The position numbers were made by a program, and so were the translations under genes. The notes below the pieces were generated by a model. That model saw nothing but the letters and a program-made list of their open reading frames with translations. It made no database searches and was not told where the DNA came from. Shown in pieces: positions 1 to 64,000 of a stretch of 64,000 nt of DNA. The DNA lies in contig OX597829.1 of NCBI GenBank assembly GCA_951406725.2, positions 30,876,001-30,940,000 of the forward strand, in the 5' to 3' direction. The DNA is from Octopus vulgaris. Taxonomy: Eukaryota. The first letter of the stretch is position 1, and every line of letters begins with the position of its first letter.

Positions 1-290
1 AAGATCGGTAACAGAGAGGATACTAAAGGAATTGGAGAAATTGAGAAATATCAGGATTTAGACAAGGAAATGAATAGACTGTGGGAGACTAAGACAACAA
101 TTTATTCCTGTGGTAATTAGTGCACTTAGCAGAATACTGGAACTGTTATCTAAGAGGCTGGAGAATAATGGAAATGAGACTTGCATTGTTAACCTGCAGA
201 AAAGTGTAATTCTTTATTCCACAAGAATTCTAAGATTCTTGAGATTTGAAGAGATCTGTTGTCATCAAACCTTGGAATAAAATACCTCCA
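1..290 (+). mobile_element. R4/Dong-like LINE, decayed 3' end (REL endonuclease tail)
   Basis: Manual translation gives EKYQDLDKEMNRLW..IPVVISAL..LQKSVILYSTRILR, which parallels the C-terminus of the younger copy at 35800-36040 (KYKDLEIEVTRMW..IPIIVGAL..IQKIALLGTAHILR). Confidence 0.75.
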
Positions 291-790
291 AACTAATAAA
301 ACATGTGATAATAAGTAGCAACAACAATAATAAAAATAAAAATTGATTTTGATAATATCAACAACACTTATAGCGATAATGGTGTGTTTTATTTGCTTCA
401 TTGGTGACAGATGAGGGATAAATTCCAAAAGCAAGAGAGGATTATATAGAAATTAACTATGGACAACAAAAGGGAAAATTTTGCACAAAATATGATGTTA
501 TAATGTATTTAAAGTAGGGATGTTGTCCTGTGACAACAAAAGCACTCTACATATACTAGGTTATCCTGAATACCAAGTGATGGGTACCTTGCCTAACTGT
601 CAATACCCTTGCTTTACCTAATAAATAAATAAACAAACAAATAAATAATAATGAATAATAATTATTAATTTACTTTTCTACTCTTCTATTTTTGTCGTAA
701 TTTTCTTCCTTCTTTTTTTCCAGTTTTTCTTCTCCATTTCTGTCTTTTCTTTTTTTATCTCTTCCTCTCTTCCTGTCTATCTATCTGTCA

Positions 791-792
<2 letters not shown>

Positions 793-823
<31 letters not shown>

Positions 824-1442
824 CACATGCACACATATGTATGTATAAAACTATCAATCTGTGTGTGTGTGTCTGTCTGTCAGCATCTTTCTCTCTCTCT
901 CTCTCTCTCTTCCTCTCTAACAATCTATTTTGCTGTTTCTCTGTCTGCCTTTCTCTTTCTCTCTCTCTCTCTCTTTCTCTCTATCTGTTTATCTATCCAT
1001 CAGTCTACACACCTCCCTCTCCATCATTTCAATCCCATTCTTTGTATATTTTCTTTAAACAAACACATTTGCATTCTCTCCTTTCACCTCTCCTCTTACT
1101 TAACTCCTTTCAGATATCCCTCACTCGCCTCCCCCCCCTTCTCTCTCTCACACACACACACATGTTATATTTACTCTCAGACCACTGATTCCAGATCCTA
1201 AATTTAAACCACAAACTATCTTTAAGTGTGATAGAATGTGAGTGTGCATATGTGTGTGTATGCATGTATGCATCAGTGGGTGTGCGTGAGTGTGCATGGG
1301 TATGTACCTGCATATATATTTACGCTTGTTTCAGTATGTATGTATGTATATGTGTGTGTGTGTGTTTGTGTATGTGTGTGTATACATGAGTATGTGTTTA
1401 CGTATGTGTGTGTGTATGTGTGTCTGTGAAAATGTTTCTGCT

Positions 1443-1476
<34 letters not shown>

Positions 1477-1556
1477 ATGCATGTTTCTCTGCAAGTGTGC
1501 ACGCATGTGTGTATGTGTTTGTATTTGTGATTGCATATGTTTGTGCTTTATGTGAG

Positions 1557-1588
<32 letters not shown>

Positions 1589-2125
1589 TGTGCATGTGTG
1601 AGTGTGTGTGAGTGTATATGCCCTTTTGAGGTTGTGCACTTATTTCTATGTCTTTATGGATAAGCTATGTCTATATATGTGTCAGTTTGTGTGTATACAT
1701 GTGTGTGCATATGTGTGTGTTTGAATATATATATTCAAACATTCAAGTCTATATTATTATGTGTGTTTTTGTATGTGTGTATGTATATATCTATGTGTGT
1801 GTGTGTTTGTATGTATGAATGTATCTATGTATGTGTTTTTACGGGTATTTTTTTTGTGTGTTTGCATGTGTGTTTGTATGTGTGTGTATTTATGCATATG
1901 TCACCGTGAATGTATTTTTGTATTTGTGTGTATGTGTGTGTATGTGCCTCTGTGTGTGTGTGTGTGTGTGTGTGTCTGTGTATCTGTGTGTGTATGTATG
2001 TGTTCCTGGGAATATATTTTTGTTTGTATGTGTATGCGTTTGTATGCGTGCATGTTTGTATGTGTGCGTATGTGTGTTTATGTATTTGCCTCTATGAATA
2101 TATTTTTGCTTGTGTTTGTGTGTTT
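793..2125. repeat. Compound microsatellite tract: (CA)n, (CT)n and long degenerate (TG/TATG)n
   Basis: Visible directly. It accounts for the HT/CV-rich pseudo-ORFs. Confidence 0.95.
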
Positions 2126-2685
2126 GCCACATTTGGAACATGCACCAGTCAACAATCTAATGATCCAAAATCAATATGAACAGAAACACAATGATATACA
2201 ACGAAGCACACAAAAAACGCATGAACATCACAACATCTAACAGGTTTAACAAATGAAGGAATCCAATGCTTTATACTTTTAGCTAAGAAATCCTACCATT
2301 AAAGAATGGATTTCTCACATAAAAATAATGTTGTTGTTGTTTAGCCCCAGGTCAGCCGCCTCTGACCAAAGACACTGATTTTCAGGGGCATTCCAACCAT
2401 GACAAATTCTGCCTATTTTCATATATCAGGGACTACTTTGTTCCATCTTCCCTTCGTTATTTTGACCTAATTAGATTGTGATTTGAGGTTGTTTAGCTGG
2501 TGATTGGGTAGAGATACCCTTGTTGGTCTGAGGAAAGTTTATAGTTGTTGTTGCTGTTGTTATTTAGGGCAAGGTCAGTTCTGATCAAAGAACACATCTA
2601 TGATCAAATGTGCTCCAGCCATAACCACCACCACTACAGCATTGAATTCGATGAGTTCAGCTTCCCCTTTGAGAAGAAATTATCT

Positions 2686-2717
<32 letters not shown>

Positions 2718-2745
2718 TATCATCATTAGCAGCACTCCTTTACTC

Positions 2746-2905
2746 ACTTACTTGTTTCAGTCACAGGACTATGGCCATGCTGGGGTACCACATTGTGGAA
2801 ACTTAAGTTAAATAAATTGAACCCAGAACTTATCTTAGGTCTGGTACTTATTCTGTTAGGCTCCTTTGCTGAACTGTAAAGTTACTGCTAAGTTATGGGG
2901 ATGCC
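2746..2905 (-). mobile_element. SINE family A, 3' part
   Basis: TTACTTGTTTCAGTC..GGCCATGCTGG..GCTAAGTTA is the reverse complement of the tail of the full copy at 26568-26976. Confidence 0.75.
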
Positions 2906-3064
2906 CTTGAAAAGAAAGAAAGAAATAAAGAAGGAAAGAAAGAGAGAGAAGTGAGGAGAAGGAAAACAAATAATGAAAGCAAAAGAAAGAAATTTATAAG
3001 GTTTAATATATTACAATGAAAAGAAAAACATTTGGATTGTGGAACAAACTGTTAATATTATATT

Positions 3065-3225
3065 GGCACAGACATGACTCTGTGGATAAGAAATTTGCTT
3101 TCCAACCACATGGCTTTGGGTTCTGTTCCACTGAGTGGCACCTTGGGTGAGTGTCTTCTACTGTAACCCTAGGCCACCAAAAACATGCAAGTGGATCTGG
3201 TAGAAAGAAACTAAAAAAAGCTTGT
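3065..3225 (+). mobile_element. SINE family A, 5' part
   Basis: Degenerate match to the head of 26568, including the CORE-like motif GGCACCTTGGGTGAGTGTCTT. Confidence 0.75.
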
Positions 3226-3227
3226 TG

Positions 3228-3260
<33 letters not shown>

Positions 3261-3379
3261 ATGCATATGTGTGTATACATATATAGAGTTTTTACATGCC
3301 ATTTGATGTGCAATATCTGTGTGCAAAAAAATGCAAAAAAAGAAGGAACAGCAAAATGCAAAACTGGGCAAAAAGGGAA

Positions 3380-3570
3380 ACAGATGTAGTGCGGATGAGA
3401 GAAAACTGCACTGGTATGGACATGAGATACATATAGAGGAGAGTCAAAGAGTCCAAGAGAGAGACGTGGAATGAAGTAGTAAAAGGCTCATTTCAAAATG
3501 TGAGCCCCTCAGAAGAGATGACAAAGAACTGAGACAACTATAGGTTTGCTATGCTCAAGAAGACCAGTCT
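3380..3570 (+). mobile_element. RTE-type LINE 3' fragment, old
   Basis: ERKLHWYGH..PRETWNEVVK..EMTKN matches the C-terminus of the ORFs at 12651 and 43266. Confidence 0.65.
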
Positions 3571-4357
3571 GCTTTGATGAAAATGAGATCCTAAATGCAT
3601 TATGTTCATGTCTATTACATACACTGGTTTCTGCCCTGCATTTAACCAGTCTCTGTGAATTCTTCTTACCCTCTTATCTTCCTAACACTCATCTTTCCAC
3701 TTTTGTAACTGTGGTCCTATTCAGCTGCTGTAATCATATCAGAACACAATTTGTACATATTTCATTTCCCTTTTGATTCCTCTACACAGCTATTATACTG
3801 CTGCTCTCCACCCCTCCTGTACTTCCACTTATCACCTCTTCCCTCCTGAGCCCCTCCTATCTCTTTCACATCCCTCATACTTATACCACATTTCCATGCT
3901 TGTTCACTGTTTATTACTTTCACCTGTAACCCCTACCTTTAACTAACTGTCACTCCCCTCTCACACTCTCACAAACTTATTCATGCACCCTTCCTGATCC
4001 TCTGCCTGTATTTTTTTCATACTGATCCGCTTGTATCTCAAAAGTACACACTGATGCTGGTTTGTCACCACCATCCTTGTCTTCTTTCCATCTACTACCA
4101 CCCACTCTTTATGTAATGTTAGGGTTGCCATGTATCTCCTCTATAGCAAAACACTTGTTTTTATCCCTCCATCATACTTTTAGCCTCTCAGTACTTGACA
4201 TAAATCACCTACCCCTCTGCAGCTCCACTCAGTCAAAGAGTCTGTGACTTTGTCTCATGAGTTATTTGCTTACCTTACTGGTGCTACTGTCATGTTTGAC
4301 CCTGTTGCACTGTCCAACACATACCAGTATGGAAGGCAAATGTTAAATGACAGCGTT

Positions 4358-4620
4358 ATACTAATACATCTGTTTGTTGTCTACACCACCTGTCTTCATC
4401 TTTTGTTTTTTGTGAATTCTCCCCATATATATATATATATATATATATAACAGGAAGGTTTACGAAAATAAACAAAAGACGAAGGCAGGTGGAGTACAAA
4501 TAAACAATTGTATAAGTATGGCACTCAGGAATAGAAATAGAACAAGTCTTTTACGTTTCGAGACTACGCTCTTCGACAGAAAGATACACAGAAAAATAAA
4601 CAAGGAGAGAAAAAAATGCG
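4358..4620. mobile_element. Two related Penelope-type terminal (pLTR-like) fragments, tail-to-tail across (TA)n
   Basis: 4358-4425 (+) and 4449-4620 (-) are related in inverted orientation around (TA)n 4426-4448. The second carries a hammerhead-like motif. Family assignment is inferred from that motif. Confidence 0.6.
4547..4584 (-). ncRNA. Minimal type I hammerhead ribozyme-like motif with variant core
   Basis: Minus strand reads UCUUU-CUGUCGA-A-GAG(CGUAGU)CUC-GAAA-CG-UA-AAAGA, giving stem I UCUUU/AAAGA, stem II GAG/CUC, GAAA and a GUA cleavage triplet. Confidence 0.6.
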
Positions 4621-4947
4621 TGTCAGTGTAGTTTATGATCTACATTTAAAATTCATCTATTTACTCGATGTCCGGTTGGTTTGGTATATAAACCAAAAAA
4701 ACTTAGGATTTAAACTCTTTTAATCCTGACCCTATTGAAAGAAGTCTTGAAAAGAATTTTTCACACAAGTTATTCGAGATGAAGAAGGTGCAATAGAATT
4801 TCTCCGACTCTATGAACTCCTTGTTTAAATCACTCCCATAATTATAATTGCAAATTTATAACAAAATTTTGAATGTAGATCACAAGCTAGTCTAAGTTTA
4901 AGTTGCTGTAGATCACAACGGCATGTAAATCACATACTACACCGGCA
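4621..4947. mobile_element. Putative MITE with imperfect ~27-bp TIRs
   Basis: TGTCAGTGTAGTTTATGATCTACAT at the left end versus ATGTAAATCACATACTACACCGGCA at the right end. TGTAGATCACA recurs subterminally. Confidence 0.45.
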
Positions 4948-4977
<30 letters not shown>

Positions 4978-4980
<3 letters not shown>

Positions 4981-5367
4981 TTTTGTGCTTTTATTTGTTT
5001 CAGTCATTGACTGCTGCCATGCTGGAGCACCGCAGGACTTATTCTTTGTGAGCCTAGTACTTATCCTATTGGCTCCTTTTGCCGAACTGCTAAGTTACGG
5101 GATATAAACACACCAACAATGGGGGGACAAACACAGACACACAAACATATACACACACATGCATACATGCATATATGTATAAGCCACTACACATTCTTTA
5201 GTTTTTCTCCTTGTTTGTTTCTGTGTTCTTTTCTGTGGAAGAGTGTAGGCTCAAAATGTTAAAGAACTTTTCATTTCCCAAGCGTTAAACTAATACATCT
5301 GTTTGTTGTCTACACCACTTGTCTTCGTCTTTTGTTTTTTTTTGTGAATTCTCCCTATATATATATA

Positions 5368-5410
<43 letters not shown>

Positions 5411-5622
5411 CTGTGCGTGTGTATATAAAAGAAACCTATCATATATATATATATATATATGATGAGTTTCTTTCAGTTTCTGTCTACCAAATCTACTCAC
5501 AAGGCTTTGATCAGCCCGAGGCTATAGTAGAGACACTTGTCTAAGGTACCTCACAGTGGGACTGAACCCAGAACCATGTTGCTGGTAAGCAAGCTACTTA
5601 CTACACAGCTATGCCTGTGCCT
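4978..5622 (-). mobile_element. SINE family A, split by an insertion in its internal microsatellite
   Basis: Tail at 4978-5150 and head at 5460-5622 match 26568-26976 in reverse. A Penelope-type fragment lies at 5183-5356. Confidence 0.8.
5183..5356 (+). mobile_element. Penelope-type terminal fragment with decayed hammerhead motif (5225-5267)
   Basis: GUUCUUUU-CUGUGGA-A-GAGU(GUAG)GCUC-AAAA-UG-UU-AAAGAAC. The 3' end is nearly identical to 4358-4425 and ends GAATTCTCCC(TA)n. Confidence 0.6.
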
Positions 5623-5747
5623 ATTATATATGATGGCTGTCTACTCATGGCCGAGGAAAACCATTGCAGACCTTTAGGAACATTGTGTGCTCTAGGACTA
5701 ACTTATACACACACACAAAGCACAAACACATGCACACACACATAACT

Positions 5748-5778
<31 letters not shown>

Positions 5779-6065
5779 CAATAATAAATCTCTGAGTGAG
5801 ATGTATATATATATATACACATATACATATACATACATATACATATACATACATACACATGCATACACATTGGTTTTGAGTTACACAGCTGGCTGAGTGG
5901 TTGGTGTTTCACACAACCAGCAAAGAAATAAGTCAGAGGTAAAATATCTTGTTAGTAGTATAACAATTTCTGCCCATGCTGTATCGTCTACAGCCTAAAA
6001 TCCTTGTCTGAATAATGTAAATAGGTGACACAATATGCTATATAGTTCACTGTATCGTAGTCAAA

Positions 6066-6372
6066 GTGAAGGTACATGGCTTAATGGTTAGGGTATTCAG
6101 CTTACGGTTGTAAGATTATGAGTTTGATTCTTCACAGTGCATTGTGTCATTGTGCTGCACACTTTATTTCACATTTTGCCAGTTCACTCAGCTGGCAAAA
6201 ATGAGTAATACCTGCATTTCAAAGGGCCAGTCTTGTCACATTCTGTGTCATTCTGTGTCACATTCTGAATCTCTCTGAGAACTATGTTATGGCCACTTGC
6301 ATGTTACCTTCATGAGCAGGCTGTTCCATTGATAAGATCAACTGGAATGCTCGTTGTAACTAATGAGTTGCC
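6066..6372 (+). mobile_element. SINE family C (tRNA-like head, CCAGTTCACTCAGCTG domain), tail type 1
   Basis: Head and core are shared with 25603-25940, and the tail is shared with 39030-39210. Confidence 0.7.
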
Positions 6373-6699
6373 AATTTATTGTAGCCAAAACAAAGAGACA
6401 CTTATCCACGTAAATCATGTTCTTCTAGGAACGGTTTGGTGTTGCTACTTATGGGTTTTCAACGTGCCAGTCACTGGTTTACTGCATTTTCGATAATGAG
6501 AGAGATTAGGAGAGTGTCTGCAAAACTTGGGAATAAAAATATCACAAAGAACTTTGTTTGAAAGCTGAGGCTAAATTATTTCTTTACTTATATCCACATA
6601 TTTTGTTTTTATAATTCACCAAACTATGCACACACACAATCACAAACGTGTATGCAAAAGTTTATATGTGTATACCCAATAAACTATCAGTAACACACT

Positions 6700-6900
6700 C
6701 AACTGTCCACAGCCTAGTCTACCTAACTGTAAATAGGTACCACAGTGTGGTATAGTTCACTGTACTGTGTCCATGACCAACTCACTTAACTGTCCACAGC
6801 CCAATCTACCTAGCTCTAAGTAGGTACCACAGTGTGGAATAGTTCACCTACCCTACAATGTCCACAACCAACATACTTTACTGTCAACAGTCCAGTCAAT
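6700..6900. repeat. Degenerate minisatellite, ~87-bp unit, ~2.3 copies
   Basis: ACTGTCCACAGCC..CTACCTA..TAGGTACCACAGTGTGG..ATAGTTCAC recurs at ~6702 and ~6789, with a partial copy at ~6880 and a related copy at ~5985. Confidence 0.7.
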
Positions 6901-7469
6901 CTTGCAACCTTTTATGTCATGCATAAAATATGTGTGCATGATCAGAAAGTTTGATAGTCTTTATCAACGGAAACTGTTGGTGCTGAGTATTGCTCTTCAT
7001 GTATAATTACACAAATACAGACAATCGATAAGCAACATTCAAACAGGCTTCCCAAGATGGTTTAGCTTAATTGCCTTACAGATCCTATCTTAACTTGGCA
7101 ACATATCGTATTAGCACCAGGGCACAAATACCAGAAAATAAGCTGACCAAGAGACCTGTGAAGCAAGTTAAACAACTCTTAGAATTGTCTGAACATTTGG
7201 AGCATAAACCTCACTTAATTATCTAACAGAACTCACTTGTCATTGATTCCCCAAAAGAAAACAATGGTAGGTGTTTTACTTATCACTGAAATAAAACAGT
7301 AAAAGATAGAGTAACGTAGCTTCTAGACCTGGACAAACCATTATCAATTTTGTTACATACTAAATATTGACCATTTGCATACAAATCAAAATGAATAATT
7401 TTTAACCCTTTAGCATTTAAACCGGTCATATCCAACGCAGATATTCTACCTGTGCAAAATGTTCGGGCT

Positions 7470-7620
7470 AGAGAGAGGCAAAACATGGTATGAGCACAAA
7501 CTACAGAAGCTAGCAAAATTCTCTGGGATTTCCTAATAGAGTGGTCAGTAGAACTGTTACAAAAGGTTTGCCTCCTTGGCACAGCCAGAATAATCAGGAA
7601 AGTATTAGATAGCTGAAAAG
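7470..7620 (+). mobile_element. R4/Dong-like LINE 3' fragment
   Basis: WYEH..ILWDFL..LLQKVCLLGTARIIRKVLDS*. Confidence 0.65.
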
Positions 7621-7719
7621 AACGAATAGCATGGTACCATACACTACAGGCAGCAAGCCCAATATGCATGCAAGAATCCAGGAGTTCCAACAAAATCTGA
7701 AATAAAAAGAAATAATAGG

Positions 7720-7942
7720 AATAATAATCCTTTCTACTAACGGCACAAAGCCTGAAATTTGTAGGGAGGGGACTAGTCGATTGCATCAATCCCAGTGTTT
7801 CACTGGTATTTAATTTATTGACCTTGAAAGGATGAAAGGTAAAGTCAACCCCAGTGGAATTTGAACTCGGTACATAAAGACAGACAAAATACCATTAAGC
7901 ATTTTGCCTGGCTTGCTAACACGTCTGCCAGCTCACCATCTT
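7720..7942 (-). mobile_element. SINE family B
   Basis: Core GAAAGGATGAAAGGTAAAGTCAACC..GAATTTGAACTC and head CTGCCAGCTC are shared with about 20 copies in the window. Confidence 0.8.
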
Positions 7943-8011
7943 AATAATAATAATGATGATGATGATGGTGGTGGTGGTGGTGATGGTGATGATGATGATG
8001 ATGATGATGAT

Positions 8012-8945
8012 GTAGAAGCTATACCTGAATTCTCAACATTACACACTGTCCAAAAGATAACCCTGCTAGGAACAGCCCACATTCTACACAAGGCCTCTAT
8101 CAATCTATTAATACAACCTAAACAAAACAACCCACAAATACATGACACACTCTACACAGCATTTACCCAGTGAAATAAAACTCCCACCAGCAAACCGAAA
8201 AAACCCAAAGCATTACACACTCAACACGCAATGCAAACGGTAACACAAAGAAAAAGACAGCACCACACATCAAGGAAAAAAAAACTAACACAATACAATA
8301 CCAAGAAGTGTTCGCATACTCTCAATAGCAGAAATGAACACATAATGCTGCACACACCTCAGCAACACGGAGGTGTAGCAGATAATGCAGTAGAAATTTA
8401 CCTCAAACTACCAAATATCATTATATAATAATAATACAGTTATATAATAATAATAATATTCTTTCTAATTTTTTGGCACAAGGTCAGTAATGTTGATTGA
8501 AGAGTCCAGTTGATTACATATGACCCAATGCTTGACTGCTACTTTATTTTATCAACCCTAAAGAGCTAAAAGGCAAAGTCAGCCTCAATAATATTTGGAC
8601 TCCAAACTTAAAGAGCAAGAACAATACCACAAGGTATTTGCCCAATCTTCCACCCTAACAAGAACAAGAACGACAATAATAATAATATTGCTTGAAAAGA
8701 AGGGGAAAAATACTGTCAGCATACAAGGATCTTGAAATTGAAATATTTTTAAATGTGTGACATGAAAGAGAAAAGTGTATCCATAACAAGTAGAGCGTTA
8801 GATATGATGAAAAGAAAAAAAATAGAAACAAAAGCATGGAAGCTATACCAGTTCTTGCAACACTACACACTGTCAAAAAAAAAAAAATAATAGCTCCACT
8901 AGGAACAGCCTACATCCTGTGGCATACATTATATATTCAATAACA
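8012..8945 (+). mobile_element. Two R4/Dong-like 3' end fragments (8012-8240, 8690-8945) separated by a SINE B (8460-8650)
   Basis: EAIPEFSTLHTVQKITLLGTAHIL and YKDLEIEI..AIPVLATLHTV..GTAYIL match the Dong C-terminus. Confidence 0.65.
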
Positions 8946-9296
8946 CAGCTCAAATAGAACAATTTTCACACACAACATTCACACCCTATACAACAAGCAA
9001 CTAATAAAATAAAACAACACAGGTCATGCAACATATGCTCTAGTAGATAAATATCCAATAAAATAACACAGCTCACTTTACACACACCACACACAACAAA
9101 ATAAACAACTAATGTAACAAAATAAACAACATGCTAAACTTCACAACAAAACAAACTGATGTGGTGCATTCACAGGAGGTGTCTTTCTCCTTTCAACTCC
9201 AATGGAAATAAGAGACACAATACTGTACACATCTTGGGAATACGGAGTTGTACCAGGTGGTGTGGTAGAAATTCACGAGAACCTTCCATTGAAATA

Positions 9297-9875
9297 ATTA
9301 TTTCAAATTTTGGCACGTGGCTGTGTGGTAAGTAGCCTGCTTACCAACGACATGGTTCTGGGTTCAGTCCCACTGCATATGGCACGTTGGGCAAGTGTCT
9401 TCTACTATAGCCGCAGGCCAACCAAAGCCTTGTGAGTGGATTTGGTAGACGGAAACTGAAAGAAGCTCATCGTATATATGTGTGTGTATATATATGTATG
9501 TATGTGTGTGTATATGTTTGTGTGTCTGTGTTTGTCCTTCAACATCGCTCGACAACTGATGTTGGTGTGTTTACGTCCCCATAACTTAGCAGTTCAGCAA
9601 AAGAGACCGATAGGCTTGCAAAGAATAAGTTCTGGGGTTGATTTCTTCGACTAAAGGTGGTGCTCCAGCATGGCTGCAGTCAAAATGACTGAAACAATTA
9701 AAAGAGTTAAAAGATTTGGGGGGAGGGGTTAAGTTGATTACATTGACCCCTGTGTTAACTGGTACTTATTTTATTGATCCTGAAAGGACAACAGTCAATC
9801 ACTGCACAATATGAACTCAGATCAACATAAAGATGGATGAAGTGCCACTATGGATTCTGGCAGCTCACCATCTTA
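9297..9875. mobile_element. SINE A (+, 9316-9714) nested in SINE B (-)
   Basis: The SINE B tail TTTCAAATTTTGGCAC is cut at 9316 and resumes at 9715. The insert is a near-full match to 26568-26976. Confidence 0.85.
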
Positions 9876-9932
9876 ACTATAAATGAAATAATAATTGCAA
9901 CAACAACAGTCATGACAATAATTTTGTTTATA

Positions 9933-10474
9933 CTGGGTTGTCCGGAAAGTTTGTGCCGATTTTTATAGGAAAGAAAAAGGTCAATAAATATTTGCCATTA
10001 CATTTTTAATCAACAAAATATGAACCATTTTGTTACACAATGCATCTCCATCTTTCCTTTAACTTGAAAATACCTTCTTCCCAGAATTGAGGTGGTTTCA
10101 TGGCAAAGAATTCATCAAGGTATCTTTTTACGTCATCCAAGGGATTGAAATTTTTACTATTATGACTATTCTGCAAAGACCTGAATAAGTGGAAATCCGG
10201 AGGAGCAATATCTGGTGGGGTAACACATCCCAACCGAGCTGCAGCAATTTTTGTCTGGTTCCCAAAGCATCAAGTGCCTAAAATGAACTTTCTTATCTTC
10301 CATTTTAAAGGGTTACAGGTTATAGGAACATAAACCTTCTTCCAGGAAAAGATAGCTTAAACTGTGCTCTAAATGGAGGTGTAGTCAAATCCTGTTTTAT
10401 GGATTCAACCATGTTCTAAAATAAGTTGAAAGGTAAGCTACTATAAATCAGCACAAACTTTCCGGACAACCCAA
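9933..10474 (-). mobile_element. Mariner deletion derivative with intact TIRs
   Basis: TIRs CTGGGTTGTCCGGAAAGTTTGTGCCGATTT / AAATCAGCACAAACTTTCCGGACAACCCAA, TA on both sides, and transposase C-terminus PDIAPPDFHLFRSLQN..GIFKLKERW. Confidence 0.9.
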
Positions 10475-10580
10475 TATATGTGATCATTTGTATAAAACAC
10501 AGTGGGTGATGTTAGCAGTTTCTTCTGTCTACAAATTGCTGGATAATTTTGTACTTTCAAACCCATAAGAGACCCATTAA

Positions 10581-10785
10581 CCCCTTAGCATTCAAATTAC
10601 TCCGTCAAATATAAAGCTTAATTATTCACATTGTTTTAAATTGACCATGCATTATCTCGTAGCTTCAAAATTTTGATAATAAAGTCTGTATACTTTTAAA
10701 ACATCATTGCTGGGTAGGTGTAAAAAGCAGGATCTGGATAGATTGAATCTTTGGGGTGGATATAGCTGGTTTAAATGCTAAAGGG
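10581..10785. mobile_element. piggyBac-type MITE
   Basis: TTAA|CCCCTTAGCATT ... AATGCTAAAGGG|TTAA. Related pieces at 7402-7452 and 51713-51903. Confidence 0.85.
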
Positions 10786-11442
10786 TTAACTGAACAAGTT
10801 GGCACCAAAAGGGGCATCTGGCTGTAAAACACTGTCATAAGAGAAAGAAAAATAATAATAAAACAGAAAATAAAAATAAAAATGGCATAAAAAAGAATGA
10901 AGAAATATATCTTAAACTAAGCAAATGTTGCATTAACAGCAATGCTTCCCTAGAGTCAACCGAATGCTGCAGAAACAAAACCAATGTTGGCAAAGAAGGA
11001 AGCAGGCACTGTCTATTTCTGTACCAGATACACTCAACTGGCATAAAAGAAAAAGAAAATAATAATAATAATAAAAAAACACAAAAACAAAAGAAATGGT
11101 ACAAGAAATAAATATTTTAAAATAAACGGCTCCATAAAACTGGAATGGTGCTGCTAAAATAAACTAGGCCGGAAATATTGAAATATTTGACATGCTGTGA
11201 CCTAGTTCTTTACACTACAAAAGTTTCTGGGAATTGGAATTGGTGGTAGAAGTAGAGACGGTTTTCAAGTGGTCGATATTTTGTTGAAAGTAGCTTGTCA
11301 TGACTCAGTGCAAGCATTTTGATAAAAATCGGGGAATAAAATTAAGAAAAGATGAAAAAATAAATAAATATGAAAAAAAAAAACCCATCACTGAAATTAT
11401 CATTTTCTCACATTTGCACATTATTATACTCTGTTCTTATAT

Positions 11443-11556
<114 letters not shown>

Positions 11557-11607
11557 CCTGACAACCAATCAATCTATCTTTCCATTGATCTATTTACTTA
11601 TCTATAT

Positions 11608-12014
11608 TACTCTTTTACTTGTTTCAGTCATTTGACTGCGGCCATGCTGGAGCACCGCTTTTAGTCGAGCAAATCGACCCCAGGACTTACTCTTTGTAAG
11701 CCTAGTACTTATTCTATCAATCTCTTTTGCCGAACCACTAAGTTACAGGAATGCGAACACACCAGCATCAGTTGTCAAGCGATGTTGTGGAGGGGGGGGG
11801 GGTGACAAGCACAGACACACAAACATATACACACATACATGCATATATACGATGGGCTTCTTTCAGTTTCCATCTACCAAATTCCCTCACAAGGCTTTGG
11901 TTGGCCCGAGGCTATAGTAGAAGACACTTGCTCAAGGTGCCACACAGTGGGAATGAACCCGGAACCATGTGGTTGGTAAGCAAGCTACTTACCACACAGC
12001 CACTCCTGCACCTA
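11608..12014 (-). mobile_element. SINE family A, full length
   Basis: Complete reverse-complement match to 26568-26976. Confidence 0.9.
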
Positions 12015-12030
12015 TAATATAATAAATATA

Positions 12031-12068
<38 letters not shown>

Positions 12069-12407
12069 AATCCTGTCAACTAAAGGGACAAGGTCTTAAA
12101 TTTTGTGGGAAGGGTCTAGTTGATTACATTCACTCAGTGTTTTACTGATTCTTTATTTGTTGACCCCAAAAGGACAAAAGGCATATGTGTATACACATGA
12201 TATATATATGATATATATTTTTTAGCTTTACAATTGGTTATTAGTTTAACATACAAATTAATAATATATATATAATTACAATAATCCCTAACATATACCA
12301 GTACTTTCACATTATATGATAGAGATTAACCAGTGGAATATCTTGGATTATATACTCCCTAATGAAGATATAATTTCCTTGAATTAACAATATATATATA
12401 TATATAT

Positions 12408-13668
12408 CATCATCATCATCATCATCGTTTAACGTCTGCTTTCCGCGCTAGCACGGGTTGGACGGTTTGACCGGGTCTGGGAAGCCAGGGGCCGCTCCAG
12501 GCTCCAGTCTGAATCTGGCAGAGTTTCTACGGCTGGATGCCCTTCCTAATGCCAACCACTCCGTGAGTGGATTGGGTGCTTTTTACGTGCCACCTGCACA
12601 GGGGCCGGAGGGTCCGGCATCGTCACGATCGGTTCGAGCATTTTAACGTGTCAGCGGCACGGGGGCAACGAGGTCCGGGGTACTTTGGGGATCGGGGTAC
12701 TTTGGGGATCCAGGGTACTTTGGGGATCCGGGGTACTTAGAATGGGTAGGGGGTATGTGGAATTGCTGCAGAAAGCAGCCCGGGTCTTTGTAGTCACAGC
12801 ATATCTCCAGAGATCTCGGTCCTTCGTCATTGCCTCAGTGAGGCCCAATGCTCTGAGGTCATGCTTGACCACCTCATCCCATGTCTTCCTGGGTCTATCT
12901 CTCCCCCTGATACCTTCAACTGTTTGGGAGTGGCACTTCTTCACACATCTCTCTTCATCCATCCGCAGCACATGACCATACCATCGCAAGCGTCGCTCTT
13001 GCACACCACATCTGATGCTTCTTATATCCAGCATTTCTCTCAGGATACTTACACTCTGTTTTGCGTGCACACTGACACTACACATCCAGCGGATCATGCT
13101 AGCTTCATTTCTTTCAAGTCTACTTCTATCTAGAGCATCACCCTTACCCTTGTAGTAGTTGACTATGGTGCTGCTGCACCAGTCATTGGGTATGGCTCCA
13201 TTGTGAACTACCTGGTTTACAATGCGGGTGACTATGGCATGGCCCACATAGCCAGCTGTTTTAAGCATCTCAGCAGTGATTCCTGATAGGCCAGGGGCTT
13301 TGCCTGGTTTCATATCCTTAATTGCCTTATCTACAAGGGAGCTGTCTATTCGGGTAGCTGGTCCCTCTACTGGGTCAACATTTGGCAGGCTCTCCTCCTC
13401 CCATTCATTCTCCTCATTCAGCAGTCTTTCATAATGGCTTCTCCAAGCCTCTTTCTTTTCACTAGTAGTAAAAGCAAGTGCCCCATCATCCATGCGGACA
13501 CATTTCTCTCCTATAACATCGCTATTTTCTCTGACACACTGTCTGGCAATCCGAAATACTTCAGCTCTTTGATCCTCGCGACGCTGGACATTGGCAAACT
13601 TCTTCTTTTCTGCTACATCTTTGGCAATGTATACCTGCCGCCCAGCCTCCCTTTTGGCTATCTGGTAC
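12408..13668 (-). mobile_element. RTE-type LINE, 5'-truncated, with in-frame internal deletion of the RT core and (GAT)n tail
   Basis: ORF 12651-13670 has the pre-RT linker (KAPGLSGITAEMLK..DWCSSTIVNYYKGKGDALDR) fused directly to the post-RT region (RLERNEASMIRW..RLRWYGHV..RPRKTWDEVV). It sits in (TA)n. Confidence 0.9.
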
Positions 13669-13782
13669 ATATATATATTGTTAATTCAAGGAAATTATAT
13701 CTTCATTAGGGATTATATAATCCAAGATATTATAATATATATAATATAATATTCTTATATTATATATATGATATATATAATA

Positions 13783-13986
13783 TTCTTTTACTTGTTTCAG
13801 TCATTTGACTGCAGCCATGCTGGAGCACTGCCTTTAGCTGAACATATCAATCCCAGGACTTATTCTTTGTAAGTTGAGTACTTATTCTATTGGTCTCTTT
13901 TGCTGAACTGCTAAGTTACGGAAATGCAAACAAACCAACATCGGTTGTCATTTGAAGGTGGGGGCACAAACACAGACACAAATATA

Positions 13987-14048
<62 letters not shown>

Positions 14049-14708
14049 TATATATAGGATCAGAATCGAAATCGATCAATGGAAATTGCAGATGTGTTAC
14101 CAGTGCCGGTGGCATGTCGAAACTCTACATGTGAAGACCCGTTGAGGCAAGTGAGGATCAGAATGGAAATCGATCAATGGAAATTGCAGATGTGTTACCA
14201 GTGCCGGTGGCATGTAAGAGAACCTTCCGTTTCGCGACCGTTGCCTGCACCGCCCCGTTTCGTGTCCGTTGCCAGCCTCGCCTGGCCCTCGTGCCGGTGG
14301 CACATAAAAAGCACCATCCGTTCATGGCCGTTTGCCAGCTCTGTCTGGCACCTGTGCGGGTGGCACGTAAAAAGCACCAACTACACTCACGGAGTGGTTG
14401 GCGTTAGGAAGGGTATCCAGCCGTAGAAACACTGCCAGATTTGACTGGGCCTGATGCAGCCTTCTGGCTTCACAGACCCCAGTAGAACCGTCCAACCCAT
14501 GCTAGCATGGAAAGTGGACGCTAAACGACAACGATGATATATATATATATATGACAGGCTTCTTTCAGTTTCCATCAACCAAATCCACTGTCAAGGCTTT
14601 GGTTGGCCCAAGGATATAGTTGAAGACACTTGTCCAAAATGCAGGACTGAACATGGAACCATGTGATTGGGAAGCAAGCTTCTTACCACACAGCCATGCT
14701 TGCACCTA
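13783..14708 (-). mobile_element. SINE family A split by an RTE 3' UTR insertion
   Basis: Tail at 13783-13985 and head at 14552-14708. The insert lies in the internal (TA)n. Confidence 0.85.
14057..14537 (+). mobile_element. RTE-type LINE 3' UTR/tail with internal repeats
   Basis: Shares GGAGTGGTTGGCGTTAGGAAGGG..CCAACCCATGCTAGCATGGAAA..TAAACGA with 44100-44272 and 12408-12590. A ~60-bp segment is duplicated at 14057 and 14155. Confidence 0.85.
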
Positions 14709-14942
14709 TATGTATAAGTATATAATATATATATATGTACATAATATTTTTCTCTTTCTCTTTTCTCTTTCTCTTTTATATAATATATAATAGATATGCA
14801 TGTAATATATATATATATTATCTCTCTCTCTTCCATACTCTACCATTTCATCTATGCTCTGATCCTTTGTTACTTGTAACTATACCCTGGCACTTCACCA
14901 CCATCTCTCTCCTGCTCTCTTTTGCACTTTTACTGTCTTCCA

Positions 14943-14973
<31 letters not shown>

Positions 14974-15119
14974 TTACTCTTCCCTCTGGCTGGGTAGCCA
15001 TGTATCTCTTCCACAGCAGCACACCTGTTTCTACTTCTCTGTCTCTCTGTCACACTCTAACCTTTCATCACCTGACACAAGATCCTCTCCCTCAGCTCGC
15101 CTCTCCTCTCTCAAAATTC

Positions 15120-15425
15120 CTTGTCTTGCGAGTTACTTGGTGACCCTGCCAGTGCTGATGCCATGTGAAAAGCATCCAAGTCCACACTGTAAAGTGGTTG
15201 GCATTTGGAAGGGCACCCAGCTGTAAAAATCACGTCAAAACTGATCTTGTCTATGCTGGCACCGTGTAAATAGCACTGACTCCACTCTCCAGAATGGTTG
15301 ATGTTAGGAAGGGCATCCAACCATAAACACCCTGCCAAAACAGATACAGTAACCTAGGATAGTCTTCTACCTGGCCAGCTCCTGTCAGCCGTCCTACTCA
15401 TGCACCCATGGAAGATGATGATGAT
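15120..15425 (+). mobile_element. Older RTE-type 3' UTR/tail
   Basis: Degenerate TGGTTG..TTAGGAAGGGCATCC motifs and a GATGATGAT end. Confidence 0.65.
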
Positions 15426-15550
15426 ATATTGTAATTATTATTATCTCTATTGTTGTTGTTGTTGTTGTTGTTGTTTTTGCTGCTGCTGTTGTTGTTGTTT
15501 TCCCTTTTTGCTTCAAATTTTCTTCCATTTCTCACCGAGTGTTTTCCATA

Positions 15551-15626
15551 CTTATTATTATTATTATCATTATTATTATTATTATTATTATCATTATTAT
15601 TATTATCATTATTATTATTATTATTA

Positions 15627-15681
<55 letters not shown>

Positions 15682-15740
15682 CATTATTATTATTATTATT
15701 ATTATCATTATTATTATTATCATTATTATTATTATTATTA

Positions 15741-15810
<70 letters not shown>

Positions 15811-15844
15811 CATTATTATTATTATTATATTATTATTATTATTA

Positions 15845-15936
<92 letters not shown>

Positions 15937-16014
15937 TGTTTATGTTTATGTTTTCCAGTTTCAGCTCTTGAGCTGTGGCCATGCTGGGGCACCACCATTA
16001 AAAGATATATGGCC

Positions 16015-16055
<41 letters not shown>

Positions 16056-16110
16056 CATTATTATTATTATTTGCTACACCAGCAGCAATAGTAGTAGTTG
16101 AGCTGCCCCT

Positions 16111-16191
<81 letters not shown>

Positions 16192-16245
16192 TTACTACTT
16201 CTACTGCTGCTGCTGCTACTACTACTAATAATAATACTACTACTA
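15551..16245. repeat. Long (TTA)n tract (~385 bp, TCA interruptions) followed by (TTA)n and (CTA/CTG)n
   Basis: Visible directly. It is the source of the poly-Y/L/I ORFs. Confidence 0.97.
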
Positions 16246-17174
16246 GTCGGCTAAATAAATCTGACATACTGCAACGGCATCCTATTTGTGCTACATATAA
16301 TATCTCTGGCCCATTTATAGACCTCAATACAATTTAATCTAAAAAAAGAAAAAGAACAAAAACCACAAACACAGATTCTACAAAACTATTCATGACTCAA
16401 AAAAAAAGAAAGAGAAAAAAAATAAGGAAAAGAAATAAATGAGTGAATAAATAAATGATAATCAAAACAAAAACAATTAGGTTAATTATTAGCAAATGCT
16501 GTTCTTTTAGGAGCTGTCATTTTTATTTCTCTGGAATTTAATTTTCTCATTCATTTCATCATACCATCTTAAGATGGATTCTATTTGTAGATTCTCATCT
16601 ATTATTGTTTTATTTCTTCATTTATTTTCCTATTTGCTTCTGAAGAGATGATCTCGACAAGAATTATCATTAGTGCTAATGATTTCTTCTTTTCATTATG
16701 AATGTAATTTTAATTGATTAATCATTTTGTTGCTGCTTTTTTTTTTTTCCATTTTGATTCAACATGCTGAATATGTTAGCTCCCACTTAACTATGTTCTT
16801 TTTTGTGCAGAAGGCATTCCTGGGAATTTTATCAATGACATCATTTTAAATTGTTAAATCAGTGGATTTGTTTTTCTTTTTTTTTTCAATCAAAATTCAT
16901 GAGTATCCACTCACTGTTCTTCTAGGAAGCAGTAAGATTATGCTTTACTAAAGAGGTTAAATAAGACTGAAACATGTACACAATTGTCACTAAATGTACC
17001 AAAGCATCAGACATAATCTCTAATGCATATCTAGATTTAATTTTTAAAGAGCAGAGTTGTTTCCTTTATCTTTCTTGACATGTATGTGCAGGCCCAGGCA
17101 AGATCTTTTAGGGGAAAATCTTAACAGTTTCCTGTACATGCAAGTTTCCCCTCCTTGTGACAACAGTGTTTATC

Positions 17175-17973
17175 GGATCTTTTCCCTTTCAATGGCAGAT
17201 CGAGAAATTAATTTTTTGTAACCAAACACTTTCAAACTTTGGACACTGGTAGATTGTATCAAATAAAACATCTTTTACTCTTAGTGTTGTTGAGAAAAGT
17301 TTCTATTTTCAAAATTATTTCAGTAATTTCAACCAATCAAAGATGTGTATTCAGCTGAATAAAATTACTGACGTTGTTTGTCAACAACAATTATCAGTGG
17401 TGTATATTTCGTTTGTCACTGTTATTTATGACATTGTCCGTGCGTTTAGCTTTAGGGTTTTAGGGTTTTAGGGTTAGGGTTTTAGGGTTAGGGTTAGGGT
17501 TTTAGAGTTAGGGTTAGGGTTTTAAAGTTAGGATTAGGGTTAAGGTTTTAGGGTTATGGTTAGGGTTAAGGTTTTTGGGTTAGGGTTTTAGAGTTAGGAT
17601 TAGGGTTAGGGTTAGGGTCGGGGTTTTAGGGTTAGAGTTACAGAAAAAAGTGAAAAATGAAGACATTGGAGGAGGGGTGGGGTGGGGGGCCAAAAAGTTC
17701 AAAATTTTGATTTTTGGTAATTTTTCAGAATCTCTGTCTTTTTGGCAAAAAAATTTTATTCAGCTGAATACAAATCATTGATTGGTTGAAATTACTGAAA
17801 TTACTGAAATACAACAACTTTAACACGAAATAACTTTGAAAATAGAAACTTTTCTCAACAATACTAAGAGTAAAATATGTTTTATATGACACATTCTACT
17901 AGTATACAAAGTTTCAAAGTGTTTAGTTACAAAAAATTAATTTCTTGGTCTGCCGTTCAAAGGGAAAAGATCC
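17175..17973. mobile_element. Non-autonomous DNA transposon with ~190-bp TIRs, GG..CC termini and 8-bp TSD (Merlin- or Mutator-like)
   Basis: GGATCTTTTCCCTTT.. / ..AAAGGGAAAAGATCC. TGTTTATC is duplicated at 17167-17174 and 17974-17981. The TIRs extend to TATTCAGCTGAATAAAATT. Confidence 0.9.
17446..17640 (+). repeat. Degenerate telomeric-type (TTAGGG/TTTTAGGG)n array inside the MITE
   Basis: Visible directly. Confidence 0.92.
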
Positions 17974-18131
17974 TGTTTATCTAAAGGGAAAGCTGCTAAC
18001 TTAAGCCCTTACAACTTGGTACCATTGTCATCACAGACAAAGAACCTGAACAGATACCACAAGGCATCTTGCCTGACTCTCTAACAGTTCCATTAATCCA
18101 TCATCCTGGGTTGATACATTTTTATTGACCT

Positions 18132-18329
18132 CACTAGTGTAGCAAGATGAGAGCAGAGGAGGCAGTCCACCCTGGGTGGCACTTTTATGGAGGCAATATG
18201 TATAGGGGCAATATGTATTTTATGAGGACAATATGTAACTTTTGTAGGTAATATATATTTTTTGTGGAAGCCCATGGGTTACAAACTGAAGGGCTACTCT
18301 GGGTGACACACACTCTAGCTATGCTAGTG
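18132..18329. mobile_element. hAT-like MITE inserted in a SINE B
   Basis: TIR CACTAGTGTAGC / GCTATGCTAGTG with imperfect 8-bp TSD ATTGACCT / ATTGATCC. The SINE B core resumes after it. Confidence 0.65.
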
Positions 18330-20269
18330 ATTGATCCCAAAATGATAAAAGGCAAAGTTTGAACTTGGATTGAACTCTTAATGTAGAGGATCAGAACAAA
18401 TACTACAAGGCATTGGTCCATCACTCTCTAACAATTAAGTCAGTCCACTTTGGATGTAAAGATGTAAGTGACCTGGCAATTTGCTCATAGAAGGGACAAC
18501 ACTGGTCATGGCTTCTAACTGTCATAGTGCACTAATGTAAACACACATGCATATTTACATGCACATACACACACATGGACATGCACATGCACATAAACAT
18601 ACACACACATGGACATGCATACACACACACACACACACTCACCCCCACACGCACGTGTACATGCACACACTCATACACATACACTCACACACACCACACA
18701 CACATGTACATGCACACATCCATACACATGCATACACATACTTGATGGGCTTCTTTTAGTTCCCATCAGGGAAATACCTAAATCCAGTCACAAGCCTTTG
18801 GTTGGTCCAGAACTTATTGTAGAAGACACTTATCTGAGGTGTCAAGCAGTGAGACTGAACCCCAAATCACATGATTGGGAAGTAAACACCTCAGCTGCAC
18901 AGTCATACCTGTCATTTTGATGGACTGAAGATAGGGAAAATATCTCAGCTTACCACATTGGGTATGTTAGCATCCACTTAACAATAAAAAAAAAACAAAG
19001 ATACATTGAATAAGCTCAGATCTCCAAGAGACCACAAACCTATCAAACACAAATAAAAGACAATCCAACAAGAAAGTTGGATTTTCTCATGGAATAAAGT
19101 TGGAATTCTTTTAAAAATTAAAACAAAAACAAAAACAGAAAAAATTTAGAAATTCATTAAAATAATCCTTTGATTTCAGGTCGTTTTTCTTTTTGTGGCA
19201 CCAGACCAGATACTTCAAAAATATTCACGCGGAACTCAAGTGATGCATACATAAATATTCAATCTGTAAAATGGACAACGAAGCAATCCAAACGAAATCT
19301 TTTTTTTTTTCTTTTTTGTAAAGAACTTATTGCACCGTGCCATAATTCTAAAAGAATTATGCTTTCAACTAACCATTCGAAACAAACATCTGAGCCAGAG
19401 TTTATCAAATCAAATTTAAAATACATAAAAGAGACAACGTGCCTATTCAGTTTTCAAAATATGCAGAAGTCTTTAGAAAATGAAATTTTCGTAAAATCAG
19501 ATGAAGGGCAGGGGTGGTACAGTGGGGGTGGCGATATAAAAAAAATGAATTACAGGAATTATGGTATAAAAGCAATCTGATAGAATATTAATAAATCACC
19601 ATGGTTTTAAAATATTATTTTGAAATTAATTGCAACAAAAGTTATCACTTGATTGAAATGTGATTAATTTCTTTTTTGTTTTTAGTTTTTTAATAAAAAT
19701 TCAGTAATCTGTATAGTTTACCCTTGAGTCACGATTAATCTTGTTGATTCTTTAAGATTAGTTGGTGTTTCAATCCATAAATAATACAAAAATGTTAAAG
19801 CATATGTATGTTCATCAAATATGGTATGTTCTTACACATGTAACATTGTGAGTTGAAAAGCTTCAATTGGCTGAGAGTATCCAAGTGATTAGCAGAAAAG
19901 CACTCCCTCTGGAAATGTTTAATGTTAAAAAAACGAAATGACAAGTAAATTTAATATGGTTACAAGTAGCCATCAAATCGCTCTGAAATTACACCCTACT
20001 GTTTTAAACTAGAGAAGCACATTAGTCAATGTATTCCGAGATAGTCAATGCTTTGGAAAACAGCAAAGCCATCATAGCTAGAACATGTTTACTGATAGTT
20101 CTCCTAAGTCAAAGCTAAACAACAACAACAGAAATTGTTTGTACTCAACCCTATACAGTTTTGAATAAAATACATCTAAGACCTTCAAAGTCATTAAAAA
20201 TGCCATGTTTCACAGTCTTTGATAATCTCTATCTGAAGAATCTTGTAATCATAATATAATTAAAACCAA

Positions 20270-20605
20270 GGGTGGTGAGCTAGCAGAATTGTTAACACAC
20301 CTGGAGAAATGCTTAATGGCATTTTGTCTATCTTCATGCTCTGAGTTCAAATTCAGCCAAGGTTGACTTTGCTTTCATCCTTTTGGGGTCATGGTGAGCT
20401 GGCAGAATCATTAGCACATTGGGCAAAATGCTTAGCTGTATTTTGTGCATCTTCATGTTCCGTGTTCTGCCAAGGTTGATTTAGCCTTTCATCCTTTAAG
20501 GGTTGATAAAATGAGTATCAATTGAGCACTGGGATTGATGTCACCAACTTACACCTTCCCCTAAAATTGCTGGCCTTGTGCCGAAATTTGAAATTTGAAA
20601 CCAAT
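20270..20605 (+). mobile_element. Two tandem SINE B copies
   Basis: Heads GGTGAGCT(A/G)GCAGAA at ~20274 and ~20393, each followed by the CTTTCATCCTTT core. Confidence 0.8.
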
Positions 20606-20776
20606 ATAAGTAAAACTGTGCCTCAAAGACTAGTCTTCCTCTTTGGGACAAGGAAATACTCCAGATCTCATCAATTTGTGTGTCGCAATAAATAAAACAG
20701 AAGTAAAACTCATAACGAAGTAGTGTTACTATATGTGAGACGGTGCTGCTGTGACACACACACACACACGCACAAA

Positions 20777-21085
20777 CATCCTAGACCACATCAAAAAGCA
20801 GGTCATCAACATGCTCTGACATCTGGTCCTCACTATCTATTTTACTACTACAACAACAGCTGCTACTCCACCACTGCTGACAAACTATTCTTTCCTCCTC
20901 TTGGCACTCATACTCTCTTCTCACATTCACAGACCCTTCCTCCCCTTACCCAAACACATACTGATCTCTATTTCCAATTCTTCCTGCCTAGAGTGTTACC
21001 TGTCTGGAATTCTTCTTTTACCTGTCCATATTTTTTCCAGTTGTTGTCAGATGCTCAAACTGAACATCGACATTAACAATATCAG
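20777..21085 (+). mobile_element. CR1/L2-like LINE ORF2 3' end, decayed
   Basis: LFYYYNNSCYS..YFQFFLPRVLPVWNS..PVHIF resembles the FFPRTxxLWNSLP C-terminus of CR1-group LINEs. Confidence 0.55.
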
Positions 21086-22019
21086 CAGTCTCAGAGGGCC
21101 AGCAAAGACCAGATCATCAACTCTTCCTTTTGGTCATGTATTAAAAAAAACACACACACATGCCCACATGCATGCACTCATGCATGCATACACATGTGCG
21201 TGCACACACACACATACATTCATACAGATACCCATTTACTTGAAATAAAATCATCTAACTTCACTGGCTTCGAATCTATTGGTCACTGGTCCCTAACTGG
21301 TGTGTGCCAAAGCTTATCTAGAAGCAGCATAAATTTTTAAAAAGTATAATTTAAGGCTTTAGAAAATCCACACTAATCCTCGATCATCTTGAAAAATTAG
21401 TTATTCATAATTTTGTGATACAGAAACTGTAGTCAATAAAACAAGGTATTTTTGTATTTTACTATTTTTCTAAAAGACAAATTGTCTTTCACATTCTTGA
21501 GTACACGAGAACATGTTAAAATAGATATACATATCTTTATTAAGGTTATTATTGCTCTCTGAATTTCTATCTTTCATCTTTTAATTGTTTTAGTCATTGG
21601 ACAGCAGCCATGCTGGGGTTTCACTTCGAAGGATTTAGTTGAACAAATGAACTCCCAGTACTTATTTATTAAAGTCTGTTAAATCTAGTATTCATTCTAT
21701 CGTTCTCTTTTACCAAACTGCTAGGTTACAGGGATGTAACCAAAGCAACTTCATTTGACAAGCAGTGGTGGAGACAAACACGCACATACACACGTGCATG
21801 TACACACAAGTATATATACATATACACATGCATGCACACACACACACACATTACCCTAAAATTAAGGCAACCGAAGCTTCAGGCTTTAATTACTATCAAT
21901 AAATATAAGATATAAAAATTTCAGATCATTATTAAAGTTTAGTGTGTCTCCTTTTTGTTTCAGACTAAATAAATTCAGATTTATAAATCAGATTATGGCT
22001 GTAGACTGAAATACAATCA

Positions 22020-22705
22020 TAACCCTCCACAAAGGAGGTGAAAGGAATACAGTTACAGTGAAAAACCTAAAATTAACCAAAACAATCTGGGAAATTGTCA
22101 AGAAATTTCAAGAGAGACTAGTTCCACTAGTCTTCAGGCCGATTGACCTGAACATGACTGGAAAAGAAGTGTGTGGACCCCTCAGCTTATCAAGAGTACC
22201 AGAGAAAATCCTTGTTGTTCCATCAGCAAACTGGCTACCACAGAAAAAGTAAGCCAAAACATTGATGTATTGAGTGCTGAAGGAGGATCTCAGGATCCAC
22301 TCCTACAAGATGATCCACCATCATGAGCTCATGCAAGTTGATAAGACCATGAGACTGGAGTGAAATCGTCTTATTTAGCATCAGGTTACTGAAAACATGC
22401 TGCCCAACCTAGTGTTCATTTAAGAAAAGAAACTTGACATCAAACAGACAGTAAACCACCAGAATGATTGATTTCAGAGTGTATCTAGCTCTGTTGAGGG
22501 CAGACTCATAAATCAACAACAAAATCCACAGTCAGTTATGGTTTGGGTGGCTGTGACAGCCACTGGAAGACTCCCTTCGTTTTTGTGCCCTTGGGTGTTA
22601 AAATTAGCACCCAGCAATAAATTAGCAATATTCTGGAAGCTGAAATGCTTCCATTGGCAAATGAGCACTTTCAAAGTGCATCTTGGACTTGGCACCATCT
22701 CACAG
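22020..22705 (+). pseudogene. Tc1/mariner-superfamily (DD37D/maT-like) transposase relic
   Basis: PNLVFI*EKKLDIKQTVNHQND..NPQSVMVWVAVTATGR..GVKI..ISNILEAEMLP, with stops and frameshifts. Confidence 0.65.
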
Positions 22706-22744
22706 CCAAAGCCAGTTTCAGTCGGGCTGGTAACGAAAGAGTTA

Positions 22745-22960
22745 AGGTGATGAGCTAGCAGAATTGTTATGCCAGGCAAAATGCATTGTGACATTTTGTC
22801 CATGGTCATGTTCTGAGTTCAATTATTGCCAAGGTCAACTTTACCTTTCACCCTTTTGGGGTGGATAAAATAAGTACCAGTTGAGTACTGGGGTCAATGT
22901 AATCGACTAAGCCTCACCCCTGAGACTTTTGGACTTATACCAAAATTTGAAATCAATATT
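22745..22960 (+). mobile_element. SINE family B
   Basis: Head, core and CCAAAATTTGAAA tail. Confidence 0.8.
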
Positions 22961-23252
22961 ACTTTTTGCTTTGATCAACTGAATTACCAGAATTTAGTGT
23001 CAAAGCTGGTCGAGTATTCCACAGATATGTGAATCCTTAAAATGAATCAGTGAAACACACACACATGCATATGCACACACACACATGCACACACAGAGAC
23101 ACACACACACACATACAAACACACAGACACACACATGCACACGCACAAACATTTGCACACACATGTGCATGCGCACACATACACATAGAGACACACAGAC
23201 AGACAGACAGACACACACACACACACACAAAGCGGGTTTCTTTCAGTTTCTT

Positions 23253-23483
23253 ATTTCTTTATTGCCTACAAGGGGCTAAACATAGAGGGGACAAACAAGG
23301 ACAGACAAAGGGATTAAGTCGATTACATCGACCTCAGTGCATAACTGGTACTTAATTTATCGATCCTGAAAGGATGAAAGGCAAAGTCGACCTCGGTGGC
23401 GTTTGAACTCAGAACATAAAGACAGACGAAATACCGCTAGGCATTTCGCCTGGCGTGCTAATGCTTCTGCCAGCTTGTCACCT
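23253..23483 (-). mobile_element. SINE family B with Tx1-like tail, nested in a SINE A head
   Basis: Young copy. On the minus strand the tail is TTTGTCTGTCCTTGTTTGTCCCC..CAATAAAGAAAT. TTCTTTCAGTTTCT occurs on both flanks. Confidence 0.85.
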
Positions 23484-23888
23484 TCTTTCAGTTTCTGTCT
23501 ACCAAATTCACTCACAAGCTTTGGTCAGCCCAAGGCATTAGTGGAAGTCACTTGCCCAAGGTGCCACCAAGTGGGAACGAGCCCATTACCATGTGGCCGG
23601 GAAGCAAACTTCTTACTGCACAACCACATTGCCCAAAACTAAGATTCAAAGAAGCCAAGATTCATTTTTAGGGCCATGAAAATACTTCAGCTTGGTTGGG
23701 CAGTAATGGAGCATTTCTCATGTGTCAGGAACAGTGCTGCTGCTGTCTCTGTTGCTGCTGCACTCACAAACATCCAAGACTACACACTGAAAAGAGTAAG
23801 CTTCCTCTTAAGTGCTAGGAAAATACTTCAGTTCCAATTCTGCGGCTGAATCTCTTCTTTCAAGTAAGACTCACAACATATCTAGAGC

Positions 23889-23923
<35 letters not shown>

Positions 23924-24033
23924 ACACACTGAACATTTTCGATCATATTTTTAGAAAACCCTTTCGATTGATTGGCAAACCTACCACTTACTATGATCAA
24001 TAGCCTACAAGCATGTGGTGATTCGAAAGATTA

Positions 24034-24425
24034 TGGTGTGATGGTAGCGGCAATGGTGGTGGTGGTGGCGTTGTTGTTGTTGGTGGTGGTTGTGGTGGTG
24101 ATGATGGTAGTGGGTGGTGGTGGTGGTGGCATTGACACTGGTGGCAATGATGGTGGTAATTATGGTAGTGGTGATGGTGGTGGCAGTGGTTGTTGTGGTG
24201 GTGACAATGATGGCAAGATGTTTGTGGTGGTGGTACTTGTGGTGGTGGCGGTGGTGGCGTTGTTGTTGGTGGTGGTTGTGGTGGTGTTGATGGTAGTGGT
24301 GGCAATGATGGTGGCAGTGGTTCTTGTTGTGGTGGTGACAATGATGGTGGTGGTGGAGTTTGGTATTGGTGACATTGATGGTTGTTGTGGTGGCAGTAGT
24401 AGTGGTGACAATGGTGGTGGTAATT
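24034..24425. repeat. Degenerate (GGT)n tract with internal duplication
   Basis: GGTGGCGTTGTTGTT..GGTGGTTGTGGTGGTG recurs at ~24064 and ~24253. Confidence 0.9.
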
Positions 24426-25097
24426 GAGGGTGCTGGTGCTGATGATGATTAACAAAAAGAAATTGATGAAGGCAAAAAAATTTGAAGAGATAGGGGACTG
24501 AGAGAGGTAAGAGGAGAATGATAAAAGTAGTTTGAGGTGATAGGAAACAGTTGTTTTAATTATATATGTGTGTATGTCTGTGTGTGTGTCCATGTGTGTA
24601 TGTATGCGTGTTTTTATGTGTGTGTGTGTGTATTGTTGCTAGTTCCAGTAAATCTTTGAATACATACACCATTATAGAGTGGAATTGGAAAGGACAGATG
24701 TTTAGATGGATTCTCTCTCAAATAAAACATGTGAAGAAGACAAAAGTTTTCCTCTTGCTACCAACCAATTTATATTTATAGTGACAGATTTTGCACACAT
24801 TCACAAATACACACACACACACACACATGCACAAACACACACATGCACGCATACACACACACATGATAAAGGTGCACATAAATATAGACATTATACAAAT
24901 ATATGTATAAATATATATGCACACACGCATATATATTTGTTGAATTTTCTGCTGCTTAAAATAAAGTATATATATATATATATATATAATGTACTCACAC
25001 ACACACACTCACATATGTATTTGTGTGCTTATATATGGAATATACTGAGGATAAATCTGGAGAGATCAGAGTTCAAATGAGGACTCAATACACAAGT

Positions 25098-25305
25098 ATG
25101 GCAGCAAGCTGGCAGAGACATTAGCACCAGGCGAAATGCTTAGCGGTATTTCGTCCGTCTTTATGTTCTAAGTTCAAATTACGCCAAGGTCGACTTTGCC
25201 TTTCATCTTTTCAGGGTCGATAAATTAAGTACCAGTTGTGTACTGGGGTTGATCTAATCAACTGCCCCCCTCCCCCAAGATTTTGGGCTTTGTGCCTAGA
25301 ATAAT
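25098..25305 (+). mobile_element. SINE family B
   Basis: Well-preserved head, core and GTGCCTAGA tail. Confidence 0.85.
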
Positions 25306-25602
25306 TAAAAAACAAAAAGAATACACAAATATTCAGAGTAGTGTATTTGATAATGAAAAGCACTATGGCAACCTCATCTATATTACAGGTTTTGATATAT
25401 ATCAATTAAATGCACACACACACACACACACACACATAAATTGAGAGAGATAGAGAGATAAAGAGAGAGAAAGATAAATAGACAGACAGACAGATATATA
25501 GATGGATTGATGGATATATGCATACATATATACAAGTACATGTTCATACATATATAAATCTAAGAATATTAGTATTATGAATTTGCATATGTGTATGTAT
25601 GT

Positions 25603-25940
25603 GTGAAGGTGCATGGTTCAGTGGTTAGAGCGTCGAGCTTACGATCCTGAAGTTGTGATTTCGATTCCTGGAACGAGATGCGTATTCTGTTCTTGAGCAA
25701 GACGCTTTATTTCACGTTGCTCCAGTTCACTCAGCTGTAGAAATGAGTTGCGACGTCACAGGTGCCAATCTGTATCGGCCTTTGCCTTTCCCTTGGATAA
25801 CATTGGTGGTGTGGAGAGAGGAGGGTGGTATGCATAGGCGACTGCTGATCTTCCATAAATAACCTAGCCCGGACTTGTGCCTCGGAGGGTAACTTTCTTG
25901 GTGCAATGCCATGGTCATTCATGACCAAAGGGTTCTCTTT
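25603..25940 (+). mobile_element. SINE family C, tail type 2
   Basis: A box TGGTTCAGTGG, B-box-like TTTCGATTCC, then TTCTTGAGCAAGAC and CCAGTTCACTCAGCTGTAGAAATGAGT. Confidence 0.8.
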
Positions 25941-25976
25941 CTCCTCCTCCTGTATGTATGTATGCATGCATGTATG

Positions 25977-26010
<34 letters not shown>

Positions 26011-26567
26011 TGTATGTATGTATGTATGGTGGTGATGAAAGCTAATAATTAGACAATAAGGAAGAAAAATAAAGATGCCAAAATAATGGGAAAATATTTT
26101 AAAAAATCATGTTCATCACTCCCAAAATACTATACAGGTATGATTCACTGCAGAAGTTCATGAAGAACAACATTTTTTGTGTAAACATGAGGAGGCATTA
26201 ACACACCTTGGCCTCAGACTGTAGTGTTCCTAACTCCAACCCAAATTGGATCACTTCACAGCCTAGACTACAGGTATTGCTTATGAACACTTACTAAAGG
26301 AGCATTGAAATTTCTTATGACTGTTGCAATGCCAGACGAATCATCTGAATTTATGAACATTAAAATATTATGAGACAATGAAGATAAGAGAATTAAGTTC
26401 CAAATACAAAACAATAAACAAAACAGTTCCAGCAGGAAAGTGGAGACGTTGTTTAAACTTGGTGTTAGTGAAAGAAAAAAATCAAATCAATCTTAAGTAT
26501 CAGTGTTCTAGAGATACTTACCTCAAAGATGTGTGATGCACAGCTAATTATCAAAATTTATGAATAT

Positions 26568-26976
26568 AGCGCAGGAGTGGCTGTGTGGTAAGTAGCTTGT
26601 TTACCAACCGCATGGTTCCGGGTTCAGTCCCACTGCGTGGCACCTTGGGCAAGTGTCTTCTACTATAGCCTCGAGCCGACCAAAGCCTTGTGAGTGGATT
26701 TGGTAGACGGAAACTGAAAGAAGCCTGTCGTATATATGTATATATATATGTATATGTATGTGTGTGTTTGTGTGTCTGTGTTTGTCCCCCTAGCATTGCT
26801 TGACAACCGATGCTGGTGTGTTTACGTCCCCGTCACTTAGCGGTTCGGCAAAAGAGACCGATAGAATAAGTACTGGGCTTACAAAGAATAAGTCCCGGGG
26901 TTTATTTGCTCGACTAAAGGCGGTGCTCCAGCATGGCTGCAGTCAAATGACTGAAACAAGTAAAAGAGTAAAAGAG
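26568..26976 (+). mobile_element. SINE family A, full-length young copy (tRNA-derived, CORE-like)
   Basis: A box TGGCTGTGTGG, B box GGTTCAGTCCC, CORE-like CACCTTGGGCAAGTGTCTT, internal (TA/TG)n and (GTAAAAGA)n tail. CpGs are retained. Confidence 0.92.
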
Positions 26977-27168
26977 ATTAAAACATTAATAAAGTATTAA
27001 GAAAGCAGAATGAACTTCCAGATATAAAAGACAAATAGGACAACTAAATACAGATTGTTGTAGTAAGAAAGTAGAAACACTGCTGGTTAATTTAGGAAAC
27101 AAAATAATGGAAATACCTTAAATGGATGACTGACTGATTATATATATAGGTGGCATATATGTATGTAT

Positions 27169-27204
<36 letters not shown>

Positions 27205-27274
27205 CATCATCATCATTGTTTAACGTCTGCTTTCCATTATTTTGTCTAACCCCTGTATATAAATGCATATTTTG

Positions 27275-27605
27275 CCTTCTATCTTTTACTTTTTTCAGTC
27301 ATTAGATTGTGGCCATGTTGGAACTTATTTTATAGGACCCTTTTGCTGAACTGCTAAGTTACAGGGATGTAAAAAAACAAACACAGGTTGTCAAGTGGTG
27401 GTGGTGGTGGGCACAAAGACAGACACAGCACACACACACGATGAGCCTCATTCAGTTTCTGTCTGTGAAACCCACTCACAAGGCTTTGGTTGACCCAAGG
27501 CTATAGTAGAAGACATTTGTGAAGGTACCATGCACAGTGGGACTGAACCCAGAACCATGTGGTTGGGAAACAAACTTCTTACTACATACCCATCCCTGTG
27601 CCTAT
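27275..27605 (-). mobile_element. SINE family A, decayed
   Basis: Reverse match to 26568-26976. Further partial copies at 18742-18910, 21570-21780, 57340-57555. Confidence 0.8.
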
Positions 27606-27700
27606 ATATAAATATTAAGAGAAGATGGATTGAATATGCTTTATTACATATCACTACAACTGTTTCAAAACATCACATCATCAGGAGAAATTTGGCTCAT

Positions 27701-27733
<33 letters not shown>

Positions 27734-27986
27734 CACACACACTCCCTCACACACATACACACACACACATGCATGCATATTTATACATGATAAGATTCTT
27801 TACAATTTCTGTCTACAAAATTTGCTAACAAGACAGTTGGCCAAGGTACAGAACAGCAAAACTGAGATTTGAGAAGCGAATTTCTTAACCACATAGCTAT
27901 GCTTGTGTCTGTAAAAATATGAAAAGGAAGAAAAAAAATCACTCATTCTCCTTTTCATCATCCTTCACACAACCATTTACCTTTAA

Positions 27987-28623
27987 CTTTTTTTGATACC
28001 TACCCACTCAAGATCACCTGTGATTCCATGATCCAAATTTCCTATTTTAAAGGAATATAAATTAAAATCTCATGTAATTTATGTCCTAAACACCAGCCTA
28101 ACAATGCCAGCTATTTTATTAAATTCTTCGCTATTTTCCAAATCAGTTGAAACAAAGGCAGTACTTTTCAATAGGATATGTTAATAAAAGTGTTAATTTA
28201 TGTACCAAACACCTACTAGTATAATAAAAAAGGTATTATATTTTCAAAATTAATTCAAAGGGTGTGTATTTAAACAGATATATGGTAACAAAAGGGTTAA
28301 AGTGATCTAAATTAAAACCTTACATTAAAACTTCATGTTAATTCATGTTCCTAGCACCAGCTTCATAATCATTGAAATATTTTACTGAATTTTTCATTAT
28401 TTAAAAAAATTAAATGTTGAATTTAAACCCTCAGTTGCTATATTTCTGCTGGTATACACTACTTTTGGTTTAATTAGCTCAGAAAATAATGAAGAATTTA
28501 TCAAAATAATTTCCAGAATTTATCAAAATTATTAATTTGTTGCTTGGAACATAAATTAACATAAATTAATGTTTTTGAAAGGTTTTAATTATGATTATCT
28601 CAGGCATGTTGGTACCAGAAGGG
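27987..28623. mobile_element. piggyBac-type MITE with internal direct and inverted subrepeats
   Basis: TTAA|CTTTTTTTGATACC .. GGTACCAGAAGGG|TTAA, with internal AAAGGGTTAA and repeated CACCAGC units. Relatives at 56720-57086 and 47658-47890. Confidence 0.7.
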
Positions 28624-28814
28624 TTAAAATTGGAAATATATTTTGGTTCCTTGATTCATAAACCCAAACTAGACACATTATTCTTGTATTTTTCTTTTTG
28701 TATTATATTAATGTCTAGAGTACAGTTGACTTCCATTATAAAGCATGTCTCTATTTGGTAGTAACAAACAATAACATCAGTCATTTGAGTTTTAATGTTG
28801 TTGCAGTATATACT

Positions 28815-28851
<37 letters not shown>

Positions 28852-28869
28852 TGTATGTATGTATGTATG

Positions 28870-28915
<46 letters not shown>

Positions 28916-28934
28916 TATATACACACACAAGTAT

Positions 28935-28981
<47 letters not shown>

Positions 28982-29383
28982 CAAGCATATATATAAATAC
29001 ATATATTGCATTCCACCAATATAAGTTTAATCTCATCAATCCATCTCAATCTTTATTGATTGTTTTTTCACCTTTTTCTTATTTTAATCCAGGTTGCTAT
29101 GGTTACAACTTTATCACTGTTAGTAATGATGATGATAATGTCTTCAGCTTTTTTCGGCGGTGTTTCATATGGTTTTTCATTTTTTTTTCATTTTTCTTTA
29201 GTTTTATATTTTTCTTTTGTACAAGAGATGCTGAATGCTAAGATACCTTCCTCCTCCTCCCCTACCCCACAAATATATGCATGTGAGTATGAATATATAT
29301 ATATATATTTATATTTATATTTATATATATATATTTATATTTATATTTATATTTATATATATATATATATATTTATATATATA

Positions 29384-30655
29384 GCAGGCTGAGTAAAAAG
29401 TAAGCAACATTTTGAAACATGAAATTCATCACAATATATTTCAACAATGCGGAAATTTTATTCATCAAAGTAAGTACCATTACAATCAACACATTTTTAC
29501 CAACGAATTACAAGTTTGTTTATTCCGGTAACATAAAAATCTGGAGTTCTGGAGCTGATGAACTCTTTTGAATGTACTTTCAGCATCAGTTTGATTTTTG
29601 AACTCCTTCTCTCGCAGGAAACCATCAAGGTGCTTGAAAAAGTGGTAATCAGTAGGAGAAAGGTATAGAAAATAAGCTGGGTGGGGAAGAACTTCATAGC
29701 CAAGTTCCCTCAACTTCTGGAGCATTATTAGTGAAATGCGTGGTCGAACATTGTAATGAAGAATGATTAGCCCTCTTCTGTTGACCAGTCTGGGATGGAG
29801 AAATAGCAGTTTTTCGTTCATTTTGGGCATTTCATGGCATTATGTTTCTGTAGAAATAGTTTTTCTGGGTTTTAAGAAGTTATAGCAGATGAGTCCAGCA
29901 GTACACCACCAAACAGTCACCATAACCTTCTTTTGAGAGCTCGAGTTTAGGGAAGGTTTGTGGTGCTTCATTTTGGCCCAACCACTGCAAAGAACGTATT
30001 TTCTTATTGTAAAGAATCCTCTTTCCATTGCAAGTTACAATACGGCTGAGAAATGGTTACAGAGGAGAAGTGACAAACACATTTCATATCTGTGCATTTT
30101 CTGATTTTCATTCAAATCATGTGGTACCCATTTGTCAAGCTTTTTTGATTTTCCAATCACATGCAAATGGTTGCAGGCAGTTTTCTGGTTAACTTGAAGT
30201 TCTTTTGCCAGTTCTTGAGTGGTTTTACATGGATCTTTCTCCATGATAGTCTTCAATTGATCCTCATCGATGACAGATGGGTGTCCACTACACTCACGAC
30301 CTTCAAGGCTCAGGTCTCCACTGTGAAATCATTTAAACCATTTTCGAGCTGACCACTCACTGGTCATTTCCTCCCCAAACATTTTGTTAATATCACAAGC
30401 AGTTTCAGCTGCTTTATGTCCTGTTTTGAAGTTGAATAGCAAAATTGCTTGAATATCACACACTGACAGTTCTGTTTCAGATGATTGTAAGAACAGTGAA
30501 AAAAATCAACATTAATTCATTGATGCATTTGGGCAAGTCTATGTCTATATTATCAGACAATTGCAAAAAAATGTTTAAGAGAAATTCAAAACTCTGCAAA
30601 AATCCGGTACAAATTCTTTATGGTTCAAAACGTTGCTTACATTTTACAGAACCTA

Positions 30656-30656
<1 letters not shown>
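29384..30656 (-). mobile_element. Near full-length mariner element (~1.27 kb) with pseudogenised transposase
   Basis: TIRs AGGCTGAGTAAAAAGTAAGCAACATTTTGAA / TTCAAAACGTTGCTTACATTTTACAGAACCT in TA runs. Motifs KWVPHDL, KKVMVTVWW and HPAYFLYLSPTDYHFF. Catalytic motifs mutated, with frameshifts. Confidence 0.93.
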
Positions 30657-30717
<61 letters not shown>

Positions 30718-30819
30718 GTTCAGTTCTACTGCATGGCACCTAGGGCAATTATCTTTTCTTAGAACCTCAGGCTGACCAAAGACTTGTGAGTGGATTTGGT
30801 AGACAGAAACTGAAAGAAG

Positions 30820-30850
<31 letters not shown>

Positions 30851-30855
<5 letters not shown>

Positions 30856-31120
30856 CAAAAAAACCACCTTTTATCAATTCAAAATGAACAATTAAATTAC
30901 ACCATCTAGAAAATTACATATAATAGAAAAGTTAAAATTAAAATAACAATAAAATGTAAAGATTAAGTAAAATCTATACGTTTTTCTTACTTTTGCAATT
31001 TACTTCATCTTTTACATTTTATTGTTATTTTAATTTTAACTTTTCTATTATATGTAATTTTCTAGATGGTGTAATTTAATTGTTCATTTTGAATTGATAA
31101 AAGGTGGGTTTTTTCTAATT
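30851..31120. repeat. Long near-perfect inverted repeat (~120-bp arms, ~25-bp spacer)
   Basis: 30851-30972 is the reverse complement of 30998-31120 with few mismatches. It is bounded by (TA)n tracts, between SINE A head (30716-30822) and tail-like (31268-31330) pieces. Confidence 0.92.
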
Positions 31121-31213
31121 TTTTATATATATATTATATTGTGTGACATTTAATTTAGTATTTCTAAATTGAATTTTTTTCCTCATAAGTTTGGATTTTA
31201 TTCCCTCGAATAA

Positions 31214-31263
<50 letters not shown>

Positions 31264-31424
31264 TAAATGGCGGTGCCCCAGCATGGCCACAGCTCATTAG
31301 CTGAAACTGGAAAAATCAAAATCAAAAAATCAAATACATACATATATATATATATGTATATACATATGTATGTATGTGTGTATGTATATATGTATTTATG
31401 TATGTATGTATGTATGTATGTACA

Positions 31425-31945
31425 TGATTTCTATCAACCAAAAGAACAAGCTAGTTTCAGGACAGGATTCTCTACTATTGATCACAGTCAGGTGGTCGGT
31501 CATCTACAAGAGAGGCGAATGAATGCAACTTTCCACTCTGCTTTGCCTTTGTTGACTATGAGAAGGCCTTTGACTCAATAGACTTCACACCACACCTTGT
31601 AGCTCTGAAGAACCAAGGAGTGGTTCTTACCTTCATTGCTCTACTGAAAGACGTTTACAACAATGCAGCATTGACCCTCAGGCTACACCAAGACAGCATT
31701 AGGATCAAGCTAGAGAGAGGAGTAAAGTAAGGTGACAACATCTCATTTAAGTTGTTTACACCGTGCCTGCAAGATGCTCTCATCATCAAAATCCAATGGG
31801 ACAAGAAAGGCATCAATGTTGATGGTGAACAACTATGCTACCTGGACTTTGCTGATGATATCCTGACAATGCATACACCTAAGGAACTGAAAGAAATGCT
31901 CACCAAAGTGATGTTCAACAGGCATGCTATGTCAGCACCCATCAT
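31425..31945 (+). mobile_element. RTE-clade reverse transcriptase fragment
   Basis: QPKEQASFRTGFSTIDH..FVDYEKAFDS..RGVK*GDNIS..YLDFADDI. Confidence 0.85.
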
Positions 31946-32139
31946 TTTGTATATTTGTAACTCGGTGTTACTTTGGTGGCATGCATTGCTCTCTGTTTAA
32001 TTATAATAACAATAATAATCCTTTCTACTAAAGGCTCAAGGCCTGAAAGTTGGGGTAGGGGATAATCAATTAAATCAACCCCAGTAGACAGCATAAGAGA
32101 TACAGATTAATCCAAAGAAGAACCTAAAAAAAATAATAA

Positions 32140-33470
32140 TAATAGCATTGCCAATAAGGAAGGGACTACTGGCATCAGCGATTTAAGTGATTTAAATGAG
32201 GAAGACCAGAAGATTTTAGATGAGTTGCAGGAAGTAATGAGTAAAGAAGTAAGAAAAAATTGCCAGCATTAAAAGGCATTAACAGAAGGAAGCTGCTAGA
32301 AATGACTAGGAAAGTAGATTCTCTTATCAGTTGGATAGATACTAAAATATAAGAGACACTACTTATTGATCTCTGCAGGAGGGGTAGTTGTTACTAGAAG
32401 ATTAAATATTCCACAAAGAAAGAATAGAAAAGAGTAAATGTTGAAAAAGAGACTACAAAATTAAGTGAAAACTTTAAGACAAGATCTGAGTAGATCTGAG
32501 TAGCCTGAAAGCTGAACAAGTTAGGAAACACAAGATGCAAATCTTCCCTTGAGAAAAGATACTTAGTCAAAGAGAAATGATCTGGGATAGTAATAGGAGA
32601 GTTGAAACAGCACGTCATAGTAGTTTCTGAAGAGTAGATATATACTCCTGTTAGGTAATAGCGAAGAAAGTTTACTAAAAGCTGCTAAAGTCACAACAAG
32701 ACATGGGGAAACCAAAAACCCAAATGAAGTTGAAAACAAGAAAAAAAAACCCCAGAAGTTATCTGACTGGCAGGGGAAGGTATTGCATGGTAGATTTCCA
32801 AAGATAGTTGCAGCAAATAGTAGTAGTGAGACACGTTTATGGTTGTAGAAAGGAGAGCTGAAAATAGAGAGAGAAAGTTTGTTAGTAGCTGCACAGGATC
32901 AAGCGTTAAACACTAATTGGATAAAAGCCAAGATAGACAATAACTAAGTAGATTCCCAATGTAAGTTATGCAAATCAAAAGAGAAAAGTGTTACTCATAT
33001 AGTAAGTGAATGTTGCATGCTGGCACAGAAAGAATACAAGAAAAGACATGACAACCTAGGGAGAGTAATCGACTGGGAATTATGTTGAAAGCTAGGATTT
33101 GAGCATACTGATAAATGGTATGAACACAAACCTAGTAAAGTGTTACAAAGTAAGAACTACAAGATGTTGTGGGACTTTATCATTCAGAGTGACAGAGTAA
33201 TTGAAGCTAGTAAGCCTGATTTAATAGTAGTAGATAAAGAGAATAGTAAATGTCAGATAATTAACTTTACAGTTTCAAATGATGAAAAAATCAATATGAG
33301 AGGTATAGAAAAAATAACAAAGTACCAGGACCTAGCCATTGAATTACAGAGACTATGGAAAATGCAGGTAAAATGTATCCCAGTAGTTATTGGTGCATTG
33401 AGAACTATCCCTAAGGGTCTGAACAGATGGATTGAGGAAATAGGCATAAAACTCAGTTTAGTACAGCTCC
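32140..33470 (+). mobile_element. Older R4/Dong-like LINE lacking the RT region
   Basis: The N-terminal part matches 60040-60310. It then jumps to the CKLCKSKEKSVTHIVSEC zinc knuckle, KRHD, KPDLIVVD and KYQDLAIELQRLW. Confidence 0.85.
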
Positions 33471-33765
33471 AGGGACAGCTAGGATATTCTCCATTCGGCT
33501 GCCAGTTGTGGTAGACATCTGCCAAGGGATTACTGAACAAGTCTGGCATATGAAGATAGAGCTTGAAGGACAGACCATGCAGCCCCGGAGACCTCTCTCT
33601 TGTGCAACCCATTATCGCATCCTGCATGTCTTTGGCTGTTATTGGCATTTCACGGAACTCTGAATCCCTGGCCAAAAGGCACAGCATACTGTTGAGGCTG
33701 GAGGTGAAATCCACTTCCATCCTCGACATACCATGCACCCCGAACAGTTTGGCAAAGTACCACTG
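33471..33765 (-). mobile_element. L1/Tx1-like LINE ORF2 fragment
   Basis: PITAKDMQDAI..RSPGLHGLSFKLY..LADVYHNW resembles the SPGxDG motif preceding L1/Tx1 RT. Confidence 0.65.
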
Positions 33766-33781
33766 AATGATGATGATGATG

Positions 33782-33823
<42 letters not shown>

Positions 33824-33877
33824 ATAATTATTATATGAACAATAATGATAATAATAATAATAATAATAATAATTATA

Positions 33878-33914
<37 letters not shown>

Positions 33915-33927
33915 CAATAATAATAAT

Positions 33928-34138
33928 GGTTTCAAATTTGGCACAGGGACAGCAATTTTGAGGAGTGGGGTAAACAAATTATATTGACCCCAGTGCATAA
34001 CTGGTATTTATTTTATCAACCTCGAAAGGATGAAAGGCAAAGTTGACCTTGGCAGAATTTGAACTCAGAACATAGTGACAGACAAAATACTGCCAAGCAT
34101 TCCACTCGGCATGCTAATGATTCTGCTAGCTTGACGCC

Positions 34139-34140
<2 letters not shown>
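33928..34140 (-). mobile_element. SINE family B between (AAT)n tracts
   Basis: Full head, core and tail. Similar copies at 36370-36592, 37060-37210, 37672-37880, 48697-48880 and 49495-49630. Confidence 0.85.
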
Positions 34141-34199
<59 letters not shown>

Positions 34200-34340
34200 T
34201 CAAAATAATAATAATTATTTCAATAGTAGTTTCAAATTTTGGCACAAGGCCAGCAAGTTTGGAGGTATGGGTAAATTGATAACATCAACTCCAGTGCTCA
34301 CCTGGTACTTTTATTTCCTGAAAGGATGAAAAACAAAGTT

Positions 34341-36150
34341 ACATCCCCATTAGAAGAGGAATATTCCAGGGAGACACGCTCTCTCCACTCCTTTTCTGCT
34401 TGGCACTGTCACCTCTATCTGATATGCTAAATAGAACTGGATGCGGATATAAATGTTACGGCAAAACGATCAGCCACCTTTTATATATGGATGACCTAAA
34501 ACTATACGCTGCAAATGACAAACAGCTGGAAACACTATTAAAGACAGTTCATGGATTTACCAAAGAAATAGATATGAAATTTGGATTAGAAAAATGCGCC
34601 AAAGTAACCATGAAAAGAGGAAAACTAGTTAAGAGTAACAACATCACACTAGATAAAACCAATGAAATAAAAGAATTAGACCAAAGCCAAACTTACAAAT
34701 ACTTAGGAATCCATGAACTAGATAAGACACAACACACACAAATGAAAGAGAAAATATAAAAAGAATATTATAGACGAGTTAGATCAATACTAAACACAGA
34801 GCTCAATGCTAAAAACAAGATAATAGGTATCAACACTTTAGCTGTCCCAGTTATAAGTTACAGCTACAATATCCTTAACTGGACACGAAATGAACTGACC
34901 AAAATAGATAGGAAAACAAGAAAAATAATGACAGGATCTAGGATGCATCACCCAAAATCTGACATAGAAAGACTATATATACAACGTATAGAAGGTGGTA
35001 GAGGCCTTATACAGCTGGAAAACTACTATAAAATAACCACCATAGGACTGCAAAAATATCTACTTCAGAAGGAAGGAAAACTGATCCAGATAGCGGCAAA
35101 ACACGAGCAAAACAAAAAACTGTTCTCAGTATTTAAGGAAGCTGACAAATACAAACAAGAAATCATACCACCTAATAAACATGAAGAAGAAGAAGAAGAA
35201 GATGAAGAAACAACAAAAGCTATAAAACAAATGAAATCCAAACTAAAAACAGAACAGCAATGAACCATGATAAAACGATGGCAAGAAAAGCCCCTTCATG
35301 GTAAATACTGCACTAAACTAAACGCAAAAGAAATAGACAAAGAAAAATCCCAGCAATGGTTGAGAAGCTCAGGACTCAAAGCAGAAACAGAGGGATTTTT
35401 AATTGTAACACAAGACCAAAGCCTCCCCACCAGAAATTACCAAAAACATGTAATGAAAAGAAATATTACAAGTAACTGCAGAATATGTGGAGATGGACAA
35501 GAAACAATAAATCATATTATCTCTAGCTGCCCAGTCCTGGCTAAGAAGGAATATATTCACAGACATGACAGAGTTGGAACCTACATACATTGGAAGCTAT
35601 GCCAACATTATGGAATAACAACAGAAAAAAGATGGTATAGGCACACACCAGAAAAGGTCACAGAAAACGAAAGCAACCATACTCTGGGATATGCCGATAC
35701 ACACAGATAGAGAAATTAAGGCCAACAGACCAGATATAGTTGTCAGAGATCATGAAGAAAAAAAATGCTTTTTAATTGATGTATCAATACCGGCAGATGA
35801 CAACGTGTCTCTAAAAGAAATGGAGAAACTCTCAAAATACAAAGACCTGGAAATAGAGGTAACTAGAATGTGGAATCTGAAAACAGAAACAATTCCTATC
35901 ATAGTAGGTGCATTAGGCATGATAAAAAAATATTCAGACAAATACATAACAAAAACACCAGGACTTACAAACACATATAACATACAGAAAATTGCACTAC
36001 TAGGCACTGCCCACATCCTACGCAGAACACTTTCCATACAATAACCATCAGAGCATCACAACAAATCACAGCACATACCCAAGGCACACAGAGCTGCGCT
36101 CGGTAGTGAAGTGAAAGCACGCTATAAAAATAAAAATAAAACTACTGAAT
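34341..36150 (+). mobile_element. Young 5'-truncated R4/Dong-like LINE (RT, CCHC knuckle, REL endonuclease)
   Basis: RGIFQGDTLSPLLF, HLLYMDDLKLY, CRICGDGQETINHIISSC, RHD, RPDIVV, IDVSIP, EKLSKYKDL. Only two stops (34757, 35261) and one frameshift (~35675). It ends in (AAT)n. Confidence 0.95.
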
Positions 36151-36603
36151 AATAATAATAATAATAATGATCAAAATAATAATAATAATTTCAAATTTTG
36201 GCACAAGGCCAGCAAGTTTGGAGGTATGGGTAAATTGATAACATCAACTCCAGTGCTCACCTGGTACTTTTATTTCCTGAAAGGATGAAAAACAAAGTTC
36301 ACTGCTGTTAAGCATTTTGCTCAGTGTGCTAATGATTTTGCTAGCTTGCTTCCTCTATAATAATTTTAATAATAATCCTTTCTGCTATAGGCACAAGGCC
36401 TGAAATTTTGCAGGAGTGGGGACCAGTCAATTAGATTGACCCCAGTACCCAACTGGCACTTAATTTGTCGACCCCAAAAGGTTGAAAGGCAAAGGCAGCC
36501 TTGGTAAAATTTGAACTCAGAACATAATGGCAGACAAAATGCCGCCAAGCATTTCACCCAGCATGCTAATGATTCTGTCAGCTTGCTGCCTTAATAATTT
36601 TAA

Positions 36604-36814
36604 TACTCTTTTACTCTTTTACTTGTTTCAGTCATTTGACTGCGGCCATGCTGGAGTACCGCCTTTAGTCGAGCTAACCGACCTCAGGACTTATTATTTG
36701 TAAGACTAGTACTTATTCTATCAGTCTCTTTTGCTGAACCGCTAAGTTACGGGGACGTAAAAACACCAGCATCAGTTGTCAAGCGATGTTGGGGGGACAA
36801 ACACAGACACACAA

Positions 36815-36848
<34 letters not shown>

Positions 36849-37058
36849 GCATATATGGTAAACGGACACTAAACGATGATGATGATGATGATGACATATA
36901 TATACAACGGGCTTCTTTCAGTTTCTGTCTACCAAATTCACTCACAAGGCTTTGGTCGGTCCGAGGCTATAGTAGAAGACACTTGCCCAAGGTGCCATGC
37001 AGTGGGACTGAACCCGGAACCATGTGGCTGGTAAGCAAACTACTTACACACAGTCACA
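36604..37058 (-). mobile_element. SINE family A with a ~37-bp RTE tail in its microsatellite
   Basis: Full reverse match. GGTAAACGGACACTAAAC(GAT)n at 36857-36894. Confidence 0.88.
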
Positions 37059-37402
37059 ATAATAATTCTTTCTAATTTTGGCATAAAGACAGCAATTTTG
37101 AAGGAAGGAGAAAGTCGATTACATCAATACCAGTGCTCAGCTGGTGCTTATTTTATCGACCCTGAAAGGATAAAAAAGCTAAGTTGACCTTGGTGGCTTT
37201 TGAACTCAGTTAAATCAACTCTACATGCTAACCAGTCATCTGTGTCTGGTCTTTCTTGAACTCCTGATCTAGGTACTCTTCATAGGGTGAGATATATTCT
37301 TTCAACAGTAAGCACCAGGCATGAAACTTGGGTGGGGGATAGTAAATCATTATTTACATTATTTACTTTCGACAGATATTTGTCCTCATCTTGATTGTTG
37401 TT

Positions 37403-37450
37403 AACACAACATTTCGGCTGATATACTCCCCCAGCTTTCTTCAGGTGTCT
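37403..37450 (-). ncRNA. Minimal hammerhead ribozyme-like motif, decayed
   Basis: Minus strand reads GACAC-CUGAAGA-A-AGCUG(11 nt)CAGCC-GAAA-UG-UU-GUGUU, with stem I GACAC/GUGUU and stem II GCUG/CAGC. Confidence 0.6.
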
Positions 37451-38754
37451 TGGGGAAATAATGTACATAATTCCTCATCTTTTAAATATAGAACTGGATA
37501 GTAAATCATGTTGACACCAGAATTTAACTGGTACTTATTTTGTCAACCTCAAATGGAACAAAGTTGGCTTTGGCAGAATTTTAAATCTGAATGCAAATAT
37601 GGACAAAATGCCACTATGCATTATGTCTGGCATGCTAACAGCTCTGCCACATTTCTGCCATAAATAATTATGCTTTCACATTTTGGCACAAGGCCAGTAA
37701 TTTTAGGAATAGGATATAGTTGATTACATCAACCCCAGTACTTGACTGGTACTTGGATTCATTACCCTGAAAGGATGAAATGCAAAATTGACCTCTGCCG
37801 GATTTGAAGTCAGAACATAAAAAGAACAAAAGTGCTTCTAAGCATTATGCCTGATACACTAATGATTCTGCCAGCTTTTCACATTGATAATAATATTATT
37901 CATTAACTTACTGTACACAGTGCTCATGTGCACTCGTTAGATAAGACTTGTTAGATAAGGTTAAAAGAAGGTACAGAAAACAAGACAAAATAAATCACAT
38001 TCTCATGTCTTATATACTTACAAGTTAAAATTTTCCATGGTTTTACTTCTATGCATGCAAGTTAGAACTCGCCAAATTTCCTCCAGTGTCTGCAGAATAT
38101 TGGGAGACAAGAACTAATTATTTTTTGATTTGATTAATATTCCACTCATGCAGTTACAGATCATCTAAAAAAGAAAAAAAAAAAGTTCCTACATTCAGAA
38201 TACCCATTTCTGTTAAACACCAATTTGTTTTTTTTTTTGCAAGTACATATCATAAGAGGTTTAACGAGAGAATAAAGAGCAAAACTGACAAGCTATCACC
38301 ATGCAGGATATCTTTTTGGTAATGTGTATATAACGCTGGATTCACATTATTCTGTTCTCACTTTTCAGACAGTGTCATTTACCATGTCTTCATTCTTTGA
38401 TGAATAGTATTTAATAGAGTTTGTGAGACTTCAGCTAATTGTAAATCTTTGATACTATTAGAAGTCATCTGATTATCTAGTCACACACAACAGCCACATT
38501 TCTGCTGTTTTTTTACTAGTTGTTTTCTTAAATCTGTTCTCTCTGCCATTGCACACACACACACACATGTACGTGTGCAATAATTATATATATATATATA
38601 TATTTGAGTGTATCTGTGTGTGCATATATTATATGTATATTTGGGTGTGTGTGCGTGCGTGTGTATGTGTCTGCATCTATATGTGTATGTGTGTGTGTGT
38701 CTGTCAGTCTACATCTGTGTGTGTGTGTGTGGTACAACAGTTCACATCCCATTA

Positions 38755-38927
38755 AACTCATCATCACTGTTAGGTGACAATTTCCTCTGCTACTAAGGTT
38801 TCCTACCATTGGTCTCATAGTTCGCCTGTTCAATCATCAGTTAAATCAACTCTACATCTAACCAGTCTCTGTGTCTGTCTTTCTTGAACTCCTGATCTAG
38901 GTACTCTTCATAGGGTGAGATATATTT
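38755..38927 (-). mobile_element. Probable RTE-type LINE extreme 3' end
   Basis: EYLDQ..WLDVELI..RPMVGNL followed by TGATGATGA. About 90 bp is duplicated at 37207-37298. Confidence 0.45.
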
Positions 38928-39029
38928 ACCATAAGCACAGAGAGTGCATGAGGAAGACATTATGTGGTTACATGACTTGCTAGAAATAGCAACCAAGAGA
39001 AAAAAAGCAAGTATAAACTCCATATAGTG

Positions 39030-39468
39030 GCACACCATTGGTTATGTCAAGGGTTCCAATTGATCTAACCAAAGGAACAGTCTGCTCAAGAAATTAATGT
39101 GTGAGTGGCTGAGCACTCCACAGACACATATACACTTAACATAGGTCTCAGGGAGATTCAACGAGACACAGAGTATGACAAAGCCAGCCCTTTGAAATAC
39201 AGGTACTACTGAAATATAACGTGTCTTGAATGACACAACAATGAAGAATGGACTATAATAACTGTAATAATTTAATTATTCATAGTTTGATATGATATTT
39301 CGGAATATAAAAATTCCTTCAGATATGTGCCATTCAAGACATGCTATTACTTTGCAAACAATACACAATACTTCCAGCAAACTACAATACTTTCCTACAG
39401 GTATTACTCATTTTTGATAGCTGAGTGGACTGAAGCAAATGTGAAATAAAGTGTCTTGCTCAAACACG
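39030..39468 (-). mobile_element. SINE family C (tail type 1) interrupted at 39211-39395
   Basis: Reverse match to 6150-6372 on both sides of the insert. Confidence 0.7.
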
Positions 39469-39540
39469 TAGGTAGTTTTGTACACACACACACACACACA
39501 CACACACGCGCGCGCATGCACATCCATATATGCAAACAAA

Positions 39541-39710
39541 TATATCATATGGTATTATTGATCTATTTCAGCCAATTTTATCAATTAGTTTCATGCATGA
39601 GTTAGGGGATGACCTAGGACATCACTCAGAAGAACTGGAATAAAATGTATGGCTATGCAGATCTAGTTGGTAAAATTGGCTGAAACAGATCTATAATGCT
39701 GTATACTATA
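39541..39710. mobile_element. Small MITE/foldback with ~57-bp TIRs
   Basis: ..ATTATTGATCTATTTCAGCCAATTTTATCAATTAG.. versus ..CTAGTTGGTAAAATTGGCTGAAACAGATCTATAAT.., with TATA at both ends. Confidence 0.75.
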
Positions 39711-39795
39711 AATATTAATATACCCACTCTCTTAACCAGTATATGAGTGCATGTTTTTTTTTGTATTTATGGATTTTTAGACAAACTATATATAA

Positions 39796-40240
39796 ATGTA
39801 TGTATGTATGTATGTATGTATGTATGTATGTATGTATGTATGTATGCATGCATGCATGCATGTATGTAAGTATGTATGCAAGCATGCATGCATGTATGTA
39901 TACATGCATGTATGTTATGTATGTATGTTATGTTATGTATGTATGTATGTATGTATGTTATGTTATGTATGTATGTATGTATGTATGTATGTATGTATGT
40001 ATGCATGCATGCATACGTATGCATGCATGTATGTATGTATGTATGTATGTATGTATGTATGTATGTATATGTAGATAGCTAGATAGATTGATGAATAATA
40101 GATATTACACTTCGTATTCATTTAGCTCTAAAGTATAAGCATATTGAGTTCTTGCTATGCCTAAGTGAACTCATAAAATATATATACATATATGTGTGTG
40201 TGTATATACATACACGCACACATGTAACTACATATCTGGT

Positions 40241-40289
<49 letters not shown>

Positions 40290-40490
40290 ATGTGCGTGTT
40301 TGTGTGTATGAGAATGTGTGCACGTGAACATGTTTGTCCACTACAACTTAATGCATCTGAATTCATTTGAATGAGAGTGGTCAGTAAATAATTAATGATA
40401 AACTAAATAACTTAGAAGTATAACAAAGTCTTTGTGACTAAAATTGGAAAAGAACTTATGAAACATAAGAACCAACAATACATATGTGCA

Positions 40491-40522
<32 letters not shown>

Positions 40523-40618
40523 GATATGTATATATATGCATATATATATGTATATATATATATATATTTATGTATATATATATGTATATATGTATATATA
40601 TATGTGTATACATATATA

Positions 40619-40659
<41 letters not shown>

Positions 40660-40672
40660 ATGTATATATATG

Positions 40673-40711
<39 letters not shown>

Positions 40712-40773
40712 TCTAAATAATACATCACACAAACTCATATATATATAGGTATAGATATAGACTATGTAGATAT

Positions 40774-40806
<33 letters not shown>

Positions 40807-40850
40807 TATAAATATATATATATATATAACATTTTATATATAACATATAT
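39796..40850. repeat. (TATG)n, (TG)n and (TA)n microsatellite cluster
   Basis: Visible directly. Confidence 0.95.
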
Positions 40851-41547
40851 ATAACATTTTTATTAGGTCACTGCTAGCTGCATTTCAGTAAGCTGTTTAA
40901 TGACCTACTTTATCAACCGATTTTTCAGATTTTTCGGGGGGGCGGGGGAAAGAATCATGGCTGGCTGCTCACTTAAATAAGCCAGCACATTTTCTTTTGG
41001 TTCCAATTGTAAGCAAGGTTGTATGATCAATTCGACTAAAAATACATACGTCTCATTGAAAATAGCTATTCCAAAATCAATATCGAGCATTATTCATCAA
41101 AAGTTTCATTAAAACACATGTTCAAAATGCACCTAAACCATCTTAAATCAACATTTTTGATGCATAGAGATAAATAACTAAGTTTCACATTTTTATAGTT
41201 TGAGGAGAAAATATGGCTGTCACTTGAATGAGACATGAGACCTGCTTTTGTTTTTTTTTTTCGCTGGGTGGGTGGAACAGTATTATCTAAATACATTTGT
41301 AATATATGTTTTAATGAAATAAATGTAATTTCACATTGAGTATTTGTACTTTTGATCTAACGTGCCATTTGACCTTTGCATCACTGATGACTCTCATTTC
41401 TTAACTGACTTATCTTGCACAAAATGCTATTTGTCCTTTGGAATCTTGTTATGATGGTGGTTATGGTTCTATATTTACATATGTAATCAAAGTCCCCCCT
41501 TCTATTATCTTCTCTATCTTGTTATGATGATAACGATTTTTACTTTG

Positions 41548-41711
41548 GTATGTATGTATGTATGTATGTATGTATACGCATGCATATACGTACGTATGTA
41601 TGTATGTATGTGTGTATATGCATGCATATATGTACGTATGTATGTATGTATGTATGTGTGTATATGCATGCATATACGTATGTATGTATGTGTGTATATG
41701 CATGCATATAC

Positions 41712-41742
<31 letters not shown>

Positions 41743-41994
41743 TGTATATGCATGCATATACATACGTATGTATGTATGTATGTATGTATGTATGTATGTA
41801 TGTATGTATGTATGTGTGTATATGCATGCATATATGTACGTATGTATGTATGTATGTATGTATGTATGTGTGTATATGCATGCATATACGTATGTATGTA
41901 TGTGTGTATATGCATGCATATACGTATGTATGTATGTATGTATGTATGTATGTGTGTATATGCATGCATATACGTATGTATGTATGTATGTATG

Positions 41995-42028
<34 letters not shown>

Positions 42029-42178
42029 TGTATGTGTGTATGTAAGCATGCGTACATGTTTGTATGTATGTATGTATGTATGTGTGTATGTAAGCATGCG
42101 TACATGTTTGTATGTATGTATGTATGTATGTATGTATGTATGCATGCATGTATGTATGCATGTATGTACAGTATGTAT
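41548..42178. repeat. Higher-order minisatellite built on (TATG)n
   Basis: TATATGCATGCATATA recurs about 8 times between variable (TATG)n spacers. TAAGCATGCGTACATGTTTG occurs twice. Confidence 0.92.
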
Positions 42179-42655
42179 CTGAAATCTCTTGTCCTGCCGT
42201 TCTCCTGGTTTAATTAAGCCAAAGAGTAGAGATATCAGCTGGTAATAACTTAAAGAAGAAATCAGATAATAACATGTTGAAACATGAAATTGAACCAGAG
42301 ATATTTAGATCATTACTTACTGCTCTGTGAACTAAGGTATTTCAGTTTCCTGCTGATGACCTCGTTAATTTGTAGTAATATGTATATACATATACATACA
42401 CACACACATTTAATGGTACTATAATAAATAAGTTTGTTGTAATTTTAAACATCCATGCATAAAATGAGAAATTGGAGGAAGACACAGTCCTCTAACACAC
42501 TGCATCCGGTTAAAATGTCCTACCCATGCCAGCATAGAAAACTGACGTAGGATAAGGATGATTTACACATTTCTGATTGATGCTTCAGATAGCATTGAGC
42601 TCTGCAAAATTTTGTGGGTGGATTTAGTTGATGGAAACTAAAAGAAGCTTCTTGT

Positions 42656-42689
<34 letters not shown>

Positions 42690-42855
42690 GTAGGCACAGG
42701 AGTGGCTGTGTGGTAAATAGCTTGCTTACCAACCACATGATTCCAGGTTCAGTCCCACTGCATGGCACCTTGGGCAAGTGTCTACTTAGTATAGCCTCAG
42801 GCTGATCAAAGCCTTGTGAGTAGATTTGGTAGATGGAAACTGAAAGAAGTCCATC

Positions 42856-42899
<44 letters not shown>

Positions 42900-43130
42900 A
42901 TATGTATATATATATGTATACATATGTTTGTGTGTCTGTATTTCTTACCCCACCATTGCTTGACAACTGATGTTGGTGTGTTTATGTCCCCGTAACTTAG
43001 CAGTTTGGCAAAAGAGACTGATAGAATAAGTACTAGACTTACAAAGAATAAGTCTTGGGGTCAATTTATTTGACTAAAGGTGGTGCTCCAGCATGATCAC
43101 AGTCAAATGACTGAAACAAATAAAAGAATA
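42690..43130 (+). mobile_element. SINE family A, full length
   Basis: Full match to 26568-26976. Confidence 0.9.
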
Positions 43131-43289
43131 TCATAGGTGAGTAACAAAAATGTATAGGTGTCAATTCATTATGGCTGTTTCAAGCAACTCCTTTGATTGA
43201 TTGATGGAAACATTATATCATTTGAAAGAAACCGTTCTCATCAGATGACTGCATAGACTTCAAACTTGGAGGATACAACCATTTCTTTA

Positions 43290-44273
43290 ACATGGGCGGT
43301 GACTGCAGAGGACATGCGTAGACTTGAAAGAAATGAAGCTAGCATGATCCACTGGATGTGTAATGTCAGTTTGTGTGCACGACAGAGGGTAAGCACCCTG
43401 AGAGAAATGCTGGACATAAGAAGCATCAGATGTGGTGTGCAAGAGCGATGCTTGCGATGGTATGGTCATGTACTGCAGATGGATGAGGAGAGATGTGTGA
43501 AGAAGTGCCACTCCCAAACAGTTGAAGGTATCAGGGGGAGAGGTAGACCCAGGAAGACATGGGATGAGGTAGTAAAGCATGACCTCAGAGCGCTGGGCCT
43601 CACAGAGGCAATGACGAAAGACCAAGATCTCTGGAGGAAATATGCTGTGACTGCAAAGACCCGGGCTGCTTCCTGCACCAGTTCCGCATAGCCCCTGCCC
43701 ATTCAAAGTACCTTGGATTCCAGAACATCCCACTGTACATGAACATCGAACATCCCAAGTACATGAACATCGAAATAAATATCAATGGAAATAGTAGTTG
43801 TGATACCTGTGCCGGTGGCACGTAAAAAGCACCATGCGAATGTAGCCAATGCCAGCACCGCCTCGACTGGCTTCTGTGCCGGTAGCACATAAAAAGCACC
43901 ATCCGAACGTGGCCGATGCCAGCGCCGGCTCGACTGGCTTCTGTGCCGGTGGCACATAAAAAGCACCATCCGAACATGGCCGATGCCAGCGCCGCCTTGA
44001 CTGGCTTCCGTACCGGTGGCACGTTAAAAGCACCAACCGATCGTGGCCAATGCCAGACTTCCCTGGCACCTGTGCTGGTGGCACGTAAAAAGCACCCACT
44101 ACACTCGCGGAGTGGTTGGCGTTAGGAAGGGCATCCAGCTGTAGAAACACTGCCAGATTAGACTAGAGCCTGGTGCAGCCCCTGGCTTCCCAGACCCCGG
44201 TCGAACCATCCAACCCATGCTAGCATGGAAAACGGACATTAAACGATGATGATGATGATGATGATGATGATGA
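43290..44273 (+). mobile_element. RTE-type LINE 3' fragment with tandem-repeat 3' UTR and (GAT)n tail
   Basis: TWAVTAEDMRRLERNEASM..RWYGHV..GRPRKTWDEVV. Same family as 12408-13668. Confidence 0.92.
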
Positions 44274-44489
44274 CTTACATCAATAATGGAACTCCCATAG
44301 CAAGAATATCAAGTACAAACACCCCTGCATGGAGTCTTGATATTTAATATTCAATTAATATTGTTTGGGTATGCGGATTATACTGACCTAGCAAGGTGCT
44401 TCAATTTAAGTACCTAATAGTAGGTGGAGTTCTGCTGAATGATTATTAAGTTGTAGGGTAGGTTCTGAGAGTAAGATATTGTGTAAGAT

Positions 44490-46182
44490 ATTGTGCATTG
44501 TGTGAAAGTACATTTATATGCATGTAGGCATTTTGAGAGACTTTCAGAAATTCTATTAATGATCTTCTCATTGGTTCACAGAATAGACAGGGATTCCCTG
44601 GAGCAGAGTTGGCATCTCCTGGAAATTATATTGTATGGTTCTGTGTGCCTTACTATGGACCAAGTGATGTTGTACTTAATTGTACCTTCCTTCAATCACC
44701 ATACAAAATCAACCAAAGATGTTAAATGTCTCTTATTGATTGTCTTAAAGCTGGAGACATGGTTTCAGTAATGATTCTTAAATGAATCAACTGTCTGCCC
44801 AATGTAAACATACAGCCCTTCTCTTGTGTGCCCGGTACATTTATAAAGAAGATTTGTACTCATACAGAAGTTCGCCAATGGGCATTTTGATTTTTCTCTA
44901 CATGAGCATTTATTATATTTATTTGAATATATGGCAGTTCCAACTTCATTTTCTGATGTTGTTACCATATTAGCTATATCATAAGCATTTCTACTATTAC
45001 AATTTGGCCATAATTGGTGCTTTACATTGTGGTTTACATCTCCTTTATTCGTATATAGATGCCTATGTTTGCTAGATCCAGTAGGTGAGTTATTGAATTG
45101 TTGTTGCATTTTACTATTGTTTATGCAGTGAATAAGCTGCTCTATATTACCTGAGTTAGTGTAGGATACCTTTACAGTATACCAATTAAAAATAGCATGA
45201 TATCAATTATATTTAGGAAAACATTTGTCCAAAGTGGCAAAAAATTTTCTAGCGGTCTTGGTTGAAATATGTGAATTGAAAATTGGACTGAACCGGAGGA
45301 CATCTTGATTCCTATCTTAGGCTTATTTGTCCAATTGTGTTGTACAGGATTGGAGCAACTTACAGTGTTACAAGCAGTTGGATTATTATATTGTGTGCAT
45401 CTATGAGTTTTTGTAGGTGGTTCATTGTTTTGACCAATTCTTCTTGGCCTATATTCTCTATCTGAATGAGTTCTCATACTGTGACGTTGTGATGGTGTAC
45501 AACGTGTATTAGTATTGGAGGAATTACCAGTGTTGTGTATGCCTGCTTCTTGTATATATTGAAACTTTTCACAGTACCCAGCCCTATCTAAAGCAGCATT
45601 ATAGAAAGTTGCATGGGATTCAAAAATTTTTTTATTAGTGGATAATCTAGAAATTCTTGTAGAAATATTTTTAACTAATCCCTGTATTATCGAGGGTGGA
45701 TTGGTGGATGCTACATTTATGTACTTGATATGATCATTTGGCTTGTGGAATGGTTCAAATAATCCAGTATCAAGACAAGTTAGCATCAAGAAAAATTACT
45801 CTATGATAATCCTTTCCCATTGTAATGTTCAGTCCTGAATTTAAAAAAAATCTGAAGATAATTTCCTATGCCTTTCTAATTGTACTTTCCTACTTCTCAC
45901 CAGAAACAAAAGGTGTCATCCCTATATAAACCTCCTGTTATTTTCAGAAAGGAAGACTGGATTAATGAGAGGATATTTATCCTGACTAGGTCTGTGACCT
46001 CTACAGAGTCAGATGAACCCATTGCTATATCAAAAGCATTCTCCCTATCTAATCTACTCCATAGTCTACCATCAAAATCAACGAACAGGGTTCATACAGC
46101 AAGTATTATATCTATTTCATATTGGGACAAATTGGAATTTCTCATGCTATAAATCAGGGCTTTATTAAGGACAATCGGGTTC
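44490..46182 (-). mobile_element. Penelope-like retroelement relic (RT + GIY-YIG endonuclease)
   Basis: FDIAMGSSDSVEVTDLV, GLYRDDTF, FHKPNDHIKYINVASTNPP, CSCREKSKCPL..LLYKC..VYIGQT and CQLC..E..KCLH. Stops and frameshifts are present. Confidence 0.9.
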
Positions 46183-46189
46183 ATTTTCT

Positions 46190-46886
46190 TTCTTCACCTT
46201 TTCCACATATGCAAATTCCATAGAACCAGCTTTCATAACCAGTGATGATCCTCAAAAAAAAAAAAAAAAAAGATCCACATCAACTTCTAAATGTTCTTTC
46301 AGTTCATAACAAGCATTCAGTCATGACTGCTTTTGATATTCTGTGAGCAAGCAAGGTACAAATTTTGCTGCAACTCTCTTCATTCGCAATTCCTCACTCA
46401 AAATTTATTGGCAGGAGCTCCAGGTTTCACTAGTAATAACTAGTTCATCAATTGTTCAGTGATGGTTCTCCAAGATCAGTTCATGAATTTTCATAAATGT
46501 TTGCATTTGTTCAGGGGTTGATGGTTGCCCTGAATGAGGTTGGTCTTCAAGTGGCATATGACCATTCCTAAAGCATGAAACTTCTGTTTTGATCATGGCA
46601 GCATTCTTTCTTGTTAGCTATTTGGAGCATGAGAACCATTTCAGCCACCATTTTCCTCAGCAGAAAACAGAATTTCACGAAAGCATACTGTTCCTTTGTT
46701 TCAGCCATCGCAAAACATTGACAAACAGGGGAGAAGCACTGCAAAACAAAGATGCACCACATGATGATGCCAGTCAGCAGACTGATTTTTGAGGGTCGCA
46801 TCAAGTGGCTTCTAGCAGGAGAAGCCTGAACTACAAAGGGCTTGTCCCACAGAGAACGTTTCTGGTTACTCTTGGGTTCCTCCTTG
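46190..46886 (-). mobile_element. Mariner 5' half (TIR, HTH region, first catalytic motif)
   Basis: Terminus TA|CAAGGAGGAACCCAAGAGTAACCAGAA, then EQYAFVKFCFLLRK, LEDQPHSGQPST and RIITGYESWFY. Confidence 0.8.
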
Positions 46887-48151
46887 TATGTACAAGATAA
46901 ATAAGATTGAATGTGGTTATGTGAGTGTGTTTATGCCCCAACGTGTCTGAAACAGTGAGACAAATGAATTCAATTTTTGAAATATGTGTCCCTAAGAGGT
47001 TGTCCATAAATAATAATAATAAGATATATAATTTGCATATCAACTTCTTGATTGACAAATCTTCAATTTTCTGTCAGTCAGCATCAGGCTCTTTCTTATT
47101 TACGCCTTTCCTTCTCTCTATATATTTACCACAATCTTTATTACTCTCTGTGTATGTATTATCTCTTACGCATACTGCTCTTTTCCCTCACTCATCTCTC
47201 TCTCTCTCTCTCTTTATATGATATGCAATTGCTTTCACTTTGTTTGAACATCTAGTAATGTTTACTTTCATTTTATAATACACAGCTATTACCCATACGA
47301 TGCTAGCTTCAAAATCCTGTTTTCTGATCAGATAAAAATTATAAAAAATTTTAAACCGTGGTAACATTTTTCTAAATTTTTCTTGAATAAACGAATTCCA
47401 AAAATCAGATTCAGCGTCAAAAAGTACATCTATATACCAAATTTAAAAACGTATCCCTGACAAATTTCATGAAAAATTATTTTTTTAAAGAACACTTTGT
47501 AGGGAGACAAAAAGTAGAGTGGGTGCAGCACATTTCGGATCTTTTCCAAGAGTAAACCATGATCTACGTGACACATTCAACTAGTATCCGAAGTTTCAAA
47601 GTGTTTAGTTTAACAAAATTAATTAAAAAGGCCCCACACTTCTGCAGTTTTGCTTATTTTAAATCTTTTCGTTAACATATTTCTGTTGAAATACGTCTTT
47701 GCTTTAAATTATTTTGAAAATAATGAAGAATTTAGTTAAAAAAGACTGCCATTATTTACTTACTGTTTGGAACAAATTAATATGAAATTTTAATGGAAGC
47801 TTTTTATTTAAATCTCTTAGAAACAAATAATTTGTATCATAGAACTAAGGACATTTTGGATGTGGGTGTTGATAGCACTGGTCAATTAATAAATAATAGC
47901 AACAATTGCCCTCAAGCTCCTTTTATAAAGGTGGAAGTTGATAGCAGTCATTGTAACTGAAATATTTTTTCCTGTTTCGTGGCTTTTTTTTTTTTTCTTA
48001 TCGTTTTCTTTTTCTGTTACAAATCTGTGAACGCTCTAAAAAAATTATATTAAAAGAAACAATAAAATATTGTCCTGCAAGATTTTCAAATGAACTGTTT
48101 TATTTTTATTTTTATCCAACTGTTTTTTAAGGTTCTCCTAGTTAAAAAAAA

Positions 48152-48573
48152 ATCCCCGTTTTCTCAGACAGAACGAGCGAGTTTTCTGCCTTCTTTAGAT
48201 ATTACAGATTTTTCTGCCTAAAGTGGTAGTTTTGCATGGAACATTGTCTGCTTGGTTACATAAGCGTGACCCCAGCATATTTCCTCCTATAACTTTCTTT
48301 AAAATACATATATTTTTTTAATGAAATTTTCCAGAGATACATTTTAGATAGTGCACTTTACGATTATATGACGTGGGGATAATAAAAACTAGATTTTTGT
48401 TTAGGATGCTCATTCATCTCCCTTAGAGGACTCCATAAATGCATATATTTTAGTGAAATTTTACAGTGATACGTTTTCGATGGTCTAGATTACGATTATC
48501 GTGATAAAATTTGGAAGAAAAATCTCTAGGGTGAGTTTCGGATTATTACCATCTTCTGGAAAGGAAAACGCGA
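48152..48573. mobile_element. Possible MITE with short TIRs and internal direct repeat
   Basis: ATCCCCGTTTTC / GAAAACGCGAT. CATATATTTT..TGAAATTTT.CAG.GATAC.TTTT.GAT..TTACGATTAT occurs twice. Confidence 0.4.
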
Positions 48574-49653
48574 TTAACACGCAGTTTACAGCCTTTGGTT
48601 AGTAAACTGTAAGTTAGCCATATACAATATATACAATATATTGGGTTGTATGAAAAGACCAGCCTGAACATAGGACCATAAATTGAAGTATATCACAGGC
48701 AAAATGCTTAGCGGTATCTGTTCTTGTTCTTTACGTGTTGAGTTCGAATCATACCGTGGTCAAAGTTGCCTCTCATCCTTTCGGGTCGATGAATTAAGTA
48801 CCGATTGAATATAGGGTCGATGTAATCGATTAATTTTCTTCCTCAAATTTCAGGCTTCTGCCTGTTAGGAAGAACTTTTATTACACAGATTATTGCTTTC
48901 ATCTCTAAACGCTTTTGTTTACTTAAGCTAGCATTGTTATAAGTAAGACACCTCTCGTTTAAAAACAAAATGTAAATAATATCTAAAAGTATGCAAAGGT
49001 ACTTAAAGTAAAAAGTTGGTTATCTGATGAAATGAAATGAGAGACAGGAAATTGCAATTTTTCGAAATTAACTTCACTTATAATTGTCATTACATCTTAT
49101 ATTTAACATATGCATTTCAAAGAGTAGAGTTGGAAAACCATAGGCGATAGTGAAGGAGATCGGAAACCTCGCGGTATATCTTATCTTTCTTTAGTCTAAC
49201 GTTGGTATCCCATATTATTTTTATCTCGTGGCACCAAAGGACATTATAGGTAACATTGAAATTTTTTTTGGAAAATATCGTTACATCGACAGACAAGTCC
49301 ACTTAGGATTGGGTACACTTTGCAAACGTTTACTTGAAAGCATTTAACAATAATAAAACTGTTTAATAAAACCGAATTGTAAATAGTAATTTAATTGTAG
49401 ATATTTAAGAAAAGTGACTTAATTAAAAATTTTATGCTACAGCAAATTACATTAAAGTTTTATTTATATAGGTTATATTGATTTCCATTATCAACACGTA
49501 CAGGCCTCAGACTTGGTGAAGGGGTTTAAGTGATTAAATCACTCCAGTACGTGACAATCCTTATGCTATCCACCCTGAGAAAGACGAAAGCAAAGTCGAA
49601 CTCAGCGGGATTTGAACTCAGAACATAGAGGTCAGCAACTAGAACTGACGGAA

Positions 49654-49780
49654 GAATTTTTACGAAATGATTATGACGTAATAATACAGAAGTTAGCGGG
49701 AATTCACGAAGTGATTACGACGTAATAATACTAAAATTGGCAGAAATTCACGAAGTGATTATGACGTAATAACACGAAGA
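49654..49780. promoter_or_regulatory. Three ~44-bp tandem repeats with CRE/ATF-like cores in a CpG-rich island
   Basis: ACGAARTGATTAYGACGTAATAA occurs three times. Function is inferred only. Confidence 0.45.
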
Positions 49781-49975
49781 TTTTTTCTGAATTCACTTCG
49801 GATTCGACTTCGCTTTGAGAAGGTTGTTCATACCGGTCTCTAGTTAATTACGAATCTGTGATATCTTTGTGTTTAATCGTCTGTCTGTTAAATATTTTGT
49901 ACTTCGTCAGTTTATTGAGTCTGCCTATTTTTCAATCTTCGTTTTTTCATTCCGTGTTTTCGATAATGTTAGGTA

Positions 49976-50260
49976 ATGTTGAGGACCCCCGGTTCGTCCA
50001 CGTCCGCGAAAGCCCATCGCGGACGACATCTGGCCAACGTTTTCTCTATTTTGAGGAAAGGTTGCGGGAGGCTCTTCCACCGGTGCACTAGGAAAAGGAA
50101 TGCCGTTGCTCCCGATCCTAGCTCTACAACAAGTGATAGGGCTGCTTCACTTACTGTAGAAAGCATATCTAGAGTTAGGGTTGCCAGCTTTTCATCTGTC
50201 TCAAGTAGGAGTATTGTGGTTCCTTGTTCTTCTGCTTGGGTAGATGCTCAGCTGGGCAGG
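49976..50260 (+). CDS. Candidate first coding exon (95 codons) of an unknown gene, or an unspliced 144-aa ORF to 50410
   Basis: ATG at 49976, non-repetitive GC/CpG-richer sequence and a GTAAGT donor at 50261 on a codon boundary. No family recognised. Confidence 0.3.
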
Positions 50261-50959
50261 GTAAGTCTGTCATCCTATTGTTCTCATAGGTTAGGTTTCC
50301 TTCTGTGCTGCTCTAGAAGAACTGTATCCATGTCTGCTCTAGACACGAATCACACTAGAGCTGGGGACATAGAGTTGGGTAGGGGTGATGCCGATCGTAG
50401 ATATAGATAGTAGGTAGATTGGGATAGTACATGTTGTACATAGCTAAGGAACCAAATATACATATCTAAAATGAGCAGCTCCACTTTCTATGATACCAAC
50501 TTACATCCACATTACACACTACCTTTTAAAATGTAGGTTTAGCTGAGGCCCTTTCTAAAGGCAGTATTGACATTGAGTAGACATTCTTGGACAAGTGAAA
50601 ATGAATTCATTCACCTAGTGACATCACTAGAACCAAATACAACAGGAAGCAAAGCAATGGAGAGCTGCCATGACATATACTCAACAGCCATTGACTTCTA
50701 CCAACTGCAATGGAAGACAGGCATCAATGGAAGCTTGTTTTAATGAAACCCCACCAACATTGATCCCATGATCAGATGAAACTCCACGAGACTCAAACTA
50801 TTGTGTTCAATGGAGATTTTAATGGCCTAACCGGAGATATTATAGGGTCCTCATTCTCAAAGAGGCCTGTTGAAGGTTGCTCCAGCAATTCATGTAAGTG
50901 TAATATATATTTACACTGGTAGAATGATAAAAGGATGAGTGGAAGAAAGGCAGGGAAGG

Positions 50960-51290
50960 AGGAGAGATGAGATAAAAAGTATTGATAGCAAACAAAATAT
51001 GTGAAAATGTAGATGAAGCAGTTCACTTGATACAAGGAGAGCCTTCAACTGGGGTCAATCAAGGAACCCCACAGATCCAGGATAAGCCTGACCACAAAAG
51101 GGCTAAGCCATTGGCCACCTGTTGTTTTCCAATCTGCAGGTGTATGCTTAGAGTACTATTCACCCTAATAACTTTTACCACAGTCACCAATTTTGAGAGA
51201 TAAGCTGGAGGAGAGCACTTTCGTCTCCAGCCTCACTTTTCTTTCTCTGTGGAGCTTCTAAAAGCAAATGTGGCTCAGCCAAGGAGCAAG
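50960..51290 (-). mobile_element. L1/Tx1-like LINE 3' end
   Basis: RKVRLETKVLSS..VKVIRVNSTLSIHL. Shares AATCAAGGAACCCCAC with 58380. Confidence 0.5.
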
Positions 51291-52011
51291 ATATCTGTAC
51301 TCAATCCTTTCAGCCCAATCCACCACAATAATAAAAACAAATAATGATACTAATAATAATGTTGATGATGATGATGATCTTCAAAATGTTTTTAAAAATT
51401 TTTTTGTTTCAGTGATTATGCTGCAGCCATTCTGGAGCACTGCCTTGACCATGGCACTTTTAACAGCCATGAAAATACCAAATGAAAAGGAAGACAGGCA
51501 TCACAATGACCTCATTATCAAAGAAGTTTGATGACAATGATGTTATCAAAGCTACCCAACAATTTCTGAAAGTGTCTAACAAATATTTGTACAATAAAAA
51601 TATACATATCAACATTCTTGTTTTTCTTTTGTTGTTTTTCTTGTTTCAATCATTGGGCTATAATATTGCTGGGTGAAGTGTTTAGTTGATTAAATTAACC
51701 ACAATAAATATTTTAACCCTTTAGCATTCAGTTGACTCGGTCAAGTATAAAGCTTTTTAATTCACATTGATTTGAATTAATCAAGCATTATCTTGTAGCT
51801 TTGAAATTTCAAAGACATGAGTTTATTTTCAGAATTATATTGTTGGGTAGTGTGAGAGGTCAGTTTGAACATAGATAGAATTTTTTGTCCAGATTCAGCT
51901 GGTACTTATTCATCTGTTTTGTATTTATTTTTTTTCCAAGCTGCTTACTTAGAGAGATGTACAGAAACCAATACCAGCTGTTAAGCAGTGAGAGATAGAG
52001 GTGCATGCCTG

Positions 52012-52085
<74 letters not shown>

Positions 52086-52119
52086 TACAAATCCTCTCAC
52101 TGAAGTAAATCCACAGGAA

Positions 52120-52725
52120 AATTTTTCCTCTTCTCCAAATTTTGTGGACTTCATTCTAATCTAGATCTCACTCAAAGTCTTATACTCACACACAGACCAT
52201 ACATCCTATTCTTCTCAGACACCAATCACCAACCCATCTCACTGGTACAGGTTACACTTTCTATTTTATATCACCCTGATAGGTGGTGTCTGTGCTTACA
52301 TAGACACCTCTCTTACCTGTCAGTCATCTCTCTCACCTGCATATCAACAATAATGACACCCAGCTACTCTATATCAAAGTCTCCCATCATTACTCCCCAA
52401 AATAGGCTTGCACCCTGTGATGCTCTCCTAACATCTCAAACCACCTGCATCTCTCTGATCCCATCTGCATTCACTCCTCTTTGAATTCATTGGTGACATC
52501 AAAATTCACCCTTCCTTGTGGTGCTCTCATTCATCCCATACTGATTCTGATGGCACAGAAACTAATTCTTTTGCATTCCTCAACTCATTTTATCAACTTC
52601 TCTCATCCTCTGCATTTGTTCCAGCTTCACACTTAGACACCTCATACCCTCTTTGTTCTTTTCTTGCCATCAAACTGTCTTTGCCCCTACTGGGTCATCC
52701 AACAACCACCTAACTGCAACTATCC
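52120..52725 (+). mobile_element. CR1-group LINE apurinic endonuclease relic
   Basis: CGLHSNL..RPYILFFS..GGVCAYI..IGDIKIH..WCSHSSHTDSDG..PTGSSNNH, heavily decayed. Confidence 0.55.
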
Positions 52726-53797
52726 ACATCACATTTGAGGTGTGCTTTGTGACAGAGAAAGAGGCAATTAAGCACGCAACGGAGGCAATAAGATTAGAGT
52801 GGGTGCTTTTACCTTTGTACTGTGGCAAGCATGTGGCCAGAGTGCGAGTAGGCAGAGTTCCCCCAGAACTAAAAGAAACATGGCTGATGACAGCCATAAT
52901 GTTCAACATGAAAGATGAGGTCAAGATACTGAAAGCCACAAGGACACATAGAATCAACTACTGGGGATACAGGATTGAGCTCACTATCCAGGCAACAATA
53001 GAAGATTTGAATCAGATTGTTGAGTGCTGCCCGACAACTTGAGATTGAGAGTGGTGGTGGAGGCAGGCCGCCTGTATATTTTGCATGTAGAGAGAAGGCA
53101 AGGTGCCCACGGAGAAGCAGGAGAGTGCGGACCAGGTAGTACAGGTGGAGATGGAAGAAAAAGCAATGAAGGAGGGATTCACATTGGTGGAAAGAAAAAG
53201 AAGGAGAAGTGGAAGAGTGAGCCTGCCACCAGGGAACCAGAAAAAGAAGAAAGAAGAGGTGGAAATGAAAGCTGCAACCAGAAAGAAAGAAGACAAAAGG
53301 GTGGTGGAGAAAGAAAGTGAAAAAGTAATTGGAAAAGTGTTTGAGAATGAGTTACAGAAGGAGGAAACTGTGTTGAAGACGCCGGTTATTTCAGCGAAGG
53401 AGAAAGATTCAGGAGTGAAACTGTATGAGGGTGAAATGAAGAAATTGTTCAGAGTGGAGATAGAAAAGGAAAAGGTACCAGAAGTGGAAGTAGAAAAGAG
53501 AAGATCAAGAAAAGGAAAAACTAAATGGAATTTCATAACATATGCAAAAAACAAAGATAGGAAAAGAGGAAAAAAAAAGATGATTAAGAAAAAATAATAG
53601 AAAAATAGAATGATTGTAAATAGTGTATATAAAAGTTCGAATGGTATTGCATGGGAGTGGGGCCAATGCAGCCATTTCATTTCTTTCTTTTTATATAACA
53701 TCTCATTCGTATTAGTTTTATATCCCCGTTGTGGTGTTGTGTCTGTCCTTGTAGTGTCCCCCTCTGTGTTGTGGCCATAGGGCCAAATAAAGAAATA
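52726..53797 (+). mobile_element. Probable LINE ORF1-like region joined to a Tx1-like 3' tail
   Basis: TFEVCF..RVRVGRVPPEL..LRVVVE followed by an E/K-rich stretch. Ends TGTCTGTCCTTGT..CAAATAAAGAAAT. Confidence 0.5.
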
Positions 53798-55294
53798 GGC
53801 CTCTACCCAACTAGTCAGAGCCTGCAAGTTTCAAGCCTACTATCCCTAGCAGCCTAAAAGTAGTAGGCTTCTGTGCTTCAATCCTGACCCAACACAGACA
53901 CCTAGGCAGTGACTGGAATTTCTCTTCTAAGTATATCCCTTTATTTCTCCGTATAACTAAAACCAATGTCCATGTACAATAGCCATAGGTGTACTGAAGG
54001 TGTTCAAGTGAAAAGCATGATCTACAACATCTATTAAAACATTCAGCACAACAAAGTGGGTAGTATTTATTTAACAATGCAACATTATTTCATACATATA
54101 ATTACTTCATGCATGTCATTGTACAACTCTCAAGCTATCCTATTTTTTGAACTACAGTTAATCTCTTTGGTCCCTTGTCAGAAAAAAAAGTTCCTCCAAC
54201 TACTACACAGAATCATTTTCTCTTCCAATTCATAACAGACTTCAGTGAGCACTACCTCCACAGAAAGGGTCTCTGCCATCACTGCCCACTTGGCAAGCTT
54301 GATTTCTTTTATTTAGGCACATGGCCTTTAAAGAGAATACATCACAAGGACAGACAAAACAAGACATTGGGGGTACATATAAAACACATATCGAATGGAC
54401 TACGACTATGATAAAAAATGAGGATGAAATAGCTTACTCACCCCTCCACCTTTCCACCCAATATTTCGACAAGATCAGCTAAGTCTAAACTTTGATGATG
54501 AGATCATAATAAGACTGAAACATTTTAGAGTTGATTCATACTTGCTGAAATAATTAAAATTACTAATTACTTTCTCTTGATATATGACACCACTGTTGAA
54601 ACTAGGGAAAAGTATAGCATTTACTCTGGTTTGTATTCTATCAGAGTAAGAAAATTAATCATGAAGTTGTTTTTCAGTTGAGTTAAAAACAATTACAGAG
54701 CTAATAAGCTGATCTGACTCTTGTAATTTCAAACTTAGAATATTCATATTAACTGAAAATTAAAATTATATTTGTCAATGGCCAACTGAAACCAGACACT
54801 GAAGAAAATATGACACATTCAGTTGATATGTTTATAGAGATTGCAATAAGACATGAACATTTTATAACAGAAAAATGATTGAAGACTTTGTTATTAAATG
54901 GCAGGGGACTGAGAGAGAGGGTGAGCAGGGGAGAGAGGGGAGTGAAAAAGAGAGAGAAAATGAGAGTGAAAGACAGAGAGAGAAGAGACAGAGTAGGAGA
55001 GAGAAAGAAAGAGGGGAGAGAGAGAGAACTATGCCATCAGACGACTATAACAAACTTTAAATTGAAACAGTAATGACGATAATTGCAGTGGTGGTACTGG
55101 TGGTGAGTGGCATTACTGGTTGTACAGCTGGTACTGGGTTATTTTTGAAATACCCCCTGCCCTTCTACCTGCAGCCTGGGATACATACAGTCTGGGGTAC
55201 TACTGGTACAAGTGATTACTGAAAGATCGTTGATTCCATCTGAAACAAGGTTCTTTGCAATTTGCAAAATCCTGGTATTTGCAATGAATACCCA

Positions 55295-56078
55295 TTAAAA
55301 TACTTGTATAGAATACGGCTTTCTGTTTCTATTTTTAATCTGTTGAGTTCTTACCATTAAGGAGATGGTTTCAAACAAAGATGCAAAAAAGTTCCATTGC
55401 TGGAATTTGGATAACAACAATAACATGTGTTTATATGTGTCTATGAATATACATACGTGTGTATATGCATTTTCATGTGTATTAACATACTTATGCATAT
55501 GTGTGTATGTATGTCTCTGTAAATGTATGTTTGTGTATATGTGTGTGTGTGTGTACATGCATATGTACACATATTTTCATGTGTGTGTACAAATCTGTCT
55601 GCCTGTGTGTATGTATTCATGTATATGTGTACATGTGTGTGTATGTCTCTCTGATTCCCTGTGTGTCTGTTTGCATGTATATATGTATGTATCACTGTGC
55701 ATATGTATCGATGTATCTATCTATTTATGCATATATACATATATGCATATATACATATATGCATATATGTCATTGTTCAGTTTTATTTCAAGATTTCTTG
55801 CCAATAGAGAAAGAGCCGGTTTTTAACCTACATCAGAGGCTGCTTCTTTGGAATTTCAACACAAACTAATAGGACATTTTTGTATGTATGTATGTATGTA
55901 TGTATATGTGCACATTTGTGTGTTTTGTTTTATGTATGTACTCTCATGCATGTACTTACATATCTAGACATGCTCATATATACTTAAATGATAAACTTCT
56001 GGAAAGTTTTACAGATTTTTATAGTTTAAGTGATGGATTGGATCTGTAGTCTTTGAATCAGCTTTCTCCTTTCTAGTC
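55295..56078 (+). mobile_element. Possible Helitron/Helentron-type non-autonomous element with internal microsatellite
   Basis: GAATACGGCTTTCT near the start, GAATCAGCTTTCT..CTAGT at the end, and an internally repeated GGTTT..AAC..TGGAATTT block. Confidence 0.35.
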
Positions 56079-56080
56079 TG

Positions 56081-56210
56081 GTATGTATGTATGTATGTAT
56101 GTATGTATGTATGTATGTATGTATGTATGTATGTATGTATGTATGTATGTATGTATGTATGTATGTATGTATGTATGTATGTATGTATGTATGTATGTAT
56201 GTATGTATGT

Positions 56211-56250
<40 letters not shown>

Positions 56251-56566
56251 ATGTATGTATGTGTGTGTGTATGTATGTGTGTGTATGTGTATGTGTGTGT
56301 GTGTGTGCATATGTGTGTATTGTATGTATGTCTCAAACCAGATAGATTCTGTATGTATGTGTGTGTATGTATGTGTGTATGTGTGTATGTGTGTGTGTTG
56401 CGTGTGTGTGTGTATGTATGTATGTAAGTATGTATGTATGTATGTATGTATGTATGTATGTATGTATGTATGTATGTATGTATGTATGTGTGTGTTTGTA
56501 TGTGTGTGTGCGCACTTGTGTGCATATGTATATATTGTATGTATGTCTCAAACCAGATAGATTCTG
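56081..56566. repeat. (TATG)n/(TG)n tract with a duplicated unique tag
   Basis: TATTGTATGTATGTCTCAAACCAGATAGATTCTG at ~56318 and ~56533. Confidence 0.92.
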
Positions 56567-57245
56567 CTAAAGAAACCCATTGGCCATGTGGTTATGCTGA
56601 ATTGAGCCAGAATAGATCTACCACTCAAACTACAGATGTTTAAGTTGAACATCCCCCATGTTGCTCTCGACAGTGTGGGAAGTCCTAGAACTCTGTTTAT
56701 AGGTACCGCATTTCATATATTAACTGTCTTGATACTAACCTGTCTGAGACTGGTTCTGTGATAGAAATTCAGTTTTAAAATTATTTGGATTGAAACCTTT
56801 CACCAAAACAACATTTTAATTTATGTTCTAGAGACCAGCTTAATAATGACAAAGTCATTTTACTGAAACCTCATTATCTTCAAGATTTATTGCAACAAAA
56901 GTTGTGTATTTCAACAGAAATTTAGTAACAAAAGGGTTAAAGTGATCTAAATTAAAACTTATCGAAGTTTCATGTTCCAAACACTAGTTTGATAATGACA
57001 AAATTATTTTTATATATTTTTCATTATTTTCAAAATAAACTGAAACAAAGTGTTTTTCAACAGAAATATGTTAACAGAAGAGTTAAATATGTTAAATAAA
57101 TTTAAAAAAAAATATACACTCAGTTAGATAGCCTTACAGCCTTGTGTAATTGATATGCAAAATAGACTGACAATCAATTAATCAATATGCTATTGGACAT
57201 AGAAACAGAAAAGTTATTTAAACCATGTGTATACACAGACACACA

Positions 57246-57279
<34 letters not shown>

Positions 57280-57626
57280 TTTATATATACATACGTACAT
57301 ACATTGCATATATATATATATTCTTTTCTCTTTTATTCTTGGTTGTCAAGTGATATGGGTGGGGGACAAACACAGACATGCAAACACACACACACATATG
57401 ATGGGCTTCTTCCAGTTTCTGTCTATCAAATCCACTTACAAGGCTTTGGTCAGCCCGAGGCTATAGTAGAAGACACTTGCTCAAAGTACTGCACAGTAGG
57501 ACCAAACCCGGAACCATGTGGTAAGCAATCTGCTTACCGCACAGTCACTCCTGGGCCTAATATTTTATATACATATATAATATATATTTATGTATACACA
57601 TAGTTTAAATAACTTTTTGGCTTTTA

Positions 57627-57666
<40 letters not shown>

Positions 57667-57964
57667 GAAAGAGAGAGAGGGAAAATATATTTACAAATTG
57701 TTACAAATTGTTAACGATCAATTAGCTAGACAAGATAGAAGAATAACAGAACTGACAGATGAAAGAAATGATATAAGTAAGATAGATTATTGGCACATTG
57801 GATTAATAATGATTTTTATTCAATAAACAAATCAAAAGTAAACATTGAATAAAACAATAGGCATCAATACTTTGGGTGTTCCTACAATAAAATACAGAAG
57901 GGTTGTATACTCAGCTGGAAATCAAATAAATACATATATATATAAGATAAAAAAGATAATGTTC

Positions 57965-58770
<806 letters not shown>

Positions 58771-58804
58771 TCTTTTATTGGCCACCAGGGCTTACATAAA
58801 AACA

Positions 58805-59370
58805 TGACCTATACGCACAGGAAGCTATACCAACACTATGGAATAACAACAGAAAAAATGTAGTATGGCACACCCAAGAAATGGTCACAGAAAATGAGAA
58901 AGCAACCATACTCTGGGATATGCCAATACACACAGATAGAGAAATCAAAGTTAATAGTCTGGATATAGCTGTCAGACCAAGAAAATAAATGCCTTCTAAT
59001 TGATGTATCAATACCAACAGATGATAATGTTTCTCTAAAAGAAACAGAGAAACTTTCAAAATACAAAGACCTGGAAATAGAGTAACTTGAATGTGGAGCC
59101 TAAAAACAGAAACAATTCCTATCATAGTAGGTGCATTAGGTATGATAAAAAAACATTCAGACAAATACATAATAAAAAAAAACAGGACTATATAACATAC
59201 AGAAAATAGCACCACTAGGCGCAACAAACATCCTATGTAAAACACTTTCAATACAGTGAAAATAAGAGTGCCACAACAAACCACAGCACATACTTAAGGC
59301 ACACAGATCTGTGCTTGGTAGCGGAGTCAAAGCACATGATAAAAATAAGACTACTGAATAATAACAACAA
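58805..59370 (+). mobile_element. R4/Dong-like LINE 3' fragment, same family as 34341-36150
   Basis: Colinear with 35580-36150, including the 3' UTR and ACTACTGAATAATAA end. Confidence 0.9.
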
Positions 59371-59457
59371 TAATGTTTAGGTAACAAATAAAATTTTTGA
59401 ACAGATGGATAGAGGAAATAGGCATAAAATGCAGTTTAGTACAGCTCCAGAAAATGG

Positions 59458-59830
59458 ATTCTTTTAATCTTTTATTTGTTTTAGTCATTTGACTGTGGCC
59501 ATGCTGGAGCACCAAATCGACCCAAGAAATTATTCTTTATAAGCCTAGTACTTATTGTATTGGCCACTTTTGCCGAACCGCTAAATTACGGGGGCATAAA
59601 CACACCAGCATCAGTTGTCAAGCGATGGTAGGGGGACAAACACAGACACACAAACACACACACACACATACACATGACGAGCTATTTCAATTTCTGTATA
59701 CCAAATCCACTCACAAGGCTTTGCGGCCTGAGGCTGTAGTAGAAAACACTTGCCCAAGGTGCCATGCAGTGGGACTGAATCTGGAACCATGTGGCTGGTA
59801 AGCAAGCTACTTACCACACAGCCACACCTG
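59458..59830 (-). mobile_element. SINE family A
   Basis: Near-full reverse match to 26568-26976. Confidence 0.88.
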
Positions 59831-59834
59831 TGCT

Positions 59835-60312
59835 TTTGGGTAGAGAAGGGTATCTTTAAAGTGACTGAGCAGAGATTAGTAGATCAAGCTAATGCTATTA
59901 GGAGAAGAAAGTGGACGACACTATTGGGGATAGAAGAGATCACAAGAGAACTGGAAAAGAAAGACAAGGCAGTGGGAAAGACAAACAACAACATAAGAGA
60001 GACAGCTCAAATCGAAGGAGAACCTAATGGGCAAAATAAAAATAGTGCTACTAATAAGGAAGGGGCAACTGGTACCAGCGATTTAAGTGGTTTAAATGAG
60101 GAAGATCATAAGATTTTAGATGAGTTGCAGGAAGTAATGAGTGAAGAAGTAAGATAAAGACTGCTAGCATTAAAAGGTGCCAACAGAAGGAAGTTGCTAG
60201 AAATGACTAGGAAAGTAGATTCTGTTATCTGTAGGACAGAAACTAAAATTATAGAAGACACTAACTTATTGATCTATGCAGGAGGGCTAGTAGTCACCAG
60301 AAGATTAAATAT
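59835..60312 (+). mobile_element. R4/Dong-like LINE N-terminal fragment
   Basis: VTEQRLVDQANAIRRRKW..IEEI. 60040-60310 matches 32140-32410. Confidence 0.75.
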
Positions 60313-60415
60313 CGACCCCAAAAGGATAAAAAGCAAAGTTAACCTCAGTGGAACTTGAGCTCAGTACAGAGTGACAGGCGAAATACTGCTAAGCATTTCA
60401 TCCAATAACAATAAT

Positions 60416-60776
60416 AACAAGAGCACCCAGAGAGTGCAAACCTCCGCCAAGGCAACATCAACTTCCTCTCAATGATTAGCCAGAGATGATTTTTAAAATG
60501 AGAATATCTGAAATAAACTTGACTGCTCTCACAAACAAAAGTACTAAAAATGAACCTGACCACTCTCAAAAATTAAGTTAAAAAACCAGAAAAATAATCC
60601 AGAGTCCTTGGTTGGTACTGGATTGATCCCAAAATCTAATCAGTTTGTGCCAGTCACGAGGCCAAACATCCTTGAAAGGAATCCATCCAGTGGTTCTTGA
60701 GATATCTTGTCCACAGACAAACAAAGAAACATGACTGAAAACAATACCTCCGCCTTAGAGAAGGCAGAGGTAATAA
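60416..60776 (-). mobile_element. DINE-1/HINE-like (Helentron-associated) non-autonomous element
   Basis: On the minus strand: 5' TTATTACCTCTGCC, nearby inverted GGCGGAGGT, a GTTTGTCTGT tract, 3' subTIR GGCGGAGGT, stem-loop GCACTC-TCT-GGGTGC and end TCTTGTT. Confidence 0.8.
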
Positions 60777-60972
60777 ATGCTCCGATGCAATACCAAGCAG
60801 TGAGTCCCATTGCTTCTGATCTTAACTGATTGCAAGTGTTATCATGCACATGTTTTGTTTTGGTATAAAAGAAGGGCTACAGCAAATATTCTACTCAATA
60901 CTGCAAATTTGTTTGTCAGTTGCTTGACCTTCACCTGTTGAGCATGTCTTCAGTGGCTGATGATATGTGCAT

Positions 60973-61020
60973 AACAAAAACAACAACAACAGCAACAACA
61001 GCAACAACAACAACAACAGC

Positions 61021-61051
<31 letters not shown>

Positions 61052-61082
61052 GCAACAACAACAACAACAAAAGCAACAACAA
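60973..61082. repeat. (AAC)n microsatellite
   Basis: Visible directly. Confidence 0.95.
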
Positions 61083-62669
61083 TAGAATAAGAAAAATAAT
61101 GAGGGTTATGATGAGAAGATTAAGAAGAATAGAATACTCTGATGAAAACTGCCATACTCATATGTCTCTGACATTGAAAAACTATATTTACCATAAATGT
61201 CTGAAATTTAAAAAAAAATTATAAGCTGGTTATTACTGGATTACAAGAAAAGAATAATGACAAATAAATTACTATTGTTCAAATGAATGAACAAAAATGT
61301 TTGCTCCAATGATTCCTTTAACTGCTGGATGATTTTAATGTGGGTAAAGAATGTGTTTTGTGTCTTGTATTTGTGGTTCAGGGTTAAAAGGTAAAACAGA
61401 GAACATATTGAACATAGTATTAGACCAGAAATTAAATATGGGACTACAGCAAAAAATATATTTGACAGATGGATGTTATACTGAATATTTACTGTACACA
61501 ACATAAGATGTATTGAACTATAGAAAAAATATATTTTGAAGATGGATGTTGGTCTAGTGAAGAATGTTCCAGTCAGCAAGGTCTATTGATTAGTGACTTT
61601 CTGATAAGAGTTAAATAGACTCTGAAGCACATCTGAGAATGAAAGGTTTGGACACTGAAAGGTCTCTTGGGTAGATGTGGCTTCAGAGAAGTACTGAATA
61701 ACAGAGTATTTTGAGAAGGAGGACTAAGACAAAGATAATGGGAGTTTCTACCAGACATCCTTGCTGTAAAGAACAGGCTAGATTTGTGGATAGAGTGGGT
61801 TACAGCTGAATGGAAGGTGATGAAATGGTGGGGTAGATACCATTGTAGAAGCTAAGAGACCAGCTTTGAAAGGCTGAAAGAAAGTGTGAAACACAAGGAA
61901 AAAAATCAATTTGATAGAAATTAATGTTGACACTAGGGTTTTTCTATTTGTGAAGAGAGAAGCAGAAAGTAAGAGATTTGCCAATGTTTTGTGACAAAAG
62001 AATCAGAAGTGTGAGGTGTTCTGTATTCAAAGCAGTTTATTAGTGTGAATCAGGATGTAGTTTGTAAAGAAAAGACAGCTGCACACTTGCTGAGACTGAT
62101 ACTGAGAAGAAAGGCAGAAATGCTACTATGAGTGGTTGGGTTGTTTTGTGAAGAGAAACCATGGAAGAAAAAGAAGGAGAAAGAGAGAGAGAGAAAGAGA
62201 AAGAGAGAGAGAGAGAGAGAGATTACAGGAGGGACTACAGGAAGTCAGTCCAACAATGTGACTTGTTATTGAAGTTGATAGCTATATGCTTTGAAGTGTT
62301 AAGAATATGAAGGCAGGGAAGGAGGCTGGACCATCAAGGAGAGTCACTGAGATGGTGAAAATATCAGGTGAAGTAGAAAATGTGCTAGTTAATCACTTAC
62401 ATGTTCAAGCAGTTAGTATAGTGAGGTATCATTTCGAATGACTAAAGTGTCATCTTTGACTGTTACAAAGACAAAGGAGATACATTTAAGAGCATTAAGT
62501 GCAGAGGTTTCAAATTTTTGGAAAATAAGAGTTTTTGCACAATTGAATAGGAAGAGAATTAAGAGCCAGCCTAATATCACAGCACAATTAATACAACAGT
62601 TACACTACCTCAGCAATATCAACCAATTGTTTTTTGAAGTTCTCAGCCCCGCAAATACACCTCAAGATA

Positions 62670-63293
62670 TATTTCTTTATTGCCCACAAGGGGCTAAACA
62701 TAGAGGGGACAGACAAAGGGATTAAGTCAATTACATTCATCATCATCATTGTTCGACCGTGGTCGAGACAATGGTATTTACCATACTACGCCAGACTTCA
62801 CGGTCCATCATGGCATTACGGAGGTCTTGTTGCTGGATGCCTGTATCCCTGGAGATTACATCAGGGTAGGAGAGTGTGCGCCCTCTGGTATTGCGAGTAG
62901 ATGGCTTCCAGAGGAGAAGAGTAGAAATTACTTCTTTTTCAGCTCTACAACAATGTCCCACAAACTGGACTCTCCTACCTTTCACAAGAGATGACACAGG
63001 TGGTAGTTTCCCATATATTTGCATTTTGGTTGGATGGCGCTTCCACGAGGGATTTTGAGCTCTCATAAGGAGGCGAGTGTAGGTTCCATCCAACCGCCTC
63101 TCAAGCTTCTTTGATAACGTCCAGGTTTCTGAGCCAATTACATAGACCCCAGTGCGTAACTGGTACTTAATTTATCGACCCCCGAAAGGATGAAAGGCAA
63201 AGTCGACCTTGGTGGAATTTGAACTCATAATGTAACGGCAGATGAAATACGGCTACGCACCTCACCCGGCGTGCTAACGTTTCTGCCAGCTCG
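62670..63293 (-). mobile_element. SINE family B (Tx1-like tail) split by a LINE insertion
   Basis: 62670-62736 and 63135-63293 together reconstruct the copy at 23253-23483. Confidence 0.88.
62737..63134 (-). mobile_element. RTE-X-like LINE 3' fragment with 9-bp TSD
   Basis: SETWTLSKKLERRLDGTYTRLLMR..FVGHCCR..LLLWKP..MMDREVWR. TSD CAATTACAT at 62728-62736 and 63135-63143, with a (TGA)n tail. Confidence 0.88.
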
Positions 63294-63299
63294 ACTTTT

Positions 63300-64000
63300 T
63301 TGAAGAATCAAAGACAAAGTCTCTGAGCCACTCAATATGGTTTTGAAAACCACAAACAAATTTAAATTGAAAATCTTCTAGGATTGCAATGAATTCCCTT
63401 GCCTGTACTAATTTTAAAGCACTCCAGTTCTAATGTGGTTGAAAATACCCCAGAAAACACCATAATTTTATGGAATAAAATGGATATTTGTCAAGATGAA
63501 TAGTTCTAACATGTCTTAGATAACTTTGGAGATTACCTTCCAATGATTTCATCCAGTAGGGCTATTCAAGCCATGGACTTCGAGAAAAAATGTGAAATTC
63601 CTTTTAAGGTTTGGAAGAAAATTTTACATTCACAAATATTTGAAGCTGATTGAGAGAGTACCTAATTAAGTGAATGTGCATAACACTGTACAAATTTGGT
63701 GTTCACTTAAAAAATCTCCTTTATTTTTGCTTGTGCTCCATTCAAATGCCCAACCATCATGCTCAGTCCATTATAAGTTTGTACAGTGAATTTTTGGTCA
63801 CAGTTGAATTCAGGAACAAATTTTCAAACTTCTGTTAATGATGCAACTTTTTGTCTTTACAGACATCGATGTATCTTCAAAACCTTTCTTGAGGTTTTTC
63901 CTTATCATCAAATCACAAAATGTGTGACAAATGAGACTTCATTTGAAGGTCCAGTTTCAACAAACATAACAGTAGCAAATGTTGTTTTTTTTTATCGTTG
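63300..64000 (-). pseudogene. hAT-family (ZMYM1-like) transposase relic running off the window
   Basis: QTYNG..MVGHLNGAQAKIKE..FVQCYAHSLN*VLSQSASNICECKIFFQTL, a CxxH motif, and many stops. Confidence 0.8.

Follow-up and report, generated by a model that had tools for sequence, protein, structure and literature searches.

Hammerhead ribozymes keep about 11 near-invariant core bases, A6 among them, and leave position 7 free; to our knowledge, almost every known hammerhead has A at position 6. The closest described systems are the minimal type I hammerheads (min-HHRs) of the pLTRs of metazoan Penelope-like elements (PLEs). These have an extra unpaired base after A9, a G10.1-C11.1 pair, GAAA, a palindromic C-G at 15.2/16.2, no loop III, a NUH site, a stem I of 4-5 bp and a U-rich 5' flank (Cervera and de la Pena 2014, PMC4209133). 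According to the same source, they are mostly solo truncated copies, inactive as monomers and weak as dimers even with A6, and the core variant described for them is U3-A8. The (TA)n-targeting PLE clades Hydra, Neptune and Naiad have been described with a hammerhead within ~200 nt of the 3' end, and the Naiad clade has been reported as lacking canonical hammerheads (PMC8557442). In the case of an Anolis PLE, the hammerhead cuts only with protein present, catalytic mutants had no effect on insertion in vitro, and the cut site was not the end point of any RNA-seq read (PMC11167929). Non-LTR animal retrozymes are short non-coding, pLTR-related repeats that typically carry canonical active type I hammerheads and form tandem arrays (PMC7229834), and a derivation of animal retrozymes from pLTRs has been proposed (bioRxiv 10.64898/2026.07.22.740005). 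Finally, a natural pyrimidine at core position 6 occurs in the A6C hammerhead of phage Bcep176, which cleaves at <0.1/min (Perreault 2011, PMC3088659). What is stated here of PMC4209133, PMC8557442, PMC7229834, PMC3088659, PMC7151607, PMC11014351 and the bioRxiv manuscript refers to the portions of these sources that were covered.

We have analysed a repeat family in a window of AT-rich, microsatellite-rich animal DNA (the window being the whole stretch of 64 kb). The original prediction described two related hammerhead-like motifs in it, both carrying U6, and reading them out position by position confirmed that they are present as described. They lie in two of three copies of the repeat, and the features of the locus are the following:

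4450..4626, minus strand: copy A of the repeat family, likely a Penelope-like 3' tail (pLTR), with its 3' end abutting (TA)n
4547..4584, minus strand: minimal type I hammerhead-like motif of copy A, with U6 at 4576 and the predicted cut between 4552 and 4551
5183..5355, plus strand: copy B, from a diverged subfamily, with its 3' end abutting (TA)n at 5356
5225..5267, plus strand: decayed hammerhead-like motif of copy B, with U6 at 5236, G7, G12A, C15.2U and a GUU site
4352..4425, plus strand: copy C, 3' half only and without the hammerhead motif, 91% identical to copy B
4425..4449, no strand assigned: (TA)n run between copies C and A, the likely insertion target
4460..4496, minus strand: another conserved block, close to the 3' terminus of the repeat, identical between copies A and B at 31 of 37 positions, with a depth peak at 4466-4493

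Copies C and A stand tail-to-tail across the (TA)n run, and copies A and B share 73.5% identity over 155 nt. The predicted cut lies 103 nt from the (TA)n in copy A and 96 nt in copy B. Stem I of copy A consists of 5 bp (4584-4580 paired with 4551-4547) and is followed by the core bases C3 (4579), U4, G5, U6 (4576), C7 (4575), G8 and A9 (4573), an extra A (4572), a stem II of 3 bp running from 4571 to 4560, and the 3' core G12 (4559), A13, A14, A15.1 (4556), C15.2, G16.2, U16.1 (4553) and A17 (4552). In copy B, C3, U6 and G7 are at 5233, 5236 and 5237, respectively. The other defects of copy B had been ascribed to CpG transitions, which is correct for 10.4 (5244), G12A (5253) and C15.2U (5257) but does not account for G7 or for an extra U in stem I. 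Similarly, the cut expected 3' of GUA fits copy A but not copy B, whose site reads GUU. Stem II, described as GAG/CUC, was found, but in the family majority it is one pair longer, with 4 bp (GAGC/GCUC) around a GUAG loop. This is due to a private change of copy A at 4563 that weakens its stem II: 95-99% of the contig depth (see below) reads otherwise, and with the family G at this position stem II has four pairs. The block at 4460-4496 is found in all three copies and has deep contig coverage; it is possibly a candidate region for RT recognition or priming.

The motif resembles PLE min-HHRs in each of the structural features listed above and also in being present as many solo copies (PMC4209133). 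It has C3, U4 and G5, a free N7, G8 and A9, and the unpaired base with G10.1-C11.1; copy A and the family also have G12, A13, A14 and A15.1, the palindromic 15.2-16.2 and U16.1 with H17, and stem I is 5 bp long in copy A. The architecture (extra A, GAGC/GCUC, GAAA and ACGU) is thus that of the Penelope-type minimal hammerhead apart from A6, as had been proposed. At position 6 the repeat differs from PLE min-HHRs, which have A6 in 44 of the 44 rows examined of a 56-row alignment that was built with an A6 descriptor (PMC4209133). Since the A6 feature fails, the motif was not filed as a canonical hammerhead; what is new is the U6 core variant, within a known kind, the minimal type I hammerhead of PLEs. 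The (TA)n preference, the distance of 96-103 nt between the motif and the 3' end and the inverted neighbours are shared with Hydra, Neptune and Naiad PLEs; in contrast, 34 of 34 tabulated cores of those elements, also found with an A6 descriptor, are A6, and a short, looped stem III is present in Hydra motifs, unlike in the repeat (PMC8557442). Compared with the hammerhead of phage Bcep176, with which it shares a natural pyrimidine at position 6, the motif has U instead of C and is a minimal dimer-type fold known from sequence in a high-copy animal repeat, and not a single phage ribozyme (PMC3088659). A relaxed minimal-hammerhead descriptor accepting any base at position 6, a search suggested in the original prediction, gave one match in both strands of the window, copy A, against a chance level of 0.005 matches per window in 200 Markov simulations.

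Position 6 was then followed across the family in public sequencing contigs. The stretch was matched by 24 public runs, which belong to 11 studies and carry four organism labels (four runs with only 0.08 of the words), and one run for each organism label A-D was used (X1, X4, X5 and X9; 4 of the 24). Contigs with at least 80% likeness were aligned to 4452-4660, numbering 9184 (X1), 5249 (X4), 10130 (X5) and 3104 (X9), 27,667 in total; this set consists of relatives at least 80% like copy A, and a diverged A6 sister family would escape it. Differences were recorded from 3% in any run as single-site shares, not haplotypes, with changes near contig ends uncounted. At 4576, no alternative letter reached 3% in any of the four runs, so U6 is present in >97% of the contig depth in all of them. 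U at position 6 is therefore the fixed state of the family under all four organism labels, and the claim that U6 characterises the family instead of reflecting decay was borne out. C3, U4, G5, G8, A9, A13, A14, A15.1, C15.2, G16.2, U16.1 and A17 had no recorded difference in the four runs either. Position 7 had three states (C, with U at 28-46% and A at 8-12% of depth) and was the sole place with two recorded alternative letters. The CpG at G12/C11.1 varied symmetrically at 1.5-3.9%, an ordinary decay level, and G8A, which is the CpG mirror of the position 7 change, stayed below 3%; the variation at position 7 thus stems from differences between source elements, not from decay, while other core positions vary only at the level of CpG decay. 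The repeat family is very abundant: the summed motif depth was ~17,000 to 120,000 times the depth just past the repeat in three runs, a ratio that is not a copy number.

The explanation that we favour, at about even confidence, is that the motif would be a slow, dimer- or protein-assisted U6 ribozyme residing in (TA)n-targeting Penelope-like 3' tails and still under selection. In appearance, and probably in its mode of action, it resembles the PLE minimal type. Cleavage would be slow and would take place after GUH only when two copies of the motif pair via the ACGU palindrome, probably with assistance from the protein of the element; pairing of U4-G5-U6 with A15.1-C15.2-G16.2 would hold the monomer off until a partner or the protein opens it. 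Published changes at position 6 strongly lower activity. In favour of cutting, the natural A6C variant still cleaves, at 0.004-0.05/min in 1-3 mM Mg2+ and at ~0.3/min in Mn2+; against it, A6C in a gut hammerhead lowered the rate to 3.6e-6/min at 0.3 mM Mg2+ (Naghdi 2020, PMC7151607), and a full mutant scan found low activity for all single changes in the CUGA turn (PMC9901934). The catalytic bases are G8 and G12, not A6 (PMC11014351); in the core turn, A6 is stacked on G5 (PMC11300833).

Folding predictions gave stem I a probability of 0.87-0.88 and stem II one of ~1.0 in the majority form; in copy A stem II had a probability of 0.05, a predicted misfold. Because copy A is predicted to misfold and copy B carries G12A, both window copies are likely dead: they are probably inert relics, and they are poor assay substrates in comparison with the family majority form. 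Copy A folded no better than shuffles (z 1.07), folding z-scores being uninformative for such a motif, and the double-hammerhead form was not the minimum obtained by cofolding. The introduction of U6 is predicted to add a competing monomer helix, U4-G5-U6 with A15.1-C15.2-G16.2: the probability of the G5-C15.2 pair was 0.44 (C7), 0.98 (U7) and 0.63 (A7) with U6, versus 0.01-0.10 with A6. Such a helix would, according to these models, hide the dimer palindrome. The same pairing is also the starting point of a different explanation, namely that this hammerhead-derived motif no longer cuts and serves as a folded signal for the protein of the element, for example in binding, in positioning of the RT or in RNA pairing, with U6 locking an extended hairpin. 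That U7 extends this hairpin (to the 0.98 given above), that position-6 changes strongly lower activity (PMC3088659, PMC9901934, PMC7151607), and that Anolis PLE insertion in vitro is independent of catalysis, with no RNA-seq ends at the cut site (PMC11167929), all agree with a non-cutting signal. However, the C7 and A7 alleles do not extend the hairpin, and their rod fold is only 0.2 kcal/mol below the open-core fold. Moreover, the conserved set contains the catalytic G8 and G12 together with a free position 7, which is the pattern of a working core. We regard a motif that only signals, the main rival of the favoured explanation, as possible but doubtful.

Regarding its carrier, the repeat is likely the 3' tail (a pLTR piece) of a (TA)n-targeting Penelope-like retroelement. 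This assignment is based on an A6 look-alike adjoining a decayed Penelope-like frame in an unrelated metagenome contig (L004), together with the (TA)n and the traits of the 3' end. Against it, no ORF belonging to the family was found. A metagenome scan with a family-like pattern allowing any base at positions 6 and 7 yielded four loci (L001-L004), none of them U6. L001, L003 and L004 are AT-rich and A6, and only L004 passes the stem I filter; L002 (GC-rich, G6) was put aside as a chance match. The L004 motif has the extra A, the GAGC/GCUC stem, ACGU and A6, and it lies 110 nt behind a decayed frame, which we take to have RT-thumb plus GIY-YIG-like features and whose lead in the Atlas, at 0.89, was a cluster with 17% GIY-YIG carriers. 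L004 (1915-2980) and L001 (546-1400, minus) come from a plant metagenome assembly; they are decayed 3' ends of Penelope-like type, related to each other, and their minimal hammerhead cores have A6. Their nearest Atlas clusters suggest that the source is probably an arthropod. In the repeat itself, the 3' end in (TA)n, the hammerhead-like motif nearby and the inverted copies are Penelope-like traits. Naiad and Hydra were considered as source clades and rejected: the consensus 3' ends examined, including those of Octopus Naiad and Hydra elements, do not match and are not the U6 family, with the reservation that line breaks in the supplement can hide matches (PMC8557442). In the same supplement, the 3' ends of Naiad_Obim and Naiad_Ovul both contain CUGUUGA, then a short stem and GAAAC; this resembles half of a U6 core, although its spacing is imperfect.

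Other searches gave no carrier. The family-like pattern had 0 matches in viral contigs, and neither the U6 motif nor the 3' block had any match in GTDB genomes. A generic U6 pattern found 106 loci in viral contigs and an A6 control pattern at least 120, none of those found having both stems of at least 3 bp; both results are at chance level and uninformative. Protein searches with the open antisense frame at 4449-4628 returned no match. There was no hammerhead family among 66 Rfam matches obtained for 3500-6500 at E values of 10 or below. The A6 look-alikes were likewise missed by Rfam, in three of three control loci, so its silence on the repeat is not due to U6.

The window contains further mobile elements. 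At 44500-45800 (minus) there is a decayed Penelope-like fragment with an RT thumb, a CxC..CPLxxxC linker and a YIG endonuclease, presumably Neptune- or Hydra-like; it had Atlas matches at 0.92-0.95, including clusters with 18-27% GIY-YIG carriers, and no match in the protein searches made apart from the Atlas. No hammerhead was seen at its 3' end, and the fragment is unlinked to the U6 family. SINE-like repeat copies recurrent through the window (4979-5180 and 5460-5625) flank copy B, and the U6 repeat family keeps landing in microsatellites at the ends of SINE-like repeats. Decayed frames at 12651-13685 (minus), 34322-36044 (plus) and 29486-30328 (minus) are presumably those of non-LTR retrotransposons and a mariner-like element. 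An element of ~330 nt at the 5' end of copy A (4619-4950) has 26-nt inverted ends (4620-4645 / 4923-4948, 81%), a repeated 12-mer near its right end, low contig depth and a frame of 21 residues that, we assume, resembles the start of an IS1595/Merlin-type transposase; Pfam gave no match.

The extent of the repeat bears on whether the family could instead be a ~180-nt non-autonomous unit, retrozyme-like or SINE-like, mobilised by a PLE, an arrangement that would fit either state of the motif and that we consider rather unlikely. The family depth collapses more than 1000-fold after 4626, one X4 contig connects 4615 to 4470 by way of 37 letters, as expected of a tandem unit, no RT plus GIY-YIG ORF was found beside the three window copies, and the proposed origin of retrozymes from pLTRs provides a precedent. 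Nevertheless, copy A is fused at its 5' end to the unrelated 330-nt element, and the drop at 4626 coincides with this fusion, which means that it shows where shared sequence ends and not where the family truly starts. The repeat is like retrozymes in being a short non-coding, pLTR-related repeat with a type I hammerhead; but described retrozymes form head-to-tail arrays of canonical hammerheads, whereas the window copies are solo or inverted, as most PLE minimal hammerheads are solo truncated copies, their motif is minimal and U6, and the single tandem-like contig joint lies elsewhere (PMC7229834, PMC4209133).

Continued selection on the putative U6 ribozyme is suggested by the free position 7 within a fixed core, by the location of loose contig ends and by the comparison of copies A and B. 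Loose ends pile up at 4544 and at 4582-4583 in the four runs (among the 24 rows listed, with 357 more), and these piles reveal subfamilies whose similarity to copy A is confined to the motif. The motif is thus kept in subfamilies with diverged flanks, which hints at selection. Copies A and B are identical at 30 of 38 positions in the motif, the differences being three CpG changes, one private change, a 1-nt shift and positions 7 and 17, versus 29 of 51 in the spacer after it. These data also bear on the idea that the ribozyme was inactivated by U6 in an ancestral source element, the dead motif then hitchhiking through later amplification. Variation among source elements is limited to about 12 of the 175 positions covered; the fixed core of 13 nt is therefore not significant alone, and little selection is needed to explain it within one subfamily; moreover, Naiad PLEs spread without canonical hammerheads (PMC8557442). 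Hitchhiking is nonetheless improbable, since copies A and B share the core including U6 despite their 22 spacer differences, the loose ends fall at the motif borders, and the single three-state site is position 7. No compensatory changes in stem I or II were seen in the contigs of the four runs, as judged from single-site shares, and two variants break stem I pairs with no recorded change of the partner (4548, 4.8-6.9%; 4584, 2.6-6.8%). As for a chance resemblance or a private mutation in two copies, the motif is short and folds no better than shuffles, but the descriptor rate, the like architecture behind a PLE-like ORF and, decisively, U6 being fixed in the contigs of all four runs refute it, leaving it a negligible probability.

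Within the literature searched, we found no natural U6 hammerhead family, no activity data for A6U and no natural substitution of position 6 besides the A6C of one phage; the largest survey of PLE variants (Lunse et al. 2017) was outside this coverage. None of the titles among the literature matches listed pointed to a CUGUNGA-type core, and a search with the family motifs gave one unrelated match only. The prediction that CUGANGA searches are blind to the motif holds: Craig 2021 used a CUGANGA-type descriptor (PMC8557442), which would skip U6. If so, some PLE clades reported without hammerheads may carry hidden ones. A broader and distinctly more tentative proposal, which we consider unlikely as a whole, would be that the family represents a selected active U6-core class that numbers at least tens of thousands of copies and is common to several related animal species, and that U6 would be a built-in switch keeping the monomer off and allowing cutting only upon dimerisation, protein binding or Mn2+.

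With U6 fixed in a huge family and the rest of the core apparently selected, this repeat constitutes a natural experiment on whether PLE hammerheads must cut. If the motif is conserved yet non-cutting, its fold has a non-catalytic job in retrotransposition. If the U6 motif cuts, the hammerhead consensus widens, surveys based on CUGANGA have undercounted these ribozymes, and claims of clades without hammerheads need re-examination.
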